This document shows, one piece after another, positions 1-64,000 of a stretch of 64,000 nucleotides of DNA. The stretch spans positions 10,168,001 through 10,232,000 of the forward strand of contig CP075492.1 in assembly GCA_021613535.1 (NCBI GenBank), in the 5' to 3' direction. Under the pieces are notes generated by a model, which was given only the letters and a program-made list of their open reading frames with translations, did not search any database and was not told where the DNA came from. How positions within the stretch are numbered: the stretch's first letter is position 1; every line of letters begins with the position of its first letter. The stretch comes from Adineta vaga. Lineage: Eukaryota > Animalia > Rotifera. The position numbers and the translations under genes were made by a program.

Positions 1-1540
1 ACAAAAAACTCTTCCTTCTAATCATCCTTCATTGGCTACTTCTTACAGTAACATCGGATTGGTGTATAGCAACATGGGAGAGTATTCGAAAGCACTCTCA
101 TACTACGACAAAGCACTAGAGATTCAACAAAAATCTCTTCCTTCTAATCATCCTTCATTGGCTACTTCTTACAGTAACATCGGATTGGTGTATAGCAACA
201 TGGGAGAGTATTCGAAAGCACTCTCATACTACGACAAAGCACTAGAGATTCAACAAAAATCTCTTCCTTCTAATCATCCTTCATTGGCTACTTCTTACAG
301 TAACATCGGAACAGTGTATGACAACATGGGAGAGTCTTCAAAAGCACTTTCATATTACGACAAAGCACTAGAGATTGAACAAAAATCTCTTCCTTCTAAT
401 CATCCATATTTGGCTACTTCTTACAGTAACATCGGAACAGTGTATGACAACATGGGAGAGTCTTCAAAAGCACTCTCATACTACGACAAAGCACTAGAGA
501 TTCGACAAAAATCTCTTCCTTCTAATCATCCTGATTTGGCTACTTCTTACAATAACATCGGATCAGTGTATGACAACATGGGAGAGTCTTCAAAAGCACT
601 CTCATACTACGACAAAGCACTAGAGATTCGACAAAAATCTCTTCCTTCTAATCATCCTTCATTGGCTACTTCTTACAGTAACATCGGATCAGTGTATGAC
701 AACATGGGAGAGTATTCGAAAGCACTCTCATACTACGACAAAGCACTAGAGATTCAACAAAAATCTCTTCCTTCTAATCATCCTTCATTGGCTACTTCTT
801 ACAGTAACATCGGAACAGTGTATGACAACATGGGAGAGTCTTCAAAAGCACTTTCATATTACGACAAAGCACTAGAGATTCGACAAAAATCTCTTCCTTC
901 TAATCATCCTTCATTGGCTACTTCTTACAATAACATCGGATTGGTGTATGACAACATGGGAGAGTCTTCAAAAGCACTCTCATACTACGACAAAGCACTA
1001 GAGATTGAACAAAAATCTCTTCCTTCTAATCATCCATATTTGGCTACTTCTTACAGTAACATCGGATCAGTGTATGACAACATGGGAGAGTCTTCAAAAG
1101 CACTCTCATACTACGACAAAGCACTAGAGATTCGACAAAAATCTCTTCCTTCTAATCATCCTTCATTGGCTACTTCTTACAGTAACATCGGAACAGTGTA
1201 TGACAACATGGGAGAGTCTTCAAAAGCACTTTCATATTACGAAAAAGCACTAGAGATTGAACAAAAATCTCTTCCTTCTAATCATCCATATTTGGCTACT
1301 TCTTACAGTAACATCGGATCAGTGTATGACAACATGGGAGAGTATTCGAAAGCACTCTCATACTACGACAAAGCACTAGAGATTCAACAAAAATCTCTTC
1401 CTTCTAATCATCCTGATTTGGCTACTTCATACAGTAACATCGGATCGGTGTATGACAACATGGGAGAGTATTCGAAAGCACTCTCATACTACGACAAAGC
1501 ACTAGAGATTCTACGAAGATCTCTTCCTTCTAATCATCCT
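1..1540 (+). repeat. 126-bp coding tandem repeat (TPR units)
   Basis: The 126-nt period is directly visible, e.g. 'ttggctacttcttacagtaacatcgga' recurring, with few variable sites. Confidence 0.95.
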
Positions 1541-1591
1541 CATGTCAAAAGCGTAATAAGAAGTATTGAAATTGTAAAACAGAAGCTGTAA
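1..1591 (+). CDS. TPR-repeat protein, C-terminal part (about 12 near-identical 42-aa kinesin-light-chain-like TPR units); 5' end lies outside the window
   Basis: ORF of tandem LATSYSNIGxVYxNMGExSKALSYYDKALEIxQKSLPSNHP units, open from the window start and ending at TAA 1589-1591. Confidence 0.93.
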   Translation, partial: QKTLPSNHPSLATSYSNIGLVYSNMGEYSKALSYYDKALEIQQKSLPSNHPSLATSYSNIGLVYSNMGEYSKALSYYDKALEIQQKSLPSNHPSLATSYSNIGTVYDNMGESSKALSYYDKALEIEQKSLPSNHPYLATSYSNIGTVYDNMGESSKALSYYDKALEIRQKSLPSNHPDLATSYNNIGSVYDNMGESSKALSYYDKALEIRQKSLPSNHPSLATSYSNIGSVYDNMGEYSKALSYYDKALEIQQKSLPSNHPSLATSYSNIGTVYDNMGESSKALSYYDKALEIRQKSLPSNHPSLATSYNNIGLVYDNMGESSKALSYYDKALEIEQKSLPSNHPYLATSYSNIGSVYDNMGESSKALSYYDKALEIRQKSLPSNHPSLATSYSNIGTVYDNMGESSKALSYYEKALEIEQKSLPSNHPYLATSYSNIGSVYDNMGEYSKALSYYDKALEIQQKSLPSNHPDLATSYSNIGSVYDNMGEYSKALSYYDKALEILRRSLPSNHPHVKSVIRSIEIVKQKL

Positions 1592-2398
1592 ATTTCACAA
1601 GTAGAATAAAGCATCTTTTATCACTTATTTTAAAACTTAGATATCAGAGCACATAACTGCAAAGATCAAGTGATAATCAGAAATTCAGGACAAATGATTG
1701 TTTGGGAACAGAAAACACAGATATGTTGTTTATATGCAGAGATATGATAGTATTTCTCTAATTTACACTAGTTTTTACTATATAACATACGAACTGGTTG
1801 ACTTGAAATGAACTTCAAATAAAAAATAGGATGATTCTCAAACTGAAAGATGTATTTTTATTATATACTAGAACCGATAGAATATTACAGGAGAAATCAA
1901 AGAATCTCTATTTCGAGTAAAAAGGATAAAATGCCTATAATCGGAACATCGTGAAATGTATTTCGTCATATCTATCGTATACGACTTTGTCTCAAGATAA
2001 CTTCGTAAACTAAAGTCTTTTGCAGACAATATATCATTTCAGACGATTTCGCATGCAAGTTATCCATTGCATACTAACAAAAATAAAATTGAAATTTAAA
2101 GAACCATTGTATGATAATAACCAGAGTGTTCTTTTTTACGTATTTTCAGTATCCACTTGCAAATTGTAAACATTAGTATTCTCACGAACTTCGTTTTATA
2201 TAATGCTCTTAACCAGCATTATTCAACAATGAATAGAATGTTCTTCGATGGAAGCGAAGTGAAGAAAGCGACAATCACATTCAATGAAATATGATTGGTT
2301 AATTTCATATGCCAGTTCTAGTCACGACTGTATTTATTTTATTTTTCTATTTTTATGATATCAACATTATTCATTGACTCATTCATTAATCGACGGAA

Positions 2399-3760
2399 AT
2401 GGACGCGCAAGGTAGAAAAGTAATTGTGTGCGATAATGGCACAGGTGTAAGTAAAAGTTTATTTAAAAGAAAAGATGTTTTTATTCTTTTTTTCTTAGTA
2501 TATCAAATGTGGTTATTGTACATCAAATTTTCCTGATTTTGTATTTCCATGTATGGTTGGTCGACCATTGATTCGATCTCGTGCTAAAGTGAATAATATT
2601 GAAGTTCAAGATATCATGGTTTGTGATGAAGGTAATACTATTATTGAAAAATTTGTTTTCTTTTTCTATGCATTCTTTTTTTTTAATTTAAAGCACAAAA
2701 AGTTCGACAAATGCTTGAAATTAATTATCCTGTTGAGAATGGTATTGTGAATAATTGGGAAGATATGAAGCATATTTATACATATCTATTTGGTCCAAAA
2801 AAGATGAATATTGAGCCAGATCAAGCAAAAATTCTTTTAACAGAAGCACCATTAAATCCAATAAAAAATCGTGCTAAAATGTTAGAAGTTATGTTAGAAG
2901 AATTTCACTTTCATGAATGTTCATTAGCTTATCAAGCAATTTTAACTTTGTATGCTCAAGGAATTTTAACAGGTGTTGTTGTTGATATCGGTGATGGTGT
3001 TACACACGTGTGTCCGGTTATTGATGGATTTTGTTTACAAAATTCAATTGCACGACTTAATATTGCCGGTAGAGATATTACAAGATATTTAATTCGTTTG
3101 CTACTTCTTCGCGGGGTATTATTTTCCAGCCTAAAGAGTAACCTTTCTATATTTCTTATTCTTTTTCGTTAGTATGTATTCAATCAAACAGCTGATTTTG
3201 ATACTGTTCAACAAATCAAAGAAAAACTTTGTTATGTTGCTCATGATCTTGATCAAGAACGACGTTTAGCATTAGATACAACTGTTCTTGTGGAAAGTTA
3301 TACATTACCCGATGGTAGAACAATAAAATTATCTGGTGAACGATTTGAAGCACCTGAAGTACTCTTTCGGCCATCATTATTAGGCATGGAAGTGAGCGGT
3401 GTAGCTGAACAAGTTTTTAAAGTTATTAATAGTGCACCAATGGATGATCGAAGAAAACTTTATAAACAAATTGTACTCAGTGGCGGAACAACAATGTATC
3501 CAGGTTTTGGTACACGACTTGAACGAGAATTAGAAAAACTTTATGAAGAACGTATTCTCAAAGGACAAACAGATAAATCAGCAAAGAATGTTATTTGTAT
3601 TGAAGCTCCACCTCGTCGTAAAAATATGGTCTTCTTAGGTGGTGCTGTTTATGCTAATTTAGTTAAAGATACACCATCACAATGGATATCTCGACGTGAA
3701 TATCAAGAACAAGGTGCTGAACGATGTGTACAACGATTAAATCAAATATGCCCACGATAG
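2399..3760 (+). CDS. ACTR2: Actin-related protein 2 (multi-exon)
   Basis: Exon 1 [16 protein letters not shown]; then [66 protein letters not shown]; GT-AG introns join the ORFs. Confidence 0.95.
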
Positions 3761-4032
3761 AGAAAAAGAACGAGAAACGACAAAAAAGAAAACATTATTC
3801 ATTTCATTGCGATAATTTCCATTTATTCCCGTCCGCTTTCTTCTTGCGATGCTCATTTTTTGCTAGTACAATTTGTTTGTTTTTTTCTTTGTTCTCGTCT
3901 CTTGTTTATCTCATCTACCTTCTTATTGGGTTTATTTTTCTAGCACGAAATATTGCGTCTCTGTACAACTCTCATTCTTTTTATTATTACTATTATTTAA
4001 CATGAAATGTACGACTACACTTGTAGATTATT

Positions 4033-6099
4033 ATGATTGAACGAATACGTTGTACATCAGTGGTATTAACTCTATTGAGTATTGGATTTCTTCTCAGTGG
4101 AATTTTGCTGATTGCTTTTACGGATTCAATTATTCAGAAAGCTGTAAAGAAGGTAGACGAAAAAAGAAATCTTTTTCTTTGGAATCAGCTTTCAATTTTC
4201 TCTTCCGAAGGAATGTCAATTGAAACAAGGAACAGTTGTATATAAATTATGGCGAGATTCTCCAGTACCTATGTATATCTCAATATATGTTTTTGATCTG
4301 ATTAATGAAGCTGATTTTCTTAATGGAGGAAAACCACAAGTTGTTGAACGTGGACCATTTGTTTACAAGTAAATTTATCGAAAGATTTCTATTTTTTCTC
4401 AGTTATGTATTGATACTCTCTTTTTTTCTAGAGAACAACGAACAAAAACTGACATAAGATATTATCCCAATGGAACAATTTCTTATCGTGAATTACGTAA
4501 TTATACATTTGATCGAACAAAATCGAGTGACGATGAAACATTGAATATCACAACAGTGAATGTTGTTTATATGGTATGTAAAAGTCAAAGGAGAATATGC
4601 ATTGATAAATGTGTGTATGTTATTTTAGACATTGGTTAATTATCTTCTAACACAAAATATTCCCAGTCCGGTGCGCAGTTTAATTGGTTTACTTTTATCA
4701 ACTGTAGAAAAACCAGTCATGAAAAGACCAGTTAAAGAATATCTTTGGGGTTATCGAGATCCTATACTGGGTATGTTAAAAGATAAATTACCATCATTAG
4801 TTTCCAATGATCAAATATCTGTATTTGCTTCAGCGGTAAATAGTTTTTTTGACAAAAACAACAAAAGATCTAGTTTTCTTTATTCAAGGTGGATGAAGCT
4901 CAATACGAAACATTTCTGATCAATAATGGTGTTGGTTTTGATACAAATCATGTTGAACGTATTCGTGATCTTGGTAAAATTGAACGATTTAACTTCTCGA
5001 CTGATTTATCTATATGGTCAAATAAATATGCGAATATGATCAATGGTACGGATAGTACTATTTGGCATCCCGATGTTTCAAAAGATGAATTAGTTTATTC
5101 GTTTATGAACGATATTTGCCGTTCAGTTCATTTGAAATTCAATCAAACATATAAAAATTCATTTAGTATCAATACTTATCGATTTACATTGCCCGATGAC
5201 ATTTTTGCCAATTCAAGTGATAATGAAGGATTTTGTATGAACTCTTCGGCAAGTAATAAAACACAACAATTAAAATGTTTACCGAGTGGATTGCTTTCTC
5301 TTACTCCATGCATTCATTGTAAGTATTTCATCGATTATTGAACAACTTTGTATAAACGAGCATACATTTTAGTAAGTGGTAGTGCACTGTCAATTCCATT
5401 GCCAATTATTGGATCCAATCCACATTTTCTTGCAACAGATCAATCAGTTCAAAATTCGATTGTTGGTTTGAAACCCGATGATATAAAACATCGTAGTTTC
5501 ATGGATATTGAACCAGTCACTGGCAGTAAGTAATCGTAAAAATAAATTAAAGAAAATACAAATGATGCTTTTTATTTTGTTAGTTGTAATGAATGGTTCT
5601 CGTCGAATGCAATTCAATATAAATGTTGTTAATGATTCAAAAATAGGGTATATAGTTCACAGTGCATAAATTGAAAATGACATTTCTTTTGATTTGTACT
5701 TATTACAGAGCAATTGCTCGTATTCAATCGGTTGTCTATCCAATGATTTGGGTTAATGAAGTAAGTGTAGATGAGATAATGTACGTAGATTCTAAATCAA
5801 TGATTCGAATTTTTAGCATGCAGAAATCGATCAACCTAATGCAGATATGTTTCATAAAAAAGTAGTTGTACCATTAACAGTACTTACTGCTCTCAAATAT
5901 ATTATGCTTACAATGGGTATTACTCTTCTTCTGACTGTCATTGGTTTAGTTGTCTACAATCAATATAAAGTATATTTTTGACTTTATCTCAGTCAAATTA
6001 TCTTATTTATTTTTATTTTTATAGAAAAATTCTGCAGTTGTAGTTGTGGTCAATGAACCAGAACCCACTGCTGATGAAAGAACGCCATTACTCGAGTAA
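4033..6099 (+). CDS. CD36-family scavenger receptor, LIMP-2/SCARB2-like (multi-exon)
   Basis: N- and C-terminal TM helices; ERGPFVY, KEYLWGYRDP, INGTDS, SNPHFL and MDIEPVTG motifs; C-terminal DERTPLLE matches the [DE]xxxL[LI] lysosomal sorting signal of LIMP-2. Confidence 0.9.
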
Positions 6100-6369
6100 A
6101 AGTGAACTTTATCAAATAACATTCTACTTCTATTAACGCATTTCTTCTCTTGAGAACAGATCTGTACTAATATCTTATATTTTTTCTCTCTCTCTCATAT
6201 TATTCTTGTAAATAAAAATTTACTAATCTTATCACAACGTAAAAACTGTTTTTATTAAGAGTTTTCAATAAATAAACCTGCTTAAAGCAAATGATATTTG
6301 GTATTTGTTTTCACTGTATGTTACTTAAAAGAAACGATGAATATGTATATATACAAACACGAGTTTCTT

Positions 6370-8872
6370 TCACAAAATAAAGTCTTCAATCTCTTCGACA
6401 ACTGTTCTATTAGGAACGGGTTTTGGTGCATTCATGACTACTTTTGGTCGTTGAAGTTTATCATTCGTTGTAGGCATTTGTTTCGAATTTGGCTTTGCCG
6501 TCGTCGTCATCGATGTTGTTGTTGTTGTACTATCATCAATAGTTGGAAGTGCAAAGCGTGATTCGAATGTATTTAGTTTCGATGATGTTTTAGTAAAACT
6601 ATTATCACGACCATATAGACGATTAGTTGGTTTAGTACTTATACTATTAGACGAAGATTCAAATGGATCTGTTGCTGTTTTATTTGATAATGGTTGAGCA
6701 GTTACAGGTTTACCATCATGTAAATTAATGACTGCTTGTTCGAAATCATAAATACTCGTAACAACACGTGGTGGAGGTTTCTTCTGCGTAGTATGTGTCG
6801 CTATAGTAGAAGGTTCAAATGTAAACATTGATGTTCGCGGTTTCTGATCTTTGGGTTCTTCCGTCGTTAATTTCGAAAGAAGATCATCTTTTTTTGATTC
6901 TTCTTTTTTGTCATTGTTGAAAATATTCATCCATTTATCATCGAAATCACGTGCCATTGATGGTTTTGGTGGTGGTGGTGTTGGTGGTGACGGTGACGGT
7001 GATGATGATGATGATGGTGAGGGTGTACGTGGCTTTGGTGGTGGAACGGTAATTCGTGGTGGCGGTGGTGGTAAAGGTGACGGTGATCGAGGTTTAGTAT
7101 AAGCGGGTTCAATAATAATATCTTCTTCATATTCACTCGTGTCTTCATCGTAACTCTGTGGTGTAGATAAACGACGAACAGGTGATTTTTTTCGAACTAT
7201 TGAAATAACAAGTGAAGATTCCGATTAGTAATGAATAGACAATCATTCTGTATTGAATACTTACCAAGTTCGATGTCGGCAATTTTTCTTCATGTTTGAT
7301 GAGCGGTGGTGAAGGTGATCTATTCTTAACTGCTGGTTTAGGTTTTGATTTTGGTTTCAGATCTATCGAAGGTATATATTTCTTTCTAGGCGGTTTTGGT
7401 GGTGGTGTTAAAGGTAGGGGTGGTGGTTTTGGTTTGTCTTTTTCAAATTCACGACGTTTTTTATCATAGTCTAACATTTTTTCTCGAAACTGTGGTGACG
7501 TATCTTGCATACCTTGGAATGAACGAGATTTCCTAAGATTTTCAAATGATGAATCTGATGGACGACGGCCACCACGCTGAAGATGAATATGCATCGTATC
7601 CACTTGTCGTGTTTTCTGTTCTAGTTTAAGAAATAATTCGTTATTTTTCTTTGCCTGATCGTCTAATTCATGTTTAAGTTCTCGTCGTTTTGTTAAATGT
7701 TGAGACATTTCTTGACGATAATTTTGTTCAATATTATCAATTTGTTTTTCCTAAAAGCAAACAAATCATTTCACTTCTGAATTTACAGAAAAAAATTAAT
7801 TTACTTGTTTAACAATTTTCTCTTGAACTTTTTTTATTTGTTTATCCATTTCTTTCAATCTATCACGTAATTCTTCATATTCTTCATATTCATCTTCATG
7901 TGTTATTAATTTCTCATAAAACTTCATACGTCTAGATTGATCACGATATTCTTCATCTCGTTCATCGACTTCCTTTTGAAGTTCTGCTTTTCCTACTTTT
8001 TCATCTCTGATCTGTGTTTTCACTTGATCAATTTCATATTTAAATTCGTGTGCAACTTTCTGAGCACTATATTCTTGATCTTCAAAATTTCTTAGAGATT
8101 TCTCCTCACGTCTTTGAATTAATCGTAATGTTCTATTTTCCATACGCTCTTTTTCTAATTGATTTTGTGTAAGAGATATTTGAGAACGAAGTTCATTCAA
8201 TTTTTCATTTTGAGCAGAAGATAAACGTTGTTGAGCTTCGCTTTTCTTTGGTCTTGAAGGGGCTGGTTTAGTAACATCTTTTCGACGATTTTTTGGACGA
8301 AGATAAGGTAGATATTGTTCTTTACGTGGTGAACGATCATTACTAACAGTATGGGATGCTTTAACTTCAACATCACTAGCATGACGAGGTGTATCGTAGA
8401 AACGTTGTTTTGATGCTGGTAAAGAATTATGTTTCTTCTTACTATCTCTATTTGTTCCGTCATCAAAATCTAAAATATACAGAATACTGAATATACATTT
8501 TTAGAACACTTTAAAATAAACCTGATTCGTATCCTTTAGAACGAGGTGTTTCAACATCATTAGGTTGTGATGTTGATGCATTCTTATCGTTTGTTGTCAT
8601 GGGTGTTATTTTACTATTTGCGTTTGCTGAAATAGTAAATAATCAAAATTTACGTGTAGAAATTTACATTCGAATTCAAATCAAATCTTACGTTTTGTTT
8701 CCGAAGGGATTTGACGCGATTGAGAAATTGGTTGAGATCTAACCAAAGCTGCTATACCTGTTGATGGAGGTAGATTATTTTGTTTTGATTTCTTATTATC
8801 ACCATCATTATTAGTATTTGATCCTGAGAAAAACTCATCAATACTATCGGGTGATCCATTACGTTTAGGCAT
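6370..8872 (-). CDS. LCA5: Lebercilin-like ciliary coiled-coil protein (multi-exon)
   Basis: Coiled coil ENRTLRLIQRREEKSLRNFED resembles the lebercilin domain; followed by a Pro/Ser-rich tail; exons join in frame. Confidence 0.75.
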
Positions 8873-9697
8873 TGTTGATTACGAAAACGACTTATCTATT
8901 GAGAAAAGAAAAACGACAATAAAAGAAGAAAGTTAAAGAATTTTTATGTCATATACTAACGCAAAACGAATCATTGCTGCTATGCAAAGAAATCATCGCA
9001 TAGAAAAAGTAAGCAGAACACATCAAAGAAACCAAGGTAACTTTGTCGTCTTTGCATGTTTATGTTCATTTTACCTATACGAACAAAAAAATATATATGC
9101 CATCAATCAAATAGTCATTGAAAGAAAAGAATCTTTCAACACCATTTCTATTATTACTATCGTTTTCATTCCTTTCAGTTGTTTTTAAATTGAGAATTTA
9201 AAGGAAAAGAAAAGAAAGGTAATTGATTGTTTCCATCCTTTTCTAATTTTCCTTGCTGTTCGATTAGTTATTTGAAATTGAAATCATTATATGATTCATT
9301 AGTATTCATTGAAAAGAAAAACTTGTTCACTCTCTTCACACATGAGTATAACAATGTGAAAATAGTAGAAGTGCATAGAAGATGTAATCAACATCTTGAA
9401 ATCCTTTTGATAAGAACAGAAGCAAAACAATAGACATTTAACTATTATATAATATCATTTATGAAAAGTAAACAAACGAATATTCATGCAATCATTGAAT
9501 ATCTCGGTTGACAGAATGTGAAAATTTGTTGATAATTAATCACTGATGAATAGCTTTTATTTATTGTCTTCAATTTTGTTTTTTTCAATCTGTCAATCCT
9601 ATCAAAAAAGAAAGAGCAACGGTATTATCACGCGTTGAAGAAAGTCAACAAACAAGAGAAAAATATCTGATTGAGATAAGAAGAAGAAAAATATTAT

Positions 9698-10566
9698 TCA
9701 AAACGATGAAACAACCGTTCCAAGAAGGCCATCAATGATATCAAGTGAATCTGTTAGAGTATAAAATAATTGTGAACGATTGTCATTTAAATATTCGAGA
9801 TAGGCTGGATAATCATTACATTCATTTAAATGTTCAATATATTGAATGTGATGATCGAATGATGAAGATGTTTTCATTTGTGAATAATTAATTGAAGATG
9901 TTGAAAATGAAGAAGATTTATTTCCTGAGGTTTTCTTAAAATTATCTAAGAGACTACGTGCCCATGAACGTGAATCTTTTTCAAAAGCTACTGGTCGATT
10001 GTAAAGAGATTGACGCGTTAAATAATCACTTGGAGATAATTGTTTGGAATCTAATCGAAAAATACTTAACAAATGAATTCAATTGAATTCAATCGGATCT
10101 TACCGTATTTTAAACGATTTTGTTCAATTTGCCATTGAATATCTTGATCATGTTTCAATGTTTGAGCACGTAGATAATCGACAACACATAAACTTGGTGA
10201 ACTTGTTGATATTGGTTGAAGTTTTTCAAACCAATTACATATTTCTTGTCGATCATCAAAGGATGATGCACCAAGCAATTCTGTTATATCGAACATTTTC
10301 TTTGGATTTGTTTGAGTTATAAGTTCTGTTGATGATAAATCATTGATAAGAGATGTGTCTGTTGGTGCTACGAACGAATGATAATCACTTGTCGATAATT
10401 CAGACTTAGGTTGAATAGGACATTCATCTTCTTCATCAAGAGTATTCAAAGGATCTAAAGAAAAAAAAATCTTATTTAAGATAAATAAATAGGATGAAGA
10501 AAGATAAATACCCATAGTAAATATCATAAGATCATCATCTAAATCATGATGATGATTTGAAGTCAT
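9698..10566 (-). CDS. Uncharacterised protein (about 3 exons)
   Basis: Two long ORFs separated by short GT-AG introns; no family recognised. Confidence 0.6.
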
Positions 10567-11370
10567 GAATTCGTTCGTATTCACGAGTGCTTATACAATC
10601 TGAAAGAGAAAAGAACAATACATAGTTATTTTCCGAGTTATCGGAAAGTCTTATCTATCTAACCTTCGTCGTAGGTTTTTCTTTAGGAGTGGCTAATCAA
10701 AAGGAATGTGAACATGTCAACGAAAACGTAGTTGTTGATTTATGCTTCGGTCATTCAATGTTGCCGGCAGTCATGATTCGCCTAAACGATCTGCATCTCT
10801 GATAGACTATGGCAATGATGAGGTCAAATTATACGTTCGAATGAAAAAAGAACGAGTCAAGGTCATTTTTATGAAACTATTCAGTCAAAACTTAGCATTT
10901 GATTTTTATAAATCAGTCTATTACCATTGAATAACGAATGAAAATCGGATCTCGATTTGTCTTAAGAAATATTTACATTAACTATCGTAGCTAGCATGAT
11001 TAGTCTAGTATTTTGTCACTCGAAATTGTGCATAGATTTTAATTCAATCAGATTTCATTTTCTCTTCGAAACATAGAGATTATACAAGCATTTTTATATA
11101 ATAAAATATAAATCGCATAGCAAAGGACAAAGACAAATATGTATGTACTGCTACCATGAAATTCTTTCTTTTATCTCTATTTTTCATATATATAGATGTC
11201 GTTGTCACTTTTACTACATAAATGAGTAGAGGCACGAGGAAGCATGAAAAGGTTCTTACGTGGCTTATTTTTCTACTGATTACGTTCCACCTCCACACAC
11301 GTGTATTTATTTCGATCGATTTTCTATTTTCAAAACACTCATCTTCGAAAGTAAGAGACGCAATAGATAA

Positions 11371-11625
<255 letters not shown>

Positions 11626-12213
11626 ATATGAACATCTTCTTTTCTTATCATCTTTCTTCCTTCCTTGTTTTCTTTTAAATGCTCTTTTGTTTTGTTTTTG
11701 TTTTTTTGCCGAAGAATGATTGTATATGACAACTGTTCATTAAATGATAAGAGCAGTCGACTATCATCTTCGTTTCTCTTATCGTTACTGTTTTTTCTTC
11801 TTGTTTGTACTTCATTTTATCAACAGAGATTTGCAGACATATAGACATCGATATATATATCTATATACATTTATACATTCGTTTTCTCGAAACATACGAA
11901 TTTCATTCCAACTATCTAATGAAATTTGAAATGAAAGAGATTTTTCAAAGTTTATTTTTTTTTGTTTTTTGGGTTGTTGGGTACTCATTTGTGTGCTGTT
12001 AACATAGAATACAACTAGTTATGAGCAAGAAATAAAACAAATGAAGCGACATATATCGATTCATTGAAGTCTTATTCTGACCATATGATCTTTGTCTTTC
12101 TTTTTCGTTGATAGTGAGTAAGATGATAACAACTGAGTAAGAAGAAAAAAAAAGAATAGATAAAACGAACAAGCAAACAAAATTCCTTTTCCTCTTTGCA
12201 GATTTGTAATCGA

Positions 12214-13149
12214 ATGGCTGATGTGAATAGTTTGAGACAGCGATTATCATCACTCGTCGAACAGATTACACAAGATATTCAAATAATTGAAACAAGTAAG
12301 AACTTATTCGCTGGTGAAAAATGAAAAAAAAAAGATTTGAATTCTTGTCTTTAGCAAGAAATTTAACTACAAAACATCGTTTGGAATTATCAATCAATGA
12401 AGCAACTAAACTAGTAAGTTGATTTTTATCAATAGATGTATTTTTTGAATTGAATTTCTATATTTAAGGCACGTGATCTTGAACGTTTGGATCAAAGTTA
12501 TGGACGTGAATATAAACAACGGATTGATAATCTTCGTCAACGTTTAGTATGTTTAAATACTTTTTTCTATTGAATGTCGATAAAGATAAACTTCATTATA
12601 GGAAAATGTTAGTCGAGTTCCTGTACATGGTGCATGGAATTCTGGATTTGATCCAGAAGTTGATGTGAGTTTGATCTTTTCTTATCGAATACCTTGGAAT
12701 TGAATTCATTTTAGAGACTTGGACAACAACAACGTGATACTCTCTTACGTGGTCATGCTTCGTTAGTACGTACTGGTGAAGCGTTAAACATATCTCGTCA
12801 AACAGCACATGAAACTGAACAGTTAGGCAATGAGATTATGACAGATTTAACAACACAACGTGAAACACTTTTACGTACACAAGATAGAGTAAAAATAACT
12901 AATGAAGATTGACTTTATATTTATTGTCTATTTCTTATAGTTGAATGAAGGTAATGAACATTTAAAAGCTGGTGGTAAAACACTTCGATTAATGTATAGC
13001 AGGTAAGAACTGATGATTATGGTAACTCTATTTCTGAATTATTTTCGTCTTATAGAGTTATTATGAACAAAGTACTTCTAATTACAATCATTCTCGTCGA
13101 ACTTGGTATATTAGGCGGTGTTGTCTATTGGAAATTCTTTTCCAAATGA
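12214..13149 (+). CDS. VTI1B: Qb-SNARE, VTI1(B)-like (multi-exon, not captured by the ORF track)
   Basis: Spliced translation MADVNSLRQRL...SRQTAHETEQLGNEIMTDLTTQRETLLRTQDR...LRLMYSRVIMNKVLLITIILVELGILGGVVYWKFFSK*: SNARE motif plus C-terminal TM. Confidence 0.85.
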
Positions 13150-13347
13150 ACAAAACAGTGTTGATTGTAAAACGCTTGATCAATTTTATTATTTTCTTTC
13201 GTTTGTTATCAGTTGATTGTGTTTCTCTCTCTCTTTCTTTTTTTATTCATTTATCATGTAATTTTCTCTTTTCATTCGATGAATATAATGTGTTATTTAT
13301 TAAATGTTCTAGATTTAATCTCTTGTGGTAGAATTTTCTATTTTCAA

Positions 13348-16300
13348 ATGAGTAGTAATCTAGCATTACAATGGGACAAATTATTACGACCTGGTATATG
13401 TACTGTAAGAAGAAAAGAAATGAATTCTTTCAAAAAATAAAAATCCATCTTTTTTTACAGTTATTCTATCGAGAATATCCATTAATGGAATTACATGATA
13501 GTGCATGTCAACGAATTCAAGAATTTCTCTATAAAATTCTTTGTTTTCTTCTTCGACAATATCCACATCGAGCTGAACTTGAACAATGGTGAGAATTTAG
13601 TTTTCTTATCTCTGTACTCAATTGCATGAGAACGAACATATTTCTATCAATGTATCAGCTGGTCATGAAAATTGACTTTTATTTTGAAATATAATCCAGA
13701 ACAGATGTTTCAAAGGAAGTTTCACTTTATAAAATTAATTTCTCTAATGTGTTTTTCTTCTATAATATCTGAAAAAGATTAATCAAATAAACGATTATCT
13801 ATGATAAATATGATCCTACTCATAAAGATAACGCTAATTCAACTTCGAATCGTATGAAAAAAACGTTTTTTTTAAATCAGTAACAGATTGACCTATTTGA
13901 ATAAAGCACACGCAAAAGTAATCGATTAAATACTCAATTTCTATTTTCTATTGTTATTAAAATCCTTCTTTCAATAGAAAAGGTCAGAAAACATCAGAAT
14001 GATACATTATCAATCGATAGATCGTTTCTCTTTTTTGTTATTATTCTTACGTCTTCGTCGTCTCGAACTATAAACATTCGTTATTGATATCGTCTTCCGT
14101 TTGTATTTTCTTTTTCCTTAGAAAATAATTATCTCTAAATAGCTAGACAGAAAAAAAAGAGAAGAGAATACATTAGATTGACTTCTTCTTCTTCTAGGTT
14201 ATATATCAACTATCCAGAAGCACAATATGCATTAAATCGGAATAGTCGAAAACGTATTTTCTCTATCGATCAATTACAAACATTAATTCATAAAGTTTGA
14301 ATGAGAAAAAATAATACTTTCCTTTCATTTCTAATTGGTTTTGTTTTTCTTCATCAATAGGAATTTGGATCACATAATGAAATGGATATTAGTTATTTAG
14401 CAACAACATTAGAACATTGTACAAAAGATTTATTAAAGGTGTGTATATGAAGAAAAGGAGCGGAGAAGTGTTTGTTTGTTTTTCTCTGGAATTTCAATGA
14501 TTATTATTTAGCTTGCATATGATTATATCAATCGGTTAGGAAAAAATGAAATTGTAGCGAATGATATTGATTTAATAATGAATGCTGATACGGTAAAAAA
14601 ATAGAGACTTTATTAACTGTTAAAAACTATATCTAATCTTTTCTTTTATCTAAATAGATTTTTGTTGAAATACTTGGTTCAGATTTAAATTATTCTTCAA
14701 AGTCTCCATCATCATCATCATCAACAATAACATCTGCTTATCATATCGATACTTCCATTGCTACAATGTCCTACAATGAATTAATCCGACATTTTATCAT
14801 AACTGAAACACAATACAAAGATGATTTAGAATTATTAATTAAATTATTTCGTAATCCTATTCGAAAATTATTTGACGATTCACCGGAGGTTTGTGAAGAA
14901 TTCGTCTAGAAAAGATTTTGCAAAAGACAAATTTTGTTTTCTTCTTCTAGATGATTGATGATGTTTTTGGTTGTTTAGATGATATTTATGAATTAACTAC
15001 AAAATTCCTCTCAGATTTAGAAGATGCTAAAGAAATGCGAGATGATAATACAAAAAATATTTCTTTATATGAACCATTTCAAAATTTTATTGAGGTACGT
15101 AATTTTTCATCGAAGATTATTAGTAAAGTCAATAAGATGAAGAAAACATTTGCATAACAAATGTTAAATTTAAGGAGAATGAAAGAACAGTTGAGTATGT
15201 TTTCTAGTTCAACATTATTATGTAGAATGAATGTTCAAGTTAAATTGATGTGATTTATTCATGTTCATTGTATTTTCTAGGGTAATGAATATGAATGTTA
15301 TACGAAATATACTCATACAATTCTTGCCAATGATCATAATGATCAATTACAACAATTATTAAGTGACAAAAATGTCAAACAATACTTAGAAGTATGAAAT
15401 ACTTTTGTCCTTAATAGTTATATCTAAACGTCATTCATCTAGTCAAAACCAGATCAAATCAAAGAAACATATCAATTTTTGTTACCTGCATTATTACATC
15501 TACCTATTCATCATTTTCAACAATATCTCATTTATCTTGAAGTAAGTTGATCTGTAGGATATAATATATCGATTGATATGTTTCATTTGTTCAAGAAATT
15601 GGCGTTATTCCCTGAATCGGAATCAGCACAATTGACAGATGTTTTAAGTGTTCTACGACAGAATAGTTATCAAATGAAACGATCAAAATTGAATATGTAT
15701 GATGGATGAGTTGGGATCTATCGAATAAAATGATATCTCTTTTTGATTTTCAGGAATTTGAGTATTCATTCATTTACAATGCCGAAATTAACGGAAAATA
15801 AAACGAATAATTGGAAACAGATTATCGAAAATTGGGATATTAAAGAATCGACATCATTGATGGATAGTCATTTGAAACATATTGTTATACAGAATTCTAA
15901 CATAATAACAAGCGTTGATCGACGCGTAATCTTATTTTCAACTGTTTTATGTTTATGTAAAGCTGTATCGAATGATAAATGGAAATTTAAGGAAAAGATT
16001 TGGTTAAGAAAATTTAATATCAATGATGAAATTCGTATTGCTGGTAAAGTGAAATGAATCATTGACGTTGATAGAAACGACAAACTCGTTTGTATTTAGA
16101 TCATGAACATGTTTTCGAAATACAATGTGATGATAAGAATTATATTTTACAAGCTCGAACTGAACAGGAAAAATATCAATGGTTATGTTTATTAATGTAC
16201 ATACGAAATAAAAGGTTAGTTCAAGAAAATTTCGATTGAATAACATTATCATGCATTGATAATAACTTTCTTTTTCAGTATTCTTCAACGTGAATTATAC

Positions 16301-18505
16301 AATATTCTTGTTAATGAAGATGCACAGCAAATTCTATTAACACCTGATCCATCTCAATACAAGTAATGATTTTGATAGATTTTCTCATTGAATGTACATA
16401 TCGTTTGATACTATTAGATTTTGTGCTCCAAATCTACCAACAAACATTTTAATTGATTATCATACGAATGATAAATCTTCATCTGCACCATCATTTACAA
16501 TTCGTGGAGCGACAATAGAAAAATTAATTGAACATTTAACACATCATCAATTATTACATCCACGTTTTGTTAAATCATTTCTCATGACTTATAAATCGTA
16601 TTGTACACCAATCGAACTTTTAAATCTACTTATTGAACGTTATAATATTCCTGAACCTGCTTCATCGTATTTATACACAGAACAACAATTGAAAAAATTT
16701 CGTAAAGAATATGTTCAACCTGTTAAATTGCGGTAAGATGAAGTTCATTTCGAAATAAAAGATATTTTAAAAAAATTATTATTAATTTAGAGTATTGAAT
16801 GTTATTCGACAATGGGCAGATAAATATTTCAATGATCTTGTTGAATCCAATGATAATATCCTCGATCAATTACGAACTTTTCTACAATCAGTTTCGGATA
16901 CAGGTGGCTTGTATCAATTTAAAACAAGTATTTTGAAATTAATTGATAAACAGGTTTGAATAATTGACATGAAAGATAATAGTTTTGATTATTTTTTCAA
17001 TATAGACAATTGATTATCAAGATTCATCGAAGAAAAATCAACAACAAGATTTAATAAGTAATGAACGAGATCAAATAGAAGATTTTGATGTTTTTCTCGT
17101 AAGTCTTGATAGAATTACACGAAATAGCGAGCGATATTTACAATCATTCTATGTTTTCTTTTAGTACGATATGAAAGATTTATCTGATCAAATTACTTTG
17201 ATATGTTCAAATTATTTTCGTGCTATTACTTCTCAAGAATTACTCTATCGTTTACCAAATTTGTATAATTTACAAAATTATATGAAATTTCTTGATAAAG
17301 TGGTAAGTGAATCAGACTTTTTCTTATCGATTAATCAAAGTGAACATGATTGTAGCTTGGCTTTTGGTGTAAACGATCCATCTTAGAAACATCGAATTTT
17401 GAAGAACGTATTGCAGTTACAGAACGCTTTATTCAAATTGCTATTCGTGCCTATGAAAAGAAAAATTTCGCCGCTGTTTTTGCTCTCATTTTTGGAGGAA
17501 TTATTGATTTAGAGAAATCATTACCACATACATGGGATGTAAGTATAGAAATCATTCATAAAAATGATTGAAAAATCAAATTATTTTTTAGCGATTGAGT
17601 AAACAAAGTCGAACATTTGTGACATTAGTTGATGATATGCTTGGTGAAGATTCACATTTTAAATTATATTTCGAAAAATTACGTCAAAGTCCTTTACCTG
17701 TTGTACCATTTATCGGTAGGAGAAAACTTTCCCATGTGTAGTAAAGATCATCATCTTTATTTCTTTCAGCAAATAATCAAACACGTATTGCCCAAATGAA
17801 AGAAAAACATAATATGATTGTTCTTTCAACAGGTGAAATATTAATTAATTTTCGAAAATTTCAACAAATTGGTGAACATCTATCAGAAATTCAACAATAT
17901 CAAAATATGCCCTATGATATCATACCAAATTATGAAATACAACGAGAATTAAAACGATTAAATCCAATGAAGAATTTTCCAGATGAAAATAGTTTTCAAA
18001 ACTATCTAGTTTCATTGAAAGAACAAATTGAACCTGCTGATTCATCTCCCAAAGTATTTGTAAGTTTTCAAAACGATTTTTTTCATAATCAAATTCATGT
18101 TTTTCTTAGCCAACACGTCGACCGACTAGTACATGGCGTTCACATTCACGTGTATCTCGTCTTTTTATGATTCCATCAGCATCATTTACATCACATGTAC
18201 GAACGTCAAGTCAGTCTGATGAACAACATCGAAAATCTAACTCAGATATTTCATCACGTAACTAAACTCTACATTTCATGTTTTCTCTTCGAGACAATTC
18301 TCGTCTTTTTTTGTGTCTAGATCGACAAGCAAGTTTAGATATCAATACATTAACTTTACATGATACATTCGCTTTTGACAATTCTCTTTGTAAATCAACA
18401 GATGATCTTCAACCGACAATCAATACAACACAACAACCTCCACCTGTACCTCCTCGAGCACCACGTATCTCACAAGGGAATACTAAAAGTTCATCTCCTT
18501 GTTAA
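13348..18505 (+). CDS. SOS: Son-of-sevenless-like Ras/Rac GEF (histone-fold, DH, PH, REM, CDC25, Pro-rich tail), divergent; many exons
   Basis: REM IRGATIEKLIEHLT...FVKSFLMTYKSYC...LKKFRKEYVQPVKLRVLNVIRQW; CDC25 INFRKFQQIGEHLSEIQQYQNMPY; Grb2-binding-type PPPVPPR; domain order matches SOS. Confidence 0.88.
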
Positions 18506-18704
18506 AATACAAATTCATCATCTGTCAGATGTTTTTTTTTTATATACACACATATAAATCTATTGTGCGCGTGTCTTTCATAAATTATTATATGAATCTT
18601 GTTTAACAATGCTGTGGACAATAAATTTGAAAAGAAAAATTAATCAGATCTGAAGTATTTTATCATTCTCCTAGAATTCAATTTATTTACAATTTTTTTT
18701 CTAT

Positions 18705-19716
18705 TTACTTTTCTTCAAGTTTTCTTTGTTTATATAAAGTTTGAATATCATCATTAGCAATTAATTTCTGTAGTTGCTTTAATGTCAATAAATTTTCCAC
18801 GATACTTTTTGTAACAAGACGACAATCTTTGATATCAAAGATATTCAATCGTTTTAGTTTTCGACATAATGAATGAATTGTGTCATCATTGATTTGTGTT
18901 GCACTTAAATATAGTCGACGAAGTGTTCTACTATAAAGAATCAATGTTTCGATCAAATTTGATGTTGATGTTATACGAAAACAACCATTTAGATTGAGTT
19001 CAACTAAATTTGGACAGAGAGGTGGTAAATAACCAATGGATGCTGATCGTAGACAAGCAGAATTTTCAAAAGAAAGTATTTCTAATTGTCGAAATGAAAG
19101 ATTTTGTGTTGGATTTGAAGGATTTTTTGGTAATTGTAAAAATGCTAATGATCCGGATATATCTGTTGGCAACATTTCACATTTGTTTAAATATAGACCT
19201 TGAAGATTAGGTGGTAAATTTGTTATATTATTTACCACTCTTTGATTTCCTTGAAAATCATAATGTGATAAATGTAGATAACGCAGATTTGGATAGGATA
19301 TATGAATTGAAGAACTTATTTGTTCAGTTAATGGTGGTGGTTTACGAGCATTGTTATGAATCAGAGTGCCAGAAATTTTTAATATTTCAGTACATGTACG
19401 AGGAAAACGATGTAAAAATTTCATCAACACTCGATTTGAATAAGGTTTGCAAGTTAAATCAATCGTTGTCCAAAAGTCTGAATCGTGTGCAATAGTTCGA
19501 AACCATTGACAAACTCTATTGAAAAGTTTAGAATAAAAAAATGAATGAATGAAAAGAAATTGTTACTAACCCTGCAACGACGATCAATTCTGGAGTAGTC
19601 AAATATTTAAATATAGTTAAAAGTGTCTCATCCGGCAATTGAAATATAATCCCGTCTTGTGGAATACGTTCTTCTCGAAGTTCTCTTTTTCGTTTGATAC
19701 GAGTATTCAAAGACAT
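18705..19716 (-). CDS. F-box/leucine-rich-repeat protein (2 exons)
   Basis: F-box LPDETLLTIFKYL...VAGVCQWFRTIAHDSDFW followed by LxxLxLxxC-type LRRs. Confidence 0.88.
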
Positions 19717-20080
19717 TGAAAATAAATTTGACAAAAATACTCAAGTAAATTTATCGTACATGAATCTTGTCATTGCTCAATGAATATGAAATGTTATTGA
19801 AATGGCCAATGAAATTAAAGAACAAACCTCTTTGTCATACCATACGATCACACTACCATCTGTTGAATAAAAAGAACAAGAGATAGATGAATAGTCTGTT
19901 ATAGAAAGCCGCTGTATATTAATTCTTTATTCACAAAAAGACTGTATATAACGAGTAAAAACAAATCTACCGCGAGAAAAACTATCAATTGTTAGTTTTA
20001 CATATGATGATATTAGATAAACAGAATGAATTCAAAAATCTATATTGTCTCGTTGATCAGCTGTGTCCAATTTATTTCTG

Positions 20081-20796
20081 TTATTTCTTAACATCAGTAC
20101 CTTGAGCATTCGATTCTTGATAATCAGCTGTAGCTCGTTTATAATGTTCATTGTTTTTCAAATCATTTTTCTGAGGGGCACGATCCTTCATCATTTGGTA
20201 GCCAGCATCTGAAGAATAGAAATAATGTTGAGCTATAAAAATAAATACGTCAATGTCAACTTACAGATAGCGAGAGCAAGAACAGCGGCCATGCCAAATT
20301 GACCCATTGTTGAATTCATAACTGATACTTCATTGTCGAATTCACTAGAAAGTATGATATATTTTAATTGATAAGTATAGAGAAGAAATTCGATAATCAC
20401 TCTGATGATGATGATGAAGTTTTGGATTTTTTTGTCGAGGTAGATGAAGTTTTTTTGTCAGTTTGTTTATTTTTTAAATCAATATTTTCATGATCTAGAG
20501 GTGGCGCATCAGAACTTGTCTTAGTTGGATTAGTATGATCCGATCCAGTTGAACTTTTTGGTAAGACTGAGGAATCACCTTTTTGTGTTCCACCTGTTTG
20601 TGAAACAGTTTTTGTACTGCCTGACATCGGTGCACCCTTCAATAGGGATTTTATTATTTAAGAAAATTGAAAGAGAATGATAACATACTCCGCCTGATGT
20701 AGGAATACTTTGACTGGCCTGTGCACGTGCAACTAGTGAAGGTACATAACGAGAGAATTGAAATAATACTTTTGTACGACAAAAATAGGAAGCCAT
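20081..20796 (-). CDS. Orphan small protein A: presequence-like N-terminus, S/T/K-rich disordered region, one TM segment (4 exons)
   Basis: Spliced: MASYFCRTKVLFQFSRYVPSLVARA...MGQFGMAAVLALAIYAGYQMMKDRAP...QGTDVKK*; all introns GT-AG and in frame; paralogous to the neighbouring gene. Confidence 0.75.
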
Positions 20797-20957
20797 TATT
20801 GAAAAGAAAAATCTGAAAAAGAAAGAAGATCGGAAATCCTAATTCGCTATATATTTGTTGTTAATTTCAAGAGCAAGGATGGAGAAAACAGAAAGATAAG
20901 TTGTTATTTTTTTTTCTATGGAAAAAGTAAAGTTTATGTATTCGGCTAAGATAATGT

Positions 20958-21647
20958 TTAATGTTTCTTGACATCGGTTGATGGATTGACAGTTTCGCGG
21001 GGTTTTTTTGAATGATGTTCTTCGGCAAGTTTATCATGAACATCCGACTGGCCTTGTAAATCTGGTCTGGTAATACGAGCTTGTTTATCGCGAAAATTTG
21101 CTTTCTGATCAGGTGCATTACCAGCTAACATTTTGTATGCAGCATCTAGAAAGAAAAGTCATTTGATCTTTTTTATCTTTATTATGATATATGCATTTAT
21201 TTATATTTACAAATTGATACTGCAACGACAGCTGCAATACCGAATTGACCAATTGGGCTTTTTAAAAGTGATTGATGTCTGAAACGAGAAAAGAATATTA
21301 TCAGAGTGTTGATTTTATGGCAACACATACGACTGATCTGAGCCCCCTTGTGAACGATGGTGGGATTGTTTAGCATCTCCTGTTGTTTTTGTTGGATTGG
21401 TTTTGTCATCAGCTGTTTGTGCACCAGGTAACATATTGGCACTGCTACCACCACCGATACCTGTTCTTGATGAACCTGATGGACCATCGGTAGCAATAAA
21501 TTGACCAGAACCAGACACTATATGATGACCACCTTTAGTATCGGGTACTTTCACTGATGAACCTGGTGGTAAATTATGTGCATTCATACGTGAAACATAA
21601 AGAATATTTGATGTTGCACGAGGTACAAGACGACAAAGGTGCGACAT
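20958..21647 (-). CDS. Orphan small protein B, paralogue of protein A (3 exons)
   Basis: Spliced: MSHLCRLVPRATSNILYVSRM...IGQFGIAAVVAVSIYAAYKMLAGNAP...PSTDVKKH*; shares the phase-1 intron in the TM Tyr codon with gene A. Confidence 0.75.
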
Positions 21648-22538
21648 TGTATTTAGAAAAGATTAAATATCTGAAAGAATAGAGACACGCCTATATTATA
21701 TTTGATTTGTAAATAGTATCAAGTTCATCAATCGTATAGTAATCTAAATTGAATACGATTGTTGTCCAATTCAACATTTATTTTTCGATTTGTTTTAACA
21801 ATCTCATAGAACCAACAGATTTAGATTTCTCCAGCTAATCAGACGTTTTTCGAGACTTTAGATAAACTTATTTTTTGATTATATTGCATAATCGATTATC
21901 TATGATCTAGATATAGTATCGTAAATATCTAAATAAGACAAAACAATGAAAGTACTGGATACGAACTCGATATGAAAAATAAGAAAAATATGTAATGAAC
22001 TTTCAATAAATTTCTATTGGTTAATCGACGCCATTAAATATATCCAGTAAATCTCTTCGAGAAGATGTGTTTTTTCATTAAAAACAATTCAATTCAAAAA
22101 ATTTTTATCATCATTCATGAACTTCAATGATAATATATGAAAAATCAATAAAAATACGTAAATACATTTCTTCACATTGATACTAGCGACAATGGATGGC
22201 GCATGTGTATTGTCTTCCTTTTAATCTGGAATCCTGGTACCATTTATGATGTAGGAATATTTAGAAAATGTTCTTTCTAATCCTGGAGATATAGGTATAG
22301 TCAAATGCTAATCTTTTCTTTGTTGATCATCTCAACAATCAAGCAATGTTCTTAAAATTATTTCGTAAAAGTAAAGCATATTTTAATAGTTCAAAGTCAT
22401 TGATAGAGATAATTAAATCTTTTTTTCATATCAAGTGCAATGATCTGCAGTTGAGCGCACATAAACAATTACTTTTTATTTATAAATTTCAAAAGAAAAA
22501 AGAAGGAAAAGAAAAAGAATCAATTTGCCATTTATTTC

Positions 22539-25500
22539 CTACAGCATCATATCTTCACCTTGATTCGAATTGGAATTTAAACTATCGTCATCATCAAATG
22601 TATATTTTTTAAATCTTAGTTTTTGTTTGTCATTATTTGAACAATTATTTGTATCACGTGTTGAACCAATAGATGGTAATCTCGGCTTTGTTTTGGCACT
22701 ATTTGGTATTAATTTAAATGAGACACTTTTACTTGCAACAGATGAGGGTGACAATTGATCAGCTTCGTTATTTACAATAGATTTTAATACAACATCATTA
22801 TTTGTTCCATCTAGTAATGGAACATTTGTTGTCATTGGAATATGTGATGTAAATTTGAAACTACTAGCTTGAGCTTTTAATTGATTTGCTAATCGCATAT
22901 TTTTTTCCGGATGAATGAGAATAATATAAACTTTGGGCGAAAATAGACAAAATAATGCGACTGTTGCGCATAAAGATATTGCTACACAAAGTGTAGTGAT
23001 GTGTACCTTAGAGAAAAATGAATAAAATACTTTTTTTTTCGCTCGATAAAAATCTTTTACTTGATGACGACCAGTTTCATCAGCTGTGAAATAAATTGGA
23101 AGAAATGCTAACCTAGAATAGAAAAAGATATATATATATAAATAACATTTGTTCTTTTATTAGAAGAAAAACGGTTCAACAAACCAGATAATGCACGTAG
23201 TATAACAGGTAAAGCCAATAAATTTTGTTTCATTGAAATTTTCTGGTACTTTTCGTGTACTTATTGCATACATTGTACATATAAGTACAAGTAAAACATT
23301 ATAAGTTAATGAAAATAGAAAAGAATGTTTATGCATATGACATTTAAGTATAATCAATCGATTATGAATTACTGAATCGACAAATGGTCGTTCATATGCA
23401 AGCCAAAGGAGAAAGTAATAGTTGAATTGTTATTAAACATGAACAAATAGCAACTTGAGAATGAGGAGATATATATTGAGGTCGTAATCGACCTAAAAAA
23501 TCAAAATATAGATTTTCATTTCTTTCCATTGAAAACATTCTATTACCTTGTTTTTTTGTACTGGAAAATATTCTTGCAATACGATTTGTTTTTGTTAGTA
23601 ATGCAGCATACATCATGGAAAATCCTAAACCAATGCCTAAACGTTGTATAACACATGTAATTATATGTGGTTTGAATAGAAATGGAAATGTCATGGTATA
23701 ACAGAGGTGAATACCTCCTAACATAATAAAACAAAGTTCTTTGCCACTAGCTTTGACAATAGGTGTTTCTCGTTTTCGATAGAATATTATCACTACAAAT
23801 AGTGTAAGAATATTGCCAATAAGTGATAAACTAATTGGAACAAGTGCTTGTACTGAAAGAATTTCAATATAAGTTTCTTCAAGTTGATAACATGATGTTC
23901 GATTTGCTGTTGGCCAAAATTTAACGGGACATGGTTCACAACGTTCATTTTCATCTGCACTAATCACAATCGATGTTTCATTACAAGGTGTACATACCCA
24001 ACAACAAGAATCACCTTGAAATTGTTTTACTTCACCGACACGACATGGTTCTGAACATCGTGAAATAGGAATCGTTGCTGATGAAGATGTATTATGTATG
24101 TTTGAACCAGGCCAAACAATTGAATCAATATCTAAATTCAGTTGTCCATGTTCATTTCGTCCCACTTTCCAGCGCCTACGGAATAATATTCATATGGTGA
24201 AACATTCGTATCGACAGATGTAACATTTGAACGACGATAATTATATATACGGTAATGTCCAGGGACAAAACGTTCCGAATTGAATTGTATTTGTCGAAAG
24301 TCAGGCACTAGAAAAAGAGGAAATCGAATACTAATGAGATTTTTCTCAACTAATGCATGTATCATGAAATCTTTTCTGAAATTGATCTGACAGTTATTTA
24401 ACGAAGTATCAAACTTACTTGAAAATGGTTGTTCAAGAATTAATCGAAATAATTTTGTTCCATTTATACCATTCAAAGATGCATTTCCACATGATAATGT
24501 TGTACAATTAAAATATGCATGTAATGCATGTGCAAAAACATAGGTTGCATCAACAATAAATTGTAATTTACTATCCCAATTTGTTTCATTCAATCGGTGA
24601 TTACGACATTCAATTGAATTTACCAGACTACAGCCAAAACGATTTTCCCAGAATTCATTAAACCATGGATTTCGTGATGAAATCGTTTTTTTCTGTCGAT
24701 TATCTTCTTTTTCTATATTATTTATCTGTGTTAGATCAGGTTTAAGAGCATTAAAATATCGATCGAAATTAACTGGTTGAATAGAAATCAATTCTAATGT
24801 CAACGCTCCAACAGCAATTTCATCTGTATCAGCAGGAACGACAACGGATGATTCTTTTCCCTATATATTTTTCAAAATAAAAATAAACAGAAAGATATAC
24901 TTTTTTTTCTTGTCTTTTACCCAAGCATCACTGGCAATGAGAACAGGTCGATGTGTAACATTGATTGATTTAACTGCTTGTAATAATTTCTTTGCATCTT
25001 CTTTCGTTACAAATAGAACGTAAACACGTACTTGAACATCGGATTTAACTCGATCAATCATTGTTTGTAAAATCGTACGAATTTCATGAATAGATGCATC
25101 ACGTTTCAAACGTTGTTCATCAGCAATGCAAATTCGTTGTTGTTTTTTCTTATGTAAATAAATATCATTTTCCTTCTTTTCATCTGCAATAACATTTGTT
25201 ACTTTTAATAAACGTTTAAATTCTCGAAAACCACCTTCACCATAATCACCATGTGAATAAATTGTATTCACATAGGTAAAATTTAGATGTTGTAAAATAT
25301 CCACAATGGCACGAGCTTGATTCGAATCGGACGGGACAGTGCGTGCAAAATAATCAAATGATGATTCACTCAATTTAGGTGTTGTCGATGCATATGATAT
25401 TTGTGGTAATTGAAATAAACGTAATAAATTAGCAACGTGCACACTTACTGAACTTAATGTTGCACCAACAACACCGAAAACATTATCATTGTGAAATGCT

Positions 25501-25877
25501 TCTGATGTTGACGTATTTACACATGTACATGTACCTGATGCTAAACGACTACGAACAAATCGAAGCGATTGTTCTAATGCATAATTATCATCCGAACATG
25601 TATCTAATATTAGTGCACCTAATGTAATACCAGGTAGAAGATGTTTATCATTATTAATTTGTTCAATTGCAAATAACATAGCTTCTAAACGTTGTATACC
25701 ACGAAATTCACTGATAGCTCCACATGTTTCTCGTGGATTTCCATAGTCATGAACAGGAAATAATCCACCTAAAGTAACATCACCTACTCGATGTCCATAT
25801 CGTTCTGTTACTGCAAATGTTTGATGAAAGGATAATAGAAGACAGAAGAAAATCAATTGAAAACAATAATCAAACAT
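22539..25877 (-). CDS. Metabotropic glutamate receptor (class C GPCR), with two apparent frameshifts in this sequence
   Basis: Signal peptide; LGGLFPVH, GIQRLEAMLFAIEQIN, QISYAST, GDYGE, SDAW, SKLQF; cysteine-rich CCWVC domain; 7TM with VKASGKEL, KTNRIARIF, PENFNETKFIGF. Confidence 0.92.
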
Positions 25878-27567
25878 TGTAAATGTCTTTCCAAAGCTAG
25901 ACGAGAGAAAAAATGAAATTAAAAAAAGATCACGGACAAGAAGAATATGAGAAAGAAAAAAGATGCGAGCGATGTTTTAGATGAGAAAGTTTTTTTTTTA
26001 TTATTTTATTTCCATAAGTTCTTTGTCGGCATCTTTCTTACGCATTTTGTAATTTAATCTATTTGATAAAAACAACAAAAAAGAGAAGAGAAAGTTTTCT
26101 TCGCCCTTCTCTCTACTATCATCGCTACATTCTCTACGTTTACTCCCTTCCTTACTCGATTCCAGTCGTCTCCTCCTTTCTCCTCGCTAATTACCAGCTT
26201 TTCTCTCTCTCTCTCTCTTGTGACATCTTTTCATGATTATGTCGGACGATTCATTAAATTTCAGCAGTATTTTCCTTGAAAATTTTCTTGAGATACCAGC
26301 TATATAATTATCTATTGCCTATTGCTTGACTGAACTATCATTGAAAATCACTGTTGATAAAGAATACAATTGACATGTTATTTGTTCACTAAACTCATTG
26401 TCAAACATATTAGAGGAGAAAAAAAAACATCGAACCAAATTTTTTATTTCATCATATTGATGTCTTTACTGCTCATCGTTTTTTGATTATTACAATGGCA
26501 GAAAAAAAGCAAATTTCGTTAGTTCCATCCTAAACAGAGCGAACAACATGCTCGTCTTATTCTTTATATCCATATAACTTTTTCGAGTATCGGCTTTTAC
26601 TTGTCATCGTATTTACTCGAAGAGATTTTCTATCACAGCAACAACAACAAAAGAGGAAGAAGAAGAAGAAGAAAAATGAGATATACGATGATCGAAAGAA
26701 AAAAAATACTAAACATGTCTATCAATGATGATTAGAAATGATGACACAGAACTCAATGAGTTATTGACAGTTGATAATTATAGTCGTATACTTGTATCGT
26801 TCTAAGTGGTTAATAAACTTTCTAAATATATGATTATTTGTCATACTAACTCATTAGACTTCTCGGATGTGAGCTATTTTGTCGTTTTCTATAAAGAAAA
26901 GTTTGATAAAAACTTCTTCTTCTTCTTCTTTTTTCGCAATTATATCGTTCAGGTTACACTATTATGAATTAGAACAATGAACTGTAATATGAATAAGAAG
27001 AAAAAGGAAATTGTAATTTTTATTTGTACATATGTTTGCATCCAGAAACTTCATTAAGTCTTCAAATACATTTCTCTCTTTCTTACAAGAGAGATAACAT
27101 TGTTTAAATAAACAATCAATAAAATATGTAACAGCAAGTGTGTATTCAAGATCAAATTACATTCATGGTCTACCTCATTCAACATTCGATCTAATTCAAT
27201 ATCTTTGCATGTCGTCTAGATCCTATCCAATGTCAAAGCATTAGAAAATAATACTTTGTAGCGTAATAATATTTTATAAAAGTAATGAAACTGGAAATCA
27301 TGACGAAATCATCTCACGCATCATAGAAAATATTATCAACATGCATGTATTTGATGCGTGGAAAAGTTACTATATAATTTCTTCTTGCTTTAGAACTAGT
27401 TTTTATTTAAGGTTGACTCATCTGATTAGCATTTGCTTTTGATATTATTTACGCTGCGCTTATCTTGTAGTCTAATCTATAATTTTGACCGTGTGGAACA
27501 TTATAATAATCAGTAATATTCTGACAGTTCGATGATTAGATGAAAAAAAGAAAGGAATTTTGTTCTT

Positions 27568-27993
27568 TTAAAAAAGTTTTCGTGTTTGTTTTGCTTGTAG
27601 AAATTGATCGATTTGATGGATATCTAACAATGAACGTATTCGATTGGATGATTTCTGATAGAGATCAAGAAGATCACTTTTAATTGCATATGGTCTTAGA
27701 CGTTTTTCTTCAAAAACACGATCAATATCGATTGTTTTCAGTTTCTTTTTCTTGTTAAATATCGTTGGTCGATCGATTATCGTTGTGAATTTCTTATTTT
27801 GTCGTCGAAATTTACGTTCATCTCGAGTTTGTTGAATTGCTAATCGAAATAATTTGTGTGCAATATCATTCACTAATGTTTCATTCGGATCAATTGAAAG
27901 AGTTGATTGTGAATCTGAATCTGAATTGTCTATTGTTGATTTTTTCGTTTTTAATGAACGAGATGATTGTAATTTTGTATGTCGTTTGTTCAT
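27568..27993 (-). CDS. Uncharacterised basic protein
   Basis: 141-aa ATG-initiated ORF with protein-like composition; no family recognised. Confidence 0.5.
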   Translation of the reverse strand: MNKRHTKLQSSRSLKTKKSTIDNSDSDSQSTLSIDPNETLVNDIAHKLFRLAIQQTRDERKFRRQNKKFTTIIDRPTIFNKKKKLKTIDIDRVFEEKRLRPYAIKSDLLDLYQKSSNRIRSLLDIHQIDQFLQAKQTRKLF

Positions 27994-28531
27994 TTGTTCG
28001 ATGAGAAATAAAAAGAAATATTTTCTTCGAACTCCTTTCTTTTTACAATCAATATTTCAACTAGAGAGAAAAAATCATTCCGGCGCCAATTACTTCCGTT
28101 TTAGCGTTGACTTGATTGAAAGTATCTCTTATGATTTATTCATAGGAAAAAGAAGAATTTCCATTTTATGCATATAAATAAATATTTCAATATCAAACAT
28201 TTATCGTACTTTAAGTAAGATCGTCATTCTTATTATTCTCAGCAAAAAAGAACGATTTTATGCATTCGAGTTTGACATTAAATGCATCACTTAAGTCTTA
28301 ATTTAGTTGTCCTACTGAAAACAAACATGACACGAGAGAATGAGACGTGCTCTTTTGTAGTCTACGATTGCTCATATAATTAAATAAACTATGAAACAGT
28401 TTGGTACTCATCTGCAACCAAGTTGTACGATTTACATGAATGACTTCTATTAACAAGAACATTGTTTATTACTTTACAAGGCGAAAAAAAAAGAAAAAAA
28501 GAAACGAAGATATAAATTCTAATTTTTCATC

Positions 28532-29011
28532 TTAAAATGATGCTTGATATGGCATTTGTCGATATAATGTTGGTAATGGTGATGGTCGAGCAAAAAATAC
28601 GATACATAAGATCAAAAAAACAATGTCACTTGCTGTAAAAACTAATGTAATAATTGTCATAATTAATTCAGCACGAATAACAAATAATTGCCATAAAACA
28701 AAGTATAAATATCCAAAAAAGACAACAACTGTAAGAACGATAGTAATAGCTGAAAGAAGAATACTTTCAGTTCGATTCGAGATTGATCCCAATAGTAGAC
28801 GAAATAGATCGAAGAAGAAAACGCAAATCATAAGAATAATTTCTCCAGCTATAAGACCTTGATTAGGATAGATAATTGTAGCATTTTTATAAACAAAACT
28901 TAGAGATTCAATTAGTAACCAAAGTAAAACAGCCCAACGATTGATTGTTAGAAAAATTTCAAAGATTATAGATGAACGAACATTCGTCAATTCACTAGAA
29001 ACAACAGCCAT
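28532..29011 (-). CDS. Transmemb_17 family transition-zone membrane protein (TMEM216/TMEM80-like)
   Basis: VRSSIIFEIFL...YP...EIIL...RLLLGSISNRTE...WQLFVIRAE; 4 TM segments; probable start MAVVSS at 29011; X-box upstream. Confidence 0.82.
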   Translation of the reverse strand: MAVVSSELTNVRSSIIFEIFLTINRWAVLLWLLIESLSFVYKNATIIYPNQGLIAGEIILMICVFFFDLFRLLLGSISNRTESILLSAITIVLTVVVFFGYLYFVLWQLFVIRAELIMTIITLVFTASDIVFLILCIVFFARPSPLPTLYRQMPYQASF

Positions 29012-29096
29012 CTTTTTCTTCTTCTTTAATAAAACAAAAAGGAGTAGAATAGAATTGATCTTGAATTCTTTCATTAATCCATCATCATAGAAATAT

Positions 29097-29110
29097 GTTA
29101 CTATAGATAC
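29097..29110 (-). promoter_or_regulatory. RFX X-box upstream of the TMEM216-like gene
   Basis: Minus strand GTATCT-AT-AGTAAC matches the X-box consensus GTHNYY-AT-RRNAAC, about 90 bp upstream of a ciliary gene ATG. Confidence 0.7.
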
Positions 29111-29158
29111 TCTATTCACACATAAAACATAACGATCATAGATGTCACTTCAATCAGA

Positions 29159-29968
29159 CTATAAAATCAATGGTATCAATGCACATCGTTTTGCTGGATA
29201 CGATCCATGGTAATGTTCACAATACCATCGATGAGTTAATAATGCTGATAGAGATTGATTGATAATCACCCACATTGTTAAAAACATAAAGGTCAATGTT
29301 TGTTGACTGAGAAGATAGAATGAAATGTAAATAAATATCTCTGCTATATAGTTTGGACAAGAAAAATATTCAAATAACCAATAACCATACGGTATTGGAT
29401 ATATTTCAGTTGTTTTTGTACGACGATTATTTGCTAATGTTGAATGAACACGATATTGAATATAACTTGCATTTAGAAATAAAACTAAGGCAAAACAAGA
29501 ACATAATAGAGAGAAATGTTTAACACCATAGTAATTATCAACGATAATAGTTAAACCAACAGTTGGATAATGAATAATACCGATGAGATAATGAATGAAA
29601 CTCATTGTCGCATTGGAACTATAAAAATGAATATAGAAACATTCATATAAACGTCGTAACATGTGACAAAGGAATAGAATGTAAAGAAACCATGATGATC
29701 GATAGAGAAGAAATAATGGAATGTTAATTAATAGACCAATGATATAAAAATGACGAAAATAACATTTCGGTACATCACTAAAAACTTTCTTCTTATCTTT
29801 TGTTGCATTTTTCAATTTACCGAATAAATAGAACCGTTGCAGAATAATATTGATGATGGTAATATTTGTTTGTCCATCAAGTAATAACCATAAACCTGGC
29901 AAAAGTACTCCAATTGATATTCCTAACCAGAATAAACTTAATAACAAATTTATATTGATCTCAAACAT
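29159..29968 (-). CDS. SRD5A3: Polyprenol reductase (steroid 5-alpha-reductase family), intronless
   Basis: VPKCYFRHFY, HMLRRLYEC, FEYFSCPNYIAEI, ALLTHRWY, YPAKRCALIP motifs. Confidence 0.9.
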   Translation of the reverse strand: MFEININLLLSLFWLGISIGVLLPGLWLLLDGQTNITIINIILQRFYLFGKLKNATKDKKKVFSDVPKCYFRHFYIIGLLINIPLFLLYRSSWFLYILFLCHMLRRLYECFYIHFYSSNATMSFIHYLIGIIHYPTVGLTIIVDNYYGVKHFSLLCSCFALVLFLNASYIQYRVHSTLANNRRTKTTEIYPIPYGYWLFEYFSCPNYIAEIFIYISFYLLSQQTLTFMFLTMWVIINQSLSALLTHRWYCEHYHGSYPAKRCALIPLIL

Positions 29969-30153
29969 TTTGTTCTATCTAAAACATCGTGTGAGGACAA
30001 TAACTATGATTTCATTATTCATCTGAATAATCTTGAGAGTTGGAATATGACGATTATTTGAACGAGAAAAAGAAATCGAAATCTATCATTTATTTCAACA
30101 CAAAACAAAACAATAAATAGATAAATATAATCTCATGCAACTGGAAGAATGAA

Positions 30154-30453
30154 TTAAACAGAGGTATTGTCATCAATAAATGGTATAGATTGTTCTTTAG
30201 TATTAAATGATTGAAATTGAAAGTCAATGAAATGTGGTGAATCAGATACATCGATTTGTAAGTCATTATAAATTGATTCGGAAGATGTTAGAATATGAAG
30301 ACATGAATATTCGATTGCTTGTCGTTCAAGATCATATCGATAAAAACGTCGACGAGCATTTAAAAGACGAGGAATCATTGGAAAAATCCCACATAAAATG
30401 ACTGAAGAAACTATCATGATATAAGCTAAGATAAGCCAATCATCTGTTGGCAT
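30154..30453 (-). CDS. Small single-pass membrane protein of unknown function
   Basis: About 99-aa ORF with a hydrophobic N-terminal helix followed by a basic RRRF stop-transfer stretch. Confidence 0.5.
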   Translation of the reverse strand: MPTDDWLILAYIMIVSSVILCGIFPMIPRLLNARRRFYRYDLERQAIEYSCLHILTSSESIYNDLQIDVSDSPHFIDFQFQSFNTKEQSIPFIDDNTSV

Positions 30454-30764
30454 TGTCAAAATATTTTGAATAGAGATTAACTTCTAGCACCATCGACATA
30501 GAATCTACAATGAAAACAATTGAAATATGAAAATTTGATAATTTATTCTTCAATCATATGCACAAAACATTTTCTGTGCAAGAAAACGATGAAATAATTA
30601 TCTATCTGACATAGTCAGTCATAATCGAATGATTTTTCTTTGCTATAAGAAGAATGAAATCACAGATATTCGAAATAAAACAACAAAAAATTCGAATTAT
30701 AATTAAAATAGATAAAAACGTAAAAAAAAACATGTCGAAAGAAACTATATAGAACGAGATTTGT

Positions 30765-33700
30765 TCATTTTATCCATTTGTCTAGTAGACATTTTTCAAT
30801 ACCAATACATTGTAAAGCCGAGATAATATATTCATCTAGATATGCCCATACTGTTAATTCTGTTGTTTTCGCATGTTCTATCGCACGAGAATGAATTTCA
30901 CGAAACATTTCATGAAATTCGACTTGATATTTATGATTGTTTGTCCATTCAAGAGAAAACTTCTTAATAATGTTCAAGTATGGTTCGGTAATGAACTCCT
31001 GATCATTTAGTAATGGTGATGGATAGAAATTCGGTTGATAGTCGTCAGTAAGAAACTCAACGATTAATTCATGCCAAATGGATTCAGGTACGGAAGGTTT
31101 TCGAGCAGTTTCTTTGCAATCATTGCCAAAAATTGCTTGTTTAATTAACCAATCATTTAAAATTTCAATAAAACAAATGCGGAGTAATGAAACTTCACGA
31201 CTATTTTCATTAGAGTTCGTATTTCCTTTTACTAAAGTTCTTCGTGATTCTTGCCTTTTCCGATAATGTATAGTCACTGAATTCGTACCAATAGAATTTT
31301 CTTGAACAAAAACTTTAAATTTTGGTACAAGTTTCTTAGTATATGTTGAAAATGCTTTGGCAATAATAAAATTAATTTGATTATTAGAATCTTTGGATTG
31401 ATTTTTATGTTTCAATCGGATCAAAAATCCTCCAAAAAGCCAAGGAAAACTCAAGATGCGTCGATTGGAATTCGTTGGTAAACGACTACTGATTCGATAA
31501 CTATATATATAAGCACAAGCAGCTTTTGCTTGTTTATCACTACGGCAGACGTCACAACTGATAAATTTTTGTCTCTTTTTAACTTTATCGTATTCTATTG
31601 AGCAACATTTTTTTTCTTCACGTCGTCGATCGAATTCAGCAAAGAACTGTCGAGTAATTCTTGCAACTAAATTTTTAACTTCTATTGAAGCTGAATCTTC
31701 TAGACCACCTTTTTTTCCACCAGCCGATGCATCCATGGAATCGCATCGACAAAGCAGATCAATTTCATCTTGAAAACGATATAAATTAATAATTTCAAGT
31801 AAATCATATCTATAATCATTATATAAAGCTTTGATATTTGTCAGATATTTTTTCCAATCATCATGGTATATGTCTCTATCAAGTGATAGGTACAGCTGTG
31901 ATAAAACATCAGATTCACTTATCTTTTCATTTCCTGTTGGATTTTGACTTTCCGAATCAATAGTTAAGTCATTAGCTAAAGCTTGATAACGTGCATTACC
32001 ATATTGACGAATTGCTCCAGTCCAACCATCGATAGCACGAGTCGCTGAACGATACAATTTTCCTAAAACATAAAATATTTCTTTGAACTATTCGATAAAT
32101 TTGTTATGTTTTAGATGGAAATATTCTACTTACCAAGAATACGCTGTGACGTATAATATTTCCTTGGGCCACGTACCTTCATGAAATCTGGCCATTCTTC
32201 GCCAAAATCTTTTTTAAGCTGTGCCATTTCTGTCTCTGTTAAAGGATGTTTTCCAGTTTTAGCTGCATCAACTTCTTCAGAAATCCATCCTGCTATTTCT
32301 TTACATTTTTCCGATTTAATACCACATTTATCCGAATAAGCCAAATGAATATTTGATAAACTTCCTAAACAATCTTGTTCGCTAACATCCATAACCTCTA
32401 TTGATATCTTCTCGAGTAATAGGTCGATCCATTTTTGGTGGATCTCCTTGAGAATCATATTTGTAAGCTTCTTCATTTTCTGTCTTTGGTATCAGATCTT
32501 CATGCCATATCACAACATATTCATCACCTAAATGTGAAGAAACGTATTGAAATGTAAAACGAAAAAAGTCTTGTTGTTTCCTCTACAAACCATCTAAATC
32601 AGAACCAGAGATTTCATTAGGATGTGGTCGACGACCTTTCTGTGGAAAAACTACACAATCAACTAAATGTCGCAATTCTTTTCGGTTAACAGCATTAAAT
32701 ACTCTTAAATCACCAGGATGATGACAAGGATTTTTTGTAATCACAACGTTTCCTAGTAAAACTTCACGTTCTGCGGGATTGTTTCCTATTTCCATAGGTT
32801 GATATAATTTCTGGTCATGTAATTTTGTATACTGTATAAAAACTTCACCTTCTTCTAGAACACCATATTCATCAACAATACCAAACATATTTCTGGCATA
32901 TTTATGTGATATATGTACTCTTGTTCGATCTAACAATTCACGTATAATATTAAATGCACATGTAATGATTAATTTAATAAAAAAATGTTCTTCAATAATA
33001 TTAATATTGCGAATGATTTTACGAAGTTTGAATACAGGTAAAAGTTTATCTTGCAATAACTCGAAGGATGTACTTGGAATTAATAAAGCTTGAATTAGCC
33101 AGAAATGATTTTCATTTTGAAAAGTAAGAAAATTCGTATGAGGTATATCTCGACTTTCAAGAAGAATAACATCTTGGCGATTGAGATATAATGTACCTTA
33201 ATTATCATGATATGAATAACATTAGATAAATTTTTCTAAATTTTCAAATACTTACGTGGTGCAGATAATTTACAGATTTCAAGTGTATCATGATCACTAG
33301 TAAATTTATTCATTGAATCTCGAATTATCATTTGATATTTTTGACCATTAAGTTCTGGAACGACAGAAAGTGTTCCCTTACAACCACCATACCGAATTTG
33401 TAAGACACTAAAGGAACGACGATTACGATTATCGGATTTTTCCAGGAAAGTTTTAACCTACAAAAACGAATTCAAGAATATAACATAGTTTGTGAATTTA
33501 TTGATCTACTTGATCTCGAAGATCGGCTGATATTTTTCCGACACCATCTGAAAATGTATATTCCCCTGTTTCATCTTTGATATCACGAACATATTTGACT
33601 GTTTCTGCTGGTATCTAAATAGAATTAATTCAAATATAGATGATTGACAATTGTATACTTCAAAGATTTAGTATAATCTTTGAATCAGCGTTTCCTACCC

Positions 33701-36212
33701 GAATAGTTGCATCCGAACTTGTAAAACACAATGCAATACGTGCGGAATGCTTCGCTACCACACGTTCTTTATCAAAATTTCCCATCCAGATATAAGCATC
33801 TTCGTGCGACAGACATTGGTTTGCCTTATCATGATAATAGAACCAAAATTGTTTTGCTTTTACTTGACTTTGTGAATGATGAAGATATTTATATGTTCGA
33901 TTAGGTGTTAGATCAAAACCATCTGTTAAATATTTCAACGTTTGATCTCTTAAGGCTCGATATTCATTCGGAAACAGCATTCGTTGTGCTTCATCACGTA
34001 ATTCCACCAAAGCAAAATTAAGAATATTACCAAATTTTTTTTCTCGAAGAACACGATTTAATTTACAAAGTTTTAATGGACGAATTCTAACTGTTGTTGG
34101 TGTTATAACAATTGAAGGAGTGTAAGCTGTTAATGCATCTCCTTGATTAAATTTTGCCATTTGATGATGCATTGCTTTTGCTCGATCATATTTCTTCTTA
34201 TATTCGCCGATACCAATTTCAATCTCTTGATCGAGATTGAGAAAAAAATATTCGGATGATCTTCGATGTAAATATAAACATAATCGATAAAAACGATCAT
34301 CAATGTCTTCCACTGTTTCTTTTTCAAAACAATCGTACGACTTCGAATATTCCTTCAGTTTTGTAATGACTAGTTTACAAATATATAATTGAACTTCTAT
34401 ACGAAAACCAATATTGCATAACATAGCCCAACAATAGTTTTGAATAAATGTTGGGAAGCTATGATTATTATGTCCTACCAATTGTTGTACAGGTGCTTTT
34501 CTTGCGAGGATCCGACCAAAACTTACATGAACACGATTTTTATCGAAAAATTCAAGAAATTTCTGAAATATGTTTTGTATTTGTAATAATCCAGCATCAC
34601 GAATTTCTTTTAAAAGATTTTCTTTTTGATCTAATGATGTCGTTCTTTCTATTTTACCGACTCTTTCAAGATATTCAGTTAACAGGACGTCATCTTTGAG
34701 ACGTAAACGAATTCGAATTGTGGAGAATGATGGCATTAATTTATTATCGTGAATTCCTTGTCGTACAAAGGGTTGATATGGTTTGGATGATTGGTCGGAT
34801 GGTTGGTCAGAAAAAGTTCCTCGTAAATGTGTTCGTTTGAGTTCATGAACATTTCCTTTCATATTCAAAAATAAATCAAATCCATCAGCCAATAAACAAA
34901 TAACAGCTGCTCGATCAATAATAGCGGCTGGAACTTTATATTTGATTTGAGTAACTTCCAATTCCGACTGATCATATGCTTGGTTAATTGCATTAGTATA
35001 AATTTCAAAACGTTCTTCATTAAAAACTATGGACCATTTTGTCCTTTTGCGAAAGAAATAATCTGGATGACTATGAAAACGATTCATTGTTGTTAATGCA
35101 CCATAAGATAAGTCAGCATACACCGAACGCTCAACTAGAAAGTATTTTCCTGTCATATCCTTATCATTTGTTGGTTTTGGAGGTGATGGCCAATTTTTAA
35201 ATGTTAGTAGTCGTTTAAATAAAAACCAAAATGGACGATTAGTTTCATTATCAACTTTTTCAGGAATAAGTTTAAGAACATCAAGAGAAACCTTTTCCGG
35301 TAAATTGATATGACAAATAAACAAACCAAAACTCCAATTTTCAAATTGTGGAACTGGCAAATCGAGTAATTTATCATCAGGTAATAAGCCTCGAAGACGT
35401 TTACATGCATGAAGATAAGCTTTGTTTTCTTTATCGTTCGCGTCCACAATGAATGATATACGATTGAATGTTGTTTGAAAATCGATTAAGGATGTTTCTC
35501 GACGTGGCACTAGATGAGCATTCTAAAATAAGAAAAAACAAATTTTCTTAAGATTTCGATCATGTTTAGAGGGTATCTGTTTTGAGATACAAATCTTTCA
35601 GAGGAATATTATACTTACCAATTCTGATGGATCTTGTCGTTTTCGATAATAAGAAATCTAAATCAAAATACTCATTAGGAGACTAATTTATTTATAACAT
35701 TACTGGTAATCTTGCTAATTTTCCTGGTTTAGGGTAAAATCCATCTTCTGCTTTGACATCGCGAATACGCGGTGGTGGTAATGGTTTACCGGCGTCATCA
35801 ACAGCGATACTACCTAATCGACCACGTCCACGACCTCGATCAATCTACAATTGAAAAAATATTGAATTATATGAATAAAAATGGAATATTATCGTACAAC
35901 AACTGGTGAAATACTTGGTGACATTGATGCAATAACTTCGGCTGATGTATCAGACACGCTATCATCATCATCCATTCCACTATCACTAGATTCTTTCTCG
36001 TCGTCTTGAAATACTACAGGTATGTCAGGTTCAGGAAAAATTTGATCTGCTTGTTCAACTTCACGGTTTAAATCTTCAGGAAAATCCTGATCTTCTTCCG
36101 GATCTCCAACAAGAACATCGTTTGTATCGACATCATCTTGTTCATCATTGGATTCTGATGTTATAAATTCATTATTTCTCAAATTATTTTCTTCGTCGAT
36201 GAAATCATCCAT
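30765..36212 (-). CDS. Cellular RNA-dependent RNA polymerase (QDE-1/RDR/EGO-1 RNAi type), multi-exon, one apparent frameshift
   Basis: NRVLR, [72 protein letters not shown] (catalytic DxDGD), VDAAKTG, WPDFM. Confidence 0.95.
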
Positions 36213-36700
36213 ATCTGAAATAGAAATATATGTTTACTTAATTTAGACGCTGTCGTCATGGAATCTAATATATAGTATTTATTATACTGGAGATTTTCCC
36301 AAAGATTACTTCGACCCATTGAATGAAAATAGAACAAAAAGATTCGTAGAACTTTATTTGCACAGTTATATTCACCAATCTAGAGTCAGTCGTTGAGTAT
36401 TTGTTGTAAGATAGATGGCGTTCACACTAATAATCAGCATACGTCTATCCATCTTATCACAGTAATGAGAATCGACTTCGGGGAAATATATCGATTCGAA
36501 ATACTCTCTTTGGGAGAAAAAACATCCACTTGTATTTGCACTATAAACTGTTTTCGTAATAATTACACAAAAAACACAACAACTACCTCTGTTATTTTAT
36601 TAAAATTTATGGGTATAATTTGAAGAAATTTCGCATTCTCCGACCACACAGATCAAAATATTTATTTTTGTTTCATAATAACATACATCGAAACAATTGA

Positions 36701-38059
36701 TTAACTATAAAACTCTAGATCGCTATCATCTAAATTTTTGTTTGCTCTAGGAGTTGAACTTGTTGATTTGATATTTTTCTTTGTTACAGTTGATGTTGTT
36801 GATGTATCATCATCATCATCAAGTCCACCACCAGATGTTAATTTACTTAACCATGATGATGATGCTGTATTTGTTTTAACAAGAGATTGAATCGGTTGTT
36901 TTCTTTCGAATGATGTTTCATCTTCTGATATGGATTGTTGTGCTCCATGAAGTTTATCAACAATATGTTTTAGAAGACATTTTGCTTTTTCAAGAAGAGA
37001 TTGTCGATTATTTAATGATAAAATCGGTGCGAATTTATTTGCTAATATTTGTGAATTCATTATATGAAATTTTAATAATCGTGTAAAATGATCAATCAAT
37101 CTTGTCCAAAGAATACGATCGTTTTCAGGTAATATTTTCGTAATAATATCTTTATCTAGATCGATGACATTGAGTGAAAGAATATCTTCCGTTAATAAAC
37201 ATTGATGAACTGTCGTACGACGTATTGTCGATGGTAATTGATCAAGTATGACCATTGATGTGGTTGTTGGATCAAGATCTTTCAATGCTGATTGTTGACG
37301 ATTATTAGCAATATCCAATATAGTACGTTTTTGTGTAATTGTTGGTGGATCATGATGATAGAATTTCTTTTTATCAATTGTATCATGTAATTCATTTTCG
37401 ATATAATCAAGTAAGAAGAAAAGACCGAGACGACTTAATTCCATTCGAAGTGAACCAGGACGTTTCGAACGAGAAAATGCACTGGATGTTGAATCCGATA
37501 AAGATTGATCATCAGGTTGTTGTTGATTATTTGTTGTCGATGGCCTTGCATGATCTAGATGATGTTGAGACATTGAAGAAGGAGTTATGTCGATTGGTTG
37601 ATGTGTAGATGGTGTAGAATGAACATCATTTTGATGTGTTCGTAAACGATCAAAACTATAAATATCTTTATTAACAATTGAACTAATGGTACTTGATTCA
37701 GGTTTTTGCCAATTTGGATAATTTGATTCGAGATATTCTGTATAATCAGATTTTAATCGTATTAAATGTTCAGAATCTTTACGTAATTCATCTAGATGTT
37801 GTTCAGCTCGTTGAATATCATTCAATAATTGTAGATTACGTTGTTTAGCTCGTTCAGATTCTTGATTAAATTGACTAAAATACGAATGAATATCGTCGAC
37901 TTGTTGACGTTGTTTTAAACGTGAATCAATGGTAAATAATGAATTTAATTTTTGATCAAGTTGTATACGTTGCTCTTCACTTTTTAAAATTTCCGAATAT
38001 AAACGTGCACTTCGTTTATGATAATCAGCTATGCCTGGTGATAATGTTGATGATTTCAT
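36701..38059 (-). CDS. KIZ: Centrosomal protein kizuna-like, intronless
   Basis: N-terminal DYHKRSARLYSEILKSEEQRIQLDQKL...ESERAKQRNLQLL resembles the kizuna N-terminal coiled coil; acidic C-terminal end; X-box-like motif upstream. Confidence 0.75.
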   Translation of the reverse strand: MKSSTLSPGIADYHKRSARLYSEILKSEEQRIQLDQKLNSLFTIDSRLKQRQQVDDIHSYFSQFNQESERAKQRNLQLLNDIQRAEQHLDELRKDSEHLIRLKSDYTEYLESNYPNWQKPESSTISSIVNKDIYSFDRLRTHQNDVHSTPSTHQPIDITPSSMSQHHLDHARPSTTNNQQQPDDQSLSDSTSSAFSRSKRPGSLRMELSRLGLFFLLDYIENELHDTIDKKKFYHHDPPTITQKRTILDIANNRQQSALKDLDPTTTSMVILDQLPSTIRRTTVHQCLLTEDILSLNVIDLDKDIITKILPENDRILWTRLIDHFTRLLKFHIMNSQILANKFAPILSLNNRQSLLEKAKCLLKHIVDKLHGAQQSISEDETSFERKQPIQSLVKTNTASSSWLSKLTSGGGLDDDDDTSTTSTVTKKNIKSTSSTPRANKNLDDSDLEFYS

Positions 38060-38189
38060 TTTAGAATTAAAAAACACGACAAAAAGAATTGGTATATAAT
38101 GTTACAAGATAGAATGTAAAATAACTGCTCATGTCTGCTTACCTTTTTCTTCCATCTTTCTTTTTCTTTTTCTTTTTCTTTTCTGTAAG

Positions 38190-38204
38190 GTTGTCAAGAG
38201 TAAC
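38190..38204. promoter_or_regulatory. X-box-like motif upstream of KIZ (copy 1)
   Basis: GTTGTC-AAG-AGTAAC, near match to the RFX consensus GTNRCC-N0-3-RGYAAC. Confidence 0.55.
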
Positions 38205-38770
38205 GTCGTTGCGCTGCTTGCAGTGTCGCTTATACTGGTTTAATCTGATGGAGACAAAGAAGAAAGAACACATAAAATGTCACTCTTTTGCTTCCAATTG
38301 ATTTCAATAAAAAGATATGCTTAGCATGTAGATATAAACACAAACTTTAAGATAGGTTCATCAAACAGATACTGCAGTTCGATCCTTTGTTGCTTTTGAA
38401 GATAAATGTTATATAGTTAATCTATTGAGACATTACATAGTGTCATGATCTTCGTAGATAAAAATCAATCGATCAAACACTTAAAATATATCATAACCTC
38501 ATCTTTTTAATCAACTGTAGCTGTTATATTGTTCTGAAGTTTAATGGTATCAGCGATGGTAACTAATCCTAGATGAATAAGAATATACAGATTTAAACGT
38601 AATTATTCATCCACAGCATAGCGAACGTTTTATGGCATCGTATCAAATTCGTGTGCAAAGAAATATGACTATTTCTAAATGAATAAATGCACATTGAATA
38701 TTCTTTGAAGTAGAATTGATTTATAATTGACTTTTTTGTTCATCGCTAAGTAATTCCATATACTTCTACT

Positions 38771-39000
38771 CTTAGAACTACGTATTACAAATATAAAAAA
38801 TATGGTAATGTATTTTCGTGCAAGCAAACATTCATAACTCTATAGTTACCATCTGTAATTTGCGAAGTAGATGTTTGACATCTTCAATCTAGAGAACAAA
38901 GTGTATTCAAATATAACTCAAAGACATCAAAATATTTACACACGAAATATGATATCGAATGCAAACTTGTTGAGTGAATATGCAGAATTATTCATATAAT

Positions 39001-39031
<31 letters not shown>

Positions 39032-39076
39032 GCTCGAATCAACGATCACAAGTCAGATTTCGAAATCGATATTTTG
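38771..39076 (+). repeat. Non-coding dispersed repeat, copy 1 (contains a (CTAA)n tract)
   Basis: Near-identical to 41904-42245 (direct) and to part of 47760-48032 (inverted). Confidence 0.9.
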
Positions 39077-39302
39077 AAGGCGGGTGTGGGTGTGAGTCTG
39101 AATATAACAGATAAACCCATATCTATGCTCAACCACACCCTCATCCACAATTTTGATGAAAGCCATACGTAAAAATTCATTTAGTGTTAAAACTATTTCG
39201 TTTAGTAAATTTTTTAATTATCAAATCAGTTCACATATCAAATGACAAAGTTAAAAAACGCCGAATGGGAGGTTTGTTTCTTGATTGTTGTAATGAATCA
39301 TT

Positions 39303-40306
39303 TCAAAGTAAAAGCAAGACGAATATAGCAAGCACACCAGCTTCAACAAAATGCTGAACTTTCTTCAAATCTCCGCATTCCTCATGACCAAGTGCACAGA
39401 GTCGTGCAAAATGTTGACAATTCTTAACAAGTAAGTTGTATTCACCCGCACGAAATCTACTATCTGCCCAATCCTCAGCACATCTGACGATAGAATCTGG
39501 ACTTTGAAAACGAATTCTGTATACAACAACTCGAATAGAATCAGTTTCTTTGCTGACGAAATCACCAAGTAATCTACCAACACGTGCGACAGATGTACTT
39601 TTTTCTCCACCATGACCCGATACATGTATAACCTAGAATAAGGAATAAAAATATCTAGTATTCGAAAGAAATAAAGACGCACCCGACCATTGCCAATATA
39701 GATTCCTTCGTGGTTTGTACTGAAAATTCTTCGATACATTCAATTATTCGATTTAATACAAAGAAATTACCTGAGCCAGAAATTAGTCTGTATTATATCG
39801 CCGGGTCGTAAATACCTATCAGGATTTTTTACGCAGTCTTCTGGCATATCACGAAGTCTTGGTAAGGCAAATGTTTTACCCCTGGAAAAGAATGTATATA
39901 GATACGTTTTCCTTCGATTTCGACTGAGCTTACAGAATCTCGTATACTTCCAAGAACTTTCCTTTTTCTAAATATTCTTTGAACAATTGTGCTTTTTCCA
40001 AAACACCACTTTTTGTAAAGAATTCCTGACGATGAATCCAATTTTGGTTACAAAACAGTTGATCAGATGATGATCGTTTATATTGACGATGATCCTCATC
40101 GATGATCAAGCGTAAAGCGTACCATAGACCCTAAATTATTATTCAGTAATTTTAATCCTTCATACACAAAGAATTCAAAGAAATACTTGTGTAATAAGAA
40201 TTGCAAATCGTTGTCCAGCTTTTGAAGTACCATAAATACAGTCGACATAACTTGCCGTTGACCAACTGTTTTTTTCTTCTTCCACTAATTGTTCTAGAGA
40301 TGACAT
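39303..40306 (-). CDS. LRAT/PLAAT-like NlpC/P60 (NC-domain) acyltransferase/phospholipase, 5 exons, C-terminal hydrophobic tail
   Basis: Spliced: MSSLEQLVEEEK...YLRPGDIIQ...HEGIYIGNGRVIHV...YNLLVKNCQHFARLC...AGVLAIFVLLLL*; H-H-C catalytic motifs intact. Confidence 0.85.
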
Positions 40307-41129
40307 TTCTGAAATAGACGATTCCTATACGAACAAGACTGACGGATCTAGCAGATCGAATGTATCAGTCTCCTATTGAGATAATATCGAAATTTCTCGT
40401 GTCTATAGTATTAGCGAAGTCTGCTAATAAAAAAATATAGATAACGAATATATACATACGAGAACGCAAATTATACGATGATATAAATAAGTGACTATAC
40501 ACGACACGAAGAAAACTAACTTTGAGGGTGGAGATACTTTTGTCTGTCTTATGCACAAGTTATCTTACAACTTTTATTTAATAAAATGGGTTGATATTTT
40601 TCCAATGATTCTTATTCCCTTGATAACGTAAACACGCTATAATTTATACATCATGAAGAGTTACATATGATCTGATATTGCTCGCATACATATTCTTCGT
40701 CACATTATACCATGTCATTTTATTCTTTTTCTTTTCATTCTTCACCCGATGTAAGAAAAGAACAAACGGGTACGTTCATACGATTTTACTAGACATTATT
40801 TTCTTATCTAAATGAATTCTGTATGACAAAAAAATATTCGATTAACAACATACTTACCGATGAATATAAACGTCCAATTATGACTTGGTTTAACAGCAAT
40901 ATCTTTAATAAGCGCAGAAAAACTTGACTAAAGCTCTTTGTTATATCTAGATAAATAATCATCACCACGTGGGTATTTGTTTTCGTTCTGCACAACATTA
41001 AAAGGGTTTCTTCTAATATAAATATCCTTTCCCATCGTTTTTAGGATTTTTCGCTATAAATTGATTGGGGAAAAGGGAAAAAGTAAAACGAATAAATATA
41101 AAACCCTCGTACAAAATAAAAAGATACGA

Positions 41130-41751
41130 ATGTCATCGACAAACTCTTTACACGCAGCTTGTAAAAAGCAATGATGTAAGTCAAGTAAGACAATTAATAA
41201 CTCGACTAAGTAAAAATGAACTTAATGCCTACACGAAGCGATGATCATAATCGTATAGCATTACATATTGCTGCATTCTATATGGATATGAAGATATTGA
41301 ATGTAATATTCCAAAACAATGGGGTTCATTGGCGAAAGATGAAACACCGGAGAAATTCAACCATTTATTTGATGAATCTTTAGAATGATTTGATACATAT
41401 AAATATGCTTATCGAATAGCTTATGAATGTCAAAATTATTTGAAACAATGGTTAACGAAAGTAACTTTTCGAAAATTAATCAAAGAAATTCATGAATATA
41501 TTGAAAATATGTATTTCGATAAAAATGACAACAATTTAATTCAAAACGATATCAAACAAGCGATAGAAACTAATGATCCAATTCCATTAGTTCGTACATG
41601 TACAGAAAAAACATCTTTCGTTACGAAATTAAATGAAGATTTAGCTAAGGAAAATTCTGATTTTCGTTTTAATTTTACTTTTACAATAATCAATAGAAAT
41701 TCTCGTCATAACGAACACCAAAAGGTTTCGGGTGTGGGTGGGTGCATGTAG
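41130..41751 (+). pseudogene. Decayed ankyrin-repeat gene, probably of the ankyrin + ADP-ribosyltransferase type, truncated
   Basis: Broken-frame LHAACK...ND, ALHIAAFY/GYEDI ankyrin motifs with frameshifts and stops; then DPIPLVRTCTEKTSFVTKLNEDLA (YT..T.F...LN-like helix seen before ART domains); ends at a GT-rich hairpin. Confidence 0.6.
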
Positions 41752-41903
41752 TTGATAAGATGACACACCCACACCCTCACACCCACCCAGATGATCTAAT
41801 ATTTCGGATTTATCTATGGTTCAATGAGACTTTTCATTTTAGAAAATAAAATCGAAAAAACCTTTTCTGCGATGTGGCTGAGATCTTCGATGGCGGATCC
41901 TTT

Positions 41904-42316
41904 CTTAAAACTATGTATTACAAATATGCTAAATATGGTAATGTATTTTTGTGCAAGCAAACATTCATAACTCTATAGTTACCATCTGTGATTTGCGAAG
42001 TAGGATAAATACGCCTCCAATCGACTTTTGACGAATATCTTGTTTGACATCTTCAATTTAGAGAACAAAGTGTATTCAAATACAACTAAAAAACAACAAA
42101 AATATTTACACACGAAATATGATATCGAATGCAAACTTGTTGAGTGAATATGCAGTATTATTCATATCATCTAACCAACTAACTAACTAACTAAAAATAT
42201 AACTCGAATCAATGATGACAAGTCAGATTTCAAAATCAATATTTTCGATGGAATATGAAGAAGTTAAAAGCAGTTGAAGGAGTGAGAGATGATTTGTACA
42301 TTCATAAATTCAGATC
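41904..42316 (+). repeat. Non-coding dispersed repeat, copy 2 (left arm of the inverted repeat)
   Basis: 42045-42316 is the reverse complement of about 47760-48032 with few mismatches. Confidence 0.9.
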
Positions 42317-42574
42317 GATGGAACTGGCGTCGATGAATGCGAAACGATGATATGGATGGAATAGCTTCATCTATCTTGAGTCTCTACAAATTCTTATCTT
42401 CATGATGATCTATCTTTGCATATAATACTTGTTAGATAGAATTGTGAAAACCTTAGATATTCGACTTGATTGATCATTTAACAATTGTATATTGCTGTTT
42501 AGATTTAAGTGTATATCTAATTCGTCGAACAAACAATTTTAACTGCGTATTCGAATCTTTCAACAATATTCATT

Positions 42575-44532
42575 ATGTTTAGGTAACGTACATTATGCAT
42601 TTTTATGTTTAATACCACTGTTTTTTTTGTTCAGTTGGACATGGTCAGTCAGTCTGACTTTATTCTGCTGGTGTGTTGTGATTCAAACAGAAGGCAAACA
42701 ATTGGTTTCAATTGATTCCATATCTACAAAACAAGATTCACTTGGAGAAAGTAAAAGCCTCGGTAAGTTGTTTCTCATAATCAAGTCTGAAAATTTGATA
42801 AGATGATGTAATTGAATCTACGTCCGAACATATGGTTTATAATTCTAATAGTGTTCTATGTGAACTGAAAATTATATATTTAGCTCCACATTGTATGGAT
42901 CATGTAAGAAATCAGGATGAAAGTGATGTTGATTGCGGTGGTGAAACATGTCCAAAATGTAAGAATGGAAAAGTTTGCAATGAAGATTGTGATTGTATGA
43001 CTAATACGTGTAAAGACGGCAAATGTGCAGGTAAGTTATTAACATCGATGAGTTCGACATATCACATGTTGTATCATTTTAGCATTTGAATCATGTGATG
43101 ATAACATTAAAAATCAAGATGAAACAGATGTTGACTGTGGTGGATCTCAATGTCCTGCATGTGAAGATTCGAAGACATGCAAGGAACATAAGGATTGTAA
43201 TAGTGGTCTTTGCAAAAAGAAGAGATGTGTTGGTGAGTATTTGAAAATTGAGGATGTGCAACTAGAAATGGAAGATTTGCTCGTTTAGTTGTGGAATCAT
43301 GCGATGATGGCATCAAAAATCAAGATGAAAGTGACGTTGATTGTGGTGGTATTAAATGTCCACGATGTGAACATTGGAAAAAATGCAAAGCTGATTGTGA
43401 TTGTATCGGTGATTCTTGCAAGAATAAAACATGTATAGGTAAGAAGCTTACTAAGATTCATACGAACAATATTATATCAATTCGTTTCTATAGGAGCGGA
43501 ATCATGTGTAGATGGTATTAAAAATCAAGATGAAACTGATATTGATTGTGGCGGTGATAAATGTCCCAAATGTGAAATTACGAAAGTTTGTGACGATGAC
43601 TGCGATTGTCACAATGGTGTGTGCAGAAATAATACATGTGTTCGTAAGTATGGACCTATTTCTTCTTGAATTGGGATTATACATAATTGAAAACAGGTAA
43701 ATAATCAGTACAACTCATTATAAATTTGTTCTCATTTAGCTAATTGTGTTCCTGAATGTCAAAATAATGGTGTTTGTACTATTCATAGAAACTGTAGTTG
43801 CCCAGTTGGTTTCACTGGTGCTAGCTGTGAAGTTCGTACGTACTTAAATTCGTTCTGTATTTCTGTTCTACATTTCATATTCTATCATTTTAAGAATCTG
43901 TTGGTTTATGTCATGATAATGAAACACTTGGTACAGAGCCAATTCTTTTAATCACATTCGGTAATGGACAACCTCAATACTCGAGAGCTAAACCTTCTGA
44001 GTTCAACTTTACTACAACATATAAACAACGATTTGAACCTGTAACTAATGATGGAATGTTTAGTTTTGTTAATGCTGTTCACAATGACTTCTACAATACA
44101 TGGCATACGAATGCCACGGATCATACAGAAGATGATGGTGGATACATGCTTTTAGTCAATGCTGATTATCGACCGGGTGAATTTTACAAAGGACAAGTGG
44201 ACAATCTATGCGTCGGTTTACGTTATGAATTCTCTGTATACTTAGCAAATGTTTGCACACCACCTGACCGAATTAAACCAAATGTTCGATTTGAAGTTCG
44301 AAGTCCAACAACTGGAAATCAATTACTTGCTCGATTACTTTCTGGTGAAATACCAGTTCAAAACAAATTGACATGGCATAAGTATGGTCTTTCATTCATT
44401 GCACCAAGTAGTTCAGTTGTTCTATTAATGATTTCTGATGCACGTGGAGGCATGGGCAATGATATTGTTATAGATGATATTGCATTACGTGTTTGTTCAC
44501 ATGAAGGTTCAGGTTTCTGTCCAGCAGAATAA
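42575..44532 (+). CDS. Secreted protein: signal peptide, 4 DCGG cysteine-rich repeats, EGF domain, C-terminal Bacteroidota-like lectin/beta-sandwich domain (8 exons)
   Basis: MFSWTWSVSLTLFCWCVVIQTEG; four C.D..KNQDE.D.DCGG..CP.C exons, all phase 1; EGF CQNNGVC...CSCPVGFTGASCE; DHT..GGYMLLVNA...PGEFY...LC.G..YEFS...GNDIVIDDI. Confidence 0.85.
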
Positions 44533-45107
44533 TGTCGTATTAATTCAAGAAACATTCGATCATTATAAATGACCATACTTTTTCTTTTCCATTGAGTATT
44601 CTCTGTTGAATTTCTTTTATCTCATAACTATAAATGGGTTTGCTTTCTCAAGAGGAAAACTTACGTTTCGCACCACCTCATCATTCCGAATTCCCAGAAA
44701 AAGAAAGAAAAAATTCCGGCATATTGTTCGAAATAGCAAAGATCTTCAGGGCGTTGGTAGAGATGAGGATCTGGACGATTGGACACTAACTAGTATATAA
44801 TGTTAACCTATGCCTACCCACATTCATTCTCACCTATCATTGGTCTGATCCACACCCACACCCACACCCTCAAGAAACGTAATTTATCCTTTTAAGACTT
44901 TTGAATTTATATCTGACATTTCATTTCATCTATCGTATGATACAGTTTTGATCGAGCCGTTGTACAAAAAAGTTACATCTGAATTCTTACGATGTCATGT
45001 AACTTTTATTTTTTATTGACGCATATGACTAATAAAATGTTGAGCAATTTGCTTAGCAAATGAATGGAACATATTTATATAATAATATTATCATTATTAA
45101 ATCACTT

Positions 45108-47537
45108 TCAAAAGGTATTGCGTAGTATGAGTATGCAAAAAGTTGAAAGAAGAGTAGAGAAAATAATGACTGATGTCTCATATGTAACTGTTGATATTGT
45201 CGAACTCTTAAGTGGATGATAGACGAAATCATGAATGATAATTTCAATTGGTTTGCTATTACTTGGAAAACGATCATTGTTATCCATATGAAAGATCCAT
45301 AAATTCATATGTATTGGTGCTGACATTTGAGGTACTGCTTTTGAAAAGCTAGTCGATGATTGCCATGATTGAATTATGTTACTATCGTCATTTCGAAATC
45401 CAGAGATAGACTTAAATATGACTGATTCCGACGACCAAATAAATCGTTGGGTTGTATAGATACTCGTTTGATTGTAAATGAGTGCAGTTCCGCTTTTTGG
45501 TTCGTTATCTTTTGTTGGCCAAACATTGTAGAATAGATTTGGTGTTGTTGATGAATTTGATCCCCATCGAGTGAACTCAATGTCGATCTCATTGGTTTTA
45601 TTTATACCCGTTATCAATAAACTAGACGTATACAAGCTCAAAACGGCTTTCGGATCTAAAACATTGAGAAATGCTTCGATTTGCCATTGAAAAGTGCCAA
45701 AATTAAAACGATTTGCTGTATACAATGCTGCACTTGTCCAAATATCAGATGTATTGATTATTCGAAGATGTAATAGACCTTTATCATCAATCCATACGTT
45801 ATCAGTCAAGTAATTGTTCAATCCTAGGTAGAAAACAACATTTAGATATTCAAATTTACTGACCTCATATTTAAAAAATTGTTGAATCGAAAAAAATGAG
45901 AAAGAGAGATACCTGGCGCATTGCTTAGATCGTTACGAAGACACCAAGTATAGCCTTTCCACACAATTGACTTTGATGGACAGGTGCCATTCAATGTTAC
46001 TAAAAATGGATTATATATTAGGATTAATAAAGATATTCATCAATATCGTTACCTGTTGTTGAGGTAGATGTCGATGATGTTGTAGTACTACTTGATGTAG
46101 TCGAAGTTGAAGATGTTGTCGTTGAGTTAGTACGTAAAGTTGTTGAGGTCATAGTGATATCTGTTGAAGTAACAGTCCAGGCTGATGTTGTTGTATTTAT
46201 GATTGACGAAATTGTAGTCGTATTGAAGGTAGTTTTAGTGGGATTTGTGGAAATGACAGATGTTATTTCTGTCGTTGTATCTGTATTTGATACGATCGTA
46301 GTCCAGTTGCCTTCGAAAGAGGCTATAAAAAAGTTACAGGTAGAAAATAAATCTTCACCATTACCATGTTCGAAGTTTTCTATTCAAAGATAGTTCTATA
46401 CACTGCAGTTCAATCTGTAAATCTTATAACAATATCAACTCAACACAAGTCTTGTTCTCAATGTAAATTACAAAATAGTTTTCTATTATTGTCTGATCGG
46501 AACTTCATTGAAGGATGATACTTACAAGTACATTGATTATTTTCACATAAACCACTAATACAATCACAGTCATCATCACACAACTTCAAATCTTCGCATT
46601 TGGCACATTGATCACCACCACAATCGATATCTGTTTCTTCTTGATTTTTCATACCATCCATACATGATTCTGCCACTAAATAACGAAATGACTTCGAATT
46701 TTAGTTATACAAATACTTTACTACTCACCAGCACAAGTCTTATTTTTACAAGTATCACTAATACAATCACAGTTATCTTTACATTTTTTCCAAAGGGCAC
46801 ATCGAGGACATTTGACTCCACCACAATCAATATCACTTTCATCTTGATTCTTGATATTATCTTCACATGATTCCACAACTAAACGAGTAAGTCTGCCGAT
46901 CTTCTGGATATACTCATAAGATTACTCACTGGCACATTTCTTTCTTTCACAAAGAACACTGTCGCAATCTCTATGTTCCTTGCATGCCTTGAGATCTGCA
47001 CATCCAGGACATGTTAAACCACCACAATCAACATCTGTTTCATCTTGATTTCTAATATTGTCGTCACATGATTCAAATACTAAAATGGCGCAATAGATTA
47101 TACGTGACAAAAACAAGATTCGTAGACTTACAGGCACATCTTTTCTTTCTACAGGCATTTGTCATGCAATCGCTGTCTTCATCGCAATTCTTTCCAATGT
47201 CACATTTTGGACATACCTCACCACCGCAATCAACATCACTTTCATCTTGATTTTTTGTATGATCGACACAGTGAGATACTAAAAAGATTCGTGTCGATTT
47301 TATGAAAGAACAATAAATAAATAGAAAATACAAACTTTTGATTTTCCGAGGCGAAACTTCTTTTGGAGATATTGAATCGGTAGGTACTTGCTGTTTACTC
47401 TCTGTGGAGTCACAACACACCAACAGAAGAATCCCAACCAGAATAACCACATCCAACTAGAGCATTCGCAAAATACTCAACTAGTTAGAGTTACTGATCG
47501 ATACATCAAACTCTTACCTGGATGTAGTGAGCATCAT
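45108..47537 (-). CDS. Secreted/anchored protein: signal peptide, 4 DCGG repeats, Ser/Thr mucin stalk, GH16 glycoside hydrolase domain, hydrophobic C-terminus (GPI or TM) (9 exons)
   Basis: Paralogous DCGG exons; WKGYTWCLR..NAPG..NVWIDDKGLLHLRI...NEIDIEFTRWG (GH16 ExDxE)...PIHMNLW; hydrophobic tail VIIFSTLLSTFCILIL. Confidence 0.85.
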
Positions 47538-47759
47538 TTGAGATCAGAATGAATGAATAATAATCGTATAGGGTTAGAAATATCTGTCAAAAAAAATTTA
47601 GATTTTTAGTCAAATCTAGAAAGAAATATCAGCTCTTGATATAGTAATTTGAACGTTTGAAGAGCTACGCGAAGAGGACGATAACTGTATTGAAGAAGAA
47701 CTTCGAAATTTAACCTATATTTATTATTTCGTTTATCATAAACCAACGGGAATTACACA

Positions 47760-48032
47760 GATCTGAATTTAACAAATGTACATATCATCTCTCACTCCTT
47801 CAACTGCTTTTAACTTCATCATATTACATCGAAAATATTGATTTTGAAATCTGACTTGTCATCATTGATTCGAGTTATATTTTTAGTTAGTTAGTTAGTT
47901 GGTTAGATGATATGAATAATACTGCATATTCACTCAACAAGTTTGCATTCGATATCACATTTCGTTTGTAAATATTTTGATGTCTTTGAGTTATATTTGA
48001 ATACACTTTGTTCTCTAGATTGACGATGTCAA
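47760..48032 (-). repeat. Non-coding dispersed repeat, copy 3 (right arm of the inverted repeat)
   Basis: Reverse complement of 42045-42316. Confidence 0.9.
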
Positions 48033-48407
48033 GTAAGATACCCATCCAAAATTGATGAGACGGATGTGCGTGGGAACGTTCTACAAAGATTGTTTTCATG
48101 AATATATGTCATAGTTTTTACCGCTATGATGTACATTTTAATAGCAAAATAATATTAGAACAATACGTAAGATCGAAGTTTATGTATGTTTAGCAATCAC
48201 CACAAGAAGTTGTATTACAATTATATACATAATTCATTATGCTTGAAAATGTGTTTGCTTATATCAATCAGATGAAGTGATCAATATTCATTAATATACA
48301 TATAACTGTAGGTTTTATTACGAAGTATCATAAAGAATGAAACAATAGTCGAAGAATTTTCGCAACCTATGTGTGAAATGAATCATTCTTTTAATGGCTA
48401 TAAATTT

Positions 48408-48540
48408 TTAAAATAATTCAGTACTTAAGAATGTACCCAATTTTTCTCTAAGGTACATTCTATTGCGTCTTTCTGAATCTTTACATCCAATAAGGGCGGC
48501 ATCGATGATGTTAATCTTGATAGGTTCATCAAAATTTTTC
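48408..48540 (-). pseudogene. Degenerate relic of the KIZ 5' coding region
   Basis: KDSERRNRMYLREKLGTFLST resembles KIZ LKSEEQRIQLDQKLNSLFT and sits in the same position relative to the duplicated promoter. Confidence 0.45.
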
Positions 48541-48701
48541 TTCTCTAACAACAATAACAGCAACGATAAAAGGTACAAAGAATAGTTCACATATATTGTT
48601 ATATGATAAAAAGTAAAAACAATTGCTCACAGATTCTTGCCTTTCTTCCTTTCTGTCTCTTCCATTCTTTTTCTTTCTTTTTCTCTTTTCTCAAATATAT
48701 G

Positions 48702-48716
48702 GTTGTCAAGAGTAAC
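48702..48716. promoter_or_regulatory. X-box-like motif upstream of the ANKRD26-like gene (copy 2)
   Basis: Identical 15-mer GTTGTCAAGAGTAAC to 38190-38204, within a diverged direct repeat. Confidence 0.55.
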
Positions 48717-48967
48717 CGTTGTGCTACTCTGTGTCGCTCGTGTTGCTTTAATCTGACAGCGAAGAAGAATGTCTTTAGTTTAAACAAATTCAACGATTCG
48801 AGAAGAAAAAAAACATAAATAAGTGATTAACAAAGAAGCAATTTGATTTATTGAAGACATACGAAGAATAATTCGTTTTTGTGCATGTAAATAGTAATTT
48901 ATTTTTCCTTTTATTTTCATTTGTAATCATCGATGGTTGTTTTTAGATTATTTAAAAAAATTTACAA

Positions 48968-51900
48968 ATGGCTAAATTTATCTCACGTTTATTTCGAAGT
49001 AATTCTTCATCAAGAAATCCTTCTTTCAATTCTTCTCAAACATCACTAAATGATAGTCAAAATCGAAATCGATCAACCAGTAATATACGAACTACAACAT
49101 CATTAGAAAATCTTTCATCGTATCATGTTATTCCCAAAGAATTAGAAAAAAATAAATTACATAAAGCATCATGGGAAGGAAATGTCAATAAAGTGATTCG
49201 TCTAGCAAGACCAGGACAAATCAATATAAAAGATCAACAGAATCGTGTATGAACAATATTCTTTTTCTGCATTTTCATGTTCTACAAATTTTTATTTGTT
49301 TATAGACTCCATTGCATTTAGCTGTTGTCAAAGGACATCTACAAATTGTGAAACATCTTGTTCAGGAAGATGCAAAACTTGATGTTGTCGATAGTGATCA
49401 ACGAACACCGTTGATCAAAGCTGTTCTTAGTGGTAGTCAAAATCCTGCGTTAAACTATCAAATTTGTGAAGTGTTAATCAAAGGTGATAATGGTGCTAGT
49501 AAGTCGTTCGATTGATTCATGAGAGTGGCATTAAATATTTTATTTTCATAGCTATTAATCTTTGCGATAGACAAGGACGAAATGCTTTACATTATGCGAT
49601 TGATTATGGCAATGAACAACTTGTAAATCTTCTTCTTTCAAATGAAAACTGTGATCCAAATTTAAAAGATCATGAAGAAAGAACACCATTGCATTTAGCT
49701 ATCAAAAAAAATAGTATACCAATTGTTCGATCATTACTATCCGATGAACATGAACAACAAGCTGATCCCAATCTAGTTGATCGCAATGGACAAACTCCAT
49801 TACATGTTGCAGCCAGTGTTGGTTATACTGATATTGTTCGACTTCTATTAGTATCGGATCTTGAAGAACCATGTGATCCATCAATAGTTGATTCTCAACA
49901 AGTAACAGCGTATCAACTTGCGAAAGCAAACCATCAAGAAGTATGTGCGAAATTAATTGAAGAATATCAAGAAAAATGGTATAAAAAAGCACCACGAAGG
50001 CCAACAACAGCATCGCTTAATGAGCAAATATCTGCAAGAGGAGCAACGTCAATATCTATGACGCCAGCTGCGAATCTTCAACGTCCAAGTGATGATACAA
50101 GTGATGATTCGTCGTCAATCTCAGCAAATAAACCATTGAAATTGTCACCAAGACGTATAGTACAACGAACAAGTGATCAATGGTCGGATGACAATGGTCC
50201 GTCTGTAAGTGTGTCGAAACCAGAATCTCATGGCTTAACAAATTTGTTCAAAAGTAATCCATTACAAATGGAACGAATTAAAACAAATGAAAATTCAACA
50301 TTAACTAATCTAATGACGAATAATCCACTAAAAACTGATTTAAAGAAAGTAACATCATCAGGCAAACCTACATCACGTAAGTTATACGATATAAAGGAAT
50401 CGCTAGTCATCGATTCGTTTTCTCCACTTTTTATTCTCATTAGCTCAACAAAGACATCCATCATCCTCTTACTTCGGTATTGGACCGGTGATTGAACGTA
50501 CAGGCAGTGATAATACATCCACTAGTGTATCAATTGATAAATCTGTTATACCAGCAGCATCGCGAACTCAACAAAATAAACCTATCGGAACGAATGCAAA
50601 TACAACAGTTCTTCATCAGATAGTACCGAATACGAAATCTTGGTCGGATGATACAATAACAGCACCCCATCCGATAGCGAAACCATCAGCATTGAAGAAA
50701 CAAATCTCTCCTGATGACACATGGAATTCATCAATATCTGATGATGATCGAAATGTAATTAAACCTAAATCGGCCATATCGACGTTACAGAAAACTTTAC
50801 CATTTACACCTTCGACAAATTATCAAATACATTCGGATAGTGCCGACGATGATGATGATGAAGATTCAGTTGAAACTGAAATTCGAAAACTTGATGCACA
50901 AAAAACATCGACTGCTTCAACAACGCAAGCACTAGTTAATACACATATTGGAAGTGGTTATAAAGTAATCGGACTAACTGAAGCTCATTCTGTACTAAGT
51001 GATGATTCTTCTTGGACACCATCACCTGCATTAGGAAATAAAGAGCCTACAACCAAAGGAGTTCGAAATCTCGTACAGAAAGCGGATGATTCAACATGGG
51101 ATGATTCTCGACCATTGAGTATTGAACCAAAAGAAAAGTCAACTGTTAAAAGTATCTCAAGTCTAGTAACGAATCAACCAAATCTACCCGAAGCAAAATC
51201 AACAGGAGTTGAAAATTTAACGAAGATGATGACATCGATCATACATCCAATCAAGTTACCGTAAGATCACAAAATATTTCTGACAATTTCTTCATTTCAT
51301 TTTATTTTGTTCTTCAAGATCAACATCACCGAAAATGATTGGTAAATTAATCGTGTCTCCTATGGTTGAACGTACTGATTCTGTTTTATCTGAAAATACA
51401 TTACATGAAGTGGATAATGATGATGATGATTATGATTATGAACGTAAGAATTCGTTTCCGTTTTTATTCAGCTAATTCTTTTTTATCTCAATTCTTAGGA
51501 AGTTGGAACAAGAAGAAGAAGAGTGAAGAATGGTCTGTTACAGCACCAATTGGACAAGATTTTAAAACATTACAACAACTAGCACGACCAACACTACCTG
51601 GTGATAAAACAAGTTTACATGATTCGATATCATCAATAAAATCATCGACTAATGATGTAAGAAAAAGTTATTTTAGTTGAAACAAAATTGTGCTTTGTGT
51701 TCTTCATACCATAGATCAATGAAATGAAAGAGAATATCAAACGACTTGAACGTCAACAAGAAGATGCTCATGAATTAAAACGACAATTAAAAGAAATGGA
51801 AAATAAAAAGAATGATTTCGAAAAATTATATCGAGAAAACAATCAAATGTTACGTGATGTTGAAGTTAAATTAGAATTAGAAAAAACGGAAAAACAACGT

Positions 51901-53623
51901 TTAGAATCAACGACCAAAGATCTGAATATTGAATTAAGAAATATAAGACAACGACTTCAGCATTTAGAAGATGAGAAAGACTCATTAAATCGACGTAATA
52001 CACAATTACAAGAAGAAAGAGATAATCATGGTAAGTATTATCAATCTTTTTCAAGGGAAAAATTTATTCTGATCGTATCTTTTCAGAGAAAAAAGTACGT
52101 TCAATTCAAGCAAAGAGTTTACATTCAACATCATCAAGTTCAACGTCCGATGATGATGATGATAATGACAAGACCGAATCTCGACATCGTGAGGAAATGA
52201 AATCTCTATCAGCAGCCAAGGATGATCTTCATCATCGTACGAAACAATTTCAAACTGATGTACAATTACATAAAGAATCTGTTGATGCAACAAAACGTTA
52301 TCAAATGGATTTAGAAAAAGCTCTACAAGATAAACTATTTTTTCAACAAGAATTAGATCGTTTAAAACGCGAGAAAAATCTTGTTGAACATGAAAAACTT
52401 GAATACAAGAGTAAATATGATGGTTTACAAGAAGAAATACGTTTAATTCTATTCGATCGTACAAAACTTGAACAAAGTCTTACAGGAGAATTACAAGAAC
52501 ATATTCAAGAAAAACAACGATCGACGGATGATATAAAAAAATATCGGAAAAAAATTGAAGAATTGAATATTAAATTAGGTGATGCAGAAGCACGTCTGAT
52601 GGTTTTGCAAACACAAAATGAAGACTTATTAGCATCAAAAGATCGTCAAATTAAGGATGAATATGAAACACTTGCACAACGTTTAAATAAAACCGAATCT
52701 GATCAAATTGATGCCACACAACGTTATCATAATCAACATAAAGAAATAACCAATAAACAACATACAATTAATGGAACATTGTCTGCTCTAACATCAACAC
52801 CATTAACAAGTAAACCACCAATTGTTAACCAATCAATTAGTACTATTACATCGACACCATTAACTCCTGGTCATCAACATCAACATCAACATACAACGTA
52901 TGTTCTATTCGAAAATCTTTTCATAATAGAGATAGAGATTTATTTTTTAGATCGTCTGCATGTACGAATTGTAATACATTACAGCGAAGTTATGACCTAG
53001 AACGTGAATCTCGCTTACAAACCGAACAAGATAATGACCGTTTACGACAGAGTCTTTCTCGTCAAGATGCATATCAGCATCTAAATCGAACAGTTCCACA
53101 AGAACAACATAATGAACATTATTTAATAAAAAATTCTCAACAAATTCGTTCCGATACTGAACGTGTTAAATCCGAACTTGATCGTTTACGACAAGATTTT
53201 GATAGTTTAGTTGCTAATTATGAACCAACTAATTCTTCACATCATCAAGCACAATTACATACTCAAATAGATACATTTCGTCAATTTTATGAACAAGAAT
53301 TTCGACAACGACAACTGACAATGTCAAAAATAACAGCTGGAGTTAAACCAGCTCGAACAATAAATTATCATCGATCATTACCTGCAACTTATTATGATCA
53401 TGCACATAATAGTACTGCACCGTGTACAGCTTGTATCAATAGTCGTTTACTGAAAGGACGACTTGAAACTGCTATTGATACAAGCTTAGCTGACCAACGT
53501 TTACAATCAATAAAACAAACAGCTCCTTTACCACGACAAGCATCAGCTCTATTAAGAATTAATACAACTCATAATGGTTTAACATCATCTGTTGAAATTC
53601 TTCCTCCACATAATGACGTTTAA
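48968..53623 (+). CDS. Ankyrin-repeat and coiled-coil protein, ANKRD26-like (multi-exon)
   Basis: KLHKASWEGNVNKV...DQQNRTPLHLA ankyrin N-terminus resembles ANKRD26; long S/D-rich linker; C-terminal coiled coil. Confidence 0.72.
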
Positions 53624-53765
53624 AAATCAAGAACAGTGAATTCCATCCTTTTTTATACGCGAATTTTTGTTTTTTTTAGGTGATAGAGTTTTACTATTTC
53701 TTCGGAATATTTTGAGGTGCTTTGTTCTTTTCTTTTCTATTAAAATCATACAAATATTCTTTCAG

Positions 53766-55081
53766 ATGGATGGTGCTGGTAATATTACCTTTTGGGGTTA
53801 TAGCCCTAGTCTTTGTCTAACGAACTATATTGATAAACAATCAGACGAATTACCAATTCGTCTTTTATTAATTGGTAGTGGTGATATTCGTCATATATTA
53901 CATACATTGGCATTGACAACATCATCGGTACATATTTATATTCTTGAGTCTCAATTGGAAATTTATGCACGTCATTTACTTTTTCTTCAATTGATATTTA
54001 CACCAACGGATCAATTAGGTTTACAAGAAAAATGTGAACGTTATTTAGAACTCTTTGCTAATCTACATATTAATACACATACAGAACAATATTTAAAAGA
54101 AACTGCAACACAACTAATTCAACATGTTACAAATATCAATGGGGAATTTCAATTTGCACCGAATCTTAATATTGATATATCGTTATTGAAATATAAAGAG
54201 AAAGATTTTCTCGAAGGTATATTTCAATTTTGGCGTGCACCACCTGCTAAACAACCGTTTCCAGCAGAATTAGCTTGGGATGGTCGTGTTCGACAATATC
54301 TAGGTAAAATGAAAATAAGATGATCTATGAATTGTTTTATATTTTTAAAGGAGCTCGATATGATACTCGTCGTAATGCATTTGATTGGGATTTACATATG
54401 AAATTAGCTGAACGTGGTTTTAAACGATTAAATAATCAAGAGTATGGTGATTGGCGTGAAAAAGGTCTTGCTTTTCATTTAAATCGTCAAGATTATACTC
54501 AACCCAATCGAACACTTGCTTCTGCTTTTGTTTTTCAAAGTTCTGATGGAACAAAACAAGCTCGTCGTGGCTATTGGGGAGATATTCTTACTGGTCCATT
54601 TCTTGCTCATGGTCTTTCGCCTATCGATAATGATGATCCACAAATGCAATCGAAAGCCAATGATAAATATGTTAAAACAGCAACAGATGTATCTGAATAC
54701 AATGTTTTAAAATTATTAGGTCAACTTCAAGAACAACAGAATCAAATAAAAATCATCTTTTTACCATTGAATAGTATTGATGATTTATGTACAGCTAGTA
54801 AAGAACGTTATCGTCATTTACAATTTGATTTAATCTACATTGGTTGTGGTTTAACACATTATTTGAATGAACAAGGAGAAAAGTTTTCTTCTTCAATTAT
54901 GTCCAAAGGATCTACACTTCTTTTAGAAATACCAAGATTTCTGCTTGATCTTAAACAAGAACAACTTGAACAATTAGAAAAACGTTATGATGAATTAGCT
55001 AAACAAGTTGGATGTCAACTTCAAGATAATGATGAATTAAAATCAAATGCAATGAAACTTTATAAATATGATCGAATGTAA
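53766..55081 (+). CDS. DNAAF3: Dynein axonemal assembly factor 3 (2 exons)
   Basis: MDGAGNITFWGYSPSL, LLIGSGDIRHIL, WDGRVRQYLGARYDTR, FDWDL, PNRTLAS, RGYWGDILTGPF. Confidence 0.93.
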
Positions 55082-55716
55082 TTTTGTAAAAAAATAATAA
55101 TAAAAAGATAATCGTTGACTTGTTTCTAATTCATTCATTTCTTCAATATTACAAGAATTCGATTGTAATATTTCTTATATCATAAGCAATAAATTCCTAT
55201 TGAATTAATATTACAAAACAAGAAAGTCATAACTACTGGTTTTTGCTTGTTTCTTCATCCGGCGATATAAATATGTACAGAAATATACTTAAATATTAAA
55301 CAAAGTTCAAGAAAAAGTATGATAAGATGAATTATACAGGAAATGATAATTAACTGACACGCAAAGGAATCGAAAGCAACAAAATCATTGAATTCATTTA
55401 GATTAATAACATAATGTGACACACATTTTCATGCATGATAGAATTTTTATCTTCAAATTTTGCAATAAAATGACAGTAGTTGAAATTGATAAACAATGAC
55501 AAACAGGAAGATTTTAATGTAAATCAATTATAGATAAGAGACAATTTAGATTTGCTAATGCATCTGTGATGAAAATCTTTATTGAATTTGTTCTTGAAAA
55601 ACATAAAATGAACTGACTCAACAACAATTAAATATGTATAGAGAGAAAAATATTAAGTCATCATTGCACATTAGATTTTCGGATATAGGTCAATCAAAAA
55701 AATACGTCATTGATTC

Positions 55717-56712
55717 TTATTGATGTTGCTGTGTTTGTTCGATTTTCTTAGAAACTGGATTTGGATTCTGTTGTATACCAGCAGGTTGTGTAGTATTTCT
55801 TGTTGTTGCTTGAGGTCCTACTTGTCTTGCTCTTCTACGATAAAAAATCATTCCTTTAATTTTAACTCGAACGTTTCGCAATGAAAAATAGCAGACATAA
55901 GGAAAAAAGAAAATGATATTATATAAGAGAAATTTCCCATAAATTATTCCATAAAAAGCAAGATAATCTGGTAATCCACATTGATAAGCGAAAATAACTA
56001 TCACCCATGGAAAATTAAATACCAAATAAATAATTGAAATTGACAATAATTGAACGGCCATTCGACGATTTTCTCGCCATCGATTTGATCGACGCATTCG
56101 TGCTTTTTGCCTTATGACTCGTATGAGAAGACCGACACAACAGATTGCAATAATTAACGTTGGAATAATTTGATGTACAAAAAGATCCCATGTTGCTAAA
56201 AATGTTCGATCAAATGCACAAGGAATATAAATACCTCCATTTAAATAACCATCGAATGAATAACTACAAGGTGTTGCAAAATAAACTGTGGAATAATAAA
56301 CCAAATAGAAGATAATAATGCTAGCTATTGGTAAGTAATGAATAAATAAACGTTTCTTCCGTGTTGATACCCATTGATCATGGAAAATAAGTATATGTCG
56401 TTCGATACTAGCCCAAGCAAATAGAGCTATCTGTAGTGAATACAGTGAATAATCAATAAACACCCAAAAGATATAGAAGTTAGGTGACGTTGACCAAGGT
56501 ACACCAAAGTGATCATTGTAAAGATGAAATGAGATGTCTGTTAATTCATAGATTAGTCCAATGATTAGAAGAATAATAATAACATGATTATTAAGGGCTT
56601 GACGGTTTGTTCGATCCATAAGAAACCATAGAACGAACAATGTGCATGCAAGAGATGTGATATTAAAGAAAAGAAAATACCAAAATCGAATTTGCGGAGG
56701 AATTCGAAACAT
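55717..56712 (-). CDS. Orphan class A (rhodopsin-like) GPCR, intronless
   Basis: Seven hydrophobic segments; AWASIERHILIFH (ERH at the DRY position); ALNNH and HYLP motifs. Confidence 0.85.
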   Translation of the reverse strand: MFRIPPQIRFWYFLFFNITSLACTLFVLWFLMDRTNRQALNNHVIIILLIIGLIYELTDISFHLYNDHFGVPWSTSPNFYIFWVFIDYSLYSLQIALFAWASIERHILIFHDQWVSTRKKRLFIHYLPIASIIIFYLVYYSTVYFATPCSYSFDGYLNGGIYIPCAFDRTFLATWDLFVHQIIPTLIIAICCVGLLIRVIRQKARMRRSNRWRENRRMAVQLLSISIIYLVFNFPWVIVIFAYQCGLPDYLAFYGIIYGKFLLYNIIFFFPYVCYFSLRNVRVKIKGMIFYRRRARQVGPQATTRNTTQPAGIQQNPNPVSKKIEQTQQHQ

Positions 56713-57374
56713 TGTTAGTGTGTTAATATTTACAGCTGCAAATGCTGTCTAGAAGTAGTTGAATGAATGTGTGATGGAATTGCTTTTTGAAGAAACATAC
56801 TCCAGCAATGAAAACAAAAAATAGAGAGAAACAACTATAAATAAAATAAGAATGATAACACTATATAGTTCTTTTTATCAAGTACTATTTTAGGTTCATT
56901 CGAACGTTTCCCTAGATTATCTTGTAGAATAAAAATAACTCTTATTTCTACTTTCAGATAAATTCTTGATCTCTTTTAAAATAAATTATCGTTTAAAACT
57001 GCTAATAATACATATGAAAAAATTAAGAGATTCTTCACGTGAACTCAGCCAAGTTTGAGAATAGTTTCAATTTGTTTCTAGTAGATTTCTTTTGTTTTTG
57101 TTCTATTCTTATAAATTTTCCAAGTAAAATCATGTTTTCTTTGTGTACTCATTTAATTCATCAAAAATAAGTTCTTTTCACATTCATCTTAAAAACTTAA
57201 ACTACAATTTAAGAACACGCGAGAGAGCTTGTATCCTAGAGAATTTATATTGACCGACGACGGAGATGATTGGACAATTTGATTTCAATCAAATATATAC
57301 TTGTTCAGTGTTATTGTACAGAATATAATATTCCTGTTTCAAATTTTATTTAAACAAAACTATAACAAAAGATT

Positions 57375-58584
57375 TCATTGTCTTCGATGTCGTGCTAATT
57401 TAAGTAAATTTGATATTAGACAAGCGACTGTGACTGGTCCAACACCACCAGGAACTGGAGTTATCCATCGAGCAACACGTTTCACTTCTAAATACAAACA
57501 AATCATAATTTGAAGAGAAAAAAAAACAGATAAAACTAACCATCAAAATCCACATCGCCAACAAATTGTTTATTTTTTGCTATTGCTTTATCAGTCCAAC
57601 TTTTTGATATTCCAACATCAATAACAACTGCATTTTCTTTAACCATTCGTTGTGTAACAAGTTCTAAAAAATAAAACTTTTTCTAAACATCAATAAAATC
57701 CATATTCTATTTACTTGATCGACCAACAGCTGATATAATAACATCAGCATTTTTACAATACCATGTCAAATTAGTTAAATGCGTATGACGATGACAAATA
57801 GTTACAGTTGCACCACTGACTAAATCATTCTTTGCATTCGTACTCGATTGACTAAGCATTAATGCTAAGGGTGTACCAACATATTTCGAACGTCCAATAA
57901 TAACAACATCCTTTCCTTGTAATGGCTCTCCAATTTCTAGTAACATTTCTCTTACAGCAGCAACAACTGGTATCGTAACTAATGGAGATGATGATTGTCT
58001 ATAGGAATAATTATTTGTTCCAGTATGTCCATCAACATCTTTATCTGCTCGAATAGTATCTATAAATTGTTCAGTTTTATCAATGAGATGTAATGGTAAT
58101 GGTAATTGAAGAATAATTCCATCGACTGAATCATCCTTATTTAAAGATTGAATCGTATGAATTAGTTGCGATGAAGATACATGCATCAGTTGATTAATTA
58201 CTTGAAAATCAATACCTAGATATGAAAATTTCAAGATTTGTTATAAATTTAAAAAGAACTTTATGAAAATTAAACAACCGACGTGTTCGGCGGCACGTTG
58301 TTTATTTCGTACGTAGAGTTTACTAGATTCATTTCCTCCAACAAGAATTGTGACAAGTCGTGGACGACATTGATGTTTGTTTACAAATTCTGTACATTCA
58401 TTTCGACATCTTTGTAATATACGTTCAGCAATTGGTTTACCATAGAGAATGTTTTTTTTCGTATGAACAGAATCTGTAACAAGAAATCTGAATTATACAT
58501 TTTTAGATTCGTGTAATTGATTGAATGAATTGAAAAGACAAACCTTGATTGTATAAAGAAATGTCTGATTGACAAACGAAGCAT
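57375..58584 (-). CDS. Methylenetetrahydrofolate dehydrogenase/cyclohydrolase (FolD/MTHFD2-like), probably mitochondrial
   Basis: [59 protein letters not shown]; Arg-rich presequence-like N-terminus. Confidence 0.9.
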
Positions 58585-58925
58585 TTTTCGGTTGTTTCGG
58601 AAAGAGAAATCAATGAGACACCCTTCCCTCGCTCACTCAGTGGATAGATAACGATGATTGAAGATATCTATGAACCAGTTATTCAAGTTGTTACGCCATC
58701 TGTAAAATGTCGCACTACTACGACAACATATCTTGTTCTTGAGGATGTCTATATCATTGAAGTCAAGAATTATTATTTTTGCTTATATTTTAATGTATTA
58801 AAATAAAACAAGTAGTCTCAATTAGAACTGCACATAAACAAATTTAGGAACCGATAACACCGTTTATAAATACACACACACACACACACACACAACAATG
58901 GAAAAAAGAATCAAATTGTAAATAA

Positions 58926-61271
58926 TCACCAAAATCGAAATCGTGATCGTATAGAACGAAAACTGTCATCAATAGAAGAATCTGGCGATGAACAACGTAC
59001 AAATCTTGGTAGTGATGATTTGCGTCGTGGTAATGGAGTATGATCAATAGTTGTTGTTAATAATGATGACAGATGACTGCCTGGCGAACTACTCGTTCGA
59101 AGAATAGCAGAAATAGATCGATCTAAACGTTTATTAGAAATTATTGAGAACATATTTGTTTGTTCATTCTTACTTTGTTTTGTCATTGGAGATAAGGATT
59201 TTGTTGTTTCTGATTGATTCGACAAATATTGTTGAGTTTTAAGTGTTGATAATCGTGTATAGAGTGGAATTTCTAAACCTTTAATAAGATTTTCTTCAAC
59301 ATAGGCTCGTTCATATTCCAATGAATCCATCATTTGTAATTTATCTAGAGGTGTTCGATGAGCAAATAGATATGTTTTATTCTGTATACGATCGTATAAA
59401 CGCCAAGCATACGACAAATGAACAAGATTTTCTTCATCTAAACGTGAAACTAAAATGAAATGTTAGAAAATCTTTCCCACTTCTTCAAAGTCTTTTTCTC
59501 ATACCTTTTCCATCCGTTAGATCCTCGATTTCTGCATCATCTAATTCCGCTCGATCAAGATAAACGATTGTATTTCGTCGATCCTAAATTTGTAAAAAAA
59601 AAGAACGTTATTTTTCAATACAAATGTAATTCTACTCGAAAATTATACCTTTTTACAAATAATTAATATATGATCAAAAAGAAACAAAATTACAGATTCT
59701 TTCTTTCCATTTTGATATAGAAATCCATCAGCACGACCAAGACCTTGTGTACTTGTTTCAAGTAAATTTTTTCCCTAAAAAATTCAAACATAGACACTAT
59801 GAATCGTACGAATAAGTTCAAACTAATTTTACCTGCCAGCCTTCAACCGTATGTTGCCATTTATGAATGATCTCCACATATTCCATATGTCTCTTTTGTT
59901 CATTGATATAACTCGCGACATCACGCATTGTATTCAATGCTTGTTGAACATTCTGATAATCTTTATGTTCCGTTGATGTACATTTCAATAGTTCATTCAA
60001 TTGCAATGGATATTGACAGATACGTTGAATTGGTGTAAGAAGAAAAGCATCTAATTTTAATTCAATCATATTTGCTCGTAGTCGGCATGTCTAAAAATGA
60101 TTCAAAAGTTATTTTTTCTTTTCAAAGATTTCGATTCGTCCATTTACTTCAAAGAAATTTCGATAGGTTGAATTATTTTCAAGTTTCGTCAATTCTAAAC
60201 AGGATAAGGGATGATTGATACAATATTTCGAATATTTTTTGAATTGTTCTCTCTAGAAAAGAAAACAACAACAATATGAATGAGATATGATCGTTTTAAT
60301 TCAATAGTTACATAAAGAAGAAAACATTTGCCAATCAAACTCTCATGTGGATGTAAATCATTGATTGAAAGTTTTAATAATTGAAAAAATGCTTGTTGAA
60401 ATGCATAGATTTCTTCAATATTTCCCATTAATAATTCAATTTGTTTTTCACAGAATAAATCCGTATGTAAACGCATTTTGTTTAGATAACCCTAAAGTAT
60501 ATTTGATAATCATATTTAAAAGAAAAATTCTACCAATCAAATTTTCCTTCATACCTCAACTAAATTTTTCAAATGTCCTAAATAATCCGATTCTGTTTTG
60601 TAGATTTCTTTGATAATATTTGTACGCTTATTGAGATTTTCTGTTTCATCAATGGTGGGTGATGCTGGATTACTTGATGAATGTGAATCACTTCGAAAAC
60701 CTACATATGAACGAAATCAAAAAGATCTGTATGATCACGATTCTAATCATACCAGATGATGATGACGATGGAGATAAAAAATTTGGATTGGATAAAATTG
60801 GTAGATCTTCATCAATTAATGTTGAAGAACATTGTTTCCGGCGTAATTGAATTGGATCAAAATGATGATTTGTTGTTGGCTGAAAAGATTAGACAAATAT
60901 TTATTTAAGAAAAGAGGAAATTTGTAATTAAATTTTTTCGTTTAAATAAGATAAGAAAACATCATACTCTGGTTTCTTTTTCCTTCCGTTGTCAGATAAG
61001 ACATTTGTAATGCTACTGAGCTTTGTCATTTCAAAAAATTGAATCTTTACCACGACAGATTCCAATCAACGTATGTTATTGTACTCACTTGAATTTTATG
61101 TGTTACAGCATGTTCAATAACAAGAGGTCGAAATTTGCATTCGTTCACATGTTGATAATGACGTCGATTTTGTTTATCTAATTTTCTTGTTGATGTTTCA
61201 CCATCGTTCTGACGTTCCAGTCGTTGATAATGTCGAAGTGCTTCAGATATGAGTGAGGCATTACCTAACAA
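58926..61271 (-). CDS. DH-PH Rho GEF (ARHGEF4/9-like); 5' end uncertain
   Basis: LMGNIEEIYAFQ, LDAFLLTPIQRICQYPLQLNELLK, INEQKR, WQHTVEGW, PH FLFDHILIICK. Confidence 0.82.
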
Positions 61272-64000
61272 TAGAAATATTTTTTATATCTCTACATGAA
61301 TAAAGTATGAGAAATAATCATAATGATTGCGTGTATGGAAAATATTTATCTCAATAACAGATCATTGACGTGATGAAGATCGAGATAAAAAGGAAAAAGA
61401 GAGTGAAAGAGAAAATGACTCTTCTTGTCTATGCGTAAAAAGGTTTCACTCTTATTTCATCACATTCCGACAGATACCAGGTGTCGTCTATCAAAAATAA
61501 TTATATACTCATTGCTCTCTTTTCTTTTCTTTTCTTTTCTTTTTTACACAACTTCAATCATTGTTTGATTTTCTTCATCAGGTATTGAAGCAGAAAACGA
61601 AGAAAATATCTCACTCATTAAATATCGATTTTTCATTTATTTTCCTTTTACATATATTTATATGAGATAAGAACTGTAATTCTTTTGAAGAACATGCAGA
61701 TGGTTTGTTTTAAAAGACAACTATCTAAATTGTACACATGCCGACAGATAGATAGTTATCGTCATCGGAACTCGTTTCCTTTAATATTGTCAAGTTCATT
61801 GACCACTTATTGATTGAAAATATTTAAAAAACAGTTAGACACCTCCGACTGTGTGTGTGAGAAAAAAACTATGAAATCCTAATGAAAAAAAGATCAGCAA
61901 ACAAATCGTCAAGATCATTAGCACGAAAATAAAATCCTTCAAGAGCATTTGTATTTTGACACATATGTCGAAGTTGAACAAAACATACTATACAAATATG
62001 AAATGAACTGTTCTCCCTTAGGATACGATGATGAATGATTAGACATGTCTATAATCGCAATTGTTTCTTTCCGGAAATCACTTTTCAACACCTTCTGTAT
62101 ACATTTCGATATCTTCGCATTACACAAGACGTTCGATCCTTGTATACTTTTCTAAGCCTTTTTCCTACATATATTTTATGTACATAGTGACTTCTTCGAT
62201 AGGTTTCAATCATCATCGTCTTATTTGATTAACATCTTGACACGAACGTGTGTCTTCTCTTTACTGAATTAGCGAATGTACATATATACATATATGTATA
62301 CACTCCAATCATCATCACCATCCTTGATGAACAGCGATAAGAACATGATGTTTCACTCCACATCTAGTTGACACGCAATCGGAAGAAAATGTGGGAAAAT
62401 TCACTTCGCTCCCATAATCACATCATTATCATCAGCTAAGTTACTTAGCATTTGTACCTACAAGCAATTCCTAATACATTTTTTTCTTCGTGATGCATTT
62501 CAAAATGAATGATAACCTTTTATGCTGATCATTATTTATTATCGAATATGAAATGATTTAACCAGATGAAAGTGAAATGATATTTAATACTTTAGTCTGT
62601 CGAAGTCGAGAAGTTGCTTTTTTAATGAAATCGAGTATGTTGATGTTAATGTTTGCCTCGCGGTAAAACACATAATAAACATCAAGACAATAAAAAGAAG
62701 AAGAAGAAGAAGAAGGAAAAAACTGACCACAAACTGAGCTGCACACATGCATATCATCAGAATCATATTCTTCCCGCACCTGTATTGGCTCAATAGACAC
62801 TTATATGAGCAATGAAACGAAACGTGAGGAATAAAAAGAAAATGTCAACGTAATGTGCGCATAGTTCGTTTGATGTGTCAAGTACCACAAGGACTAATGA
62901 ACTCAAAAGAGCAATGCAGCACTACTCATATGTATATGCATGCCTGATCTTGTTAAAGAAACGAGTCATTGCTCAATGAAGAGCTTAGACTTTCTAAGAA
63001 GATTTTTCTCCTTCAAAATTACATCTCCTTGTCAATATCAACGATCAATCGCATATCCTCAGGGGTGGTTAAGTCGGTTTGTCGACATCTGATTTTTATA
63101 ATTGATAAAACAACAAAAACATCGGGTGTGAAGCCAATAAACTCTGCCTCTTTCTCCCCTAGAAGCTAACTAAACATCTCCGCATGTCAATGATCTTCGT
63201 ATCGAATAAATTAGAAAAAAAAACACAGAAAATTCTAAATGTACTTACGTTTAAGACTACAACGAACCGTTACTGATGTTGATTTGCCATTTTCTTTTAT
63301 ATAACGAAAACGAATTTTTCTCATTGTGTATCGATCAGTAGTTCGTTGTGTTGGATGATTGTACAAGTTAATGATGTGAGAGATATATTCAATCTATCTG
63401 TTAGACAAGTAAACGATCGGAAGAGATGGGAAGAATGAGAGAAGGAGAGAGAAAGCGAAAGAGATGATGATTAAATAACACGAGCCAATACGAGAATAAA
63501 TAGGATCAGCGCATGAAGAGGAGAGAGAGAGAGAGAGGAGAGGAAAGAAAAAAAACGAATTTTTTCGTTCGATTCTGTTCCAGTAGACAGACGAGAATGA
63601 TGATGAGTTTTTTCCAAGCGAATGAACATGATACCTCATGCTGAGAGAGTCGAAAAATCAACAATCAACTTCATCAATTGAATTGAAAGAGAATGAGACG
63701 AGAAGCAACGTTCTCGGGTAACCACTTTATCGAACCAACGGTATCCTTTCCCTTGCAAACAAACCTCATTTCCGTGATATAAATACAGGCGGAGATTTTT
63801 CAATATGCATCAACACCTTTTTATTGTTCTGAAGTGGAACTTGTAACCTGAGAGCTCGAGGGAAGAGCATAAAATTTTACTAAATTCAATTTTGATTTTT
63901 CAATCAATATCAGATATGATCAATATAGAACAATTCCATAGAGATTTAGTGCTAGTTTAACAGATGGTCACATGTACGAATCATTTAAAACAACAATCTG

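What the first reader, a model, noticed from the sequence alone, without database searches (positions are those of the whole stretch)
42575..47537. Inverted pair of DCGG-repeat paralogues carrying different bacterial-type carbohydrate modules (candidate glycan recognition/hydrolysis system)
Seen in sequence: two convergent genes share a signal peptide and four one-exon DCGG cysteine repeats, matched repeat for repeat, with all introns in phase 1, and then diverge. The + gene continues with EGF and a DHT/GYMLLVNA/GNDIVIDDI domain. The - gene continues with a Ser/Thr stalk, a GH16 domain with intact EIDIE and a hydrophobic anchor. From family knowledge (recalled, not searched): ExDxE is the GH16 catalytic motif; the DHT...GND.ID domain resembles modules of Bacteroidota surface proteins; DCGG repeats resemble myxobacterial Cys-rich repeats; bdelloids carry many horizontally acquired genes. 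Inference: exon shuffling plugged different foreign modules onto one scaffold, giving a soluble binder and a surface-anchored glucanase, possibly for digesting or defending against microbial or fungal walls.
Basis: partly seen in the sequence, partly recalled or inferred. Interest (0 to 1): 0.85.

Follow-up and report, generated by a model that had tools for sequence, protein, structure and literature searches.

The report
Paired rotifer genes with bacterial modules
Two neighbouring, tail-to-tail genes of the bdelloid rotifer Adineta vaga share a signal peptide and four cysteine-rich exons. They then carry different sugar-related domains whose nearest relatives are bacterial, a clear case of an animal building new secreted proteins by shuffling foreign parts.

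Summary
Window 42575-47537 carries two convergent GT-AG genes of Adineta vaga. Each has a signal-peptide exon and four one-exon, 49-residue, 8-Cys "DCGG" modules that match rank for rank (64-77% aa). The + gene adds an EGF and a 211-aa beta-sandwich. The - gene (I4U23_014000) adds a 66% Ser/Thr stalk, a divergent GH16 domain with NEIDIEF, and a hydrophobic C-terminal tail.

- **+ domain:** 52% identical to the N-terminal domain of Bacteroidota T9SS (CHU_C) cargo. All rotifer copies form one clade nested among bacterial ones.
- **GH16-like domain:** nearest non-rotifer relatives are bacterial.
- **DCGG repeat:** the same 8-Cys repeat occurs in Myxococcota secreted proteins.
- **Exon shuffling:** the DCGG blocks of the two genes are each other's closest relatives, while each tail pairs with a different paralogue. 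Homology stops in the phase-1 intron after repeat 4.
- **Age and constraint:** the pair is syntenic in A. ricciae and under purifying selection (dN/dS 0.06-0.2).

Corrections: intron 1 is phase 2. The - gene also has a 1-nt deletion after the signal peptide, so its frame survives only with a shifted splice donor.

Glycan binding, hydrolysis and co-regulation remain untested, and no read data could be obtained. This is a new variant of known bdelloid gene-transfer chimeras. The scan had not found it before on other DNA.

The parts
42575..42582 (+). PLUS gene exon 1 (ATG + 5 nt; followed by a phase-2 intron)
   Evidence: Gene model, GT-AG; same layout as the MINUS gene and the A. ricciae orthologue
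42635..42762 (+). PLUS gene exon 2: signal-peptide core and acidic Ser-rich linker
   Evidence: aligns with paralogue leaders
42884..43643 (+). PLUS gene DCGG exons 1-4 (42884-43030, 43083-43232, 43289-43438, 43494-43643), each one 8-Cys module, all phase 1-1
   Evidence: orthologous repeats in A. ricciae 83-93% identical; homologous repeats in Myxococcota
43740..43835 (+). PLUS gene EGF exon (phase 1-1)
   Evidence: Pfam EGF / EGF_Teneurin / EGF_2 above cut-off
43895..44532 (+). PLUS gene last exon: 211-aa CBM-like beta-sandwich homologous to the N-terminal domain of Bacteroidota T9SS (CHU_C) cargo proteins; stop at 44530-44532
   Evidence: No Pfam family. AF2 pLDDT 79. PDB Foldseek gives CBM4/16/22-type jelly rolls. 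ESM Atlas TM 0.81 to Bacteroidota CHU_C proteins. HMM search finds 2974 clusters. 52% identity to P0068. Tree. dN/dS 0.06 against A. ricciae.
47518..47537 (-). MINUS gene exon 1 (start codons; phase-2 intron follows)
   Evidence: conserved with A. ricciae
47332..47456 (-). MINUS gene exon 2: signal-peptide core. Carries a 1-nt deletion relative to orthologue and paralogues; in frame only with donor at 47331 (GTATTT) rather than the homologous donor at 47335
   Evidence: annotation P0219 starts downstream at an internal Met
46526..47278 (-). MINUS gene DCGG exons 1-4 (47278-47132, 47079-46930, 46878-46729, 46675-46526), phase 1-1, rank-for-rank paralogues of the PLUS exons
   Evidence: dN/dS about 0.19 between the two arrays
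46053..46322 (-). MINUS gene Ser/Thr-rich stalk exon (90 aa, 66% S+T; mucin-like)
   Evidence: junctions identical in annotated protein P0219
45913..45999 (-). MINUS gene exon encoding the first strands of the GH16-like domain (aligns with the start of the bacterial homologues)
45108..45823 (-). MINUS gene last exon: GH16-like core with NEIDIEF, then a Ser/Thr spacer and a hydrophobic C-terminal tail (candidate GPI signal or membrane anchor)
   Evidence: Pfam GH16 17.2 bits, below cut-off. Family profile against lichenase structures 4e-8. Bacterial homologues named GH16. Tree. Tail hydropathy. dN/dS 0.16.
42099..42302 (+). Upstream element of the PLUS gene. Its inverted twin at 47775-47978 lies upstream of the MINUS gene (98% identical over 204 nt). 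A third copy is at 38872-39075.
   Evidence: A 21-nt core occurs only 4 times in the genome; the fourth lies upstream of the closest PLUS-type paralogue.
47775..47978 (-). Upstream element of the MINUS gene (inverted twin of 42099-42302)

Best explanation
These are two old paralogous genes of the bdelloid rotifer Adineta vaga, lying tail to tail. Each encodes a secreted modular protein built on the same front end: a shared upstream element, a signal peptide, and four disulfide-rich 49-residue DCGG modules, one per symmetric phase-1 exon.

The front-end block was copied in inverted orientation between two genes with different back ends. The break lies in the intron after repeat 4, which makes this exon shuffling by intronic recombination.

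- **PLUS product:** signal peptide, four DCGG modules, an animal-type EGF and a beta-sandwich domain derived from the N-terminal domain of Bacteroidota T9SS surface proteins. It has no anchor. It is most likely a soluble, glycan-binding (lectin-like) protein.
- **MINUS product:** the same front end, an O-glycosylatable Ser/Thr stalk, a bacterial-derived divergent GH16 domain with the Glu-x-Asp-x-Glu motif, and a C-terminal hydrophobic signal. It is most likely held at the cell surface, by GPI or a tail anchor, as a beta-glycan hydrolase or a GH16-derived glycan receptor.

The DCGG module is itself of the type found in Myxococcota secreted proteins, where it also precedes lectin-like heads. In A. 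vaga it is a promiscuous exon cassette: at least 89 exons, lying next to at least 8 kinds of head.

What is shown: anatomy, homology, monophyly of the rotifer copies, head/tail incongruence, conserved synteny and purifying selection. What is inferred: secretion, anchoring, glycan binding or hydrolysis, and co-regulation.
For: - **Gene models:** canonical splice sites and exon phases. The downstream junctions are identical in the annotated A. vaga protein P0219 and in the A. ricciae orthologue P0214.
- **Family transcripts:** a polyadenylated environmental transcript contig (L042) joins DCGG, stalk, EGF and + domain in one ORF in a 65%-identical relative.
- **Repeat matching:** rank-for-rank similarity.
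- **Head/tail incongruence:** MINUS DCGG repeats are closest to PLUS repeats (64-77%) rather than to those of the other DCGG+GH16 gene (48-62%). The PLUS tail is closest to the C3:3.79 Mb paralogue (75%) and the MINUS tail to C3:4.85 Mb. Intron 6 shows no similarity.
- **+ domain:**
- **GH16:**
- **DCGG in Myxococcota:**
- **Taxonomic range:** named eukaryotic hits are bdelloids only.
- **Synteny in A. ricciae:**
- **Purifying selection:**
- **Other heads beside DCGG arrays:** Jacalin, Laminin_G_3, NHL, Hint, FG-GAP and an unnamed 224-aa module.
- **Shared upstream element:**
Against:
- The MINUS gene has a 1-nt deletion between the signal peptide and the repeats, so it needs a non-homologous donor. 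The annotators did not model a signal peptide.
- The GH16 match of the single sequence is below Pfam's threshold.
- The catalytic triad is altered in the A. ricciae orthologue (NEVNIEF) and in relatives (NKIDIEF, NQINIDF, NQITIDF), so hydrolysis is not a conserved property of this subfamily.
- The + domain has no characterised member anywhere. Glycan binding rests on fold class only, with TM 0.4-0.54 to solved CBMs.
- The direction of DCGG transfer (bacteria to rotifer) is not resolved, and the repeat also occurs in Scenedesmaceae algae.
- Linkage of DCGG arrays to the other heads rests on same-strand adjacency only.
Confidence: 0.72

Rival explanations
1. The pair is only a historical accident of an inverted partial duplication. 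The two genes are neighbours with independent regulation and unrelated roles, not a cooperating glycan recognition/hydrolysis system.
For: Nothing tested here shows co-expression or interaction. DCGG arrays sit next to many unrelated heads elsewhere, and the two tails have different closest paralogues on other parts of chromosome 3. The PLUS gene evolves more slowly than the MINUS gene: orthologous repeats are 83-93% against 67-85% identical, and dN/dS is 0.06 against 0.16.
Against: The convergent arrangement is kept in A. ricciae. Both genes carry the same upstream element at the same distance, 98% identical over 204 nt while introns are 52-64% identical. Both heads belong to glycan-related fold classes.
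Confidence: 0.4
2. The MINUS gene of this A. vaga genome is no longer a working secreted hydrolase. Either it is freshly disabled at its 5' end by the 1-nt deletion, or its whole subfamily has become non-catalytic glycan-binding proteins, as happened to GH16-derived beta-glucan recognition proteins of arthropods.
For: There is a 1-nt deletion relative to three homologous leaders. With the homologous donor the frame hits a stop in DCGG exon 1 (read from the sequence). The annotation starts at an internal Met. Catalytic residues are substituted in the orthologue and in 3 of 7 other close relatives.
Against: About 1.8 kb of coding sequence downstream has no stop. All 8 Cys of every repeat and the full NEIDIEF motif are intact. 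dN/dS is 0.16 against A. ricciae. A GT donor 4 nt downstream restores the frame exactly. A single-base indel could also be an assembly error.
Confidence: 0.25
3. The DCGG repeat is an old eukaryotic module, and the Myxococcota acquired it from eukaryotes or it is convergent. Only the two tail domains are foreign, so the scaffold is native.
For: The repeat also occurs in green algae (Tetradesmus, Scenedesmus). In rotifers it is split into classical phase-1 exons. A 49-residue repeat cannot give a resolved tree. Published work on another Cys-rich repeat family argues that such repeats are eukaryotic and merely accompany transferred domains (PMC7379824; bioRxiv 10.64898/2026.06.07.730663).
Against: Named hits are dominated by Myxococcota, with several orders represented. 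The 8-Cys spacing is identical and identity is 44-45% over two repeats. The architecture is the same, with an N-terminal array and a C-terminal lectin-like head. No named animal other than bdelloids appeared among the 120 hits listed.
Confidence: 0.2
4. Bacterial contamination or an assembly palindrome artefact.
For: Early A. vaga assemblies contained artefactual palindromes (my recollection of the literature), and the tail domains look bacterial.
Against: - Spliceosomal introns occur throughout, including inside the GH16 domain.
- Base composition is that of the host, about 33% G+C.
- The arms are only 72-81% identical.
- Ordinary animal genes flank the pair.
- The same arrangement is found in another species.
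- The locus lies in the middle of a 20-Mb chromosome.
Confidence: 0.01

Closest known systems
Bacterial GH16 endo-beta-glucanases of the lichenase type (e.g. PDB 1MAC, 1BYH, 1GBG)
   Same: Homologous over about 150 residues to the family profile (E 4e-8). The Glu-Ile-Asp-Ile-Glu catalytic strand aligns exactly and has no inserted residue. Bacterial members of the rotifer protein's own subfamily are named GH16 by NCBI.
   Different: Very divergent: the single sequence is below Pfam's gathering score. It is fused to a signal peptide, four DCGG modules, a mucin-like stalk and a hydrophobic tail, and it is interrupted by an intron. The catalytic residues are not conserved across the rotifer subfamily. 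Substrate unknown.
N-terminal domain of Bacteroidota type-B T9SS cargo proteins (CHU_C sorting domain; genes next to PorP/SprF), an unnamed and uncharacterised domain
   Same: 50-52% sequence identity over about 190 residues. TM 0.81 between predicted structures. The conserved DHT, GYM..VN, PNV.FE.R and GND..DDI motifs are shared.
   Different: The rotifer proteins lack the Ig-like spacers and the CHU_C secretion signal. They carry a eukaryotic signal peptide, DCGG and EGF modules instead. The domain has expanded to at least 13 copies in A. vaga.
Myxococcota secreted proteins and lipoproteins with N-terminal arrays of the same 8-Cys repeat and a C-terminal discoidin, CBM_3, fibrinogen_C or Laminin_G_3 head (e.g. 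P0211, P0221, P0224)
   Same: Same repeat (identical Cys spacing, DCGG core, 44-45% identity) and same overall plan, with an N-terminal array and a C-terminal glycan-binding head.
   Different: The bacterial arrays are intronless and have other heads. In the rotifer each repeat is a separate phase-1 exon. The repeat matched no Pfam or NCBIfam model, and no solved structure exists for it.
Arthropod beta-1,3-glucan recognition proteins / GNBPs (GH16-derived pattern-recognition proteins)
   Same: A functional analogy only, from my own knowledge: an animal extracellular GH16-fold protein in which catalytic residues are often lost and glycan binding is kept. The rotifer subfamily shows the same patchy loss of the triad.
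   Different: No specific sequence relationship was found, and the rotifer family groups with bacterial proteins. The window's copy keeps the complete motif.
Published HGT chimeras: Cys-rich-repeat proteins with prokaryote-derived domains (PMC7379824; bioRxiv 10.64898/2026.06.07.730663); bdelloid horizontally acquired glucanases induced by a fungal pathogen (PMC11258130); animal-foreign gene fusions in arthropods (PMC13389597)
   Same: The same general phenomenon: secreted eukaryotic proteins whose N-terminal Cys-rich repeats precede bacterial-type enzymatic or binding domains. Rotifers are reported as the richest animals in such proteins. Bdelloid GH-family HGT genes respond to fungal attack.
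   Different: The published repeat has another Cys pattern (six Cys ending in CC). The induced bdelloid glucanases listed there match canonical lichenases and could not be mapped to this gene. Neither the DCGG cassette, nor the T9SS-type domain in an animal, nor this inverted pair is described in the papers I could search.

Membership tests
Glycoside hydrolase family 16 | Significant sequence homology to GH16 catalytic domains | tested here: met
   A profile of 19 family members hits five lichenase structures at E 4e-8 to 5e-5. Bacterial subfamily members are named GH16 by NCBI.
Glycoside hydrolase family 16 | Score above Pfam PF00722 gathering threshold for the protein itself | tested here: not met
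   17.2 bits against a cut-off of 22, E 0.0037. Only 4 of 19 relatives match at E<=0.1. This is a divergent subfamily, so membership rests on the profile result.
Glycoside hydrolase family 16 | Catalytic Glu-x-Asp-x-(x)-Glu motif on the central strand | tested here: met
   NEIDIEF aligns with DEIDIEF of 1MAC/1BYH. The motif is not conserved in the A. ricciae orthologue (NEVNIEF) or in some relatives.
Glycoside hydrolase family 16 | Beta-jelly-roll fold and measurable endo-glycanase activity | not tested
Activity needs the bench.
Bacteroidota T9SS type-B cargo proteins | Homologous N-terminal beta-sandwich domain | tested here: met
   52% identity, E 7e-69 to P0068. 50% to P0030. TM 0.81. Nested in the bacterial clade.
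Bacteroidota T9SS type-B cargo proteins | C-terminal CHU_C sorting domain and a PorP/SprF partner gene | tested here: not met
   The PLUS gene ends right after the domain and no CHU_C was found. The bacterial relatives have both features. Only the domain was inherited, not the secretion system context.
Carbohydrate-binding modules of the CBM4/9/16/22 jelly-roll class (also DUF642) | Fold similarity and family-level sequence match | tested here: inconclusive
   Foldseek E 8e-7 to 1e-5 but TM only 0.4-0.54. Language-model neighbours are DUF642 and CBM_4_9 at 0.90-0.93. No Pfam match, and a weak NTTRR-F1 hit of 24 bits against a cut-off of 70.
   No NCBIfam or Pfam hit for any of the DCGG exons scanned, assuming the NCBIfam library carries that model. 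The homologues in Myxococcota belong to an unnamed repeat.
Unnamed 8-Cys DCGG repeat of Myxococcota secreted proteins | Spacing C-x13-C-x4-C-x2-C-x5-C-x5-C-x4-C-x4-C with E..D.DCGG core, in tandem arrays | tested here: met
   Invariant C4, E13, C18, G19, C26, C32, C38, C43 and C48 across 49 repeats from rotifers, Myxococcota and algae. E 2.6e-59 to a Myxococcales protein.
EGF-like domain | Six-Cys EGF signature above the Pfam threshold | tested here: met
   PF00008 24.1 bits (cut-off 21.5) and PF23106 25.5 bits (cut-off 24.3).
GPI-anchored or tail-anchored surface protein | N-terminal signal peptide plus a C-terminal hydrophobic segment preceded by small residues | tested here: inconclusive
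   A C-terminal hydrophobic window (KD>1.6 at residues 583-587 onward) is preceded by a Ser/Thr-rich spacer. The tail is conserved in paralogues and orthologue but absent from bacterial homologues. No GPI predictor was on hand, and the signal-peptide frame is doubtful.

The most novel reading that the evidence does not exclude
In bdelloid rotifers a bacterial (Myxococcota-type) disulfide-rich stalk repeat has become a symmetric phase-1 exon cassette. This cassette, together with its promoter and signal peptide, acts as a general docking platform. Horizontally acquired glycan-binding or glycan-cutting domains are plugged onto it by intronic recombination. The result is a diversified, lineage-specific repertoire of secreted and surface receptors and enzymes against microbial cell walls. 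The inverted pair here would be a preserved snapshot of one such plug-in event and a co-regulated binder-plus-hydrolase unit.
Probability: 0.25. Interest if true: 0.8.

Novelty: new variant of a known kind. Interest (0 to 1): 0.6.

Why it matters
Bdelloids are the textbook animals for large-scale horizontal gene transfer, but how foreign coding pieces become working animal genes is poorly documented. This locus shows the steps in one place:

- bacterial-type domains that have host base composition, with a spliceosomal intron gained inside the GH16 domain;
- a reusable signal-peptide-plus-stalk exon cassette with symmetric phases;
- a recombination breakpoint inside an intron;
- mixing with a native EGF module;
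- conservation across species under purifying selection.

It also brings an uncharacterised, very widespread domain of Bacteroidota T9SS surface proteins (about 3000 clusters) into an experimentally tractable eukaryotic context. And it points to a GH16 subfamily that may be shifting from enzyme to receptor.

If the products bind or cut fungal or bacterial wall glycans, they would add a recognition layer to the horizontally acquired antifungal response already reported for bdelloids.

Tried and rejected
- **Single-sequence search of the GH16 exon against PDB** gave only spurious glucose-6-phosphate dehydrogenase hits. The family profile was needed.
- **Single-sequence search of the + domain against PDB:** nothing.
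- **Pfam and NCBIfam on the DCGG exons:** no family, only sub-threshold LEAP-2 and scorpion calcine noise.
- **AF2 model of one DCGG repeat:** mediocre, pLDDT 70.6. Foldseek found no significant match, only knottin-like toxins at E>1 for the C-terminal half. The profile against PDB gave only LEAP-2 at E 0.029. I treat the fold as unknown.
No run ids were available, so read laying was not used and there is no read-level evidence on splicing, expression or the 1-nt deletion.
- **Mapping this gene onto the fungal-infection expression tables of PMC11258130** failed. Those tables use other gene ids and list canonical lichenase-like genes.
- **The look-up of encoding contigs** had no record for the annotated MINUS protein.
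- **The published 'cysteine-rich repeat' of rusticalin and Neocallimastix** is a different repeat with another Cys pattern.
- **Concerted evolution between the two DCGG arrays** was considered because dS between them (0.86) is lower than dS to A. ricciae (1.3-1.5). I rejected it because each array is clearly closer to its A. ricciae orthologue at the protein level.
- **Joined spliced proteins** were used only inside local scripts, for translation, hydropathy and dN/dS.

Full report
**What the genome is.** The window is G000:C3:10168001-10232000 of a 100.8-Mb, six-contig assembly. Proteins encoded here and at paralogous loci carry Adineta vaga I4U23 locus tags in public databases. G+C is about 33% across the locus, as in the rest of the window.

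**Anatomy.** I read the sequence and built both gene models in a script. The PLUS gene (42575-44532) has 8 exons. The MINUS gene (47537-45108) has 9. All introns are GT-AG, and most are 51-61 nt. Intron 1 is phase 2 in both genes and every later intron is phase 1.

Each gene has a tiny first exon and a signal-peptide exon, followed by four exons of 147/150/150/150 nt. Each of these four exons encodes one 8-Cys module with a DCGG core.

- The PLUS gene continues with an EGF exon (Pfam EGF above threshold) and one 638-nt exon encoding a 211-aa domain, with no later hydrophobic segment.
- The MINUS gene continues with a 90-aa stalk (66% Ser+Thr) and a GH16-like domain split by one intron. It ends in a hydrophobic tail.

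The downstream junctions of my MINUS model are identical to the annotated protein P0219 (I4U23_014000). Those of the PLUS model match the A. ricciae orthologue P0214.

The joined models were used only for local translation, hydropathy and dN/dS, and the search with joined models was left out.

**The paralogy.** Inverted nucleotide arms of 72-81% identity cover the DCGG exons. At the protein level, repeat N of one gene is closest to repeat N of the other: 64-77% against 44-63% off the diagonal. Exons are 67-81% identical, introns 1 and 3-5 are 52-64% identical, and intron 2 (31%) and intron 6 (36%) show no real similarity. Homology therefore ends in the phase-1 intron that follows repeat 4.

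**A flaw in the MINUS gene.** I aligned exon 2 with the PLUS gene, the A. ricciae orthologue and a paralogue. The A. vaga MINUS gene lacks one base just after the hydrophobic core of the signal peptide. With the homologous donor (GTTTGT at 47335) the frame entering DCGG exon 1 is wrong and soon meets a stop. A GT four bases downstream (47331) restores it exactly. The public annotation starts at an internal Met instead.

**The PLUS tail domain.**
- It matches no Pfam family.
- A. vaga has at least 13 intact copies.
- An AF2 model built from the paralogue alignment (pLDDT 79) is a beta-sandwich. Among solved structures it matches CBM4/16/22-type carbohydrate-binding modules, with Foldseek E down to 8e-7 but TM only 0.4-0.54.
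- In the ESM Atlas it matches, at TM 0.81 over about 198 residues, N-terminal domains of Bacteroidota proteins that end in CHU_C or Por_Secre_tail signals.
- An exhaustive HMM search found 2974 clusters.
- The long hits carry CHU_C, Ig_7 and PKD domains. One of them is from a Prevotellaceae genome.
- P0068 is 52% identical to the rotifer domain and lies next to a PorP/SprF gene on a plainly bacterial 122-kb contig.
- All named eukaryotic hits are bdelloids: Adineta and Rotaria.
- In a tree of 44 rotifer and 25 CHU_C-bearing bacterial domains, the rotifer rows form one clade (SH-aLRT 100) nested within bacterial rows. The tree left out 101 hits that I could not label.

**The MINUS tail domain.**
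- Alone it scores below Pfam's GH16 threshold.
- Its homologues include bacterial proteins that NCBI names GH16, from Longimicrobiales and Brevundimonas.
- A profile of the family hits Bacillus lichenase structures at 4e-8, with NEIDIEF on the catalytic DEIDIEF.
- The rotifer-like rows form one group (94/90). Its sister is a pair of proteins encoded in a bacterial glycan-utilisation neighbourhood. Some 'rotifer-like' rows are unnamed metagenome proteins that I labelled by similarity and by their hydrophobic tails.
- The catalytic triad is intact here but altered in the A. ricciae orthologue (NEVNIEF), in the other A. vaga DCGG+GH16 gene (NKIDIEF) and in two relatives.
- The hydrophobic tail is present in this subfamily and absent from bacterial homologues.

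**The DCGG module.**
- It matches no Pfam or NCBIfam family.
- A search with two contiguous repeats of a relative found 391 proteins. These are many Myxococcota proteins (Myxococcales, Polyangiales, Minicystis, Bradymonadaceae), a few other bacteria, Scenedesmaceae algae and bdelloids.
- The bacterial repeats have the identical Cys spacing and core. They precede discoidin, CBM_3, fibrinogen_C, Laminin_G_3 or FGE-sulfatase heads.
- No solved structure is related.
- A. vaga holds at least 89 such exons in clusters. On the same strand, these arrays are followed by the + domain, GH16, an unnamed 224-aa module, Laminin_G_3, Jacalin, NHL, Hint or FG-GAP. Splicing between array and head was not verified for these.
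- A polyadenylated environmental transcript contig shows DCGG, stalk, EGF and + domain in one ORF in a relative.

**Evidence for shuffling.** The MINUS DCGG repeats are closest to the PLUS repeats, not to those of the other DCGG+GH16 gene at C3:4.85 Mb (48-62%). The PLUS repeats are closer to the MINUS repeats than to those of the gene whose tail is most like the PLUS tail (C3:3.79 Mb, 55-66%). Heads and tails thus have different histories, with the switch inside an intron.

**Age and constraint.** A. ricciae has the same convergent pair followed by the same ankyrin gene. Orthologous repeats are 83-93% (PLUS) and 67-85% (MINUS) identical, more than the paralogous pairs, so the duplication predates the species split and there is no concerted evolution. 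dN/dS is 0.06 for the + domain, 0.16 for GH16 and about 0.19 for the DCGG arrays. dS is near saturation.

**Regulatory hint.** A 204-nt stretch about 240-480 nt upstream of each start codon is 98% identical between the two genes. There is a third copy at 38872-39075. Its 21-nt core occurs only four times in the genome, and the fourth lies upstream of the closest PLUS-type paralogue. This fits a shared cis element or a recent conversion tract. I did not test which.

**Literature.** Bdelloid horizontally acquired glucanases are induced by a fungal pathogen (PMC11258130), but those are canonical lichenase-like genes and I could not map this one. Cys-rich repeats preceding prokaryote-derived domains, with rotifers richest among animals, have been reported (PMC7379824; bioRxiv 10.64898/2026.06.07.730663), for a repeat with a different Cys pattern. 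I found no description of the DCGG cassette, of the T9SS-type domain in animals, or of this pair.

**Verdict.** The evolutionary interpretation is well supported and extends to the scaffold itself. The functional interpretation remains an inference from fold classes and motifs: a soluble binder plus an anchored glucanase acting on microbial walls.

Noticed in passing
window 44849-44872 (+), in the 575-nt spacer between the two stop codons: Three and a bit copies of CCCACA, the complement of the A. vaga telomeric hexamer TGTGGG (named as such in PMC7943196). None are expected by chance in the window. The A. ricciae spacer is only about 230 nt. This may be a footprint of a healed break or of a telomere-associated retroelement.
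   Followed up: partly
window 38872-39075, 42020-42350 and 47729-48056: Three local copies of one element (two direct, one inverted), 89-98% identical. The outer two bracket the whole region, and another first-stage note reads them as the borders of an accessory island. It is not a dispersed repeat: only these copies plus a 50-nt core near C3:3785315 exist in the genome.
   Followed up: partly
L018:3998-4669, L020:1318-1989, L022:6582-7319 (-), L023:6911-7609 (-); also the C-terminus of A. ricciae P0205 and the N-terminus of P0039: A third recurrent head of about 224 aa (begins N-G-x-F-E-x-G...G-W-T-x-G-G-G) follows DCGG arrays in at least four A. vaga genes and matches no Pfam family. In P0039 it sits in front of EGF and the + domain.
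   Followed up: no
G000:C5:3446204-3450846 (L006-L009): Four tandem copies of the + domain on one strand, 54-60% identical to the window's. Database proteins with two or three tandem copies also exist (P0026-P0031).
   Followed up: no
G000:C3:4846818-4853075 and G000:C1:11893730-11898493: Two more places where a DCGG gene with a GH16 or + domain tail lies next to another DCGG gene on the opposite strand, here head to head. Inverted neighbours seem to be a habit of the family.
   Followed up: partly
L017:1883-2764 (-), A. ricciae: The orthologue of the MINUS gene has Asp-to-Asn in the catalytic motif (NEVNIEF). Its open frame runs through the position where A. vaga has an intron inside the GH16 domain.
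   Followed up: partly
window 48968-51264 (+) and 36701-38077 (-): The flanking genes are ordinary animal genes: an ankyrin-repeat protein, conserved next to the pair in A. ricciae, and a 458-aa coiled-coil-like protein.
   Followed up: no
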